DNA from: Ignicoccus hospitalis KIN4/I
Lineage (GTDB): Archaea; Thermoproteota; Thermoprotei_A; Sulfolobales; Ignicoccaceae
Assembly: GCF_000017945.1 (NCBI RefSeq)
Contig: NC_009776.1
Coordinates: 1,020,001 to 1,052,000 of the forward strand
Direction: 5' to 3'
Length of the DNA stretch: 32,000 nucleotides
Part shown: piece by piece, positions 1 through 32,000 of the stretch
Layout: each line of letters starts with the position of its first letter
How positions within the stretch are numbered: the stretch's first letter is position 1
Made by a program: the position numbers and the translations under genes
The notes under the pieces: model-generated
Databases searched by the model: none
What the model saw: only the letters and a program-made list of their open reading frames with translations
Told to the model about the DNA's origin: nothing

Positions 1-150
1 CAAATGGTAATGAATATGGGAGATGATAACTTGATCTGTGGGGGCTCGGGGCTGAGGGTCCTCGGGCTCCAGCTCCTCTTGGCTTGTGTCTTGAGCCGCT
101 CCCGGTGTAAGCTGTGGGCGGGCCACGAGGGAGGGGGACCTTGTCTGGAC

Positions 151-357
151 TTGAGGGTCCCCGACCCCTTCGAGAGCAAGCTGGAGGCCCGGGCCTACGC
201 GGCGTTGGCCTTGAAGGGCGAGGCGAGTTTGGACGAGCTGAGCAAGGAACTCGGAGTTAACAAGAAGACCTTGTGGAGCGCCCTTGAGAGGTTGGAGAAA
301 AACGGGTTGGTGGAAAAGCCTAAGAGGGGAATCTACCGGGCGAAGCCCCTCAGTTGA
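151..357 (+). CDS. small TrmB/MarR-like winged helix-turn-helix DNA-binding protein (longest ORF 4..357; start uncertain)
   Basis: The C-terminal ~68 aa (LEARAYAALALKGEASLDELSKELGVNKKTLWSALERLEKNGLVEKPKRGIYRA) read as a helix-turn-helix plus wing. The first ~49 codons of ORF 4..357 are Cys/Gly/Leu-rich and not protein-like. An in-frame TTG at 151 lies about 13 nt after GGAGGGGG (131-138). Confidence 0.55.
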   Translation: MRVPDPFESKLEARAYAALALKGEASLDELSKELGVNKKTLWSALERLEKNGLVEKPKRGIYRAKPLS

Positions 358-2005
358 GCTCCGCCAGGTGGGCGTAGTACAAGGCCGTGTAGGCCAAGAA
401 CTCCGCCGCCACGGGGTCGGTCCTCAGCAAGCTGCCCACGTACTGGGAGTAGTTGTAAGCAATGAAGGAGGGAGTCCTACAGTAGCTCCTCCCCACGACC
501 AAGGGCATCACCTCTTTGGCAACCACCGTGCTGTTCTGTATACTGCCCAAGGCGTCTGCAGAGTTCTCGAAGGCGAAGGATGAAAGCCCTATCACCTTGA
601 AGAAGTTTCCGTCAAACATGGCCTTAGCCATCTCGTCGACGGAGTCCTCGATCTGGTTGGTTAGCGCGTTACCCGGGGGAACCACGCTCAAGGCGTACCT
701 CGCAGCGGCCAGCCCGAGGGCGTAGGCCTCCCTCGCCAAGGCGTGCAAGTCCCTAATCGGAGGGGCGTAGGGCACTTGGGCGAGCTCCTCCACCGCGGAG
801 GCCCAGAGCTCCACGCTCACTGCCCTCGCCTTGGCCCTAGCTAGCGTGGAAGCCACGGAGGATAGCGACTGGGGGGCGGTGAAGTTCGCGTGGGCCTCCA
901 AGAACTTTATCATCTCTTTGAGCCTGAACTCCCTGTTGTACACGGCTGCGCAAGCTTCAGCGCTCCAGTAGTTGGCCCCGCAGCCGGAGGGCTCCAGCTC
1001 GGCGTACCTCTTCAACCCGTCCACTTCAGTCTTTATTACATCTTTTGCCTTATCTATTGAACTTACGTTGAGAAGCCTGTTATAGTAAATCGTGTAGGCG
1101 TTTATCAAGGCGGTGAAGGCGTAGCTCGCCGCGGCGTAGTAGTTGCCCTCCTCCGCCGCCCACCTAGCGAACTTCAAGTTCTTCGTTATTTCGGTGCTAT
1201 TTATATTGTACTTTTTCATCAGCTCTACAGTCATATCGTAGAGCTTCTTGTAGTGGCTCTCGAACACGTTAAGCTTCTTCAGCTCCTCCGGAGGGTTGCA
1301 GACCTCCCCCAAGGCGGCCGTGACGTTCTGGTTGGTGAAGTACTTCGCCGCGTCTATTATGCTCTCCACGGTGATTACCTTGAGGCCCTTAACGGGCACC
1401 GCCTCGCCCACGGGCACCAAGAACGTGTCTATGCCGTAGCTCTTGACGGCCTTAGCCTTTACGTTTACTCCTCCAACCACCAACACTTCGCCGCCGAGGC
1501 CTATCATTCCGGTCATGGCCGGGTGGTTGACAGCCCTTAAGTTGAGTAAGCTCAAGAGGGTTAAGGTGGAGGCCAGCGCGCTCCCGCTGGGGCCAGCGGC
1601 CCTAAAGGTAATGTTGTAGCCCAAGTCCTCTAGGTAGTAGAGGTAGTCAAAGCTCGTTAGCGGCTTGCCGGCCACTATGGCCGCCGCTACTGCGGCCCCT
1701 CCCATAGAGCCTTGGAAGTCGTAGCCCAACAAGGCCCCTCCGACGTAGTACCTACCCTCCCCCGGCAGCGTCCGGACGCTCAAGTTCGAGAGCGCGCCGG
1801 AGGTAGAGCCCACCACCGCCGGGGCGTAGCCCCAGTAGCCCGCCGGGGGCGAGTAAGTCAAGGCGGGGTAGGCCAGCATTAAGGTTCCTAGTAGGAGCAG
1901 CGCTAAGCTAAGCCCCTCGCTCCTGCTCAAAGCCGCGTACCCAGCGGGCCCCCTCTTCGGCGTTAACAAAGATAATCTAATTCCGCGCTCTCGAGCTAGG
2001 GCCAC
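350..2005 (-). CDS. secreted or membrane-anchored Lon-like serine protease domain protein (MEROPS S16 type, no ATPase module) with a helical C-terminal domain
   Basis: There is an N-terminal signal/anchor (SRSEGLSLALLLLGTLMLAYPALTYS). A Lon proteolytic signature follows: AAGPSGSALAS (Ser of GPS), then AMTGMIGLGGEVLVVGGVNVKAKAV (the AMTGEI..G.V..VGG...K pattern with the catalytic Lys) and FLVP. No Walker motifs are present. The C-terminal ~300 aa are Ala/Tyr-rich and helical. The likely true start is TTG at 1930, which gives a clean signal peptide and leaves an 80-nt AT-rich gap to nuoH, rather than GTG at 2005. Confidence 0.65.
   Translation of the reverse strand: MALARERGIRLSLLTPKRGPAGYAALSRSEGLSLALLLLGTLMLAYPALTYSPPAGYWGYAPAVVGSTSGALSNLSVRTLPGEGRYYVGGALLGYDFQGSMGGAAVAAAIVAGKPLTSFDYLYYLEDLGYNITFRAAGPSGSALASTLTLLSLLNLRAVNHPAMTGMIGLGGEVLVVGGVNVKAKAVKSYGIDTFLVPVGEAVPVKGLKVITVESIIDAAKYFTNQNVTAALGEVCNPPEELKKLNVFESHYKKLYDMTVELMKKYNINSTEITKNLKFARWAAEEGNYYAAASYAFTALINAYTIYYNRLLNVSSIDKAKDVIKTEVDGLKRYAELEPSGCGANYWSAEACAAVYNREFRLKEMIKFLEAHANFTAPQSLSSVASTLARAKARAVSVELWASAVEELAQVPYAPPIRDLHALAREAYALGLAAARYALSVVPPGNALTNQIEDSVDEMAKAMFDGNFFKVIGLSSFAFENSADALGSIQNSTVVAKEVMPLVVGRSYCRTPSFIAYNYSQYVGSLLRTDPVAAEFLAYTALYYAHLAELN
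1962..1984. promoter_or_regulatory. AT-rich TATA-like island shared by the divergent protease gene and nuoH
   Basis: gttaacaaagataatctaattcc is the only AT-rich stretch between the divergent starts. It lies ~30-45 nt from ATG 2011 and from TTG 1930. Confidence 0.35.
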
Positions 2006-2010
2006 AGTCG

Positions 2011-3078
2011 ATGATCGGCGGCGAGCTCCTAATCATAATAGCGCTCGTCTCCGTGCTCTTGGCTTTCGGCTACGCCGGGCTGCTGGACTTGGTAACAATC
2101 TACATGGAGAGGAAGATGTGGGGTAAGATAATGCAGAGGTACGGGCCGACCCACGTGGGCTACGCGGGGCTGTTGCAGCTCATAGCTGACTTCTTGAAGT
2201 ACTTGTCCAAAGAGCTGTTCGCCCCCAGGAGGCCCAACAAGCTCTTCTACTACGGCCTGCCGCTGCTGCTGATAGCCATAATATCCATACCGTTAGTGTT
2301 GATCCCGCTGGACTACGTGGCCCTCTCCGGCTTGGAGGGGCTGCTCAAGCTCGCCGGAATAAACGTTAACTTGAGCGACTACGCAGCCTCCAAGCTTTTG
2401 GACGAGCTGGCCCCCGGCGTGGGGCTCTTGGGCTACGTCGCGGTAGTGGCAGTAACCATGCCGTTGATGTACATGCTCTCCTGGAACCAAGCGAACAAGT
2501 ACGGCGCCTTGGGCGCTTTCAGGACGGTGTTGCTACTCGTAACTTACGAGGTCCCCTTCCTGATAGCCATAGCCGCCGTGGCCGCCCTAGGGGGGCTGAG
2601 CTTCTACGGGGTGGTGGACTTCCAGAAGTCCGCTTGGCTGGCGCTGCTCAACCCCATAGCGGCCCTAGTGCTGTTCATAACTCTCCTCGCGGAGAGCGAG
2701 AGGCCCCCCTTCGACCACCCGGAGGCGGAGCAAGAGATAGTGCACGGCTGGAACGTGGAGTACGGGGCGGGCGAGTTCATACTCCTTTACGGTTTATACT
2801 TGTACACTAAGGCCCTCTACGCGGACGCGCTGATCACGCTGTTCTTGCTCGGGGGGTGGCTGGGCCCGGCGTTGCCGGGGCTGCCGGTCGAGCTGACTAA
2901 CGCCATATGGTTTACGGTAAAGATGGTTGCGGTGTTCGCGCTGTTCATACTGGTAAGGGCGGCCCTCGCGAGGCCCAGGGTGGATCAGATACTCGAACTG
3001 GGCTGGACCAAGATACTGGCCTTATCGATAGTAGCCCTTTTCATATCCCTTATTGTAAAGAGCGTCTGGCTCGCGTGA
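2011..3078 (+). CDS. nuoH: NADH-quinone oxidoreductase subunit H
   Basis: Polytopic membrane protein with the NuoH/ND1 N-terminal signature ERKMWGKIMQRYGPTHVGYAGLLQLIADFLKYLSKE. It is followed by nuoI/J/K. Confidence 0.9.
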   Translation: MIGGELLIIIALVSVLLAFGYAGLLDLVTIYMERKMWGKIMQRYGPTHVGYAGLLQLIADFLKYLSKELFAPRRPNKLFYYGLPLLLIAIISIPLVLIPLDYVALSGLEGLLKLAGINVNLSDYAASKLLDELAPGVGLLGYVAVVAVTMPLMYMLSWNQANKYGALGAFRTVLLLVTYEVPFLIAIAAVAALGGLSFYGVVDFQKSAWLALLNPIAALVLFITLLAESERPPFDHPEAEQEIVHGWNVEYGAGEFILLYGLYLYTKALYADALITLFLLGGWLGPALPGLPVELTNAIWFTVKMVAVFALFILVRAALARPRVDQILELGWTKILALSIVALFISLIVKSVWLA

Positions 3079-3079
3079 G

Positions 3080-3658
3080 GTGAAACCCTTGGAGGAGAGG
3101 AGGTTCGTAGAGGTTAGGGAAAGGTGGGGTAGGAAGACCAACGCCCTCGGAGTTTTGAAGTCCTTGAAGGCCGTTGCCGAATACTTGGTACAGTCCAGGC
3201 CGACCACGCTCTACCCCTTCGAGAAGAACGACTTGCCGGAGAACTTCAGGGGGGTGTTGGTATACGACATAGAGAAGTGCATAGGCTGCGGCGCGTGCGT
3301 CTTGGCTTGTCCAAACAACTGCTTGTACCGCCGCCCCGGGCCGAAGACGGAGAAGAACAAGCCCGGGATCTACATAGCCTTCGAGCCCACCCACTGCTTG
3401 TTCTGCGGCCTCTGCGTGGACGCTTGCCCGCCGGTGGCCAGCTCCTTGAGGCATAGCAACGTGGTCTCCATAGTAAGTACGAAGAAGAAGATAATCTGGG
3501 AGCCGTGGGAGTGGGCCGCCTTCACTAAGCTGATAGAAGAAAAGGGCTGGGAGAACGACGCCATCGACTACGACAGGGTAGAACACCTAGTTAAGGAGAG
3601 GGCGGAGCAGATCAAAAAAGCTCTCGAGGAAGAGGCAGAGAAGGGTGCTAAGAAGTGA
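3080..3658 (+). CDS. nuoI: NADH-quinone oxidoreductase subunit I (2x[4Fe-4S] ferredoxin)
   Basis: Two ferredoxin cluster motifs are present: CIGCGACVLACP and CLFCGLCVDACP. The GTG start is 1 nt after the nuoH stop. Confidence 0.9.
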   Translation: MKPLEERRFVEVRERWGRKTNALGVLKSLKAVAEYLVQSRPTTLYPFEKNDLPENFRGVLVYDIEKCIGCGACVLACPNNCLYRRPGPKTEKNKPGIYIAFEPTHCLFCGLCVDACPPVASSLRHSNVVSIVSTKKKIIWEPWEWAAFTKLIEEKGWENDAIDYDRVEHLVKERAEQIKKALEEEAEKGAKK

Positions 3659-4140
3659 TGGAAGCCTTCGTGCTGCTGATGGGACTGGCCACCGCGTTCG
3701 CGGCAGCGGTGCTCTGGGACCCCGACATAGTTAGGGCCGCGAGCTCCCTAGTGATGGTCTTCCTCTTGACGGGCTTCGCGCTGCTCTCCTTAGGGGCGTG
3801 GTTCGTGGGGGCCATGCAAGTGCTCTTGGGCGCCGGCGCCGTCGCGATACTCGCCCTGTACGCGGCTATAACGTCCAAGAAGAGGAAGGAGGTTCTGAGG
3901 TCCAGGAGCGCCGGCACCATAGCTGCCCTCGCGCTGAGCGTTTTGGGAATAAGCATGGGCTTCCTCACCCTAAACACCCCCGGAACCTTCACCTTCTACA
4001 GCTCGGACGCCTCCAAGATAGCGGAAGTCTTGTTCGAGGACGTTGGACTTACCGTAGCGCTCAGCGTTTTGTTGATAGTAGCCTTGATCGCTTCGGCTTA
4101 CATAGTTAGATACGTGTTCTTACGCGAGGTGAGAGCTTGA
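3655..4140 (+). CDS. nuoJ: NADH-quinone oxidoreductase subunit J
   Basis: 161-aa hydrophobic protein with about five TM segments, lying between nuoI and nuoK. Its start overlaps the nuoI stop (GTGATG). Confidence 0.75.
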   Translation: MMEAFVLLMGLATAFAAAVLWDPDIVRAASSLVMVFLLTGFALLSLGAWFVGAMQVLLGAGAVAILALYAAITSKKRKEVLRSRSAGTIAALALSVLGISMGFLTLNTPGTFTFYSSDASKIAEVLFEDVGLTVALSVLLIVALIASAYIVRYVFLREVRA

Positions 4141-4445
4141 GCGAGCTGGGAGCGGCCATCTGGGCGACCATTCCCCTCTTGGTGGTAGGCCTCTACGGCA
4201 TAGCCGCGAGGAGGAACTTAGTTAGGATAATGCTGGCATTGGAAATAGTGGGGGCCGCCACCGTGACCATATTGGGAGCCGCCGCGGCGGCCCGGTGGCA
4301 GGCCTCCGGGGAGGTGTTGGGCCTCTTGGCCCTAGTCGCCATAGGAATTGAAGGTGCCATGTTAATTGCCTTGGTTACCCTCTTCAACTACGTGTACCGC
4401 GACGTGGACGTCATAAAGATTAAGGAAGGAGGTGAGGAGGAGTGA
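4137..4445 (+). CDS. nuoK: NADH-quinone oxidoreductase subunit K
   Basis: 102 aa with three TM helices and a conserved membrane Glu context (MLALEIVGAATV). The TTG start overlaps the nuoJ stop. Confidence 0.8.
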   Translation: MSELGAAIWATIPLLVVGLYGIAARRNLVRIMLALEIVGAATVTILGAAAAARWQASGEVLGLLALVAIGIEGAMLIALVTLFNYVYRDVDVIKIKEGGEEE

Positions 4446-5758
4446 TGGCCTCCCTTCTGTTAGACTTGCTCGCCATACTCCAAGCGCTCTTGTTGCCGGC
4501 CCAGCTGTCCAAGTACTTGTCGGCCTTCTTGCTAACCCTCAGCATATTCTTCGCCAGCGGGAAGGTCGGCAGCATAGTGGGCGACTACTACACCCAGATG
4601 GGCATGATGGCCGTCGCAGTGCCGTCAATAATAACGCTGCTCTTCCACACCCGGCCGCAGAGGCACTTCATCTTGCTAGTTACCTTAGTCACGGTCGCCG
4701 GCTACTTGGTGGCGGCCTCGAGGAACTTGGCGACCTTAGCGGTCTCCTTGGAGGCCCTCTCGCTCTCCGCAGCTGCCATAGCCTTCTACCCGGCCTCTAA
4801 AGACAAGATAAGGGTACTGAGCACTTACTTGGTGTTCAGCGTGTTCGCCGCGGTACTGCTGTTCTCCGGGCTGGCGTTCTACTTCGCCGGCACCAACACG
4901 TTCAGCTTGGTAGAGTTCACCCAGACCTCCACTGCCATAGTCGGGCTGACGTTGATACTGGCCTCAATAATGGTGAAGGTAGCGTTAGCGCCCATGCACG
5001 CTTGGGCGGTGGACGTCTACTCCTTGAGCAGCACCAGCGCGGCCTTGTACTTGTCCAACGCAGTGAAGGCCAGCGCCTTCGTGGCGCTGGGCATACTCGC
5101 TGCCGGCCCGCTGGAGATGGCGATGTCCGTGGGCTACTGGCAAGTGTTGGTGCCGGTCATGCTCTTGGCAGTGGCTTCAATAGCAGTGGCGGCGGGGGGC
5201 ATGGCCCTCAGCTCCGAAACCAAGAGGTTGTTGGCCTTCTCCAGCATAGCCCACGCGGGCTTCGCTACCTTGGCCCTAGCGGCCCCGGGCCCGACAGCTG
5301 CAGCTATACTGGCCTACTACGCCTTGGTGTACTCCTTGTCTAACACCATAGGCTTCTCCGCGGTTCTGCTACTGAAGAAGGAGGGCGAGGCGAGCTTGAG
5401 TGAGCTTAGCTTGCTGTACAAGAGACCCTTAACTGCGCTGGCCTTCGCAATAGGGATAATATCGCTCTTGGGCATCCCCCCGACTGCAGGGTTCAACGCC
5501 AAGCTCTTCGCGCTGTTCAACTTACTCACGTCGACCAACTTGCCCAACTGGTACGCCCTAGCTATAGCCCTAGCGGCCGTGGTCTTCACGGCGGCCACGG
5601 GATACGGCTACGCCAAAGCCATAGCTGCCGTAGCCAAGAGGCCGGAGGGCGAGCCCGAGGCGAACGCCGGGCTGGAGCTGATGATGTGGTTCATGGCGTT
5701 CGTGGTACTTCTCTTGTACTTCTACCCAGCGCTGCCCGTTCCCACGGCCTTGGGTTGA
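4442..5758 (+). CDS. nuoN: NADH-quinone oxidoreductase antiporter-like subunit (NuoN type)
   Basis: 438-aa polytopic protein carrying the Mrp/Nuo antiporter motifs SLEALSLSAAAIAF...FYFAGTNTFSL and LAPMHAWAVDVY. It overlaps the nuoK stop by 4 nt. Confidence 0.8.
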   Translation: MMASLLLDLLAILQALLLPAQLSKYLSAFLLTLSIFFASGKVGSIVGDYYTQMGMMAVAVPSIITLLFHTRPQRHFILLVTLVTVAGYLVAASRNLATLAVSLEALSLSAAAIAFYPASKDKIRVLSTYLVFSVFAAVLLFSGLAFYFAGTNTFSLVEFTQTSTAIVGLTLILASIMVKVALAPMHAWAVDVYSLSSTSAALYLSNAVKASAFVALGILAAGPLEMAMSVGYWQVLVPVMLLAVASIAVAAGGMALSSETKRLLAFSSIAHAGFATLALAAPGPTAAAILAYYALVYSLSNTIGFSAVLLLKKEGEASLSELSLLYKRPLTALAFAIGIISLLGIPPTAGFNAKLFALFNLLTSTNLPNWYALAIALAAVVFTAATGYGYAKAIAAVAKRPEGEPEANAGLELMMWFMAFVVLLLYFYPALPVPTALG

Positions 5759-5764
5759 TGCTCC

Positions 5765-6391
5765 ATGTTAAACAAGTTTTTAAAGTTGTTTAGCAAGCTG
5801 CTCTCCACCCTGTACCAAGCTTCCCCCGAAGGGGGGAAGGTGGTTAAGGTCTACAGCGGCTGGAGGGCCCTCAAGTGGTTGCCGGCCAAGGTGCTCTTCC
5901 CCTTCTTCCCCTACTCCCTCTCCCCGGCCGAGAGGTCCGCCCGGGAGGCGCTGTTCTTGGTCTCCGAGCTCCCCACTCCTCAGCTCCTCTCGTTCGGGAG
6001 GGGTTTCCTGGTGAGGGAGTACTTGGAGGGAAAGGTCTTAGGACCCGACGGGAGGGCCGTGGCCGAGGCCCTCTGGAGGGCCCACTCGCGCTGTTGGGCG
6101 TTGGGCGACGCGAAGTTCGACAACTTCTTGGTTAAGGACGGGGAGCTGTACTACATAGACGGGGAGCAAGCCACCAGGACGTGCGACCCCTTGAAGCAAG
6201 GGGTGGACTTGGTAGAAGCGGCCTTCTTCCTGATGCTGTTCGGGGGGTGCGAGCAAGTGAAGCGCTTGTTAGAGAGTTACCCCGGAAGGGAACAGAAGAG
6301 GGCCTTCTTGTTACCCACGGGGGTCCTCTTGACCTTGCCGTGTATACACGTGATAGTGAAGGAATTAATAAGAGAAGGGGACAAAAACTGA
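5765..6391 (+). CDS. small atypical protein-kinase-like fold protein (Bud32/RIO/Kdo-kinase-like)
   Basis: GGKVVKVY (Gly-rich segment plus Lys), LVREYLEGKVL (hinge-like) and ALGDAKFDNFLVKDGELYYIDGEQA resemble the HGD.K..N...(n)..ID catalytic and Mg-binding loops. The usual His is replaced by Leu. Confidence 0.5.
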   Translation: MLNKFLKLFSKLLSTLYQASPEGGKVVKVYSGWRALKWLPAKVLFPFFPYSLSPAERSAREALFLVSELPTPQLLSFGRGFLVREYLEGKVLGPDGRAVAEALWRAHSRCWALGDAKFDNFLVKDGELYYIDGEQATRTCDPLKQGVDLVEAAFFLMLFGGCEQVKRLLESYPGREQKRAFLLPTGVLLTLPCIHVIVKELIREGDKN

Positions 6392-6396
6392 AGGGC

Positions 6397-7725
6397 TTAC
6401 TTCTTCATCTTTATCTCTACTTTGGCGGGCTTGACGTCGGTCACTATGCCTATGCCGACGGTCTTGCCCATGTCCCTCATGGCGAACCTGCCCAGCGGCT
6501 GGAACTCTTGGAACTTCTCTATCACCATCGGCTTGAGCGGCTTGAACACCACCACAGCGGCGTCGCCCGGCTTGAGGAAGCTCGGGTTCTCCTCGATCAC
6601 CTTACCGGTCCTCGGGTCGATCTTCTGCTTGATCTCGATAATCCTGCTAGCCACGCTGGCGGTGTGGGCGTGGATCACCGGGGTGTAGCCCACCGCTATG
6701 GCGCTGGGGTGCCAGATGACGAACACCCTGGCGGTGAACTGGTCCGCAACGGTGGGCGGGTTCTCCGGGTGGCCGGCCACGTCTCCCCTCTTTATGTCGT
6801 TCTTGCTCACGCCCCTTACGTTGAAGCCTATGTTGTCGCCGGGCATGGCTTGCTCGATCTTCTCGTGGTGCATCTCTATGCTCCTTACTTCTCCTCCAAC
6901 TCCGGGCGGCATGAACACTACCTTGTCGCCTACCTTGAGTACGCCGGTCTCCACCCTCCCTACCGGGACGGTGCCCACGCCGGTGATGCTGTAGACGTCT
7001 TGGATGGGTATCCTAAGCGGGAGCTTGGCCCACTTCTCCACGCTTGGCGGCTTGAGGTTGTCCAAGGCCTCCACCAAGGTGGGGCCCTTGTACCACGGCA
7101 TGTTCTCGCTCCTCTTGATGATGTTGTCGCCGGTCCAAGCGCTAACGGGCACGAACGGTATCTCGTCCACCTTGAAGCCGAGGCCCTTCATGAACTTCTT
7201 CAGGGTCTCCACTATCTGCTTGTACCTCTTCTCGCTCCAAGGCGGCTCGGTGGCGTCCATCTTGTTGACGGCCACTATTATCTGGTCGATACCCATGGTC
7301 TTGGCTAGGAGTATGTGTTCCCTAGTCTGGCCCTCCGCGCTCATGCCGGCCTCGAACTCGCCCGGCCTGGCGCTGACCACCAAGATGGCCGCGTCGGCCT
7401 GGCTGGCGCCGGTGATCATGTTCTTAATGAAGTCCCTGTGGCCGGGGGCGTCGATGATGGTGAAGTAGTACTTCGGAGTCTCGAACTTCATGAAGGTCAG
7501 GTCGATGGTAACGCCCCTCTCACGCTCCTCCTTGAGCTTGTCCAGCAGCCAAGCGTACTTGAAGCTCTCCTTGCCCCTCTTCTTCGCTTCCTCCTCCAAC
7601 ATCTTCAGCGTCTTCTCGTCGACGAAGCCCAGCTCGTACAACAGGTGGCCCACTAGGGTGCTCTTGCCGTGGTCTACGTGGCCGATCACTATCAAGTTCA
7701 TGTGGGGCTTCTCTTTCTTGCTCAT
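6397..7725 (-). CDS. tuf: translation elongation factor 1-alpha (aEF-1A)
   Basis: Full-length GTPase with GHVDHGKST (G1), DAPGHRDF (G3) and NKMD (G4), plus typical archaeal domains II and III. The SD-like GGAGGG sits 8 nt upstream of the ATG. Confidence 0.97.
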
Positions 7726-7763
7726 ACTACTGATCCCTCCGTCCGAGGGCTAGTCGGTGTCGA

Positions 7764-7772
7764 CTTAAAAAG
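7764..7772 (-). promoter_or_regulatory. TATA-box candidate for EF-1alpha
   Basis: The minus strand reads CTTTTTAAG about 40 nt upstream of ATG 7725, followed by the SD GGAGGG. Confidence 0.4.
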
Positions 7773-7859
7773 ATTGGTACCATGGTAGCACTCGAAGGCC
7801 GATGAGGTGAGGGTGAGCTGGTTCGATCGGTGAGGACAGAGGGTGACGCTGAGGCCCCC

Positions 7860-8576
7860 TCAATCGAAGAGCTCCAGGGTAACGTTTCCGAAGCCCTCCC
7901 TCCTCCGGAAGCCCACGCCCAAGAGCGCCCCCTTCCTAAGTATCTCCAAGACCCAGCCCGGGAGCTCTTCCACCACGTGGAACAGAGCCACCCCCGTCAG
8001 CCCGGGCCTCCACTTACCCCTGTACAAGTACCAAACCTTACCGACGCTGTGGAGGATGGAGTGGTCTTCAACAAATATTTCGTCCAGCTTTAGGAGCGCC
8101 TTGGGGTTGCTAACGTAGGGGGAGAAGAGATAAGAGGGGAGGGGAAGGAAGCGGAGGTTGAACGGGGCCTTTCCCTTCTTAATTATCACCGGCCCGTTGA
8201 ACTTTATTATTAATTTTGAACCGTAACCCACGTCAGTTATTATCTCTTCTACCCCTTCTATCCTTATTTCGTAGACCTTATTACCTAAGATGACCTTGAC
8301 CTCGCTTGTAATTGTCTTAGGGAAGTTCAAAACGGTCATCTCGAAGTATCCCTTCTCGGGAAGCTTGACGGGTAAGAGGGACTTGGGGGCCTCTACCTTA
8401 CAGAACGAGCAGTCCACCATAACTTTCGGGTAAATTGTCTTCCCGTCGATGCTGTAGAGGGGAGAGACGTGTAAGATGTTGGACGCTATTTCCTCAGCTA
8501 TCAATTTCGTGAGGAGCCCGCTGTACTCGAAGAGTTCCCCTCCCGACGTTTCCAAATAAACCCTCAGTTTGAACAT
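7860..8576 (-). CDS. cas6: Cas6-like RAMP protein (putative CRISPR-associated endoribonuclease), stand-alone
   Basis: The size is ~240 aa. The C-terminal glycine-rich loop GALLGVGFRRREGFGNV matches the Cas6 G.G.....GFG hallmark. The N-terminal beta-alpha start is MFKLRVYLE...LHVSPLYS (compare ..lH...pFtfS). The ATG at 8576 is preceded by AAGGAG; the longer TTG start at 8594 is less likely. Confidence 0.6.
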   Translation of the reverse strand: MFKLRVYLETSGGELFEYSGLLTKLIAEEIASNILHVSPLYSIDGKTIYPKVMVDCSFCKVEAPKSLLPVKLPEKGYFEMTVLNFPKTITSEVKVILGNKVYEIRIEGVEEIITDVGYGSKLIIKFNGPVIIKKGKAPFNLRFLPLPSYLFSPYVSNPKALLKLDEIFVEDHSILHSVGKVWYLYRGKWRPGLTGVALFHVVEELPGWVLEILRKGALLGVGFRRREGFGNVTLELFD

Positions 8577-8610
8577 GACGCTCCTTCCGACCAATAAGAA
8601 CTATCCAAAA

Positions 8611-8621
8611 GCATTTTAGAA
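8611..8621 (-). promoter_or_regulatory. TATA-box candidate for the cas6-like gene
   Basis: The minus strand reads TTCTAAAATGC about 35-45 nt upstream of ATG 8576. Confidence 0.35.
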
Positions 8622-8681
8622 TTGAAGGTACTCGCCAGAAGACCAAAAGAAATATTAACACCCTTTTTAAACCCAGGCTCG

Positions 8682-8687
8682 AAAAAA
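8682..8687 (-). terminator. oligo-T terminator candidate after dtdA
   Basis: The minus strand reads CCTTTTTTCG (T6) about 17 nt after the dtdA stop. Archaeal RNAP terminates at oligo-T tracts. Confidence 0.35.
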
Positions 8688-8703
8688 GGATAATTTCTGA
8701 ACT

Positions 8704-9441
8704 TCAAACCACGAGGACCTCTAGGCCGAGGTCCTCCAAAGCCTTGACGACCCTCAACCTGAGCTCGGACTTCAAGGACTTCTTCTCCACGTAGGCCCTT
8801 TCGGGCCTCTCGAAGCTCCTCTCCACCATCTGCCTCAACAAGTCCTCGTCCAAGTGGTCAAGGGCGTACTTAGGGGCAATGTGGCCGAAGCACGCCTCGC
8901 CCTCCAAGCACCTCTTTGTAGCCCTCTTGGAGTAGTGGGGGCCTCCAACCCAAACGGCCTTGGGCGCCTCGCAGCGGTGCTCCTCCCACGAGGCCACCGC
9001 CTTGGCCAAGACCTCGTGGTTCGCCGGGTCCTCCCAGTCCTCCTTCACGGAGCCTATCTCGGCGAAGACCAATGGCTTGTCGCTGGTGGGCCCGTGGTGG
9101 GTAGCCTCGTAAGTCACGTCGTAGCCCTCCCTCCGGAAGGCGTTCATTGCCCTCAACAAGGAGCAAGCGAGGGAGGGGTAGGCGACCCCGAGCCTCTTGG
9201 GCTCCCCTCCCAGCTTCGCCTCCCCGAAGTTGCCGGTGTGGTGGACTGTGAATGCCTTCACCCTCTTCTCGCTGGAATGTCTCGAAAGCACGATGAAGGC
9301 ATCGCCGGCGAGCGAGTTGAAGTCGAAGAAAGGTGGGTCCTCCGGCAGCTCCAAAGCCTTGATCCCGTATTCCCTCTCCAGAGCCTCGGCCGCCCCCTTA
9401 GCAGCGGGGTCCCCGGGGTAGTAAACCACTGTTACCTTCAA
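8704..9441 (-). CDS. dtdA: D-aminoacyl-tRNA deacylase, archaeal type (DTD2)
   Basis: The motifs SRHSSEKR..FTVHHTGNFG, YEATHHGPT, FAEIGSVKEDW and GGPHYSKRATKRCLEGEACFGHIAPKY match the DTD2/GEK1 family over its length. The start is TTG. Confidence 0.88.
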   Translation of the reverse strand: MKVTVVYYPGDPAAKGAAEALEREYGIKALELPEDPPFFDFNSLAGDAFIVLSRHSSEKRVKAFTVHHTGNFGEAKLGGEPKRLGVAYPSLACSLLRAMNAFRREGYDVTYEATHHGPTSDKPLVFAEIGSVKEDWEDPANHEVLAKAVASWEEHRCEAPKAVWVGGPHYSKRATKRCLEGEACFGHIAPKYALDHLDEDLLRQMVERSFERPERAYVEKKSLKSELRLRVVKALEDLGLEVLVV

Positions 9442-9632
9442 GGCTCGTCCAACAGGCCGGCCGCCTCGAGGGTCCTAAGAACCTTGAGGGCTAGGGAGCG
9501 CGACTTCAAGCGGATCAAGATCTTGTCGCCGACCCTCTCGACTAGGGCCTCTGGAGGTAAGAGGTCCTCGGCACCCTCCTTCGCTACTATTACGTAGTAT
9601 CCTTGGGGGTCCCTCTTCCCGAGGCCCTTCAA
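9438..9632 (-). CDS. hypothetical small protein (64 aa)
   Basis: Its stop overlaps the dtdA TTG start (CTTGA). The composition is protein-like (YYVIVAKEGAEDLLPPEALVERVGDKILIRLKSRSLALKVLRTLEAAGLL). No motif was recognised. Confidence 0.4.
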   Translation of the reverse strand: MKGLGKRDPQGYYVIVAKEGAEDLLPPEALVERVGDKILIRLKSRSLALKVLRTLEAAGLLDEP

Positions 9633-10207
9633 AGTACCCCGGGCCGGTTTGTCTTTCGTTCATTCTTGAAAGGTCCTTCATGGAGGTCGGTGAGAAAGGT
9701 CCCCGCCCGCGTCGTCTATCTTTGCATTATTCCTAGGCCTAGATTGTTAGGCTCCTCGACTCTCTTATAGAAAAAATCTTTTTCGGAGCCAGAATAATGG
9801 TATTTTTCTATCCTCTCTTGAGACTCCACCGAAGCCTTCCATATAAAGCTCCAAGGTCTTTCCCTTAAAAGAATTGCGTTCTACTGCGAGTTTACAATTC
9901 TCCACGTTTTTCCCTTTATTCGAGAAATTTTTCCTCTGCCCTTCCCTCCACGATCTTCAGCGTTCCCATGAAAAGATATAAGGGGGTTTGAGAGAGTGAA
10001 TAGTAATGGTGCGCTTTCGAATATAGGATGTTCCCATGTGGGCAAAGATGAAAAGGAAATGAGTAAAATACAAAGGTTTGGTGATTTGTAATGCTAATAG
10101 ACTGAAAAAGAAACAAGAAAAGCATCGAAGGAGTCATACTTTCCTATTCTATAGGGCAAAGGGATAGGAAGCTTGTGAACCGCAAAAGGGTTGGAGGTCG
10201 GGGACCC

Positions 10208-10406
10208 TCACCCGACCCGGAGCGGCATTACCTCCCTTACCCTCAAGGCCTTCTTTAACTTCTCCTCCATCCCGCCGGCGTCGGCCACGTAAGCGACGTC
10301 CCCCCTTTATGCCGACCCCTATGACCTTCTCGTCTTTTATTTCCATCTCGGGGATGATTATTTGTGCGCCGAGTCCCTCCAAGGTGACCCTGGCCGCGCC
10401 CTTCAA
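10208..10406 (-). pseudogene. small ORF interrupted by a frameshift at a G6 (plus-strand C6) run; function unknown
   Basis: The reading ...KGAARVTLEGLGAQIIIPEMEIKDEKVIGVGIKG runs into an Arg/Gly junk frame at 10300-10305. Removing one G continues it as DVAYVADAGGMEEKLKKALRVREVMPLRVG-stop (TGA at 10208-10210). The start (TTG 10406) is a guess. Confidence 0.3.
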
Positions 10407-10566
10407 GACCCTCCCGGGAGCACTGGCTTCAACCCCGTCGAACCGCCCGGCGCATCCGACAACAAGCTTTGAGGCATAGCCTCCAAGGCCAGCTCCCCGA
10501 GGGAGGAGGTCCTCCCAAGGCGCTCGGGAGCGGGAAGGTGTAAACTGCTCGTAGGCGGAGGGCCTT

Positions 10567-10645
10567 TGGTGCGGCGGCCGGGATTTGAACCCGGGATCAC
10601 CGGCTTGGGAGGCCGGCATCCTAGTCCAGGCTAGACGACCGCCGC
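10567..10645 (-). tRNA. tRNA-Gly (anticodon CCC), 3' CCA encoded
   Basis: The reverse complement is GCGGCGGTCGTCTAGCCTGGACTAGGATGCCGGCCTCCCAAGCCGGTGATCCCGGGTTCAAATCCCGGCCGCCGCACCA. It has a perfect 7-bp acceptor stem, a 5-bp anticodon stem CCGGC/GCCGG with loop CTCCCAA, a T arm CCGGG-TTCAAAT-CCCGG and no intron. Confidence 0.93.
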
Positions 10646-10696
10646 AGCCTCCGGAACGCGTTCCTTATTTCCGGTTAAAAGCGTTTCTGGAGGGGG

Positions 10697-11215
10697 ATGA
10701 GGAAGGACGAGGGTGAGCAAGGGGTGAGCGGCGGCAAGTCTCGCCGACTCGAGCTCTACTTCGACGGCCTCTGCGAGCCAGTGAACCCCGGAGGGGTGGC
10801 CACCTACGGCTTCGTGGTTAAGGAGGGAGGGAAGGTCCTTTGCTCCGGCAAGGGCTTGGTTGGAGTGGGCGCCAGGGGCGACGACGTTACCAACAACGTA
10901 GCGGAGTACACGGCCTTGATAAAGGCGTTGGAGTGTTTGCTCGAGAAGGGCTTGGAGGGGGCTGAGGTGGTAGTAAAGGGGGACTCCCAGCTGGCGATAA
11001 GGCAGCTGAGGGGCGAGTACAAGGTGAGGTCCCCGAGGATAGCGCCGCTCTACAAGAGGGCCAAGGAGCTCTTGTCCAAGTTTAAGGCGGAGCTCCAGTG
11101 GGTTCCGAGGGAGCTCAACGAGGAGGCAGATGCCTTGAGCAGGGAGGCCTTTAGGGAGTACTTGGAGGCCAACAAGGAGGAGTTCGAGAGGTACTACCTC
11201 AAGTCCTCTCGATGA
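10697..11215 (+). CDS. rnhA: ribonuclease HI (archaeal type 1 RNase H)
   Basis: The motifs LYFDGLCEPVNPGG, TNNVAEYTALIKALE, KGDSQLAIRQLRGEY and VPRELNEEADALSREA correspond to the DEDD catalytic core pattern of archaeal RNase HI. The SD GGAGGGGG precedes the ATG. Confidence 0.85.
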   Translation: MRKDEGEQGVSGGKSRRLELYFDGLCEPVNPGGVATYGFVVKEGGKVLCSGKGLVGVGARGDDVTNNVAEYTALIKALECLLEKGLEGAEVVVKGDSQLAIRQLRGEYKVRSPRIAPLYKRAKELLSKFKAELQWVPRELNEEADALSREAFREYLEANKEEFERYYLKSSR

Positions 11216-11753
11216 CGGTGACGCACCTTTCGTCCTCCTTCACCACGGCCTTCATCCTACCCCCGTTGGACACTAGCTTGGGCCTCCACTCCCTCCCGTC
11301 CATGAGGGTCAGCGCCGCGGCGACCATGTAGGGCAACGGGCAAGCCGCTCCCTCCAGCTCCGCCCCGCCAACCCCCTTGGGGCAGATCTTACACCTCTTG
11401 GTAACAACCGAAATCTTTAAGGAGTTCTCGTTAGCCTCCACCTCGTACTCGTCCTCCGAGTACCCGTACTCGGAGAACATCACCTTCAAGTTTTCTTCTA
11501 TACCCTTTTTCGGGTCCACGAGCCCGTGGGCTACGAAGTAGGCCAAGATCCGGGGGGTGAAGTACTTGGAGAGCACCCCTACCGTGCCTTGGTTGAGCAG
11601 CCCCAACTCGTTCAAGGACGCCAGCATGGAGGCCAAGGTGAGAGAGGAGAGGGGTACGTCCCTCTCCTTTATCACCTTTAGGGCCTCTTCAAAATTCTTC
11701 ATGAGCTTGAAAGAGTTCTTGTTGCCCTCGTGCAGGGCACGGGTCTCTGGCAT
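11199..11753 (-). CDS. hypothetical protein, possible V4R-like Cys-containing ligand-binding domain
   Basis: The 184-aa ORF has its own TATA and an SD (GAGGA). The C-terminal half, KRCKICPKGVGGAELEGAACPLPYMVAAALTLMDG...ERCVTVIE, loosely resembles V4R domains. The function call is weak. Confidence 0.45.
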   Translation of the reverse strand: MPETRALHEGNKNSFKLMKNFEEALKVIKERDVPLSSLTLASMLASLNELGLLNQGTVGVLSKYFTPRILAYFVAHGLVDPKKGIEENLKVMFSEYGYSEDEYEVEANENSLKISVVTKRCKICPKGVGGAELEGAACPLPYMVAAALTLMDGREWRPKLVSNGGRMKAVVKEDERCVTVIERT

Positions 11754-11784
11754 GGGAGTTCCTCACGCTAACTAAGAGCACGCC

Positions 11785-11811
11785 ATTATTAACTGTTTCC
11801 TTACCAGTTAG
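11785..11811 (-). promoter_or_regulatory. post-metG hairpin overlapping a TATA candidate for the downstream gene
   Basis: On the minus strand, directly after the metG TGA, comes CTAACTG-GTAAGGAAA-CAGTTA (6-bp stem) and then TTAATAAT about 35 nt upstream of ATG 11753. Confidence 0.3.
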
Positions 11812-13497
11812 TCAGATGGGGCGGAGCTTTTCAACTTTTCTCCGAGCCTCCTCCAACAGCTCGTCCACCCTCTCGAGGAAGTCCTTGGGCAGCTTCTGGA
11901 ACAGCGGCTTGGGCTCTTTGACCTCCCCCGCGGGCTCGGAACCGCTGGTGAGGAGCTTGCCCCTCTCGTGCACGCTCCCGGGCTCGCCTATCATCTTCCA
12001 CAGCTCCTCCGCCGCCGAGGGCGCGAAGGGCGCCAAGTGAAGGGCGACCTCCCTAAGTATGAACAAGCACGTATACATGACGTCCCTCGCCTCTTCCTCC
12101 TTCCCCTCCTTCAAGAGCCTCCAAGGCTCCTTCTCGTTCAAGTACTTGTTACCTAACCTGGCCATTTCCAAGACTAAGCCGGACGCTTCCTTCAACTTCA
12201 CCTTATACATGGCCTTCACGTACTTCTCGTGCAACTCGGCTATGCTCTTCTTGACCTCCTCGTCCACCCTCCCGCGGACCGAGCCTCCGAAGCGCCTCTC
12301 CACGAAAGTTAACACCCTGTGGGCGAAGTTGCCTATGTCGTCGTTCAGCTCGCTGTTCACTATCCTGTAGAACTCCCTCCAAGTGAAGTTTGTGTCCCTC
12401 TCCTCGGGCCTCATTCTAATCAACGCGAACCTCCAGTAGTCCGGGTTGGGCACCACCTCCAGCGCCTCGTCTATCCAAACGCCCACCCTCCTCCTCTTGC
12501 TGAACTTCTGGCCCTCGTACATGAGGTACTCCGTCGCGGATATGTTGTAGGGGAGCGGGTACTCCTCGCCGGTCGCCTTTAAGAGGGCCGGGAGTATTAT
12601 GGAGTGGAAGGGTATGTTGTCCTTCCCTATGAAGTATACCGGCCTGGAGTTGATGTCCTTCCAGAACTCCTCGAACAAGTTCGTCCCGTTCTTGACGTCC
12701 AACTCCTTAACTGCGGAGAGGTAACCCAAGACCGCTTCGAACCAAACGTAGATGGTCTTGCCCTCCGCCCCCGGGAACGGGGCGGGTATGCCCCACTTGT
12801 TGTCCCTAGTGACAGACCTCGGCGTGAGGCCCTCCTTCACCCAGTTCAAGGTGAACTTCTTAACGTTGTTGGGCAGCTCGCTCCTTTCCAGCCACTCCAC
12901 CAACCCCTCCGCGGCCTTAGGCAAGTCGAAGAACCAGTGCAAGGTCTTCCTCCAGACCGGCCTGGAGCCGCAGAAGGCGCAGCGGGGGTTGACCAAGTCC
13001 GGGGGGTCCAAGAGCTTTCCACACCTCTCGCACTGGTCCCCCCTGGCGTCCGGGGCCCCGCAGTAGGGGCAAGTGCCCACCGTAAACCTGTCGGGCAAGA
13101 ACATCTTGTCCTTGGGGCAGTAGGGCATGACCATCTCTTGCGTGAATATGTAGCCGTTCTCGTATATCTTCATAAACGTTTCCCTCACGAACTCCATGTG
13201 CACCGGGTTGTGGGTGCGCGTGTAATTGTCGAAGGATATCAAGTACTTCTCGAACAGCTTCTTTACGTACTCGTGCACCTTGTCGGTCAGCTCCTTGGGC
13301 TCCACCCCCCTCTTCCGGGCCTCCACCTCTATGGGGGTCCCGTGCTCGTCGCTGCCGGAGACGAACACTACGTCCTCTCCCATAAGCCTCAAGAACCTAG
13401 CGAACACGTCGGCGGACAGTACGGACCCGATCAAGTTACCTAAGTGAGGCACGGTGTTGACGTAGGGCCACGCGCTCCCGACTATCCACTTGGCCAC
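11812..13497 (-). CDS. metG: methionyl-tRNA synthetase
   Basis: Class I signatures are [15 protein letters not shown] (HIGH variant) and KFSKRR (KMSKS variant). Zinc knuckles are CPYCG...CERCG and C..CG. An anticodon-binding helical domain follows. Confidence 0.95.
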
Positions 13498-13640
13498 CGT
13501 CGGCCCCCGGGGGCGTTGGGCCGCGCGAGCATAAAACGGGAGCTGTGTAGGCGAGGGTTTAAAGCTTGGGGGGCGGATGATACCGCAATAGGTCCCTTTT
13601 AAGCTTTCTTCGGTAGCTATACCCCCAACGGGAGCGTCGG

Positions 13641-14273
13641 ATGGACGCGATAGTTAGGTTCAGCAGGATATGGGAAGAGGGGAGCAAGGGCGGCAGGAAG
13701 TTCTTGATATTCGGCACCAAGGAGAGCGAGGAGCCGCTCAAGAAGAAGGTGTTCAAGGCCAGGTATCTGATAGAGAAGCAGATAGACAGGATAGGTTACA
13801 CCATAAACAAGTTGAAGGAGAGGGACGAGAGGTTGTTCAACAAGCTGGTGGACAGCATAGTAAACCACGACGAGCTGAGAGCTAAGATACTGGCCAGCGA
13901 GATAGCTGAAATAAGGAAGATAGCGAAGACTCTAATGACTACGCAGCTGGCCCTCGAGAGGGTCAAGTACAGGATGGAACTGTTCTTGACGATAGGCGAC
14001 GTGGCGACCACTCTGGCGCCGGTGGTGCCGGTGTTGGGCATGCTGAAGGCCCAGCTGCTAAAGGAGGTGCCGGAGTTAGGGATAGAGCTGAGCAAGATAC
14101 ACGAGGAGCTGGAGGAGGCGGTGGACGAGATGAGCTTCTACGGAGCGGCGGAGGCGGACGTGGTGCTGGACAGGGAGGCGAGGAAGATACTGGAGGAGGC
14201 GAGGACCTTGGCGGAGAGGCAAGTGGAGGCGGAGTTCCCCAGCGTCTCCATCCCCAACACCAGCAGGGTCTAA
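13641..14273 (+). CDS. ESCRT-III (Snf7/CdvB family) paralog lacking the CdvA-binding winged helix
   Basis: It is colinear with crenarchaeal CdvB: [59 protein letters not shown], then [23 protein letters not shown], an acidic helix, and a Pro-containing C-terminus EFPSVSIPN. Confidence 0.78.
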
Positions 14274-14989
14274 AGACTCCCGTACTTCGGGGCCTCCCTC
14301 CAGTTCTTCTCCCCGTGTTTTAGGGCCACGGTGCTCGAGGCGACAGCCTTCACGCTCCCGACCTCATAAAAGTATATTTTATAATAATCTAGCTCCTCTT
14401 TCTTGCACTCTTTGCACTCCCACGCGTAGCCCGCGTTGCCGTAGACGTCCACGAAGAAGACCGCGGCCCCGCTCCCCTCCGGGAGGACCTCCTCGAGCCA
14501 GCCCTTCACCCTCATCGCGGTGAGGAGGGGGTCCTCGCTGTAGTTCTCCATAACCGCCCACGCCACCGCGGCGGTGTCGGCTAAGGTTCCAGAACTCATC
14601 ATCCTCCTTATGGGGTAGGGCGCCTCTAGGGTGGAGGGGTCTATGGTGCCGTTGTAGCCTATCCACAACACGTTCAGAACTCCCACGGGCTGGACGTTCT
14701 GCGGGTGCGCCTCGGTCCCCTTTATGCTCGTCTTCCTCACGTGCAATAAGTTCAAAGTTCCGAAGTTGTTGTTCAAGAACTCGAGGCCCCTCTCGTCCTC
14801 CCACACCGCCCTAGTGCTCCTATACTCGACGAACCTCCCCTCCTCCACGCCCACGAAGCCCCAGCCGTCCGGGTGGTTGGGCTCCTTGCCCTTCCACCTC
14901 CTCGCCCCGTAGGGGTCGTCCCTCGCCGCCTCGACCAAAGCCTTTACCAAGTCTTCCGAAAACCCCTTCATCATTAACATCCTACACAA
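14270..14989 (-). CDS. class II (Ntn-type, YafJ-like) glutamine amidotransferase
   Basis: The TTG at 14989 sits directly before Cys, giving M-CRMLMMKG, the Ntn nucleophile position. HPDGWGF and LLHVRKTSIKGTEAHPQNVQP match the YafJ-type pattern. The longest ORF extends to GTG 14998. Confidence 0.72.
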   Translation of the reverse strand: MCRMLMMKGFSEDLVKALVEAARDDPYGARRWKGKEPNHPDGWGFVGVEEGRFVEYRSTRAVWEDERGLEFLNNNFGTLNLLHVRKTSIKGTEAHPQNVQPVGVLNVLWIGYNGTIDPSTLEAPYPIRRMMSSGTLADTAAVAWAVMENYSEDPLLTAMRVKGWLEEVLPEGSGAAVFFVDVYGNAGYAWECKECKKEELDYYKIYFYEVGSVKAVASSTVALKHGEKNWREAPKYGSL

Positions 14990-14994
14990 GTCTA

Positions 14995-15171
14995 TCACCC
15001 TGTGATGGCGGCGACGGCCGTCTCGTTCAAGAACTTGACGAATTCATCGTATTTCATCTTTAAGTAGAGACCAGCCAAAAGCGATATGAGCGCCAACAAG
15101 AACAACGTGCCGTAGAATATTATTTGGTCGGTAGTGAGTTCGACGCCCAATATGACTAGCCCTCTCCTCAA
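14995..15171 (-). CDS. possible 58-aa single-TM micro-protein
   Basis: This ORF is below the 60-aa track cutoff. A TTG at 15171 lies 9 nt after GGAGGT. The sequence is MRRGLVILGVELTTDQIIFYGTLFLLALISLLAGLYLKMKYDEFVKFLNETAVAAITG. Its stop is 5 nt before the amidotransferase start. Confidence 0.35.
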   Translation of the reverse strand: MRRGLVILGVELTTDQIIFYGTLFLLALISLLAGLYLKMKYDEFVKFLNETAVAAITG

Positions 15172-15236
15172 CCCCTTAATACCTCCTTTACCACAACGCG
15201 AGAACCAAAATTAATGCTCGCATAGGCTCCAGTACG

Positions 15237-15944
15237 GTGGCCTCCGTGAAGGCGTTGATACTCGCCGGGGGGTACGGCAAGAGGCTGAAGCCCCTCACCG
15301 AGGAGTTGCCGAAGCCCTTGCTCCAAGTGGCGGGGAAGCCCATAGTGGCGTGGCAATTCGACCTATACAAGAGACACGGAATAAATGAAATAGTTATGGC
15401 AGTGGGCTACTTGAAGGAAAAAGTAATAGAATTGGTCGGCTCGGGCAGCAAGTACGGCGTGAAGGTAGTTTACGTCGTCGAGGAGGAGCCCTTGGGGACC
15501 GGAGGGGCCATAAAGAACGCTGAGAGCGCGTTGAGAAACGAAGAGATGTTCGCAGTTTCCAACGGAGATATAATAACGAACTTGGACGTCACCAAGCTCT
15601 GCGACGCGTTGAGGGAGAGCGAGGCGGTAGCGGCCATGTCGCTGGTCCCCCTACCCTCCCCCTACGGAATAGTGATAACTGATGAGAGTGGGAAAGTTAA
15701 GGAATTCAAGGAGAAACCGAAGATACACGACTACTGGATAAACGCCGGGGTATATTGTATGAGGAACGAGATATTCGATTACTTACCCGAGAGCGGGGAC
15801 ATAGAGAAGACCGCTTTCCCCCAGCTCGCCAAGGAGGGGAAGCTGGTGGCCGTTAAGTACCCGGACGCCTTCTGGAAGAGCGTGGACACGTTTAAGGACT
15901 TAGAGGAGGCCAACAAACTGTTGTCGAAGTTGAGCTTGTTCTGA
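15237..15944 (+). CDS. sugar-phosphate nucleotidyltransferase (NTP_transferase family)
   Basis: KALILAGGYGKRLKPLTEELPKPLL is the G-x-G-x-R-L signature, and EEEPLGTGGAI is also present. A TATA-like AAAATTAATG lies at 15207-15216. The start is GTG 15237 or GTG 15246. Confidence 0.85.
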   Translation: MASVKALILAGGYGKRLKPLTEELPKPLLQVAGKPIVAWQFDLYKRHGINEIVMAVGYLKEKVIELVGSGSKYGVKVVYVVEEEPLGTGGAIKNAESALRNEEMFAVSNGDIITNLDVTKLCDALRESEAVAAMSLVPLPSPYGIVITDESGKVKEFKEKPKIHDYWINAGVYCMRNEIFDYLPESGDIEKTAFPQLAKEGKLVAVKYPDAFWKSVDTFKDLEEANKLLSKLSLF

Positions 15945-15945
15945 G

Positions 15946-16134
15946 GTGAGAAGCTTGGACGAGAGGCTGGTGGCTTCCCTCTCCGGGGCCCTCTGCGGGG
16001 CCTTCGCCGCGCTGGGGGCACTGTCCTTGAGCTCCGGCTGGGAGGCCTTCGTGTACAACGCCGCTGCTGTCCCCTTGCTCCTCGGCCTGTTGACCGCTTT
16101 CTTGACGTACATGCTGAGCGAGGTCCTATCGTAA
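15946..16134 (+). CDS. possible small two-TM membrane protein
   Basis: The GTG start is 2 nt after the upstream stop. The 62-aa product is hydrophobic with two predicted helices. No homology was recognised. Confidence 0.35.
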   Translation: MRSLDERLVASLSGALCGAFAALGALSLSSGWEAFVYNAAAVPLLLGLLTAFLTYMLSEVLS

Positions 16135-16176
16135 GCTTTTACTCCGCCGGGGCCCTCCGCTGGGGGTCAAGGGAAC

Positions 16177-16380
16177 ATGAGGGCCCACTGCTCCCTCTTG
16201 GCCGTCGCGTTTTCCACGTCCTTCGCCGTTTCGTTGGTCACACTCCTAACCCTCTCGGCCGTGTACTTGTTAGGGGTGGCGAGCCCCATCTTGGTCTTGC
16301 TCGGAGGGGCGCTGGGCGGGGCGCTGGCCTACGCGCTCTCCTCGGCGCTCCTCAACGCTTGTGGGGGTGCGGGTCAGTGA
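16177..16380 (+). CDS. possible small two-TM membrane protein (Gly-zipper LLGGALGGALAYAL)
   Basis: ATG start and a 67-aa hydrophobic product. No homology was recognised. Confidence 0.35.
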   Translation: MRAHCSLLAVAFSTSFAVSLVTLLTLSAVYLLGVASPILVLLGGALGGALAYALSSALLNACGGAGQ

Positions 16381-16430
16381 ATCCCAGCCCTCCTCACCGC
16401 TCGGGGCGGCGATCGACACCTCATCCCCTC

Positions 16431-16844
16431 TTGTTGAGGCGCTTGCTACACTACATCTACGGCGCCGAGCCCCAGTGTAGCTTGGAGGGGGTGACGGTAA
16501 AGTACTCGAAGACCGGGAAGCCGCGCTACGTCCTCATGAATGGGAAGAGGCTCTTCACCATCAAGCCCAACGACATGTCCGTAACCCTCTCCCCGGAGGG
16601 GGCCGCTTTCTTGGAGGGCTGCTTCCCCCCTAAGGTAGCTAGGGTCTACGTCAGCGAGGTCCCCGAGAAAACGGTGTTCGCCAAGCACGTGATAGACGCA
16701 GACGAGGGGATAAGGAGGGGCGTAGACGTTTTAATAATATACGAGTCGCGGCTGGTGGCCTTCGGTAAGGCGCTGATGTCCGGGAGGGAGATGAAGGAGC
16801 TTAATTTGGGCGAGGCCGCGAGGGTTAGGGGTAAGGTGCCGTGA
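16431..16844 (+). CDS. PUA-domain RNA-binding protein (archaeosine-TGT C-terminal-like)
   Basis: RVYVSEVPEKTVFAKHVIDADEGIRRGVDVLIIYESRLVAFGKALMSGREM matches the PUA pattern (fv..G..vFak.V......IR.GdeV.v......l..G.A.ms..EM). The likely start is TTG 16431/16434. The ORF is open from 16359, where it overlaps the previous ORF. Confidence 0.7.
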   Translation: MLRRLLHYIYGAEPQCSLEGVTVKYSKTGKPRYVLMNGKRLFTIKPNDMSVTLSPEGAAFLEGCFPPKVARVYVSEVPEKTVFAKHVIDADEGIRRGVDVLIIYESRLVAFGKALMSGREMKELNLGEAARVRGKVP

Positions 16845-17575
16845 GGAAGGTCAAGTTCGTCCCCACCGGCGAGGGGCCCGAGGACCTCAAGGGCTCATTG
16901 CTCGTCACGGGCTTCATGGGCTTCGGCCTAGTGGGCTTCATAGCTACCGACTTCTTGCTGAACAAGCTAAAACCTAAGAAGATAGGGTACTTCGTCACCA
17001 AGTACTTGCCGGAGCAAGTGTCCTACTCGGAGGAGAGGGGGCTGGAGCTCCCCTTCGAGCTCTATTACAAAGAAGTGGATGGCAAGAAGATATTAATCTT
17101 AATGAACAGGTGGATACCCGTTACGGTGGAGAGGTTCGCTTACGCGGACTACGTCGTCAAGTGGGCTAAGAAGAGGGGAGTTGAAGCTATTTACGCCTTC
17201 GGGGGCTTGGACAACTCCTACAAGGAGGAGCCCAAGGAGAGGCTGAGGTGGGTCAAGACTAGACACTACGACGGCCCCTTGCCGGAGGGCAAGCCCATGA
17301 CTGGGGGGCTCAAGGTCATAGGCCCTCTGGCCCTCTTGCTGGCCTCCGCGGAGGTTAGGGGCGTGAAGGCTCTAGCGATATTGCCCTTCTGTGAGTCCAT
17401 GAGACAAGACCCGAGGGCCTCGGCGGTCGGACTTCAAGAGTTCGCGAGGATAGTGGACTTGAGCTTGGACGTGAGCGAGCTCGTGGAGAGGGCCGAGAGC
17501 ATAGAGTCGGAGCTGGAGAGGCTCCGGAAGATGTTGGAGTCCGGGGCCACCGGGAGGGAGTCTCACTACATGTAG
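16841..17575 (+). CDS. PAC2-family proteasome assembly chaperone (PbaB-like)
   Basis: LLVTGFMGFGLVGFIATDFL, IYAFGGL, IGPLALLLASAEVRGVKALAILPFCE and QDPRASAVGLQEFARIVDLSLDVSEL follow the PAC2/COG1938 pattern. The C-terminus is ...SHYM, with a penultimate Tyr. Confidence 0.72.
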   Translation: MRKVKFVPTGEGPEDLKGSLLVTGFMGFGLVGFIATDFLLNKLKPKKIGYFVTKYLPEQVSYSEERGLELPFELYYKEVDGKKILILMNRWIPVTVERFAYADYVVKWAKKRGVEAIYAFGGLDNSYKEEPKERLRWVKTRHYDGPLPEGKPMTGGLKVIGPLALLLASAEVRGVKALAILPFCESMRQDPRASAVGLQEFARIVDLSLDVSELVERAESIESELERLRKMLESGATGRESHYM

Positions 17576-18111
17576 TCCTTTAACTTCTCCGCCAAGTCTT
17601 TGGGCAAGGGCTGCGGGCACTCTATTTGTGAAAAGGGGTAAGCCCCCTCCAGCCCCTCGGGCACCTTGAGCCCGCAGCCCGCCTCCACCTCTCCCTCGCC
17701 CACCTCCCTCGCCCTCCTCAACGACTCCATTAGGAAGTGGACCGACGGTGAGAGGGAGTCCGCCACGAAGAGCGCTCTAGGGTAGGAGTAGTCCGGACAC
17801 TCGAGCTTCAGCCTCCTCAACATCTCCAGCCCCCGGGAGGTGGTCCGGCAGACGAAGTCGGCGTACTGGAAGAAGCGCCCTATCGGTATTAGGGCCCTCG
17901 CGTACCTCAAGGCCCTCTCCACCCTCTCGGGGCCGATCACCACGTCGCACCCGGAGAGGACCTTCAAGGCGGCCTCGCACTCGTCCTTCGCCTCACAACA
18001 CTTGAGCTCCCCGCAGAGCTCCCTCGCGTTGGCGACCGGAGTCTCTATCCCTAAGTCCTTTATCACCAGCACTCTGGCCCCGCACTGGCCGGCCTTGTAG
18101 GAGGCCCTCAA
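17566..18111 (-). CDS. hypothetical Cys-rich protein (10 Cys in 181 aa)
   Basis: The TTG start is 3 nt after the rpo8 stop on the same strand. Clustered Cys occur in LCGELKCCEAKDECEAA. No family was recognised. Confidence 0.5.
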   Translation of the reverse strand: MRASYKAGQCGARVLVIKDLGIETPVANARELCGELKCCEAKDECEAALKVLSGCDVVIGPERVERALRYARALIPIGRFFQYADFVCRTTSRGLEMLRRLKLECPDYSYPRALFVADSLSPSVHFLMESLRRAREVGEGEVEAGCGLKVPEGLEGAYPFSQIECPQPLPKDLAEKLKDYM

Positions 18112-18114
18112 GGC

Positions 18115-18447
18115 TTATTCCTCCTTCATTAGGCATATGTAGTACTTCACGTTTTCTTTAAACTTCTCTTGGAAGTTGTGCAGCACGACCACGAAGCCCC
18201 CTATTGAGAACAGCTTCTTGTCGCCGTCGTCCCTCACCAGAACTCCCCTGCCGCAGAAGTCCACCCCTTGCTTGAACTGCGGCACCTCCTCGCTCACTAC
18301 GAACCTCGCGGCCTCGCCCTTTACGAACGTTATCAAGTCCTCGTGTAACAGCATTTCCACCTTCTTGTCGTCGCACTCAAACACCAATATGTTGGTGTAT
18401 GGTATCTTACCCTTCTGTATGTCGGTAACCTTGCCGCTGCACTCCAA
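18115..18447 (-). CDS. rpo8: DNA-directed RNA polymerase subunit Rpo8 (RpoG)
   Basis: DFCGRGVLV...LFSIGGFVVVL...YYICLMKE parallels Sulfolobus Rpo8 as I recall it (DFCGHGYIV...ISLFGLLVKI...IYFCVKK). Size and position are compatible. The call rests on recalled similarity only. Confidence 0.65.
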   Translation of the reverse strand: MECSGKVTDIQKGKIPYTNILVFECDDKKVEMLLHEDLITFVKGEAARFVVSEEVPQFKQGVDFCGRGVLVRDDGDKKLFSIGGFVVVLHNFQEKFKENVKYYICLMKEE

Positions 18448-18477
18448 CCCAAGCCCCGCCGCCGCCTCGAAAAAGGG

Positions 18478-18490
18478 CTTAATTTCTAAG
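18478..18490. promoter_or_regulatory. shared AT-rich TATA island between divergent rpo8 and the membrane protein gene
   Basis: cttaatttctaag lies ~30-40 nt from both starts (18447 minus, 18514 plus). Confidence 0.3.
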
Positions 18491-18513
18491 CCGGAGGGGT
18501 AGGGTAAGGGGAG

Positions 18514-19467
18514 TTGTGGAAGAGAATAGCACTGGGGCTGGCGATCACCGCAGCTGTCATGTGGATTTACATCAAGCTCGCCGGGGTGGACTTGGGCGCG
18601 TTCTGCAAGGTCCCCTTGTACGCGGTCGTAGCTTCGGTGGCCCTCAGCGCCTTGTCAGACGCCGTGAGGGCCTTCAGGTTGAAGCTCCTCACCAAAGGGG
18701 TGGGGGAGGAGCTCAGCCTGAAGGATTCCTTACTCGTATGGGAGGCGTCCAGGCTCTTGGCCGCCTTGACGCCGGGCTTCTACGGGGGCGAGGTGTTGAG
18801 AATAAGCACACTATCCAAGAAGTTCGGCATAAATAAGTCGATCGCAGTAAACGTGCTGGAGACCACCTCGGAAGCGGTAGCTATAGGGGTAAACTCCTTC
18901 GTGGCCTTCGCGATGCTATGGCTGGGCGGCTTCAAAGTTAACGTGGCACCCCTGATCTTCCCCGTCCTCATGGGGGTGGCCCAAGCCCTCGGGGGCTCCT
19001 TGGTCCCCGCCCTCAACTGCCCTAAGGCGCTCAAGGGAAAGGCTAGGGAGCTGTGCGAGGGGATAAGGGAAGCGATAAGCCTGGCCGGCTACGGGACCTT
19101 CGGCTTGGCGGTGCTAGTCTCCACAGTGGGGGTGGCCTTGTACGTCATGTCTTTCGGGGTGATAGCTTCTGCCTTGGAGAGGGCCGGAACTGTGGGGACT
19201 TTGGTCTTCGCGAGCGCGCTCCCGCTGACGGCGATCCCCATAACCCCGGGGGGCGTGGGGCTCCCGGAGAGCGCTTGTACGCTCGCCTACCCCAAGCTGG
19301 CGGAGAGCTTGGCCGTTTGGAGGATAATAAACTTGACCTCCACGGTGTTGGCCTCCACGGCCTCCCTCAGCCTCTTGGGGCTCTTGTCCTCAACTCCTTC
19401 GCTCCCTCGGGGACTACTAGGACGTGGTAGTCGTCCCTCCCGCCGTACGGTTCCCAGTGAACCATGA
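18514..19467 (+). CDS. UPF0104 / lysyl-PG-synthase-TM-like (flippase-like) integral membrane protein
   Basis: About 8 TM segments. AFRLKLL...LAALTPGFYGGEVLRISTLSKKFG...VLETTSEAVAIG resembles the R...P...GGE..R....L signature of that family. The last ~33 codons overlap the convergent gene. Confidence 0.6.
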   Translation: MWKRIALGLAITAAVMWIYIKLAGVDLGAFCKVPLYAVVASVALSALSDAVRAFRLKLLTKGVGEELSLKDSLLVWEASRLLAALTPGFYGGEVLRISTLSKKFGINKSIAVNVLETTSEAVAIGVNSFVAFAMLWLGGFKVNVAPLIFPVLMGVAQALGGSLVPALNCPKALKGKARELCEGIREAISLAGYGTFGLAVLVSTVGVALYVMSFGVIASALERAGTVGTLVFASALPLTAIPITPGGVGLPESACTLAYPKLAESLAVWRIINLTSTVLASTASLSLLGLLSSTPSLPRGLLGRGSRPSRRTVPSEP

Positions 19468-19852
19468 CCACCTTCCCCTTGACGATGCTCCTAAACCTCC
19501 TCACCTCTCCCTTGCCCGTAAGGCCGTAGGCGTAGGTGTCTCCCTCCTCCAGCTCGTCCCCCTCCTTTACCGTGACTCCGACCTTCACGTGGGAGACCTT
19601 GAAGAGCTTCACCTTGCTCCCCTTGGGGACTAGTATGGCCTTGTCCTCGTTAGGCAAGTGTATTAGGAAGGTGACCTTCGCCTCCTCCTTGAGCTTGTCC
19701 ACTATCTCGTCCAGGGGGATCTCGTAGGGCACCTTGCCCAACGCGCCCGGGACCTTCTCTTTAACGAAAACTACTTCGTCGCCCTCCACCACGGCGTACT
19801 CCTCCCCTTCCTTGCCCTCCACGAACAGCCGGGGGAACTTGTAGGGGTCCAT
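19367..19852 (-). CDS. conserved-archaeal-type hypothetical protein with a possible lipoyl/hybrid-barrel-like C-terminal half
   Basis: The ATG shares one nt with the GGPPS stop (TGATG). VKEGDELEEGDTYAYGLTGKGEVRRFRSIVKGKVVMV resembles the V..Gd.V..Gd.l..i.t.KgE.r...s...G.V hairpin of biotinyl/lipoyl-like barrels. This is a weak call. Confidence 0.5.
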   Translation of the reverse strand: MDPYKFPRLFVEGKEGEEYAVVEGDEVVFVKEKVPGALGKVPYEIPLDEIVDKLKEEAKVTFLIHLPNEDKAILVPKGSKVKLFKVSHVKVGVTVKEGDELEEGDTYAYGLTGKGEVRRFRSIVKGKVVMVHWEPYGGRDDYHVLVVPEGAKELRTRAPRG

Positions 19853-20880
19853 CAGTACTCCCTCTTAACCGCAAAGTCCACGAGCTCTTTCAGCGCTCTC
19901 ATTGCCTCCTCGTCCTCGAACCGCACGGTCTCCAATATCTCGTACGCCCTCTTCTCGAACTCTTCGGCGAGCTTCATTGCGTAGTCGAGGGCACCGGACC
20001 TCTTTATCAGTTCAGCGACCTCTTCCAACGCCTCGTAAGAAGTTTCCCTACCTAAGACCGACTTCACCCTCTCGGCCTCGTCCCTCGGCAAGTTCCTTAA
20101 TGCGTATATCACGAGTATCGTTTTCTTTCCCTCTCTCAGGTCGTTGTACTTCGGCTTCCCGGTGACCTTCTCGTCTCCCAACAGCGAGAGTACGTCGTCC
20201 TTTATTTGGAAGGCCTTCCCGAGTATTAGGCCGAACTCCTTCATGAGGTCCTTAACCTCCCTCTTGTTTGCTGTCAAAGCCCCCAGCGCGGCGGAGGCGC
20301 CGAAGAGGGCGCCGGTCTTCTTCTCTATCATCTCTAGGTACTCCTCCTCCGTCACGTCCCAGCGCTTCTCGAACTCCATGTCCATGGCTTGTCCCTCGGC
20401 GACCGTTACGGCGCTCCACGTTAGCACTTCCGTCATCTCCTTTACGAGGTCCGGGGGTTGGGGGGACTGGAGCAAGGCCTCGTAAGCCTTCGCGTAGAGC
20501 AAGTCGCCGGCGAGTATGGCCATGGACTCCCCGTAGAGGACGTGGACCGTGGGCACCCCCCGCCTCAACTCGTCCCTATCCATTATGTCGTCGTGCACCA
20601 GGGTAAAGTTGTGTAAGAGCTCCACCGCGGCCGCGGCGGGCAAGGCGCCCTCCACCTCGCCCCCGAGGGCCTTGTTCACCAAGAGGACCAAGGCGGGCCT
20701 CAGCCTCTTGCCCCCCTTGGAGGGCAAGTGTCTCGCGGCCTCGTAGAGTTCCTTGGGGCTCCCCTCTAGGACTTCCATGATCTTCTTGTCGACCAGAGGT
20801 CTGAACTCGCTGAGGTAGCGCGTTAACGTTTCCACGACTGGTCCCCTAGGCCGCGGAAACGGGATCTTAAAAGGGGTCAA
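19852..20880 (-). CDS. idsA: geranylgeranyl diphosphate synthase (trans-polyprenyl synthetase)
   Basis: The first Asp-rich motif is LVHDDIMDRD and the second is QIKDDVLSLLGD. GGKRLRP is present upstream. Confidence 0.92.
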   Translation of the reverse strand: MTPFKIPFPRPRGPVVETLTRYLSEFRPLVDKKIMEVLEGSPKELYEAARHLPSKGGKRLRPALVLLVNKALGGEVEGALPAAAAVELLHNFTLVHDDIMDRDELRRGVPTVHVLYGESMAILAGDLLYAKAYEALLQSPQPPDLVKEMTEVLTWSAVTVAEGQAMDMEFEKRWDVTEEEYLEMIEKKTGALFGASAALGALTANKREVKDLMKEFGLILGKAFQIKDDVLSLLGDEKVTGKPKYNDLREGKKTILVIYALRNLPRDEAERVKSVLGRETSYEALEEVAELIKRSGALDYAMKLAEEFEKRAYEILETVRFEDEEAMRALKELVDFAVKREY

Positions 20881-20930
20881 CCGGTCCGTGAAGCCGTCAT
20901 CCCAGCCGGTCGTTTACCGCTAAAAGCCGT

Positions 20931-22130
20931 TCATCCCCCGAAGAACTCGTCCGCCAGCAGCTCTTCTTTCTTCTCTTCCTTCCCTTTTTCCTCTCCTCCC
21001 TTCTCCTCTTCCTCTTTCCTCTCCCCGCCCTCCTCGAACAGCAGTCCCTCCTCCGGTATCTCCTCCTCTTCGCCGCCCAACATCTCCTCGCCGAAGAAGG
21101 CCTCCTCGCCGAGCTCCGGCGGGGCCTCTGCTGTGACCTCCACCTCCTTCGCCTCCTTCTTCAGCAGCTCCTTCGCTATGTTCTTTATCCTCTCGACCAA
21201 GTAAGGTTCGGTAAGGTCCAGCACTATTATGTTCTTCATCTGGACTAACATTGAGGCCTCAAAGGCGTTGGCCGGGAGTATGATGACGTAACGGTCCACG
21301 CCAGTGTCCAAGGCCTTGGGCACTCTGGAGGTTATCGCTAGCGAGGGGTCCTTCTCCTCTGCGAAGTCTATCGCCAACACGCGCCCTTGCGGGGTCCTCG
21401 CGATTATGTCGAACACGTGCTCTATGCCGCTCCTCCCCCTCTCCTTGCCGGGGCTCTCCACCATGAGGCCGAGTTCCTTCAAGGCCTCAATTATGTCTTG
21501 CTTGTGCAGCTCCCCGCTGGTCAACAGCCTCTGGCCCAGGGGGGTTAGGGTGAACTCGTACACTGGCTCGTAGCTGGTATTGAGGTAGTCGAACTGGTGG
21601 CCGCAGTTCCTACAGTAGAACACTATGAGCGGCTTGTTGCTCTTCCTCTTACAGTTCAAGCACTCGAAGACCTTACCTATGACGACGTAGTCGAGGCCCT
21701 CCTTCCTCAAGGGCCTCTTACACTTGGGGCACACCAGCTGGCCGGTGTTGGGGTCCCTGAACTTGGACTCCGTGTCTATGTAGCCACACAAGGTGTGCTG
21801 GATTATGTAGGTGGGCTCTATGTTAAAGCTCTTACACCAGGGGCAGAGCAGCCTAGAGGAGACGTGTATTGAGCCGCATCGCGGACAGTGGATAAGCCTG
21901 TCCACAATCGACTTGTCGACCAACTTGTACCTTATGAGCTTTTCAATCGTGCTCCTCCAGTTGGGCAAGTCCTCGAAGGGAGGGTACCTAATTCCGGTCT
22001 CCAGCCCTATCTTGGGCCTAACCGAACCCATCTTGAATATCGTAATTAGGATCTTGCGCGCTATAGGGTCGCTTATGAGCTCCTTCTTAACCTCCTCCGG
22101 GATGCCTAGGGTCGTGGGCTGAAAGGACAC
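20931..22130 (-). CDS. wHTH-like + multi-zinc-ribbon + PD-(D/E)xK-like domain protein with an acidic C-terminal tail
   Basis: There are five CxxC pairs: CPRC/CPWC, CPKC, CLNC and CRNC. A nuclease-like core is GIEHVFDIIARTPQGRVLAIDFAEEK...RYVIILP. In the tail, 29 of the last 74 residues are Glu, and it ends ADEFFGG. The gene has its own TATA (minus-strand ATTTAATAAA, 22164-22173) and a GTG start. Confidence 0.6.
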   Translation of the reverse strand: MSFQPTTLGIPEEVKKELISDPIARKILITIFKMGSVRPKIGLETGIRYPPFEDLPNWRSTIEKLIRYKLVDKSIVDRLIHCPRCGSIHVSSRLLCPWCKSFNIEPTYIIQHTLCGYIDTESKFRDPNTGQLVCPKCKRPLRKEGLDYVVIGKVFECLNCKRKSNKPLIVFYCRNCGHQFDYLNTSYEPVYEFTLTPLGQRLLTSGELHKQDIIEALKELGLMVESPGKERGRSGIEHVFDIIARTPQGRVLAIDFAEEKDPSLAITSRVPKALDTGVDRYVIILPANAFEASMLVQMKNIIVLDLTEPYLVERIKNIAKELLKKEAKEVEVTAEAPPELGEEAFFGEEMLGGEEEEIPEEGLLFEEGGERKEEEEKGGEEKGKEEKKEELLADEFFGG

Positions 22131-22163
22131 TAACGCTCCCGACGCTACGGGTTCACTTCGCCC

Positions 22164-22173
22164 TTTATTAAAT
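22164..22173 (-). promoter_or_regulatory. TATA-box candidate for the zinc-ribbon protein gene, inside the 51-nt gap after the HerA-like gene
   Basis: The minus strand reads ATTTAATAAA about 38 nt upstream of GTG 22130. Confidence 0.35.
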
Positions 22174-22181
22174 GTGGAGTT

Positions 22182-23987
22182 CTAGAGGTAGCCCCTAAGG
22201 GCCGCCTCCACCGCCGCCGCCAAGGCGCGGGCCGGGTCGCAGCCCCCTTCCCCGAGCACGAAGGAGCACTCCCCCACCCTCGCCTTAACTCTGTTCCCTA
22301 CCTTGCTCAAGTATATTTTCTCGGTTACTATAATTCCCTTAGCCCTCTCGATGTCGTCCTTAGTGAAGCTGGTCCCCAAGAGTTCGGCCACCTTAGGCGC
22401 CAACTCCTCCACAGCCCGGACCCTCTCCTTTATCAAGGTCGCCTTCCCCCACTCCTCCACCAAGTCCAAGTCCCCTCCGCCGTAGTCCAGCACCTTCGGC
22501 CTGACCTTGATGAAGGCCGGCTTGGGGAGCGCCGGGCCGACCACTATGGCTTCCCCGGGCTTGAGGGAGGGCAAGTCCGAAGCCAGCCTCGCCCCCAGCT
22601 CCTCCGAGGAGTTCGCCACCGCCTCTTGATCCTTCGGGTTAATTATCCTCATTATTATTTGACTCTGACACTGGCTGAGGACCGTTTGGTCCACCCTGCT
22701 GGGCCTCTGGGTTATTATGGTGAGCAGCACTCCGAACTTCCTCCCCTCCGAGGCAATCCTCTTCAGTAAGCTCGTGGTCCAAACGTTCTCCTCGGACGGG
22801 GGAGGGGCGAAGCGGTGGGCCTCCTCGACCACCACCATTACCGGGAAGGGGTACTTCTCCCCGGGCACCTCCCTCATGTACCTCACCCTCGCTTCGAATA
22901 TCCTCTTGAGGACGTCGTATACCAAGTGGACTTGGACCTCCTTCTTTATGCCGCTCAAGTTGAACACGGTCGCGGTGGAGGGCCTCAAGAACGACATTAA
23001 GGGTGTGGGTCTAGTGTCGTACACGCCGAGCCTCTCCAGCTCAGAGACGTACTTTATTAAGTCGTAGACCGGGTCGGGGCCCTTCCTAACCACGCTCCAC
23101 AGCTTCTTCACCGCCTTCTCTTCTATGGGAAAGTCTCTGGACTTGAGGAGCGAGGCGAACTGGTTGAAGGAGCGAGACACCTCCGAGGCCTCCGCCACCG
23201 CGTTTAGGTACTCCACCATCCTCCTCAAGCTTAGGGCCTCCCGGTCGCCCCCCTCCTTGAAGGCCTTCTGCGCGGCCGACCTGACCCCTTCCAGCACTGC
23301 CCTTATCCTCGTAGCGGTCTTGGGTATCCCCATGACGAACGCGAGTTCGTCGGTATCTACCGTGGTCAAGTCTATCTTGTAGAGCACGTCCCCCTCTTGA
23401 TCGGCGTGGGCCTTCAGTACTAACGCGTCCCCTCCGAGCTCCTCCACCTTCTCCTTTATCGGTACGTACTCGCCGTGAGGGTCCAGTATTAAGACGGTAG
23501 CGCCCTTCTTCAACAGCTCCTCTATCAAGACCACGCTGGTCCAAGTCTTCCCGGAGCCCGTAGCCGCTATTATTGCTAAGTGTCTCACCAAGGCGTTCAT
23601 GTCCAATCTTATTGGGACCGAGGGCCTGTTCTTCAAGTTTCCAATCCATAGCGCCCTCTCCTCGGGAACCTCGTAGAGCGCCGAGACGTCCTCGTCGGAA
23701 GCTAAGTACACCCACTGTCCTACTGAAGGTGTCCCCTCGTCCAAGCTCCTCACCCTCGCTAAGGCGACGGCTGTCTTGCCGTCCAACGGCATCTTGGCTG
23801 CCACGTCCCACGGGACGTCGGAGGGCAAGAACGGCTTGACCCTTATCCACTCCACGTAACCCAACACCTTCTTGCCGTCCTCCTCAAAGTATACAAATTC
23901 GAACTTGCTCAGCTTCGTAGAGCTGTCGAGAACTACGGTATAGGTGTCAAGCCCCTCTACCTCCACCACCCTCCCGACGACCTTCAC
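22182..23987 (-). CDS. HerA-family (DUF87/FtsK-HerA superfamily) hexameric ATPase paralog
   Basis: The N-terminal barrel-like segment is MKVVGRVVEVEG. Walker A is AATGSGKT and Walker B is VMVVVEEAHRF. The HerA hallmark LLTIITQRPSRVDQTVLSQCQSQIIMRIINPKDQ is present. A ~110-aa C-terminal extension follows. Confidence 0.85.
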   Translation of the reverse strand: MKVVGRVVEVEGLDTYTVVLDSSTKLSKFEFVYFEEDGKKVLGYVEWIRVKPFLPSDVPWDVAAKMPLDGKTAVALARVRSLDEGTPSVGQWVYLASDEDVSALYEVPEERALWIGNLKNRPSVPIRLDMNALVRHLAIIAATGSGKTWTSVVLIEELLKKGATVLILDPHGEYVPIKEKVEELGGDALVLKAHADQEGDVLYKIDLTTVDTDELAFVMGIPKTATRIRAVLEGVRSAAQKAFKEGGDREALSLRRMVEYLNAVAEASEVSRSFNQFASLLKSRDFPIEEKAVKKLWSVVRKGPDPVYDLIKYVSELERLGVYDTRPTPLMSFLRPSTATVFNLSGIKKEVQVHLVYDVLKRIFEARVRYMREVPGEKYPFPVMVVVEEAHRFAPPPSEENVWTTSLLKRIASEGRKFGVLLTIITQRPSRVDQTVLSQCQSQIIMRIINPKDQEAVANSSEELGARLASDLPSLKPGEAIVVGPALPKPAFIKVRPKVLDYGGGDLDLVEEWGKATLIKERVRAVEELAPKVAELLGTSFTKDDIERAKGIIVTEKIYLSKVGNRVKARVGECSFVLGEGGCDPARALAAAVEAALRGYL

Positions 23988-24018
23988 AACCGCTTCCTCG
24001 CGGCTTCTTTTGGAACCC

Positions 24019-24031
24019 TAGGTATATGGGG
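24019..24031. promoter_or_regulatory. single TATA-like element centred between the divergent HerA-like and MBL genes
   Basis: ctaGGTATATGGg has its centre (T24025) exactly 38 nt from GTG 23987 (minus) and 38 nt from TTG 24063 (plus). Confidence 0.4.
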
Positions 24032-24062
24032 GCAGAGGGGGCGCCGTCAGTGGCGGAGCCCT

Positions 24063-24785
24063 TTGAGGGCGCACTTCTTGGGCACGGGCCCGGCCAGCGG
24101 GTGGCCGGCCTACGGGAAGGAGACGGAGAAGAGGAGGAGGCCCAGCACTTACGCCTTCGAGTGCGGGGAGGCCAAGTTCTTTATAGACGTGGGCTCTTGG
24201 GAGGCCGCCTTAGAGGGGGCGAAGAGGCTGGGGAACGTAGACTTCATCTTGATAAGCCACGCCCACGTGGACCACTGGGGAGGGTTGAACTTCTTCCGCT
24301 GGGGCCCCGAGATGCCCACGTTCTCCATCAAGGAGACGTTCGAGCACCCCTACTTCAGAGAGATCAAGGACGCCCCGTTCTCCCTCAAGCTCCTCGAGGT
24401 AAGACCCTTTGAAACGTTTGAAATAAAGGGAGTGAAGATAACTCCCTTCCCCTTGAACCACTCCATACCGGCCAGCGGGTTCTTAGTGGAGTGTGGGAGC
24501 AAGCTGGCCTACGCGCTGGACACCAAGTGGCTGCCGCAAGAGAGCTTGGAGCTCTTGAAGGGCTCGGTGGACTACCTAATAGTGGACGCCGCCTTGCCGA
24601 AGGGCGAGGAGGGAGCGCACAACACTTACGAGGAAGCGTTGAGGTTGGGGAAGGAGATAGGAGCTAAGGTGGTCTTCGCGGTTCACTTGCTGCCCTCGGT
24701 TAGGGAGGCGGAAGTGCTGGCGGAGGGAGAGGCGCTGGGGGTGAAGGTCGAGGTCCCCGACGACGGCGATTCCTTCGAACTTTGA
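24063..24785 (+). CDS. MBL-fold metallo-hydrolase (PhnP/PqqB-like)
   Basis: FLGTG at the N-terminus, the metal motif ILISHAHVDHWGG (HxHxDH), and the later PLNHS, YALDT and AHNT motifs. Confidence 0.85.
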   Translation: MRAHFLGTGPASGWPAYGKETEKRRRPSTYAFECGEAKFFIDVGSWEAALEGAKRLGNVDFILISHAHVDHWGGLNFFRWGPEMPTFSIKETFEHPYFREIKDAPFSLKLLEVRPFETFEIKGVKITPFPLNHSIPASGFLVECGSKLAYALDTKWLPQESLELLKGSVDYLIVDAALPKGEEGAHNTYEEALRLGKEIGAKVVFAVHLLPSVREAEVLAEGEALGVKVEVPDDGDSFEL

Positions 24786-27331
24786 ATCTTCTTCAGCACC
24801 ATCTCCCTCAGCCTCTGGAGGAGCTTCCTCTTATCCTCCATGAGTACTACGTCGCTGAAGGCGTTAGCCACTATGACGTGAGAGAAGGGGCTCGGCACGT
24901 CCAAGGGGCCGACCACCTTCACCTCCACCTCCCCTTCAACTATCCTCCTCACCGTCTCTTCCGCCGCTTCCACGTTCATGTAATCTTCCAGGATTTCCCG
25001 CAAGGTCTCCTTGTAGATGGGGAAGTCTTCCAAGCCCTCCACAACTTTTATGAGCTGTTGAGCGGAGAGCTGCATCCTTTCCGGACTCTTCTCCCTCCCC
25101 CTGTACCTCTTCAATATCATGAAGCCCCTCTGCGCGCAGTGCCTAAACCTCCTCTTGAAGAGCTCCGTCCTCTTCACCGCCTCCTCCACGTAGCGCCTCA
25201 AGTTCTCAGGGGTCACGGAGAAGACCAACTCCCTCACGTCCACCTCCGGGTGGCCGGGCACGGTTAACATGAACCCGTAGTCGGTCACAGTGACGCTCAC
25301 GTTAGTGCCCGTGAGCTGGCCCAGCTTGTAGGCGTAGGCCCGGGAGAGGGCGTCTATCCCCCTCCTTCCTATTAGGAAGTGGAAGATGAAGTTCCTCCTG
25401 TCCTCCTCATCCCATATCTCCACCAAGTACGTGCTGTCGCCCGGGACTGCGCCGACGTACTCCAGCTGCTCTTGGACGTACTCCTTCAAGCTCCTAGCGG
25501 CCCAAGGCTCCAGCTGGTACTCCTCGACGAGCTGTTCTACGCTCATATCCACCAACATCTCCCTAAACTTGGCCACTTCTCTGGCGGAGTCGTAGGCAAG
25601 GGGGAGCATCTCGCTGAACCAAGCCGGGACCGTGGGCCTCTCGCTGGGCGCGGGCTCCACGTAGACGCTCATTCCCTTGGAGTACAAGAACCTATACGTC
25701 TTCCCGGAGAGCACGAAGACGTCCCCGGGGACCAAGTTCTGGGCGAAGAGCTCCTCCACGTGTCCCAACAGCTTGCCGCTCTTAGCGTCTACCACCTTTA
25801 CCTTGCTCTCGTCCGGGATCGTGCCGGCGTTCATTAGGAATATCATTCTGCTGGTCCTCTTCCTCCTCAAAACGTTCCTCTCCTTGTCCCAGAACAGCTT
25901 GGGGAACACCTTCTCCTCCTCTAAGCCGTACTCGCCCGCCAAGTACTTCACGACGGACTCGAAGTCCTTCTCGTCCAACTCCCAGTAGGGGTAGGCCCTC
26001 TTCGTAACCTCCAGCGCGAGCTCGTATGGAACTTCGCCCAGTTCCAAGGTCAAAGCTATTAAGTGCTGAGCGAGGACGTCCAAGGCGTTCTTGGGTATCC
26101 TCACCCTGTCTATCTTCTTCTCCCTGGCCAACTTCGCGAGGACCGCGTTCTCGAGCAAGTCGTCCCTGTCCACCACGATTATCCTTCCCTTGGAAACCGC
26201 GTCTATTCTGTGCCCGGCCCTCCCGACCCTCTGCAGAAGCCTGCTCACGCTCTTGGGGCTGGAAAGCAGTATTACCAAGTCCACGTGCCCTATATCTATT
26301 CCCATCTCCAAAGAGGTTGAGGTCACCACCACCTTCAGCTCTCCCTTCTTCAGCTTCTCCTCCACCTCTAGCCTGACTTCCCTGGAGAGTGAGGAGTGGT
26401 GGGCGGCCACCTTGTCCGCCAAGCCCTCCTTCTCCAAGTACTGCTTCAACTTGAAGGCGACCTTCTCGGTGGAGTGCCTCGTGTTAGTAAATATCAAGAC
26501 TGCCCTGTGCTCCTTTATCAGCTTCACCATAGTGCGGTAGATCGCGTCGTTGAGCTCCTCCGCGTCGGCGTTAACTATGTCCTTCACGGGGCATATCACC
26601 TTTATGTCCACGGGCTTGGCGAACCTCGCGTCCACTATCCAGACCTCCCTCCCCCTCCCGCCCAAGAATTTGGCCACGGTCTCCAACGGGTGGATGGTGG
26701 CGCTCAGCCCGACCCTCTGGAACTCGCCGGCGTGCAAAGCTAAGCGCTCCAAGGTCAAGGTTAAGTGGGTCCCTCTCTTGCTAGAGGCCATCTCGTGGAT
26801 CTCGTCTACAATGACCCACTTGACGTCCTTGAGCTTTTCCCTAAACTTGGGGGAGGCCAAGGAGAGGGCGAGGCTTTCCGGAGTAGTAATTAGGATGTGG
26901 GGAGGCCTCCGGAGCTGCTTCTGCTTCTCCGAGGGAGGGGTGTCGGAGGTCCTAATGGCCACCCTTATCTCTGGGAAGCCTTCCTCCACCCTCTGGTAGA
27001 TCTCGTTGAGCGGCTCTATCAAGTTCCTCCTCATGTCGTTTCCAAGCGCCCTGAGGGGGGAGACGTAAACGGCGTAGACCTTGTCCTCCAGCAGCCCTCC
27101 CTCCGCCATCCTAAACAAGCTGTCTATGATACCCAAGAACGCCGCTAAGGTCTTCCCAGTCCCGGTGGGGGAGGAGATGAGTACGTTCTTGCCCTCCTTG
27201 ATAAGCTTTATCGCCCCCCTCTGGGGCGGGCTCAAGTTGCCGTACTTCTCCTTGAACCAGTCCCTAACGGTCGGGTGGAGGAGTTGTAAGACCTCCTCGG
27301 AAGGGGGGAGCTCTCGGAGGAGCTCGTACAC
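24683..27331 (-). CDS. lhr: Lhr-type (Lhr-core) superfamily 2 DEAD/DEAH-box helicase
   Basis: Motif I is SSPTGTGKT, motif II is VIVDEIHE, and LSAT, TSTSLEMGIDIG and QRVGRAGH are present. A long C-terminal DEAD/H-associated region follows, consistent with ~880-aa archaeal Lhr. The start is GTG. Confidence 0.9.
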   Translation of the reverse strand: MYELLRELPPSEEVLQLLHPTVRDWFKEKYGNLSPPQRGAIKLIKEGKNVLISSPTGTGKTLAAFLGIIDSLFRMAEGGLLEDKVYAVYVSPLRALGNDMRRNLIEPLNEIYQRVEEGFPEIRVAIRTSDTPPSEKQKQLRRPPHILITTPESLALSLASPKFREKLKDVKWVIVDEIHEMASSKRGTHLTLTLERLALHAGEFQRVGLSATIHPLETVAKFLGGRGREVWIVDARFAKPVDIKVICPVKDIVNADAEELNDAIYRTMVKLIKEHRAVLIFTNTRHSTEKVAFKLKQYLEKEGLADKVAAHHSSLSREVRLEVEEKLKKGELKVVVTSTSLEMGIDIGHVDLVILLSSPKSVSRLLQRVGRAGHRIDAVSKGRIIVVDRDDLLENAVLAKLAREKKIDRVRIPKNALDVLAQHLIALTLELGEVPYELALEVTKRAYPYWELDEKDFESVVKYLAGEYGLEEEKVFPKLFWDKERNVLRRKRTSRMIFLMNAGTIPDESKVKVVDAKSGKLLGHVEELFAQNLVPGDVFVLSGKTYRFLYSKGMSVYVEPAPSERPTVPAWFSEMLPLAYDSAREVAKFREMLVDMSVEQLVEEYQLEPWAARSLKEYVQEQLEYVGAVPGDSTYLVEIWDEEDRRNFIFHFLIGRRGIDALSRAYAYKLGQLTGTNVSVTVTDYGFMLTVPGHPEVDVRELVFSVTPENLRRYVEEAVKRTELFKRRFRHCAQRGFMILKRYRGREKSPERMQLSAQQLIKVVEGLEDFPIYKETLREILEDYMNVEAAEETVRRIVEGEVEVKVVGPLDVPSPFSHVIVANAFSDVVLMEDKRKLLQRLREMVLKKIQSSKESPSSGTSTFTPSASPSASTSASLTEGSK

Positions 27332-27357
27332 CCTCGATGCCCGGGCGAGGGCCCCTC

Positions 27358-27371
27358 ACAAAAAATTAAGC
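27358..27371 (-). terminator. oligo-T tract after the surface-protein gene, doubling as a TATA-like element for lhr
   Basis: The minus strand reads TAA-GCTTAATTTTTTGTG immediately after the stop at 27372, and about 30 nt upstream of the lhr GTG (27331). Confidence 0.35.
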
Positions 27372-28745
27372 TTAGCCCCAGCAGCCGCTGGCCAAGTAGA
27401 CCTTGCCCTTTATCACTTGCTGCTGCGTGGTCAGCCCGCCCACCGTGGGGTTCACTACAGCCGTGTAACACGTCCTCTTGCCCATAGTTAAGGTTATGAA
27501 CAGCGAAGAGACCTCTTGGGGCACGTTCTTCACCTTGAACTTCAGCTCGCCGACGTTGCTCTTTATAGTAATGGTGGTGTTGGTGAAGTTGCCCAAGCCG
27601 AACACCCTCTTTACCTTGGGCTCCAAGGATATCCCGGTGGCCACCGCAACCGCGGGCTCCAGCTTGCCTATGGTGAAGTTCTGATACATGTTGTTAACGT
27701 CGAATATGTAGGCCTCGAAGCCCCTCCTAGTGGCGACCAAGAAGAGGGCGTCGCCCACGTAGCCGTTGCCCAAGTAGTCCCCCACCCCTACGAAGTTGTA
27801 TATGCCGGGCAAGGAGTAGAGCACGGTCTCGTTGTCCAATATGTCGTGGAACCTCAGCACGAAAGTTCCCCTCTCGCCCAAGCTTATCAGCATGAAGTAG
27901 GGCTTGCTCGAGTAGGGCTCGTTCTCCAAGAATATGGGGGCGAACGTGGCGACCTTCATCTTAATTAAGTCTTCCTCGCCCTTCGCCTCCCCTCCCTTGC
28001 CCTTGTAGTGGTAATACATTATCGGCGACATCTTCCTCAACCACAAGACCAAACAGCCGTCCCCGTCCAACAAGTCAGGCAACGGGTTGGTGGCGCTAAC
28101 GTTGGCGCCCAAGTTGAAGGTTATGTTCGAGGCCACCTTGTCCTTGAGCACGTCGTACAGGGTGCAGTAGACCCAAGTGTCGTTGCCGAGCTTCTCCTCC
28201 CTCACCTCCCAAGCGTAGACGTCGTTCTTCTTAACGAAGATGCCTACGCGGGCGTCGGGGGAGTGGGCGTACTTGCCCAAGGGCTCGGCCTCGTCCCCGT
28301 ATATCGCGTACAGCGTGCCGTTGACGCCGAGGAGGAGCTTCCCGTCGAGGGTGGCGGACTCCCCCTTCCTAGGGTCGAAGACCGGCACCACCGGGCCCTT
28401 TATCTCAAACTTGCCCACTACCTTGTTACCCTTTATGGTCCATATCTCCTGAGTCTCGTTTATAGTGTTCACGAAGAGGAACGCCGTGCCGTCCTCGTCC
28501 GGGTAGGTTAAGGGCTGGGCGGTGGCCGCCCCCTCGAGCTCCACGAACTCGAGGGGGTACTCGACGCTTACCTTAGGCACCTCCTCGGCGGGGGCGCCGA
28601 AGCGCTCTTGCTGGGTGACCTCCGCCTTGGGCGGTTTGCTGCTCAGCACGAGGAAGGTTATGCCGAGGCCGGCTATCACCGCGACCGCGACGGAGGCCAA
28701 CACTAAGAGCTTCTTGTTTATTTGGACTTTCTGAGGAGAGCTCAT
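27372..28745 (-). CDS. N-terminally anchored extracellular protein, predicted N-glycosylated (unknown family)
   Basis: TM anchor LLVLASVAVAVIAGLGITFLVL. The product is beta-rich with nine N-x-S/T sequons (NET, NGT, NDT, NIT, NVS, NET, NFT, NFT, NTT) and ends ...ASGCWG. Confidence 0.6.
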   Translation of the reverse strand: MSSPQKVQINKKLLVLASVAVAVIAGLGITFLVLSSKPPKAEVTQQERFGAPAEEVPKVSVEYPLEFVELEGAATAQPLTYPDEDGTAFLFVNTINETQEIWTIKGNKVVGKFEIKGPVVPVFDPRKGESATLDGKLLLGVNGTLYAIYGDEAEPLGKYAHSPDARVGIFVKKNDVYAWEVREEKLGNDTWVYCTLYDVLKDKVASNITFNLGANVSATNPLPDLLDGDGCLVLWLRKMSPIMYYHYKGKGGEAKGEEDLIKMKVATFAPIFLENEPYSSKPYFMLISLGERGTFVLRFHDILDNETVLYSLPGIYNFVGVGDYLGNGYVGDALFLVATRRGFEAYIFDVNNMYQNFTIGKLEPAVAVATGISLEPKVKRVFGLGNFTNTTITIKSNVGELKFKVKNVPQEVSSLFITLTMGKRTCYTAVVNPTVGGLTTQQQVIKGKVYLASGCWG

Positions 28746-28772
28746 GACTTCCTCCGCGGGGGCCTTTGAGGG

Positions 28773-29831
28773 TCACTTTATCACTCCTGTGGTGCGCGCC
28801 AGTCTCTCCGCGGCTTCTCTGGTCAAGCCGTCGCTGCCCAAGATGGTGTACCTCTCGGGCCTTATCTTGTGAGCTATGGTGAGTGCCTCTATTATTTTCT
28901 CGTCCTCCACGCCTAGCTCCTCCGCCGTAGTAGGCAAGTTCAAGTCCCTCAGAACCTTCCTCACCTTCCTCCAGAGCTTGGAGCCGTGTAAGTAGAGCAT
29001 CATTATCGTCCCGACGCCCACTTGTTCGCCGTGGAGCGCCGGCCTGTTCGCTATGACGTCCAAGGCGTGGGAGAACAAGTGCTCGCTCCCGCTTGCCGGC
29101 CTGGAAGAGCCGGCTATGCACATGGCTACTCCGGAGGAGATGAGTGCCTCCACCAAGATCCTCAACCCGTCCTCGCTCAAGGCCTTCAACAGCGGAGAGT
29201 ACTTGAGGACGTGCTTTGCGCTCATCAGTGCGAGGGAGGCGGCATAACTGCCGTAGTACTCCCCCTTCAACACGTGGGCGAGCCTCCAGTCGCGCACCGC
29301 GGAGAACTTCGCCAGCACGTCCCCTATGCCGGCCCGGTTGAGCCTCTCCGGGGCCCTAGCTATGACTTCGATGTCCGCGACCACGGCTATGGGAGTCTTT
29401 GTCTTGACGCTGGTCGGCCCCTTCAAGCCCTTGAGGCTGGAGAACGGGGAAGCTATGCCGTCGTGGCTCGTGGCGGTGGGCACGCTCACGACGTCCCTCC
29501 CGAGCTTCATAGCAACGTACTTGGCCACGTCTATCGCCTTCCCCCCGCCGAAGCCCACCACCACGTTGGGTTCCCCGTTCAACCCTTCCAACACCTTGTT
29601 CGCCTCCTCAACGGACGGCTCCACGACGGTCACGAAGTCTACCTTGAACCCCTCCTTTTCCAACAGCCCTTGGAGCTCGTCGCCCCACTCGGACCACACG
29701 TGAGGGCCGGTGACCACGAGCACCTCGCCGCCGTCAAAGCCCAAGGCCTTGATGACCTTCGGCAGCTCCCTCCTCGTCCCTCGGCCCACCACCACTCTCT
29801 TCATTAGCTCTATCTCGTGGCGGTCCCTCAA
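28773..29831 (-). CDS. egsA: glycerol-1-phosphate dehydrogenase [NAD(P)+]
   Basis: [30 protein letters not shown] and SGSEHLFSH...HGEQVGVGT match the G1PDH/iron-ADH superfamily pattern. The ATG at 29804 (MKRVVVGRG) is a plausible alternative to TTG 29831. Confidence 0.9.
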
Positions 29832-29881
29832 ACGATGCCTACCGGGGCCCCTTAGGGAGGGACGCTAATGAGGTGTGAGCC

Positions 29882-29903
29882 ATTAAAAAGCCCCCAAGGG
29901 GGC
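29882..29903. promoter_or_regulatory. TATA-like ATTAAAAA plus GC palindrome between divergent egsA and rpl18a
   Basis: attaaaaa (29882-29889) lies ~35 nt upstream of GTG 29922. It is immediately followed by the perfect palindrome GCCCCCAAGGGGGC (29890-29903). Confidence 0.35.
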
Positions 29904-29921
29904 CGCTGAGGGGTAACGAAC

Positions 29922-30236
29922 GTGAGCGACGTCAAGTTCTTCAAGATTAGGGGCTATATGCTGGTATCGCACGACAAGAACCCGAGGTGGCAGGCCTTCG
30001 AGGTGGTGAGGAGGGGGACCAAGCCCGAGGAGGTAGTGGAGAGGGTGCTCTCCGAGCTCGGCAGCAGGCACAAGCTGAAGAGGTACCACATAAGGGTTGA
30101 GAACGTACAAGAGGTGAAGGAGGAGGAGATAGAGGACATCTACTTCCTCCAGCTGGCCCACTTGAACAGCTGGGAGGCCTACGACGCCCACAAGGTCTGG
30201 AGGAAGTACAAGCTGGGCTGGGGTGCGTGGAAGTGA
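29922..30236 (+). CDS. rpl18a: large-subunit ribosomal protein eL20 (LX / L18Ae)
   Basis: FKIRGYM...FEVVRRGTKPEEVVERVLSELGSRHKLKRYHIRVENVQEVKEEE matches the archaeal LX pattern (F.v.G......F..e..a....A.E.v.s..GS.HK.kR..I.I..v.ei). The conserved LX-pfdA-ftsY gene order follows. Confidence 0.75.
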   Translation: MSDVKFFKIRGYMLVSHDKNPRWQAFEVVRRGTKPEEVVERVLSELGSRHKLKRYHIRVENVQEVKEEEIEDIYFLQLAHLNSWEAYDAHKVWRKYKLGWGAWK

Positions 30237-30694
30237 ACGTCCCCCAAGAGAAGCTGGAGGAGCTCCAGAAGCTCCAAAGGGAGTACGAACAGCTCCGGGC
30301 CCTACAAGCCAGCCTCGCGGTCGAGGTGGAGCGCCTCAACGCCTTCAAGAAGGACGCCGAGCTGGCGGCGGGGGAGCTGGAGGAGCTGAAGGAAGAGAAG
30401 GAAGCCTTGGTCCCTATGGGGCCCGTGTTCGTGAAGTCTAAGCTCCAGACCAAGGTGCTTTACCCGTTGGGAGCCAACGTCTACTTGTCCACGAAGCCCG
30501 AAGAAGCCGTTCAGAGGCTCAAAGAGGACAAGAAGAAGATCGAAGAGCAGCTGAAGCTCCTCGAAGCAGAGCTGGCTAAGGTGACCCAAGCGCTGACTTC
30601 AATAGAAGCCAGGGTCGCCGAGATCTACCGGGAACTGAACGTTGCTGGGGCGCCTAAAGAAGGCACTCAAGGGACTGGTCAACGAGGTAGCTAA
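30227..30694 (+). CDS. pfdA: prefoldin alpha subunit
   Basis: The N- and C-terminal coiled coils flank two beta hairpins (ALVPMGPVFVKSKL...VLYPLGANVYLSTKPEEA). It lies between LX and ftsY. Confidence 0.85.
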   Translation: MEVNVPQEKLEELQKLQREYEQLRALQASLAVEVERLNAFKKDAELAAGELEELKEEKEALVPMGPVFVKSKLQTKVLYPLGANVYLSTKPEEAVQRLKEDKKKIEEQLKLLEAELAKVTQALTSIEARVAEIYRELNVAGAPKEGTQGTGQRGS

Positions 30695-31664
30695 GAGTAC
30701 CAAGGAAGTAACCGAGGAGAAGCCGGTAACCCCGGAGGAGAGGCCGAAGGAAAAGAAGGAGGAGAAGAAGGGCCTTTTAACGAAGTTAAAGGACACAATA
30801 GTTTATAAAGAAATAGACGTAAAGAAGCTAGAGCCTCTCCTGGAGGAGTACGTACTGACGTTGAGCGAGCTGGACGTGGCCTACGAAGTCGCGGAGGAAT
30901 TGATAGAAAACTTCAAGAAGAACTTAGCCGGCTTGAAAATAAAGAGGGGGGTCGACGAGAGGGAAGTGATTGAGAAGGCGTTAAAAGATGCAATTCTGGG
31001 CTTGATAAGCGTACCCGCGTTCGACTTGATCGAGGAGGCCAAGCGGGCCCAGAGGGAGGGCCGGATACTTAAAATCATGTTCATGGGTGTTAACGGAGTT
31101 GGGAAGACCACGACCATAGCCAAGGTCGCTTACGCGATGAAGAGGGCCGGGGTCACCCCGGTGCTGGCGGCCGCGGACACCTTTAGGGCCGGGGCGGTGG
31201 AGCAGCTCAAGGTACACGCGGAGAGGATGGGGGTACCAATAATAACCAAGCCCTACGGGAGCGACCCGGCGTCCGTGGCCTACGACGCTATAGAGTACGC
31301 CAAGGCGAGGGGGTTTAACGTAGTTTTGATAGACACTGCCGGGAGGATGCACGTAGACGTGGACTTGATGAACGAGCTCCGGAAGGTCGCTAGGGTCGCA
31401 GAGCCGGACTACAAGGTCTTAGTCTTGGACGCCTTAACCGGCAACGACGCAGTCGAACAAGCGAAGTTCTTTGACGAGGCCGTGGGCGTCGACGCTGTAA
31501 TATTGACTAAGGTGGACGCAGACGCCAAGGGGGGAGCGGTCTTGAGCGTCGCAGCTACCATAAAGAAGCCCGTCCTATACTTGGGCGTAGGCCAGAACTA
31601 TGAGGACTTGATAAAGTTCGACCCCAAGTGGTTCGTGGAGCGGCTGTTGGGTGAGGAGAAGTGA
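30642..31664 (+). CDS. ftsY: signal recognition particle receptor FtsY
   Basis: SRP GTPase motifs are GVNGVGKTTTIAKVA (G1), DTAGR (G3) and TKVDADAKGG (G4/G5). There is a basic/acidic N-terminal region. Confidence 0.95.
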   Translation: MLGRLKKALKGLVNEVAKSTKEVTEEKPVTPEERPKEKKEEKKGLLTKLKDTIVYKEIDVKKLEPLLEEYVLTLSELDVAYEVAEELIENFKKNLAGLKIKRGVDEREVIEKALKDAILGLISVPAFDLIEEAKRAQREGRILKIMFMGVNGVGKTTTIAKVAYAMKRAGVTPVLAAADTFRAGAVEQLKVHAERMGVPIITKPYGSDPASVAYDAIEYAKARGFNVVLIDTAGRMHVDVDLMNELRKVARVAEPDYKVLVLDALTGNDAVEQAKFFDEAVGVDAVILTKVDADAKGGAVLSVAATIKKPVLYLGVGQNYEDLIKFDPKWFVERLLGEEK

Positions 31665-31855
31665 AGGACTTGAACCGCTACCTAGAGCAGTTGAGGAACT
31701 TGATGAACGACTGGAGGACCATATTGGCCTTGGCGAGCAAGCCCGACGAGGACGAGTTCAAGACGGTTTTGAAGGTCGTAGGCCTAAGCACGTTAATAAT
31801 TGCAGCCTTGGCATACATAATAAGGCTGGTCATAGTGTTAATGCTCTACGGGTGA
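31661..31855 (+). CDS. secE: protein translocase subunit SecE (Sec61 gamma)
   Basis: 64 aa with SKPDEDEFKTVLKVVGLSTLIIAALAYIIRLVIVLM, an amphipathic segment plus a single TM. It directly precedes spt5, as in most archaea. The GTG start overlaps the ftsY stop (GTGA). Confidence 0.8.
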   Translation: MKDLNRYLEQLRNLMNDWRTILALASKPDEDEFKTVLKVVGLSTLIIAALAYIIRLVIVLMLYG

Positions 31856-32000
31856 TGGGGGTGCCGTTCTTCCCGGTAAGGACCGTGAGCGGGAGGGAAA
31901 TTGACGTTGCACTGCTAATTGAAGAAAGGGCGAGAGCAAAGAACTTAGACGTGAAGTCCGTCATAGTGCCCCCGAGGATTAAGGGGTTCGTCATAGTGGA
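31855..32000 (+). CDS. spt5: transcription elongation factor Spt5 (NusG), N-terminal NGN part; truncated by the window end
   Basis: The ATG shares one nt with the secE stop (TGATG). MGVPFFPVRTVSGREIDVALLIEERARAKNLDVKSVIVPPRIKGFVIV matches the NGN pattern (...t..GqE..va..i......i.si..p..lkGY..vE). Confidence 0.75.
   Translation, partial: MGVPFFPVRTVSGREIDVALLIEERARAKNLDVKSVIVPPRIKGFVIV

Follow-up and report, generated by a model that had tools for sequence, protein, structure and literature searches.

A Cas6-like protein is encoded in Ignicoccus hospitalis KIN4/I by Igni_1151, a gene that lies between those for EF-1alpha and the D-aminoacyl-tRNA deacylase DtdA, and the question raised by this locus is whether a protein in such surroundings matures CRISPR RNA or has been put to another use. 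The genome is a single contig of 1,297,538 bp, and the window, which is the whole stretch of 32,000 nucleotides that was analysed, comprises its bases 1,020,001-1,052,000. In window coordinates, the gene and its neighbours are:

6397..7725, minus strand: EF-1alpha gene (Igni_1150), the downstream neighbour, an ORF whose product is 96.6% identical in relatives
7863..8576, minus strand: coding sequence of the cas6 paralog Igni_1151 (Iho_1151), 238 aa, stop codon at 7860-7862
8577..8703, minus strand: AT-rich spacer of 127 nt between dtdA and cas6, from the sequence
8704..9441, minus strand: dtdA (D-aminoacyl-tRNA deacylase, Igni_1152), from Pfam PF04414 (E 7.6e-70) and synteny in five lineages
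9438..9632, minus strand: ORF of 64 aa, the first gene of the trio, overlapping the start of dtdA by 4 nt

The 238-aa reading frame reported by the first-pass annotation is intact on the minus strand (7863-8576). It is uninterrupted and of full length, with an ATG at 8576 in both the sequence and the ORF list; an alternative TTG start at 8594, six codons upstream of the ATG, would give 244 aa and is less likely. The locus tag and the assignment to arCOG01440 are taken from PMC3149612, supplement 2, and a literature search found no Igni locus tags in the texts of papers. The protein is already labelled RAMP/Cas6 in arCOG, and its ortholog P0005 is named Cas6 by NCBI.

Membership of Igni_1151 in the crenarchaeal SsoCas6-like branch of Cas6 (arCOG01440) is secure, since it follows from the PADLOC profiles, a profile of the family itself, an AlphaFold2 model and its comparison by Foldseek and VIA-align. 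Nearly all of the protein is matched by the PADLOC Cas6 profiles PDLC01122 (E 5.4e-16) and PDLC01127 (E 7e-12). The profile search that had been proposed therefore gives a significant answer with PADLOC but not with the other models: Pfam PF10040 stays at E 0.016 and 16.4 bits, under its 25-bit cut-off, and TIGR01877 has no match at the locus. A search of NCBIfam with Igni_1151 gave no match either, and a PDB sequence search with Igni_1151 alone returned nothing relevant. Only 16 relatives turned up when 1.8 billion representatives were searched exhaustively with phmmer, and the profile made from them matches SsoCas6 (3ZFV, E 1.2e-6; 4ILL, E 1.7e-5) by way of the glycine-rich G-loop and the first part of the C-terminal domain.

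The AlphaFold2 model, built on the alignment of the relatives, has a pLDDT of 90.8 and a pTM of 0.87, and it superposes on Cas6 structures over its full length, so that the suggested structure prediction bears the assignment out. The best ~40 matches found by Foldseek in the PDB are all Cas6. VIA-align gives a Z-score of 18.2 and an rmsd of 2.8 Å against 3ZFV for 211 residues spanning 1-238, with Z 17.5 against 4ILM and Z 15.0 against 6FJW. The model contains two tandem RRM/ferredoxin-like (RAMP) domains, the N-terminal one with a single helix, as is also the case in SsoCas6 (PMC3652601). The glycine-rich loop claimed in the first-pass annotation, GVGFRRREGFGNV, is found at G220-V-G-F-R-R-R-E-G-F-G230 and aligns with the SsoCas6 loop GIGRSRGIGFG. 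G220, G222, R225, G228, F229 and G230 are invariant across the 16 relatives, and Igni_1151 keeps all the family-invariant residues. Profile, fold and G-loop thus uphold the identification as a Cas6-family RAMP.

The best structural match is SsoCas6-1 (Sso1437, 3ZFV; Sso2004, 4ILL/4ILM/4ILR), with Z 17-18 and an rmsd of 2.8-2.9 Å for ~210 residues. Both proteins consist of two RAMP domains, of which the N-terminal one lacks alpha2, and share the C-terminal G-x-G-x-x-R-x-x-G-F-G loop; both genes stand alone, and the repeats of both hosts are nearly unstructured (repeat A of I. hospitalis: -2.2 kcal/mol, z -0.14). S. solfataricus and I. hospitalis are further alike in having multiple Cas6 paralogs alongside effectors of types I-A and III-B. 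The differences are the low sequence identity of 14-17%, the length of 238 aa as opposed to ~290, and the active site, where the alpha1 lysine pair and the Lys51 equivalent of SsoCas6 are not conserved in the clade of Igni_1151.

SsoCas6 has no catalytic histidine and uses Lys25, Lys28, Lys51, Arg231 and Arg269; the K28A mutation lowers the rate >200-fold and K25A or K51A >10-fold, and Reeks et al. emphasize that the enzyme can do without any one of these residues, its active site being plastic (PMC3652601). In the alignment of the Igni_1151 family, a K-x-V-K motif in helix alpha1 is invariant in the nine non-orphan relatives, as is a Lys ahead of ‘P-x-H’. The five sequences of the clade linked to dtdA, to which Igni_1151 belongs, depart from this pattern: the first alpha1 Lys is replaced by Leu in all five, the second position varies (K/R/S/K/E, with Lys24 in I. 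hospitalis), and the third Lys is gone with a deletion of ~15 residues between alpha1 and beta2. The clade retains Arg225, the counterpart of Sso Arg269 in the profile alignment, as well as a basic residue at position 188. We take Lys25, Lys28, Lys51, Arg231 and Arg269 to correspond to Leu21, Lys24, no residue (deleted), Lys188 and Arg225, a mapping made from motif pattern and not from a residue-level superposition. For the three lysines the pattern is the basis because an N-terminal profile of the non-orphan relatives, searched against PDB sequences, did not reach SsoCas6. The lost or variable alpha1 lysines count against crRNA processing by this clade, and the turnover of Igni_1151 may be low, given the loss from helix alpha1 of basic residues that its relatives keep.

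The histidine noted earlier in NILHVSPLYS is present as His36 in beta2 and is conserved in 13 of the 16 relatives. It cannot be taken for the catalytic His of canonical Cas6 enzymes, since SsoCas6, which has no His near its active site, works without one, and in the other three relatives the position is occupied by Arg.

The first-pass annotation had seen neither CRISPR repeats nor other cas genes in the window, and this does not hold:

1..354, plus strand: 3' part of csa3/CasR (Igni_1142), from the PADLOC CasR/Csa3 profile
9804..9829, minus strand: single family A repeat without spacers, GTGGAGTCTCAAGAGAGGATAGAAAA, from the genome-wide repeat scan and the sequence
9830..10095, minus strand: complete CRISPR leader, conserved among leader units

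The PADLOC CasR/Csa3 profile matches the fragment in the window with E 1.8e-13 and the full gene with E 1.3e-18. This gene is the final one of the type I-A locus spanning genome positions 1,009,879-1,020,354, which is complete and consists of an array, csa1, cas1, cas2, cas4, cas3'' (HD), cas3', cas8a, cas5a, cas7a, a csa5-like gene of 148 aa and csa3; no cas6 was found within it. Between csa3 and Igni_1151 there are 7.5 kb with eight unrelated genes, and Igni_1151 is neither in nor adjacent to the type I-A operon. Because of this nearby locus, which lacks a cas6, and of the leader-repeat unit 1.2 kb upstream of the gene, the description of Igni_1151 as an orphan fails. A CRISPR-cas locus immediately outside the window had been named as the finding that would make it an ordinary locus-associated cas6, and this is largely the situation, with the locus ending 7.5 kb from the gene.

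The proposed search for arrays in the full genome located 14 repeat loci. The genome-wide scan assigns 13 of them to a 26-nt repeat (family A; transcribed strand GTGGAGTCTCAAGAGAGGATAGAAAG) and one array of 24 copies to a second repeat (family B), and the conserved leader occurs in 12 copies. Another array lies 5 kb past the end of the window. There are two Cmr modules in the genome, with Cmr RAMPs at 284, 405-408 and 928 kb, so that arrays and type I and III effectors, the context of a Cas6, are all at hand.

Over 251-300 nt, window positions 9805-10095 are 90-97% identical to the 11 other leader units, which adjoin real arrays; the last base of the lone repeat is A, not G, and a T-rich tract follows it. 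In the direction of transcription the unit points toward the small ORF, dtdA and cas6. It could be a collapsed array or the seed for a new one. The idea that it gives a crRNA-like RNA against a genomic target was dropped, since the 44 nt after the repeat match the genome only at chance level.

A parallel to this arrangement exists in S. solfataricus, which has five non-contiguous Cas6 paralogs serving type I-A, III-A and III-B complexes in trans and in which SsoCas6-3 (Sso1422) processes the adjacent ncRNA60, a lone CRISPR-repeat-like sequence (PMC4041471). SsoCas6-3 adjoins the gene of its repeat-like RNA, and in I. hospitalis, similarly, a lone repeat with its leader is 1.2 kb upstream of Igni_1151. 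A difference is that the 44 nt behind the I. hospitalis repeat match nothing of note in other parts of the genome.

The proposed search for other cas6 copies in the full genome found Igni_1070 and Igni_0636, which with Igni_1151 make three Cas6 genes in I. hospitalis. Igni_1070 (952,930-953,766) belongs to arCOG01440 as well and is 42% identical to Igni_1151 over residues 27-235; the two share the motifs H(V/I)(S/T)PL and VEDHSxLHSxGKVWY and the G-loop. It is the Cas6 of a decayed type I-D locus, lies between two arrays and beside cas1, and has orthologs in other Ignicoccus; unlike Igni_1151, it retains K-x-V-K and the 15-residue segment between alpha1 and beta2. Igni_0636 (genome 572,474-573,244, L025:6471-7244, minus strand, 257 aa, PF10040 E 3.4e-9) is like Igni_1151 a stand-alone gene among housekeeping genes, with a GMP synthase gene adjoining. 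It is very distant, was not found with P0001 as the query and has a tree branch of 2.9. A cas6 gene that stands alone is nothing unusual in Crenarchaeota (PMC3652601, PMC4041471), nor in Ignicoccus, where Igni_0636 is also outside any cas operon.

Intact orthologs of Igni_1151, with 52-54% identity, were found in an Ignicoccus MAG and in four metagenomic lineages. In every ortholog lineage, five in all, the order is the small ORF (62-64 aa), dtdA and cas6, while the outer flanks differ; EF-1alpha follows cas6 in all but one. The paralog is absent from two complete genomes of other Ignicoccus species, in one of which EF-1alpha and dtdA are adjacent and divergent. In the closest pair, dN/dS is 0.074 for cas6 at a dS of 0.97, 0.059 for dtdA and 0.086 for the small ORF. 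The low ratio of cas6, similar to those of its two partners, shows that the protein is kept under purifying selection.

The maximum-likelihood tree groups the five orthologs together with 99/99 support, on a long stem and apart from the Igni_1070-like clade. The sister of this dtdA-linked clade is P0007, a stand-alone metagenomic protein of 267 aa (L030:2060-2863), the gene of which lies between those of a SpoU methylase and an amino-acid kinase, with a TRM5/TYW2 gene adjoining. P0007 is likewise without the K-x-x-K motif.

Among the six Ignicoccus genomes compared, three of which are incomplete, family-A-type repeats are found in all six, Cas7a in G000, G001 and G003, and the Igni_1151-type paralog only in G000 and G003. 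Type I-A therefore does not appear to require this paralog, since G001 has type I-A without it, and this speaks against a role of Igni_1151 in crRNA processing. No cas genes were found within 8 kb of the orthologous cas6 genes in the relatives.

The relatives differ from I. hospitalis in the spacer between dtdA and cas6, which in the orthologs is only 54-74 nt long and has no T run, so that dtdA and cas6 are likely co-transcribed there. The upstream signals named in the first-pass annotation are all present ahead of Igni_1151 as sequence features: an SD-like GGAAGGAG at 8588-8581, five nt ahead of the ATG, TATA-like boxes at 8671-8664 and 8658-8650, and a T6 run at 8687-8682. The T6 run is a putative terminator and the TATA-like boxes a candidate promoter. 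Separate and possibly weak expression of Igni_1151 in I. hospitalis is plausible in view of the longer spacer with its T run, and agrees with the proteome described below. The EF-1alpha gene downstream has its own conserved promoter box, TTTTTAAG.

Igni_1151 has zero spectra in the shotgun proteome of I. hospitalis, both with and without N. equitans, which counts against a role in crRNA processing. The same data give 43/21 spectra for Igni_1070, 22/4 for Igni_0636, 32/11 for DtdA and 3297/2067 for EF-1alpha (PMC3149612, supplement 2). Effector proteins of type I-A were detected, its adaptation genes were not. Since it is expressed and present in five of the six Ignicoccus genomes, Igni_0636 may be the main Cas6 of the genus, and Igni_1151, being undetected, appears to be a minor paralog.

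We consider that Igni_1151 is, with a probability of about 0.6, a trans-acting, weakly or conditionally expressed stand-alone Cas6 for the family A repeats. Its position outside any cas operon and among housekeeping genes means that any action on crRNA must be in trans; this part of the earlier proposal of a trans-acting Cas6 serving distant arrays stands, while arrays and a cas locus are also nearby and not only distant. As is the case for other Cas6 proteins in hosts with type I-A and III-B systems, Igni_1151 would be a free protein that is not built into an effector complex. It would be made under its own AT-rich upstream region behind the T6 run, bind the largely unstructured 26-nt family A repeat in pre-crRNA and cleave that RNA, or hold it, 8 nt ahead of the 3' end of the repeat. 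The cut would leave the 5' handle AUAGAAAG for the neighbouring type I-A Cascade, the Cmr complexes or both. Substrate, cleavage position, client complexes and expression control are thus what we infer for the protein. It speaks against this reading that the two expressed paralogs could do all crRNA processing alone.

The departures in the active site raise the possibility, which we regard as rather unlikely, that Igni_1151 is a non-catalytic or regulatory protein, binding repeat RNA and cleaving it poorly or not at all, and acting as an RNA chaperone, as a competitor or in the control of crRNA supply. The alpha1 Lys and the Lys ahead of beta2, invariant in the relatives, are lost or variable in the dtdA-linked clade, while conservation extends to the G-loop Arg225 and C-terminal domain and the selection on cas6 shows that the protein is in use. 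Roles of this kind are on record: a type III-associated Cas6 of Thermus thermophilus reportedly represses type I-B, and non-catalytic homologs are said to exist. Regulatory roles of Cas6 are also reported in PMC12102369. Against this reading, I. hospitalis retains Lys24 (by pattern the equivalent of Lys28), His36 and Arg225, and the residues were mapped from the motif pattern and not by residue-level superposition; moreover, the plastic active site of SsoCas6 does without any single essential residue (Reeks et al., PMC3652601). Very unlikely, in our view, is a silent and redundant copy in I. hospitalis that is heading to loss, which would explain the missing peptides, the terminal branch of 0.68, the longest in the clade, and a dN ~2-fold that of dtdA as opposed to 1.0-1.65-fold in other pairs, as well as the T6 run and enlarged spacer that part the gene from the expressed dtdA. 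Such a copy would hardly be expected to have an intact, full-length ORF with every family-invariant residue retained and a plausible ribosome-binding site and start codon, and its absence from one shotgun proteome is weak evidence because the type I-A adaptation genes and many others also escaped detection.

The company of dtdA suggests a different departure, in which the Cas6 fold was exapted to a non-CRISPR RNA and the small ORF, dtdA and cas6 form a unit for housekeeping RNA, tRNA-related or other. Five lineages preserve the trio amid differing flanks on either side, the ortholog dtdA-cas6 spacers of 54-74 nt without T runs suggest an operon, the stand-alone sister P0007 lies beside SpoU methylase, amino-acid kinase and TRM5/TYW2 genes, and SsoCas6-3 also processes a non-CRISPR ncRNA (PMC4041471). 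All of the evidence, however, is gene order from a single subclade and amounts to effectively one evolutionary event; other Ignicoccus genomes lack such a cas6 and have the small ORF and dtdA in separate places, every one of these genomes contains family-A-type repeats, and there is no evident RNA target, all of which makes exaptation improbable. A broader version is nearly as doubtful, namely that the dtdA-linked clade and its stand-alone sister have together left crRNA processing, either for a housekeeping RNA (tRNA or a precursor) handled with the small ORF and DtdA, or to become a regulator that binds repeat RNA.

The result mainly corrects the record, in that Igni_1151 is a Cas6 in a CRISPR-rich genome and no solitary RAMP. 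With it, a third and divergent lineage of Cas6 is known from a small model genome with type I-A, type III-B and decayed type I-D systems, which makes I. hospitalis a compact case for asking how several Cas6 paralogs share out the work among repeat families and effector complexes. Of modest interest are the loss of the alpha1 lysines under continued purifying selection and the fixed place behind dtdA.

The small ORF at the head of the trio has no match in Pfam and belongs to no known family, and no indexed homologs were found outside the genus. Its orthologs lie upstream of dtdA in L016, L026, L027 and L028. Co-occurrence of the ORF with cas6 across the genus was considered and rejected, as the ORF is also present in G001, G002 and G004, in unrelated places. 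Its ancestral upstream neighbour is a tRNA gene:

10567..10645, minus strand: tRNA-Gly(CCC), from ARAGORN

In L016, a relative, a 98-nt intron-containing tRNA (6917-7014) is directly ahead of the small ORF; it was found by Rfam and missed by ARAGORN. In I. hospitalis, ~935 bp are inserted between the intron-less tRNA-Gly(CCC) and the small ORF, and this insert holds the leader-repeat unit. The ~470 bp between leader and tRNA-Gly (window 10096-10566) are unique and apparently non-coding.

In another Ignicoccus species, G001, a 14-repeat array with the related repeat GTAGAGTCCCAATAGGGAGTGGAAAG (L018:8349-9246) is found 640 bp from dtdA, with its transcription leading away from that gene. In two species, it appears, arrays have come to lie near dtdA. 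An ancestral unit of array, dtdA and cas6 was considered and dropped in favour of coincidence or a hotspot, since in G001 the orientation differs and no cas6 is there.

As to N. equitans, Cas6 was described in an RNA-seq paper as not easily identified (PMC3491384); NEQ001 is tabled as ‘Cas6 family’, arCOG04342, with 11 spectra (PMC3149612, supplement 2).

What the first reader, a model, noticed from the sequence alone, without database searches (positions are those of the whole stretch)
20931..23987. HerA-family ATPase followed by a wHTH + multi-zinc-ribbon + PD-(D/E)xK-like protein: candidate non-canonical HerA-nuclease module
The 601-aa ORF has the HerA/DUF87 hallmarks: Walker A AATGSGKT, Walker B VVVEEAHRF and ITQRPSRVD..LSQCQSQIIMRI. 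It also carries a ~110-aa C-terminal extension (..VGECSFVLGEGGCDPARALAAAVEAAL). Canonical archaeal herA sits with mre11, rad50 and nurA, and none of these is in the window. Instead, 51 nt downstream on the same strand is a 399-aa ORF with three parts. First, a helix-turn-helix-like N-terminus. Second, five CxxC pairs (C82/85, C96/99, C134/137, C157/160, C173/176), meaning 2-3 zinc ribbons. Third, a stretch with E237, D241 (FDIIA) and E258-x-K260 (IDFAEEK) followed by RYVIILP. That stretch reads like an Hjc/NucS/restriction-endonuclease core. NurA in repair and the PD-(D/E)xK nuclease DUF4297 in bacterial defence both act on HerA hexamers. This pair could therefore be an undescribed archaeal variant of that theme, in repair or in defence.
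Basis: partly seen in the sequence, partly recalled or inferred. Interest (0 to 1): 0.72.

Follow-up and report, generated by a model that had tools for sequence, protein, structure and literature searches.

The report
Ordinary HerA beside a TackOD1-family protein
The two genes are real, but the ATPase is the lineage's normal DNA-break-repair HerA and its neighbour belongs to a widespread, uncharacterised zinc-ribbon family that normally sits beside pilus genes, so this is probably not a new HerA-nuclease machine.

Summary
Both ORFs exist on the minus strand, 51 nt apart, and every quoted motif is present. The 601-aa protein is a HerA. Its closest relatives outside the Ignicoccus-like clade lie in nurA-herA-mre11-rad50 or nurA-herA operons, and those operon HerAs miss the NCBIfam cutoffs by the same margin. 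It is therefore the lineage's ordinary repair HerA, displaced from its operon.

The 399-aa protein belongs to the TackOD1/arCOG06883 family (about 2,000 representatives). Its C-terminal domain does fold as a PD-(D/E)xK nuclease (AF1548 and Mrr-like). The conserved residues are G232, S234, G235, H238, D241, D255, K272 and D275.

Adjacency to HerA holds only in the window's clade, in Ignicoccus pacificus-like genomes and in one distant MAG. It is broken in I. islandicus, absent from the other roughly 70 HerA loci examined, and seen in 1 of 80 metagenomic family loci. The family's conserved neighbour is a type IV pilus-like locus (69 of 80).

This is a new member of known kinds, of low to moderate interest.

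The parts
22182..23987 (-). herA: 601-aa HerA-family hexameric ATPase. It is the orthologue of the NurA/Mre11/Rad50-linked double-strand-break repair HerA of Thermoproteota.
   Evidence: Pfam DUF87 at 3.5e-31. NCBIfam helicase_HerA 223 bits and HerA_Thermprot 189 bits, the same range as operon-encoded orthologues. PDB HerA chains match at 1e-44 to 1e-46. It is 40% identical to the Pyrobaculum operon HerA. Orthologous loci are nurA-herA(-mre11-rad50).
22131..22181 (-). 51-nt intergenic gap. It holds a TATA-box-like TTTAATAAA at 22164-22172, 34-42 nt upstream of the GTG start of the downstream gene.
   Evidence: Read directly from the sequence. A/T-rich patches occur at the equivalent place in orthologous gaps but are only loosely conserved. 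That it acts as a promoter is inferred, not shown.
20931..22130 (-). 399-aa TackOD1/arCOG06883-family gene (whole ORF including stop).
   Evidence: Pfam TackOD1 at 5e-32. Homologues at 63-100% identity in Ignicoccus spp. and related MAGs. 2073 representative homologues at E<1e-3.
21921..22130 (-). N-terminal alpha/beta region (res 1-70), possibly winged-helix-like.
   Evidence: The AF2 model shows helices at 12-20, 22-34 and 58-67 and a hairpin at 40-48, with pLDDT >94 after residue 10. Only scattered sub-threshold wHTH Pfam hits appear across 30 family members.
21546..21920 (-). TackOD1 multi-zinc-ribbon region (res 71-195): five CxxC pairs plus H112-x-x-C115.
   Evidence: Pfam match covers res 57-195. 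The Cys residues are invariant or >=90% conserved in 70 diverse members. The region is all-beta in the AF2 model. The motif description is in PMC5847659.
21201..21518 (-). Mrr/AF1548-like PD-(D/E)xK-fold domain (res 205-310). D241 lies on beta2 and D255 on beta3. The canonical Lys position (257) is hydrophobic. K272 and D275 on the following helix are nearly invariant.
   Evidence: Foldseek hits. Profile against PDB: AF1548 at E=7.2e-6 with a residue-level alignment. Mrr_cat weak hits in 13 of 38 members. Column frequencies.
20934..21125 (-). Acidic, low-complexity C-terminal tail (res 336-399). It carries two [DE][DE]xFFG motifs (EEAFFGE at 342-348 and the C-terminal ADEFFGG). The tail is specific to Ignicoccus-level homologues.
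   Evidence: Alignment A1 and a motif scan. The tail is absent from the ~325-aa family members.

Best explanation
The locus holds two ordinary genes that lie side by side through lineage-restricted synteny. It is not a dedicated HerA-nuclease module.

Gene 1 is the organism's standard HerA. This hexameric ATPase works with NurA, Mre11 and Rad50 in DNA-end resection. In the Ignicoccus-like lineage it has been separated from nurA, mre11 and rad50.

Gene 2 belongs to the widespread TackOD1/arCOG06883 family. It has an N-terminal alpha/beta (possibly winged-helix) region, a cluster of about three zinc ribbons, and a Mrr/AF1548-like PD-(D/E)xK-fold domain that lacks the canonical catalytic lysine. 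Elsewhere this family is fused to receiver (REC) domains, and it is encoded convergently with a type IV pilus-like locus (two T2SSF-like genes and a T2SSE ATPase).

The most likely mode of action, which is inferred, is a nucleic-acid-binding signalling or regulatory output protein. Its nuclease-fold domain would serve for binding or dimerisation, or be at most a non-canonical nuclease. In this reading it is tied functionally to the pilus regulon and not to HerA. The acidic tail with FFG motifs is a clade-specific docking peptide for an unknown partner.

Shown: the domain identities, the fold, the residue conservation, the orthology of HerA and the neighbourhood statistics. Inferred: regulatory function, lack of canonical nuclease activity, and independent transcription.
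For: HerA orthology. The best hits outside the clade sit in nurA-herA-mre11-rad50 operons (Pyrobaculum; herA-mre11-rad50 in Vulcanisaeta) or in nurA-herA pairs (Pyrolobus). The systematic scan of 80 genome loci agrees. Identity to the Pyrobaculum operon HerA is 40% over 564 aa. NCBIfam scores equal those of operon-encoded HerAs.

Family identity of gene 2. Pfam TackOD1 at 5e-32, and 2073 representative homologues, mostly ~325 aa and covering res ~20-305.

Fold. AF2 pLDDT 94.1 for the full model and 87.8 for the domain alone. Foldseek top hits are all PD-(D/E)xK. AF1548 matches by sequence at E=7.2e-6, with D241 aligned to its Asp and D255 to its Glu, while the Lys column is hydrophobic. In 70 sequences position 257 is V, A, I, L or S among the listed majority residues, and K is not listed.

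Context. 69 of 80 metagenomic family loci have the pilus-locus neighbours and 1 of 80 has HerA. The nearest outgroups, L090 and L091 (42% and 38% identity), and L007 all have convergent T2SSF/T2SSE genes. The literature reports arCOG06883 in type IV pilus loci and REC-TackOD1 fusions.

Synteny breaks. I. islandicus has no HerA within 10 kb, L172 has HerA without the gene, and so does Pyrodictium.

Other points. A TATA-like box lies in the gap. The window is a housekeeping region with MetRS, EF-1alpha, Nuo subunits, FtsY, RpoG and GGPP synthase.
Against: The pair survives, on the same strand with gaps of 3-51 nt, in three backgrounds whose flanks are otherwise unrelated. These are the window clade, I. 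pacificus/L171 and the distant L007 at ~41% identity. That is more than pure drift would easily give and is compatible with co-regulation.

D241 and D255 are 70-79% conserved, and K272 and D275 are >=93% conserved. The domain is therefore under constraint, and catalysis with a relocated lysine cannot be excluded.

No pilus genes occur in the 32-kb window, so the usual partner is not nearby here. I could not check whether the window's genome encodes NurA or a second HerA elsewhere.

The 80 metagenomic loci are dominated by one ~30%-identity clade with shared synteny, so the figure of 69 of 80 overstates the number of independent observations.
Confidence: 0.65

Rival explanations
1. In Ignicoccus-like archaea the TackOD1/REase-fold protein has been recruited as a HerA partner. 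It would be an accessory nuclease or DNA-end-binding factor loaded on or regulated by the HerA hexamer, supplementing or replacing NurA. It might dock through the acidic FFG tail.
For: Same-strand adjacency with short gaps is retained in the window clade, in I. pacificus/L171 and in L007, although all flanking genes differ. The PD-(D/E)xK fold is confirmed. D241, D255, K272 and D275 are conserved. nurA is not next to herA in the Ignicoccus-level loci. The clade has its own invariant C-terminal ELLxADEFFGG motif.
Against: In L007 nurA is still present directly upstream, so there is no displacement there. The pair is split in I. islandicus and L172, although the I. islandicus protein keeps the tail. 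L007's protein is adjacent to HerA but has no tail, so the tail does not track adjacency. The canonical catalytic Lys is absent family-wide. The family-wide partner is the pilus locus. A possible separate promoter lies in the gap.
Confidence: 0.17
2. An anti-virus defence pair analogous to the bacterial HerA-DUF4297 or HerA-SIR2 systems.
For: PADLOC HerA models hit the 601-aa protein (best 1.6e-57). The neighbouring gene has a nuclease-fold domain.
Against: PADLOC finds nothing for the 399-aa protein. DSB-repair HerA models score higher than the anti-phage HerA models (223 and 189 bits against 118 and 107). Orthologues sit in nurA/mre11/rad50 operons. The neighbourhood is housekeeping, with no mobile or defence genes. 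GC content across the two genes (0.565-0.586) is like the rest of the window.
Confidence: 0.03
3. The REase-fold domain is an active, non-canonical nuclease that uses K272 as a relocated lysine. It would act on DNA handled by type IV pili (DNA exchange or uptake), with HerA-NurA processing the same DNA. The nurA-herA-tackOD1/pilus juxtaposition in L007 would then be functional.
For: In L007 the gene is flanked by nurA-herA on one side and T2SSF/T2SSE on the other. K272 and D275 are near-invariant and lie 17-20 residues after D255. From my own knowledge, not tested here, that spacing resembles where RecB/Cas4-type nucleases place an extra active-site motif on the following helix.
Against: Only a single locus shows all three elements. 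AF1548 has both the canonical ExK and the equivalent R..D, so K272/D275 looks like an additional family feature and not a replacement lysine. I had no model coordinates with which to measure distances.
Confidence: 0.08

Closest known systems
Archaeal DSB-repair HerA (NurA-HerA / Mre11-Rad50 system), Thermoproteales/Desulfurococcales type
   Same: It has the DUF87 central domain, Walker A and B motifs, and the arginine-finger region ITQRPSRVD. It is 40% identical over 564 aa to the Pyrobaculum HerA encoded in a nurA-herA-mre11-rad50 operon. Its NCBIfam score profile is the same as that of operon-encoded orthologues.
   Different: In the window, and in Ignicoccus-level genomes generally, it is not next to nurA, mre11 or rad50. 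In I. pacificus and L171, rad50 lies 5.7 kb away on the other strand. It is ~100 aa longer than the 500-aa Sulfolobus HerA chain, as are its Thermoproteales orthologues.
TackOD1 (PF18551) / arCOG06883 proteins
   Same: The Pfam match is above the gathering threshold. It has five CxxC pairs plus HxxC, and the same overall ~20-305 core as ~325-aa family members across archaeal metagenomes.
   Different: It has no REC domain and no type IV pilus genes nearby. It carries a clade-specific ~65-aa acidic tail with FFG motifs and sits downstream of herA. The two papers that describe the family mention only the zinc ribbons, not the C-terminal nuclease-fold domain.
AF1548 (PDB 1y88) and Mrr_cat-type PD-(D/E)xK domains
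   Same: The alpha-beta-beta-beta-alpha-beta core matches at TM 0.65 and rmsd 3.6 A over 110 columns. A sequence-profile match at E=7.2e-6 aligns D241 and D255 with AF1548's Asp and Glu, and K272/D275 with its R..D. Mrr_cat weak hits occur in 13 of 38 members.
   Different: The lysine of the (D/E)xK motif is replaced by a hydrophobic residue throughout the family.
NurA, and the bacterial HerA-associated nucleases (DUF4297)
   Same: The only shared theme is a nuclease-fold protein encoded next to a HerA.
   Different: The 399-aa protein has no NurA, PADLOC or other nuclease-family hit. From established knowledge, NurA has an RNase H-like fold, which is a different fold. In L007 a true NurA is encoded on the other side of herA.

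Membership tests
Archaeal DSB-repair HerA | HerA/DUF87 central ATPase domain with Walker A, Walker B and arginine-finger motifs | tested here: met
   Pfam DUF87 at 3.5e-31. The motifs are read from the translation and are invariant in orthologues.
Archaeal DSB-repair HerA | N-terminal HAS-barrel | tested here: inconclusive
   Pfam HAS-barrel at E=0.021, 15.4 bits against a cutoff of 25.2. Several orthologues carry precomputed HAS-barrel hits.
Archaeal DSB-repair HerA | Score above the NCBIfam equivalog cutoffs (NF040819 970 bits; NF040937 800 bits) | tested here: not met
   The window protein scores 223 and 189 bits. HerAs encoded inside nurA-herA-mre11-rad50 operons score 175-229 bits. The cutoffs therefore exclude this whole clade and do not discriminate.
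Archaeal DSB-repair HerA | Orthology to HerAs encoded with nurA, mre11 and rad50 | tested here: met
   The closest relatives outside the clade are in such operons. L007 has nurA-herA followed by the TackOD1-family gene.
Archaeal DSB-repair HerA | Adjacent nurA, mre11 or rad50 in this genome | tested here: not met
   No homologue in the 32-kb window. Whether they exist elsewhere in the genome could not be tested.
TackOD1 / arCOG06883 | Pfam PF18551 match above the gathering score | tested here: met
   111.4 bits against a cutoff of 32, covering res 57-195.
TackOD1 / arCOG06883 | Five CxxC motifs plus one HxxC | tested here: met
   C82/85, C96/99, H112/C115, C134/137, C157/160 and C173/176. The definition comes from PMC5847659.
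TackOD1 / arCOG06883 | Type IV pilus locus context or REC fusion (typical, not obligatory) | tested here: not met
   No REC domain. No T2SSE or T2SSF among the window genes scanned. The context is present in 69 of 80 other family loci.
PD-(D/E)xK nuclease superfamily | alpha-beta-beta-beta-alpha-beta restriction-endonuclease-like fold | tested here: met
   Foldseek: AF1548 at TM 0.65 and probability 1.00. NucS, Bax1, R2-RLE, Card1 and Can2 fill the top hits.
PD-(D/E)xK nuclease superfamily | Acidic residue on beta2 and acidic residue on beta3 | tested here: met
   D241 (49 D + 8 N of 70) and D255 (55 D + 6 E of 70), aligned to AF1548's Asp and Glu.
PD-(D/E)xK nuclease superfamily | Lysine two residues after the beta3 acidic residue ((D/E)xK) | tested here: not met
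PD-(D/E)xK nuclease superfamily | Metal-dependent nuclease activity | not testable with these tools
   Requires biochemistry.
NurA | NurA domain (PF09376) | tested here: not met
   The 399-aa protein has no NurA hit. It is not recovered by the NurA jackhmmer search.
HerA-based anti-phage systems (PADLOC) | Recognised effector partner and defence-island context | tested here: not met
   No PADLOC hit for the partner protein. The neighbours are housekeeping genes.

The most novel reading that the evidence does not exclude
In a subset of Desulfurococcales-like archaea, the TackOD1 protein with its lysine-less Mrr-like nuclease-fold domain is a real accessory factor of the HerA(-NurA) end-resection machine. 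It might couple DNA handled by type IV pili to recombinational repair. Its acidic FFG tail would be the docking peptide, and K272 a relocated catalytic lysine.
Probability: 0.12. Interest if true: 0.65.

Novelty: new member of a known kind. Interest (0 to 1): 0.3.

Why it matters
As a HerA-nuclease module it matters little, because the HerA is the ordinary repair enzyme and the linkage is lineage-restricted.

Two modest points have annotation value:
- The large, uncharacterised TackOD1/arCOG06883 family (about 2,000 representative clusters) carries a conserved C-terminal Mrr/AF1548-like nuclease-fold domain with a D...D...K-x-x-D signature and no canonical lysine. The two papers that define the family do not mention it, and Pfam gives no significant match for it.
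- NCBIfam's HerA equivalog cutoffs miss the whole Thermoproteales/Desulfurococcales HerA clade, including operon-encoded ones. Such genes can therefore be mistaken for paralogues.

If the minority reading were true, it would add a new partner to archaeal end resection.

Tried and rejected
- A full-length word-indexed search with the 399-aa protein gave only 12 close hits, probably because the acidic tail swamped the word index. I replaced it with a tail-trimmed profile in the exhaustive representative search.
- The search for related loci with the 70- and 8-sequence alignments failed because no conserved stretch could be back-translated. A 5-sequence alignment worked.
- The third word-indexed search, using the 70-sequence profile, gave only 25 hits.
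- phmmer of the full 399-aa protein against PDB gave only noise, such as ribosomal zinc-ribbon proteins at E>0.3.
- NCBIfam and PADLOC gave nothing for the 399-aa protein.
- The defence-island reading was rejected on context and model scores.
- The NurA-like reading of the 399-aa protein was rejected: no hit, and the fold is different.
- I looked for papers on HerA/NurA in Ignicoccus and found nothing specific.
- One family search failed on wrong ORF coordinates.


Full report
**Observation**

The two ORFs are real and lie on the minus strand. A 601-aa ORF sits at 22182-23987 and a 399-aa ORF at 20931-22130, separated by 51 nt. Pfam assigns the first to DUF87/HerA (3.5e-31). It assigns the second to TackOD1 (5e-32, 111 bits against a cutoff of 32, residues 57-195). 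The 399-aa protein has no NCBIfam or PADLOC hit. No NurA, Mre11 or Rad50 homologue occurs in the 32-kb window. The window is otherwise a housekeeping region. It encodes MetRS, EF-1alpha, Nuo subunits, FtsY, RpoG, PAC2, GGPP synthase, an Lhr-type helicase and one tRNA-Gly. GC content is even across it.

**The HerA is the ordinary repair HerA**

- Homologues are abundant across Thermoproteota.
- The best matches in Pyrobaculum lie in a nurA-herA-mre11-rad50 operon, and those in Vulcanisaeta in herA-mre11-rad50.
- In Pyrolobus the orthologue is preceded by nurA.
- I fetched 80 HerA loci from species-representative genomes and searched them locally with HMMs for NurA, Mre11, Rad50 and the TackOD1 family. 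Thermoproteales loci carry nurA-herA-mre11-rad50 almost uniformly. Many Pyrodictiaceae/Desulfurococcales loci carry nurA-herA.
- The window protein is 40% identical over 564 residues to the Pyrobaculum operon HerA.
- It falls far below the NCBIfam equivalog cutoffs (223 of 970 and 189 of 800). That is not a sign of a paralogue, because the operon-encoded proteins score 175-229 bits.
- Operon-encoded orthologues are also ~600-650 aa long, whereas the Sulfolobus HerA chain is 500 aa. The extra C-terminal length is therefore a clade trait.

**The 399-aa protein belongs to a large family**

The first search found only Ignicoccus-level homologues, probably because of the low-complexity tail. A tail-trimmed profile searched against 1.84 billion representatives found 2073 proteins at E<1e-3 (1297 at 1e-10). 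Most are ~325 aa and match residues ~20-305. In a 70-sequence alignment the zinc ligands are invariant or nearly so.

**The C-terminal domain: fold and residues**

Conservation in the 70-sequence alignment:

| Position | Count out of 70 |
|---|---|
| G232 | 69 |
| S234 | 67 |
| G235 | 63 |
| H238 | 56 |
| F240 | 61 |
| D241 | 49 D + 8 N |
| D255 | 55 D + 6 E |
| K272 | 65 |
| D275 | 69 |
| P286 | 55 |
| E237 | 24 |
| E258 | E is not among the six commonest residues (each 9 or fewer) |
| K260 | 6 |

K260 varies even among Ignicoccus-level homologues.

AlphaFold2 with this alignment gives a confident model (pLDDT 94.1, pTM 0.83). A domain-only model has pLDDT 87.8. Foldseek against the PDB returns almost only PD-(D/E)xK nucleases. 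AF1548 is the top hit (E=7e-5, TM 0.65, rmsd 3.6 A over 110 columns), followed by Bax1, NucS/EndoMS, R2 endonuclease domains, DrdV, OkrAI, Card1 and Can2.

A profile of the domain also hits AF1548 by sequence (E=7.2e-6). In that alignment D241 pairs with AF1548's Asp and D255 with the Glu of its E-C-K motif. The Lys column is hydrophobic in this family, and K272/D275 pair with R..D in AF1548. Thirteen of 38 members weakly match Mrr_cat, and a few match AHJR-like and an 'inactive REase' family.

The fold prediction is therefore right. The proposed E258-x-K260 motif is wrong. The canonical lysine is missing throughout the family, which leaves catalytic competence open.

The N-terminal 'HTH' has only scattered sub-threshold winged-helix hits.

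**Synteny**

The adjacency holds in these cases:
- Contigs collinear with the window, L009, L010 and L089. They share all flanking genes and so carry no independent information.
- Ignicoccus pacificus and a collinear MAG, L171. Here only the pair is shared and rad50 lies 5.7 kb away on the other strand.
- L007, a distant MAG with ~41% identity for both proteins. The order is nurA-herA-TackOD1 gene, and the upstream gene passes Pfam's NurA threshold.

The adjacency is absent in these cases:
- The complete I. islandicus genome, where the gene has no HerA within 10 kb.
- L172, a 60%-identical HerA without the gene.
- Pyrodictium and Pyrolobus.
- All other HerA loci examined.

Seen from the other side, only 1 of 80 metagenomic TackOD1-family loci has HerA nearby, and that one is the 83%-identical L089.

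The conserved neighbours are a convergent set: an unknown ~609-aa gene, two T2SSF-like genes and a T2SSE ATPase. The nearest outgroups, L090 and L091, and also L007, have the T2SSF/T2SSE genes immediately convergent. Two REC-fused relatives have neither HerA nor pilus genes nearby. This agrees with the literature, which describes arCOG06883 as 'double Zn-ribbon' proteins in thaumarchaeal type IV pilus loci and TackOD1 as a response-regulator output domain of obscure function. One caveat applies: most of the 80 loci belong to a single ~30%-identity clade, so they are not independent.

**Transcription signals**

The 51-nt gap contains TTTAATAAA at 22164-22172, 34-42 nt upstream of the GTG. That is a plausible archaeal TATA box, so the downstream gene may have its own promoter. 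Equivalent A/T-rich patches in orthologous gaps are only loosely conserved.

**Interpretation**

The best-supported reading (confidence about 0.65) is that an ordinary HerA lies next to a TackOD1-family protein through lineage-restricted synteny. The latter is most likely a nucleic-acid-binding signalling or regulatory protein with a degenerate or non-canonical nuclease-fold domain.

The pair does persist in three rearranged backgrounds with short gaps. That keeps a clade-specific functional link alive at about 0.17. A defence role is unlikely, at about 0.03.

The acidic tail with two or three [DE][DE]xFFG motifs and an invariant C-terminal ELLxADEFFGG is confined to Ignicoccus-level homologues. 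It does not track adjacency. I. islandicus has the tail but no adjacent HerA, and L007's protein is adjacent but has no tail.

**Novelty**

Both proteins are new members of known kinds. The nuclease-fold domain of the TackOD1 family appears not to be described in the two defining papers, and Pfam gives no significant match for it. That is a useful annotation point but not a new system.

Noticed in passing
window 20934-21125 (-), residues 336-399 of the 399-aa protein: The acidic, lysine-rich disordered tail carries repeated [DE][DE]xFFG motifs and an invariant extreme C-terminus ELLxADEFFGG in all Ignicoccus-level homologues (two or three copies). From memory only, it resembles the acidic linker plus hydrophobic L..LFG tail of the archaeal ribosomal stalk protein aP1. 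It is likely a short linear docking motif for an unknown partner.
   Followed up: partly
window 22164-22172 (-): A TATA-box-like TTTAATAAA lies in the 51-nt herA/TackOD1 gap, 34-42 nt upstream of the GTG start. It suggests an independent promoter and is only loosely conserved in orthologous gaps.
   Followed up: partly
window 24683-27331 (-) and 24063-24785 (+): An 882-aa Lhr-type helicase (DEAD, Helicase_C, WH_Lhr, DEAD_assoc) lies directly upstream of herA on the same strand. Its 3' end overlaps by ~103 nt the 3' end of a convergent metallo-beta-lactamase-fold gene. The arrangement is conserved in L009. Two DNA-repair helicase/translocase genes are thus neighbours here.
   Followed up: partly
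L001 1-6000; L171 1661-9864 (Ignicoccus pacificus and a related MAG): rad50 lies ~5.7 kb from herA on the opposite strand. Between them are a 654-658-aa DUF460 protein, a RIO2 kinase, a PDDEXK_19+HTH_3 protein and DUF61. No mre11 or nurA was detected in these 14-22 kb stretches, so the classical operon is scattered in this genus.
   Followed up: no
L092-L168, immediately downstream and convergent to the TackOD1-family gene (e.g. L128 8927-10828): A ~609-aa protein with no Pfam match is the closest conserved neighbour of the family in 65 of 80 metagenomic loci (median gap 9 nt). It is followed by a ~140-aa protein, two T2SSF-like genes and a T2SSE ATPase. It may be an undescribed component of this type IV pilus-like locus.
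   Followed up: partly
NCBIfam NF040819 / NF040937 against P0106, P0097 and P0083: HerAs encoded inside nurA-herA-mre11-rad50 operons of Pyrobaculum and Vulcanisaeta score only 185-229 bits against equivalog cutoffs of 800-970. This whole HerA clade is therefore left unnamed ('ATP-binding protein') in automatic annotation.
   Followed up: yes
window 22182-22500 (-), HerA C-terminal ~100 aa; L007 5416-5766: The Pyrodictium occultum orthologue (P0049) carries a precomputed SWIM (PF04434) hit, and a stand-alone SWIM protein is encoded upstream of nurA-herA in L007. In the window only two Cys remain in the HerA C-terminal region (GECSFVLGEGGC).
   Followed up: no
window 27372-28745 (-): A 457-aa ORF with an N-terminal hydrophobic segment has no Pfam match. 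It is conserved at 54% identity in L009, between the Lhr helicase and the Fe-ADH-like gene.
   Followed up: no
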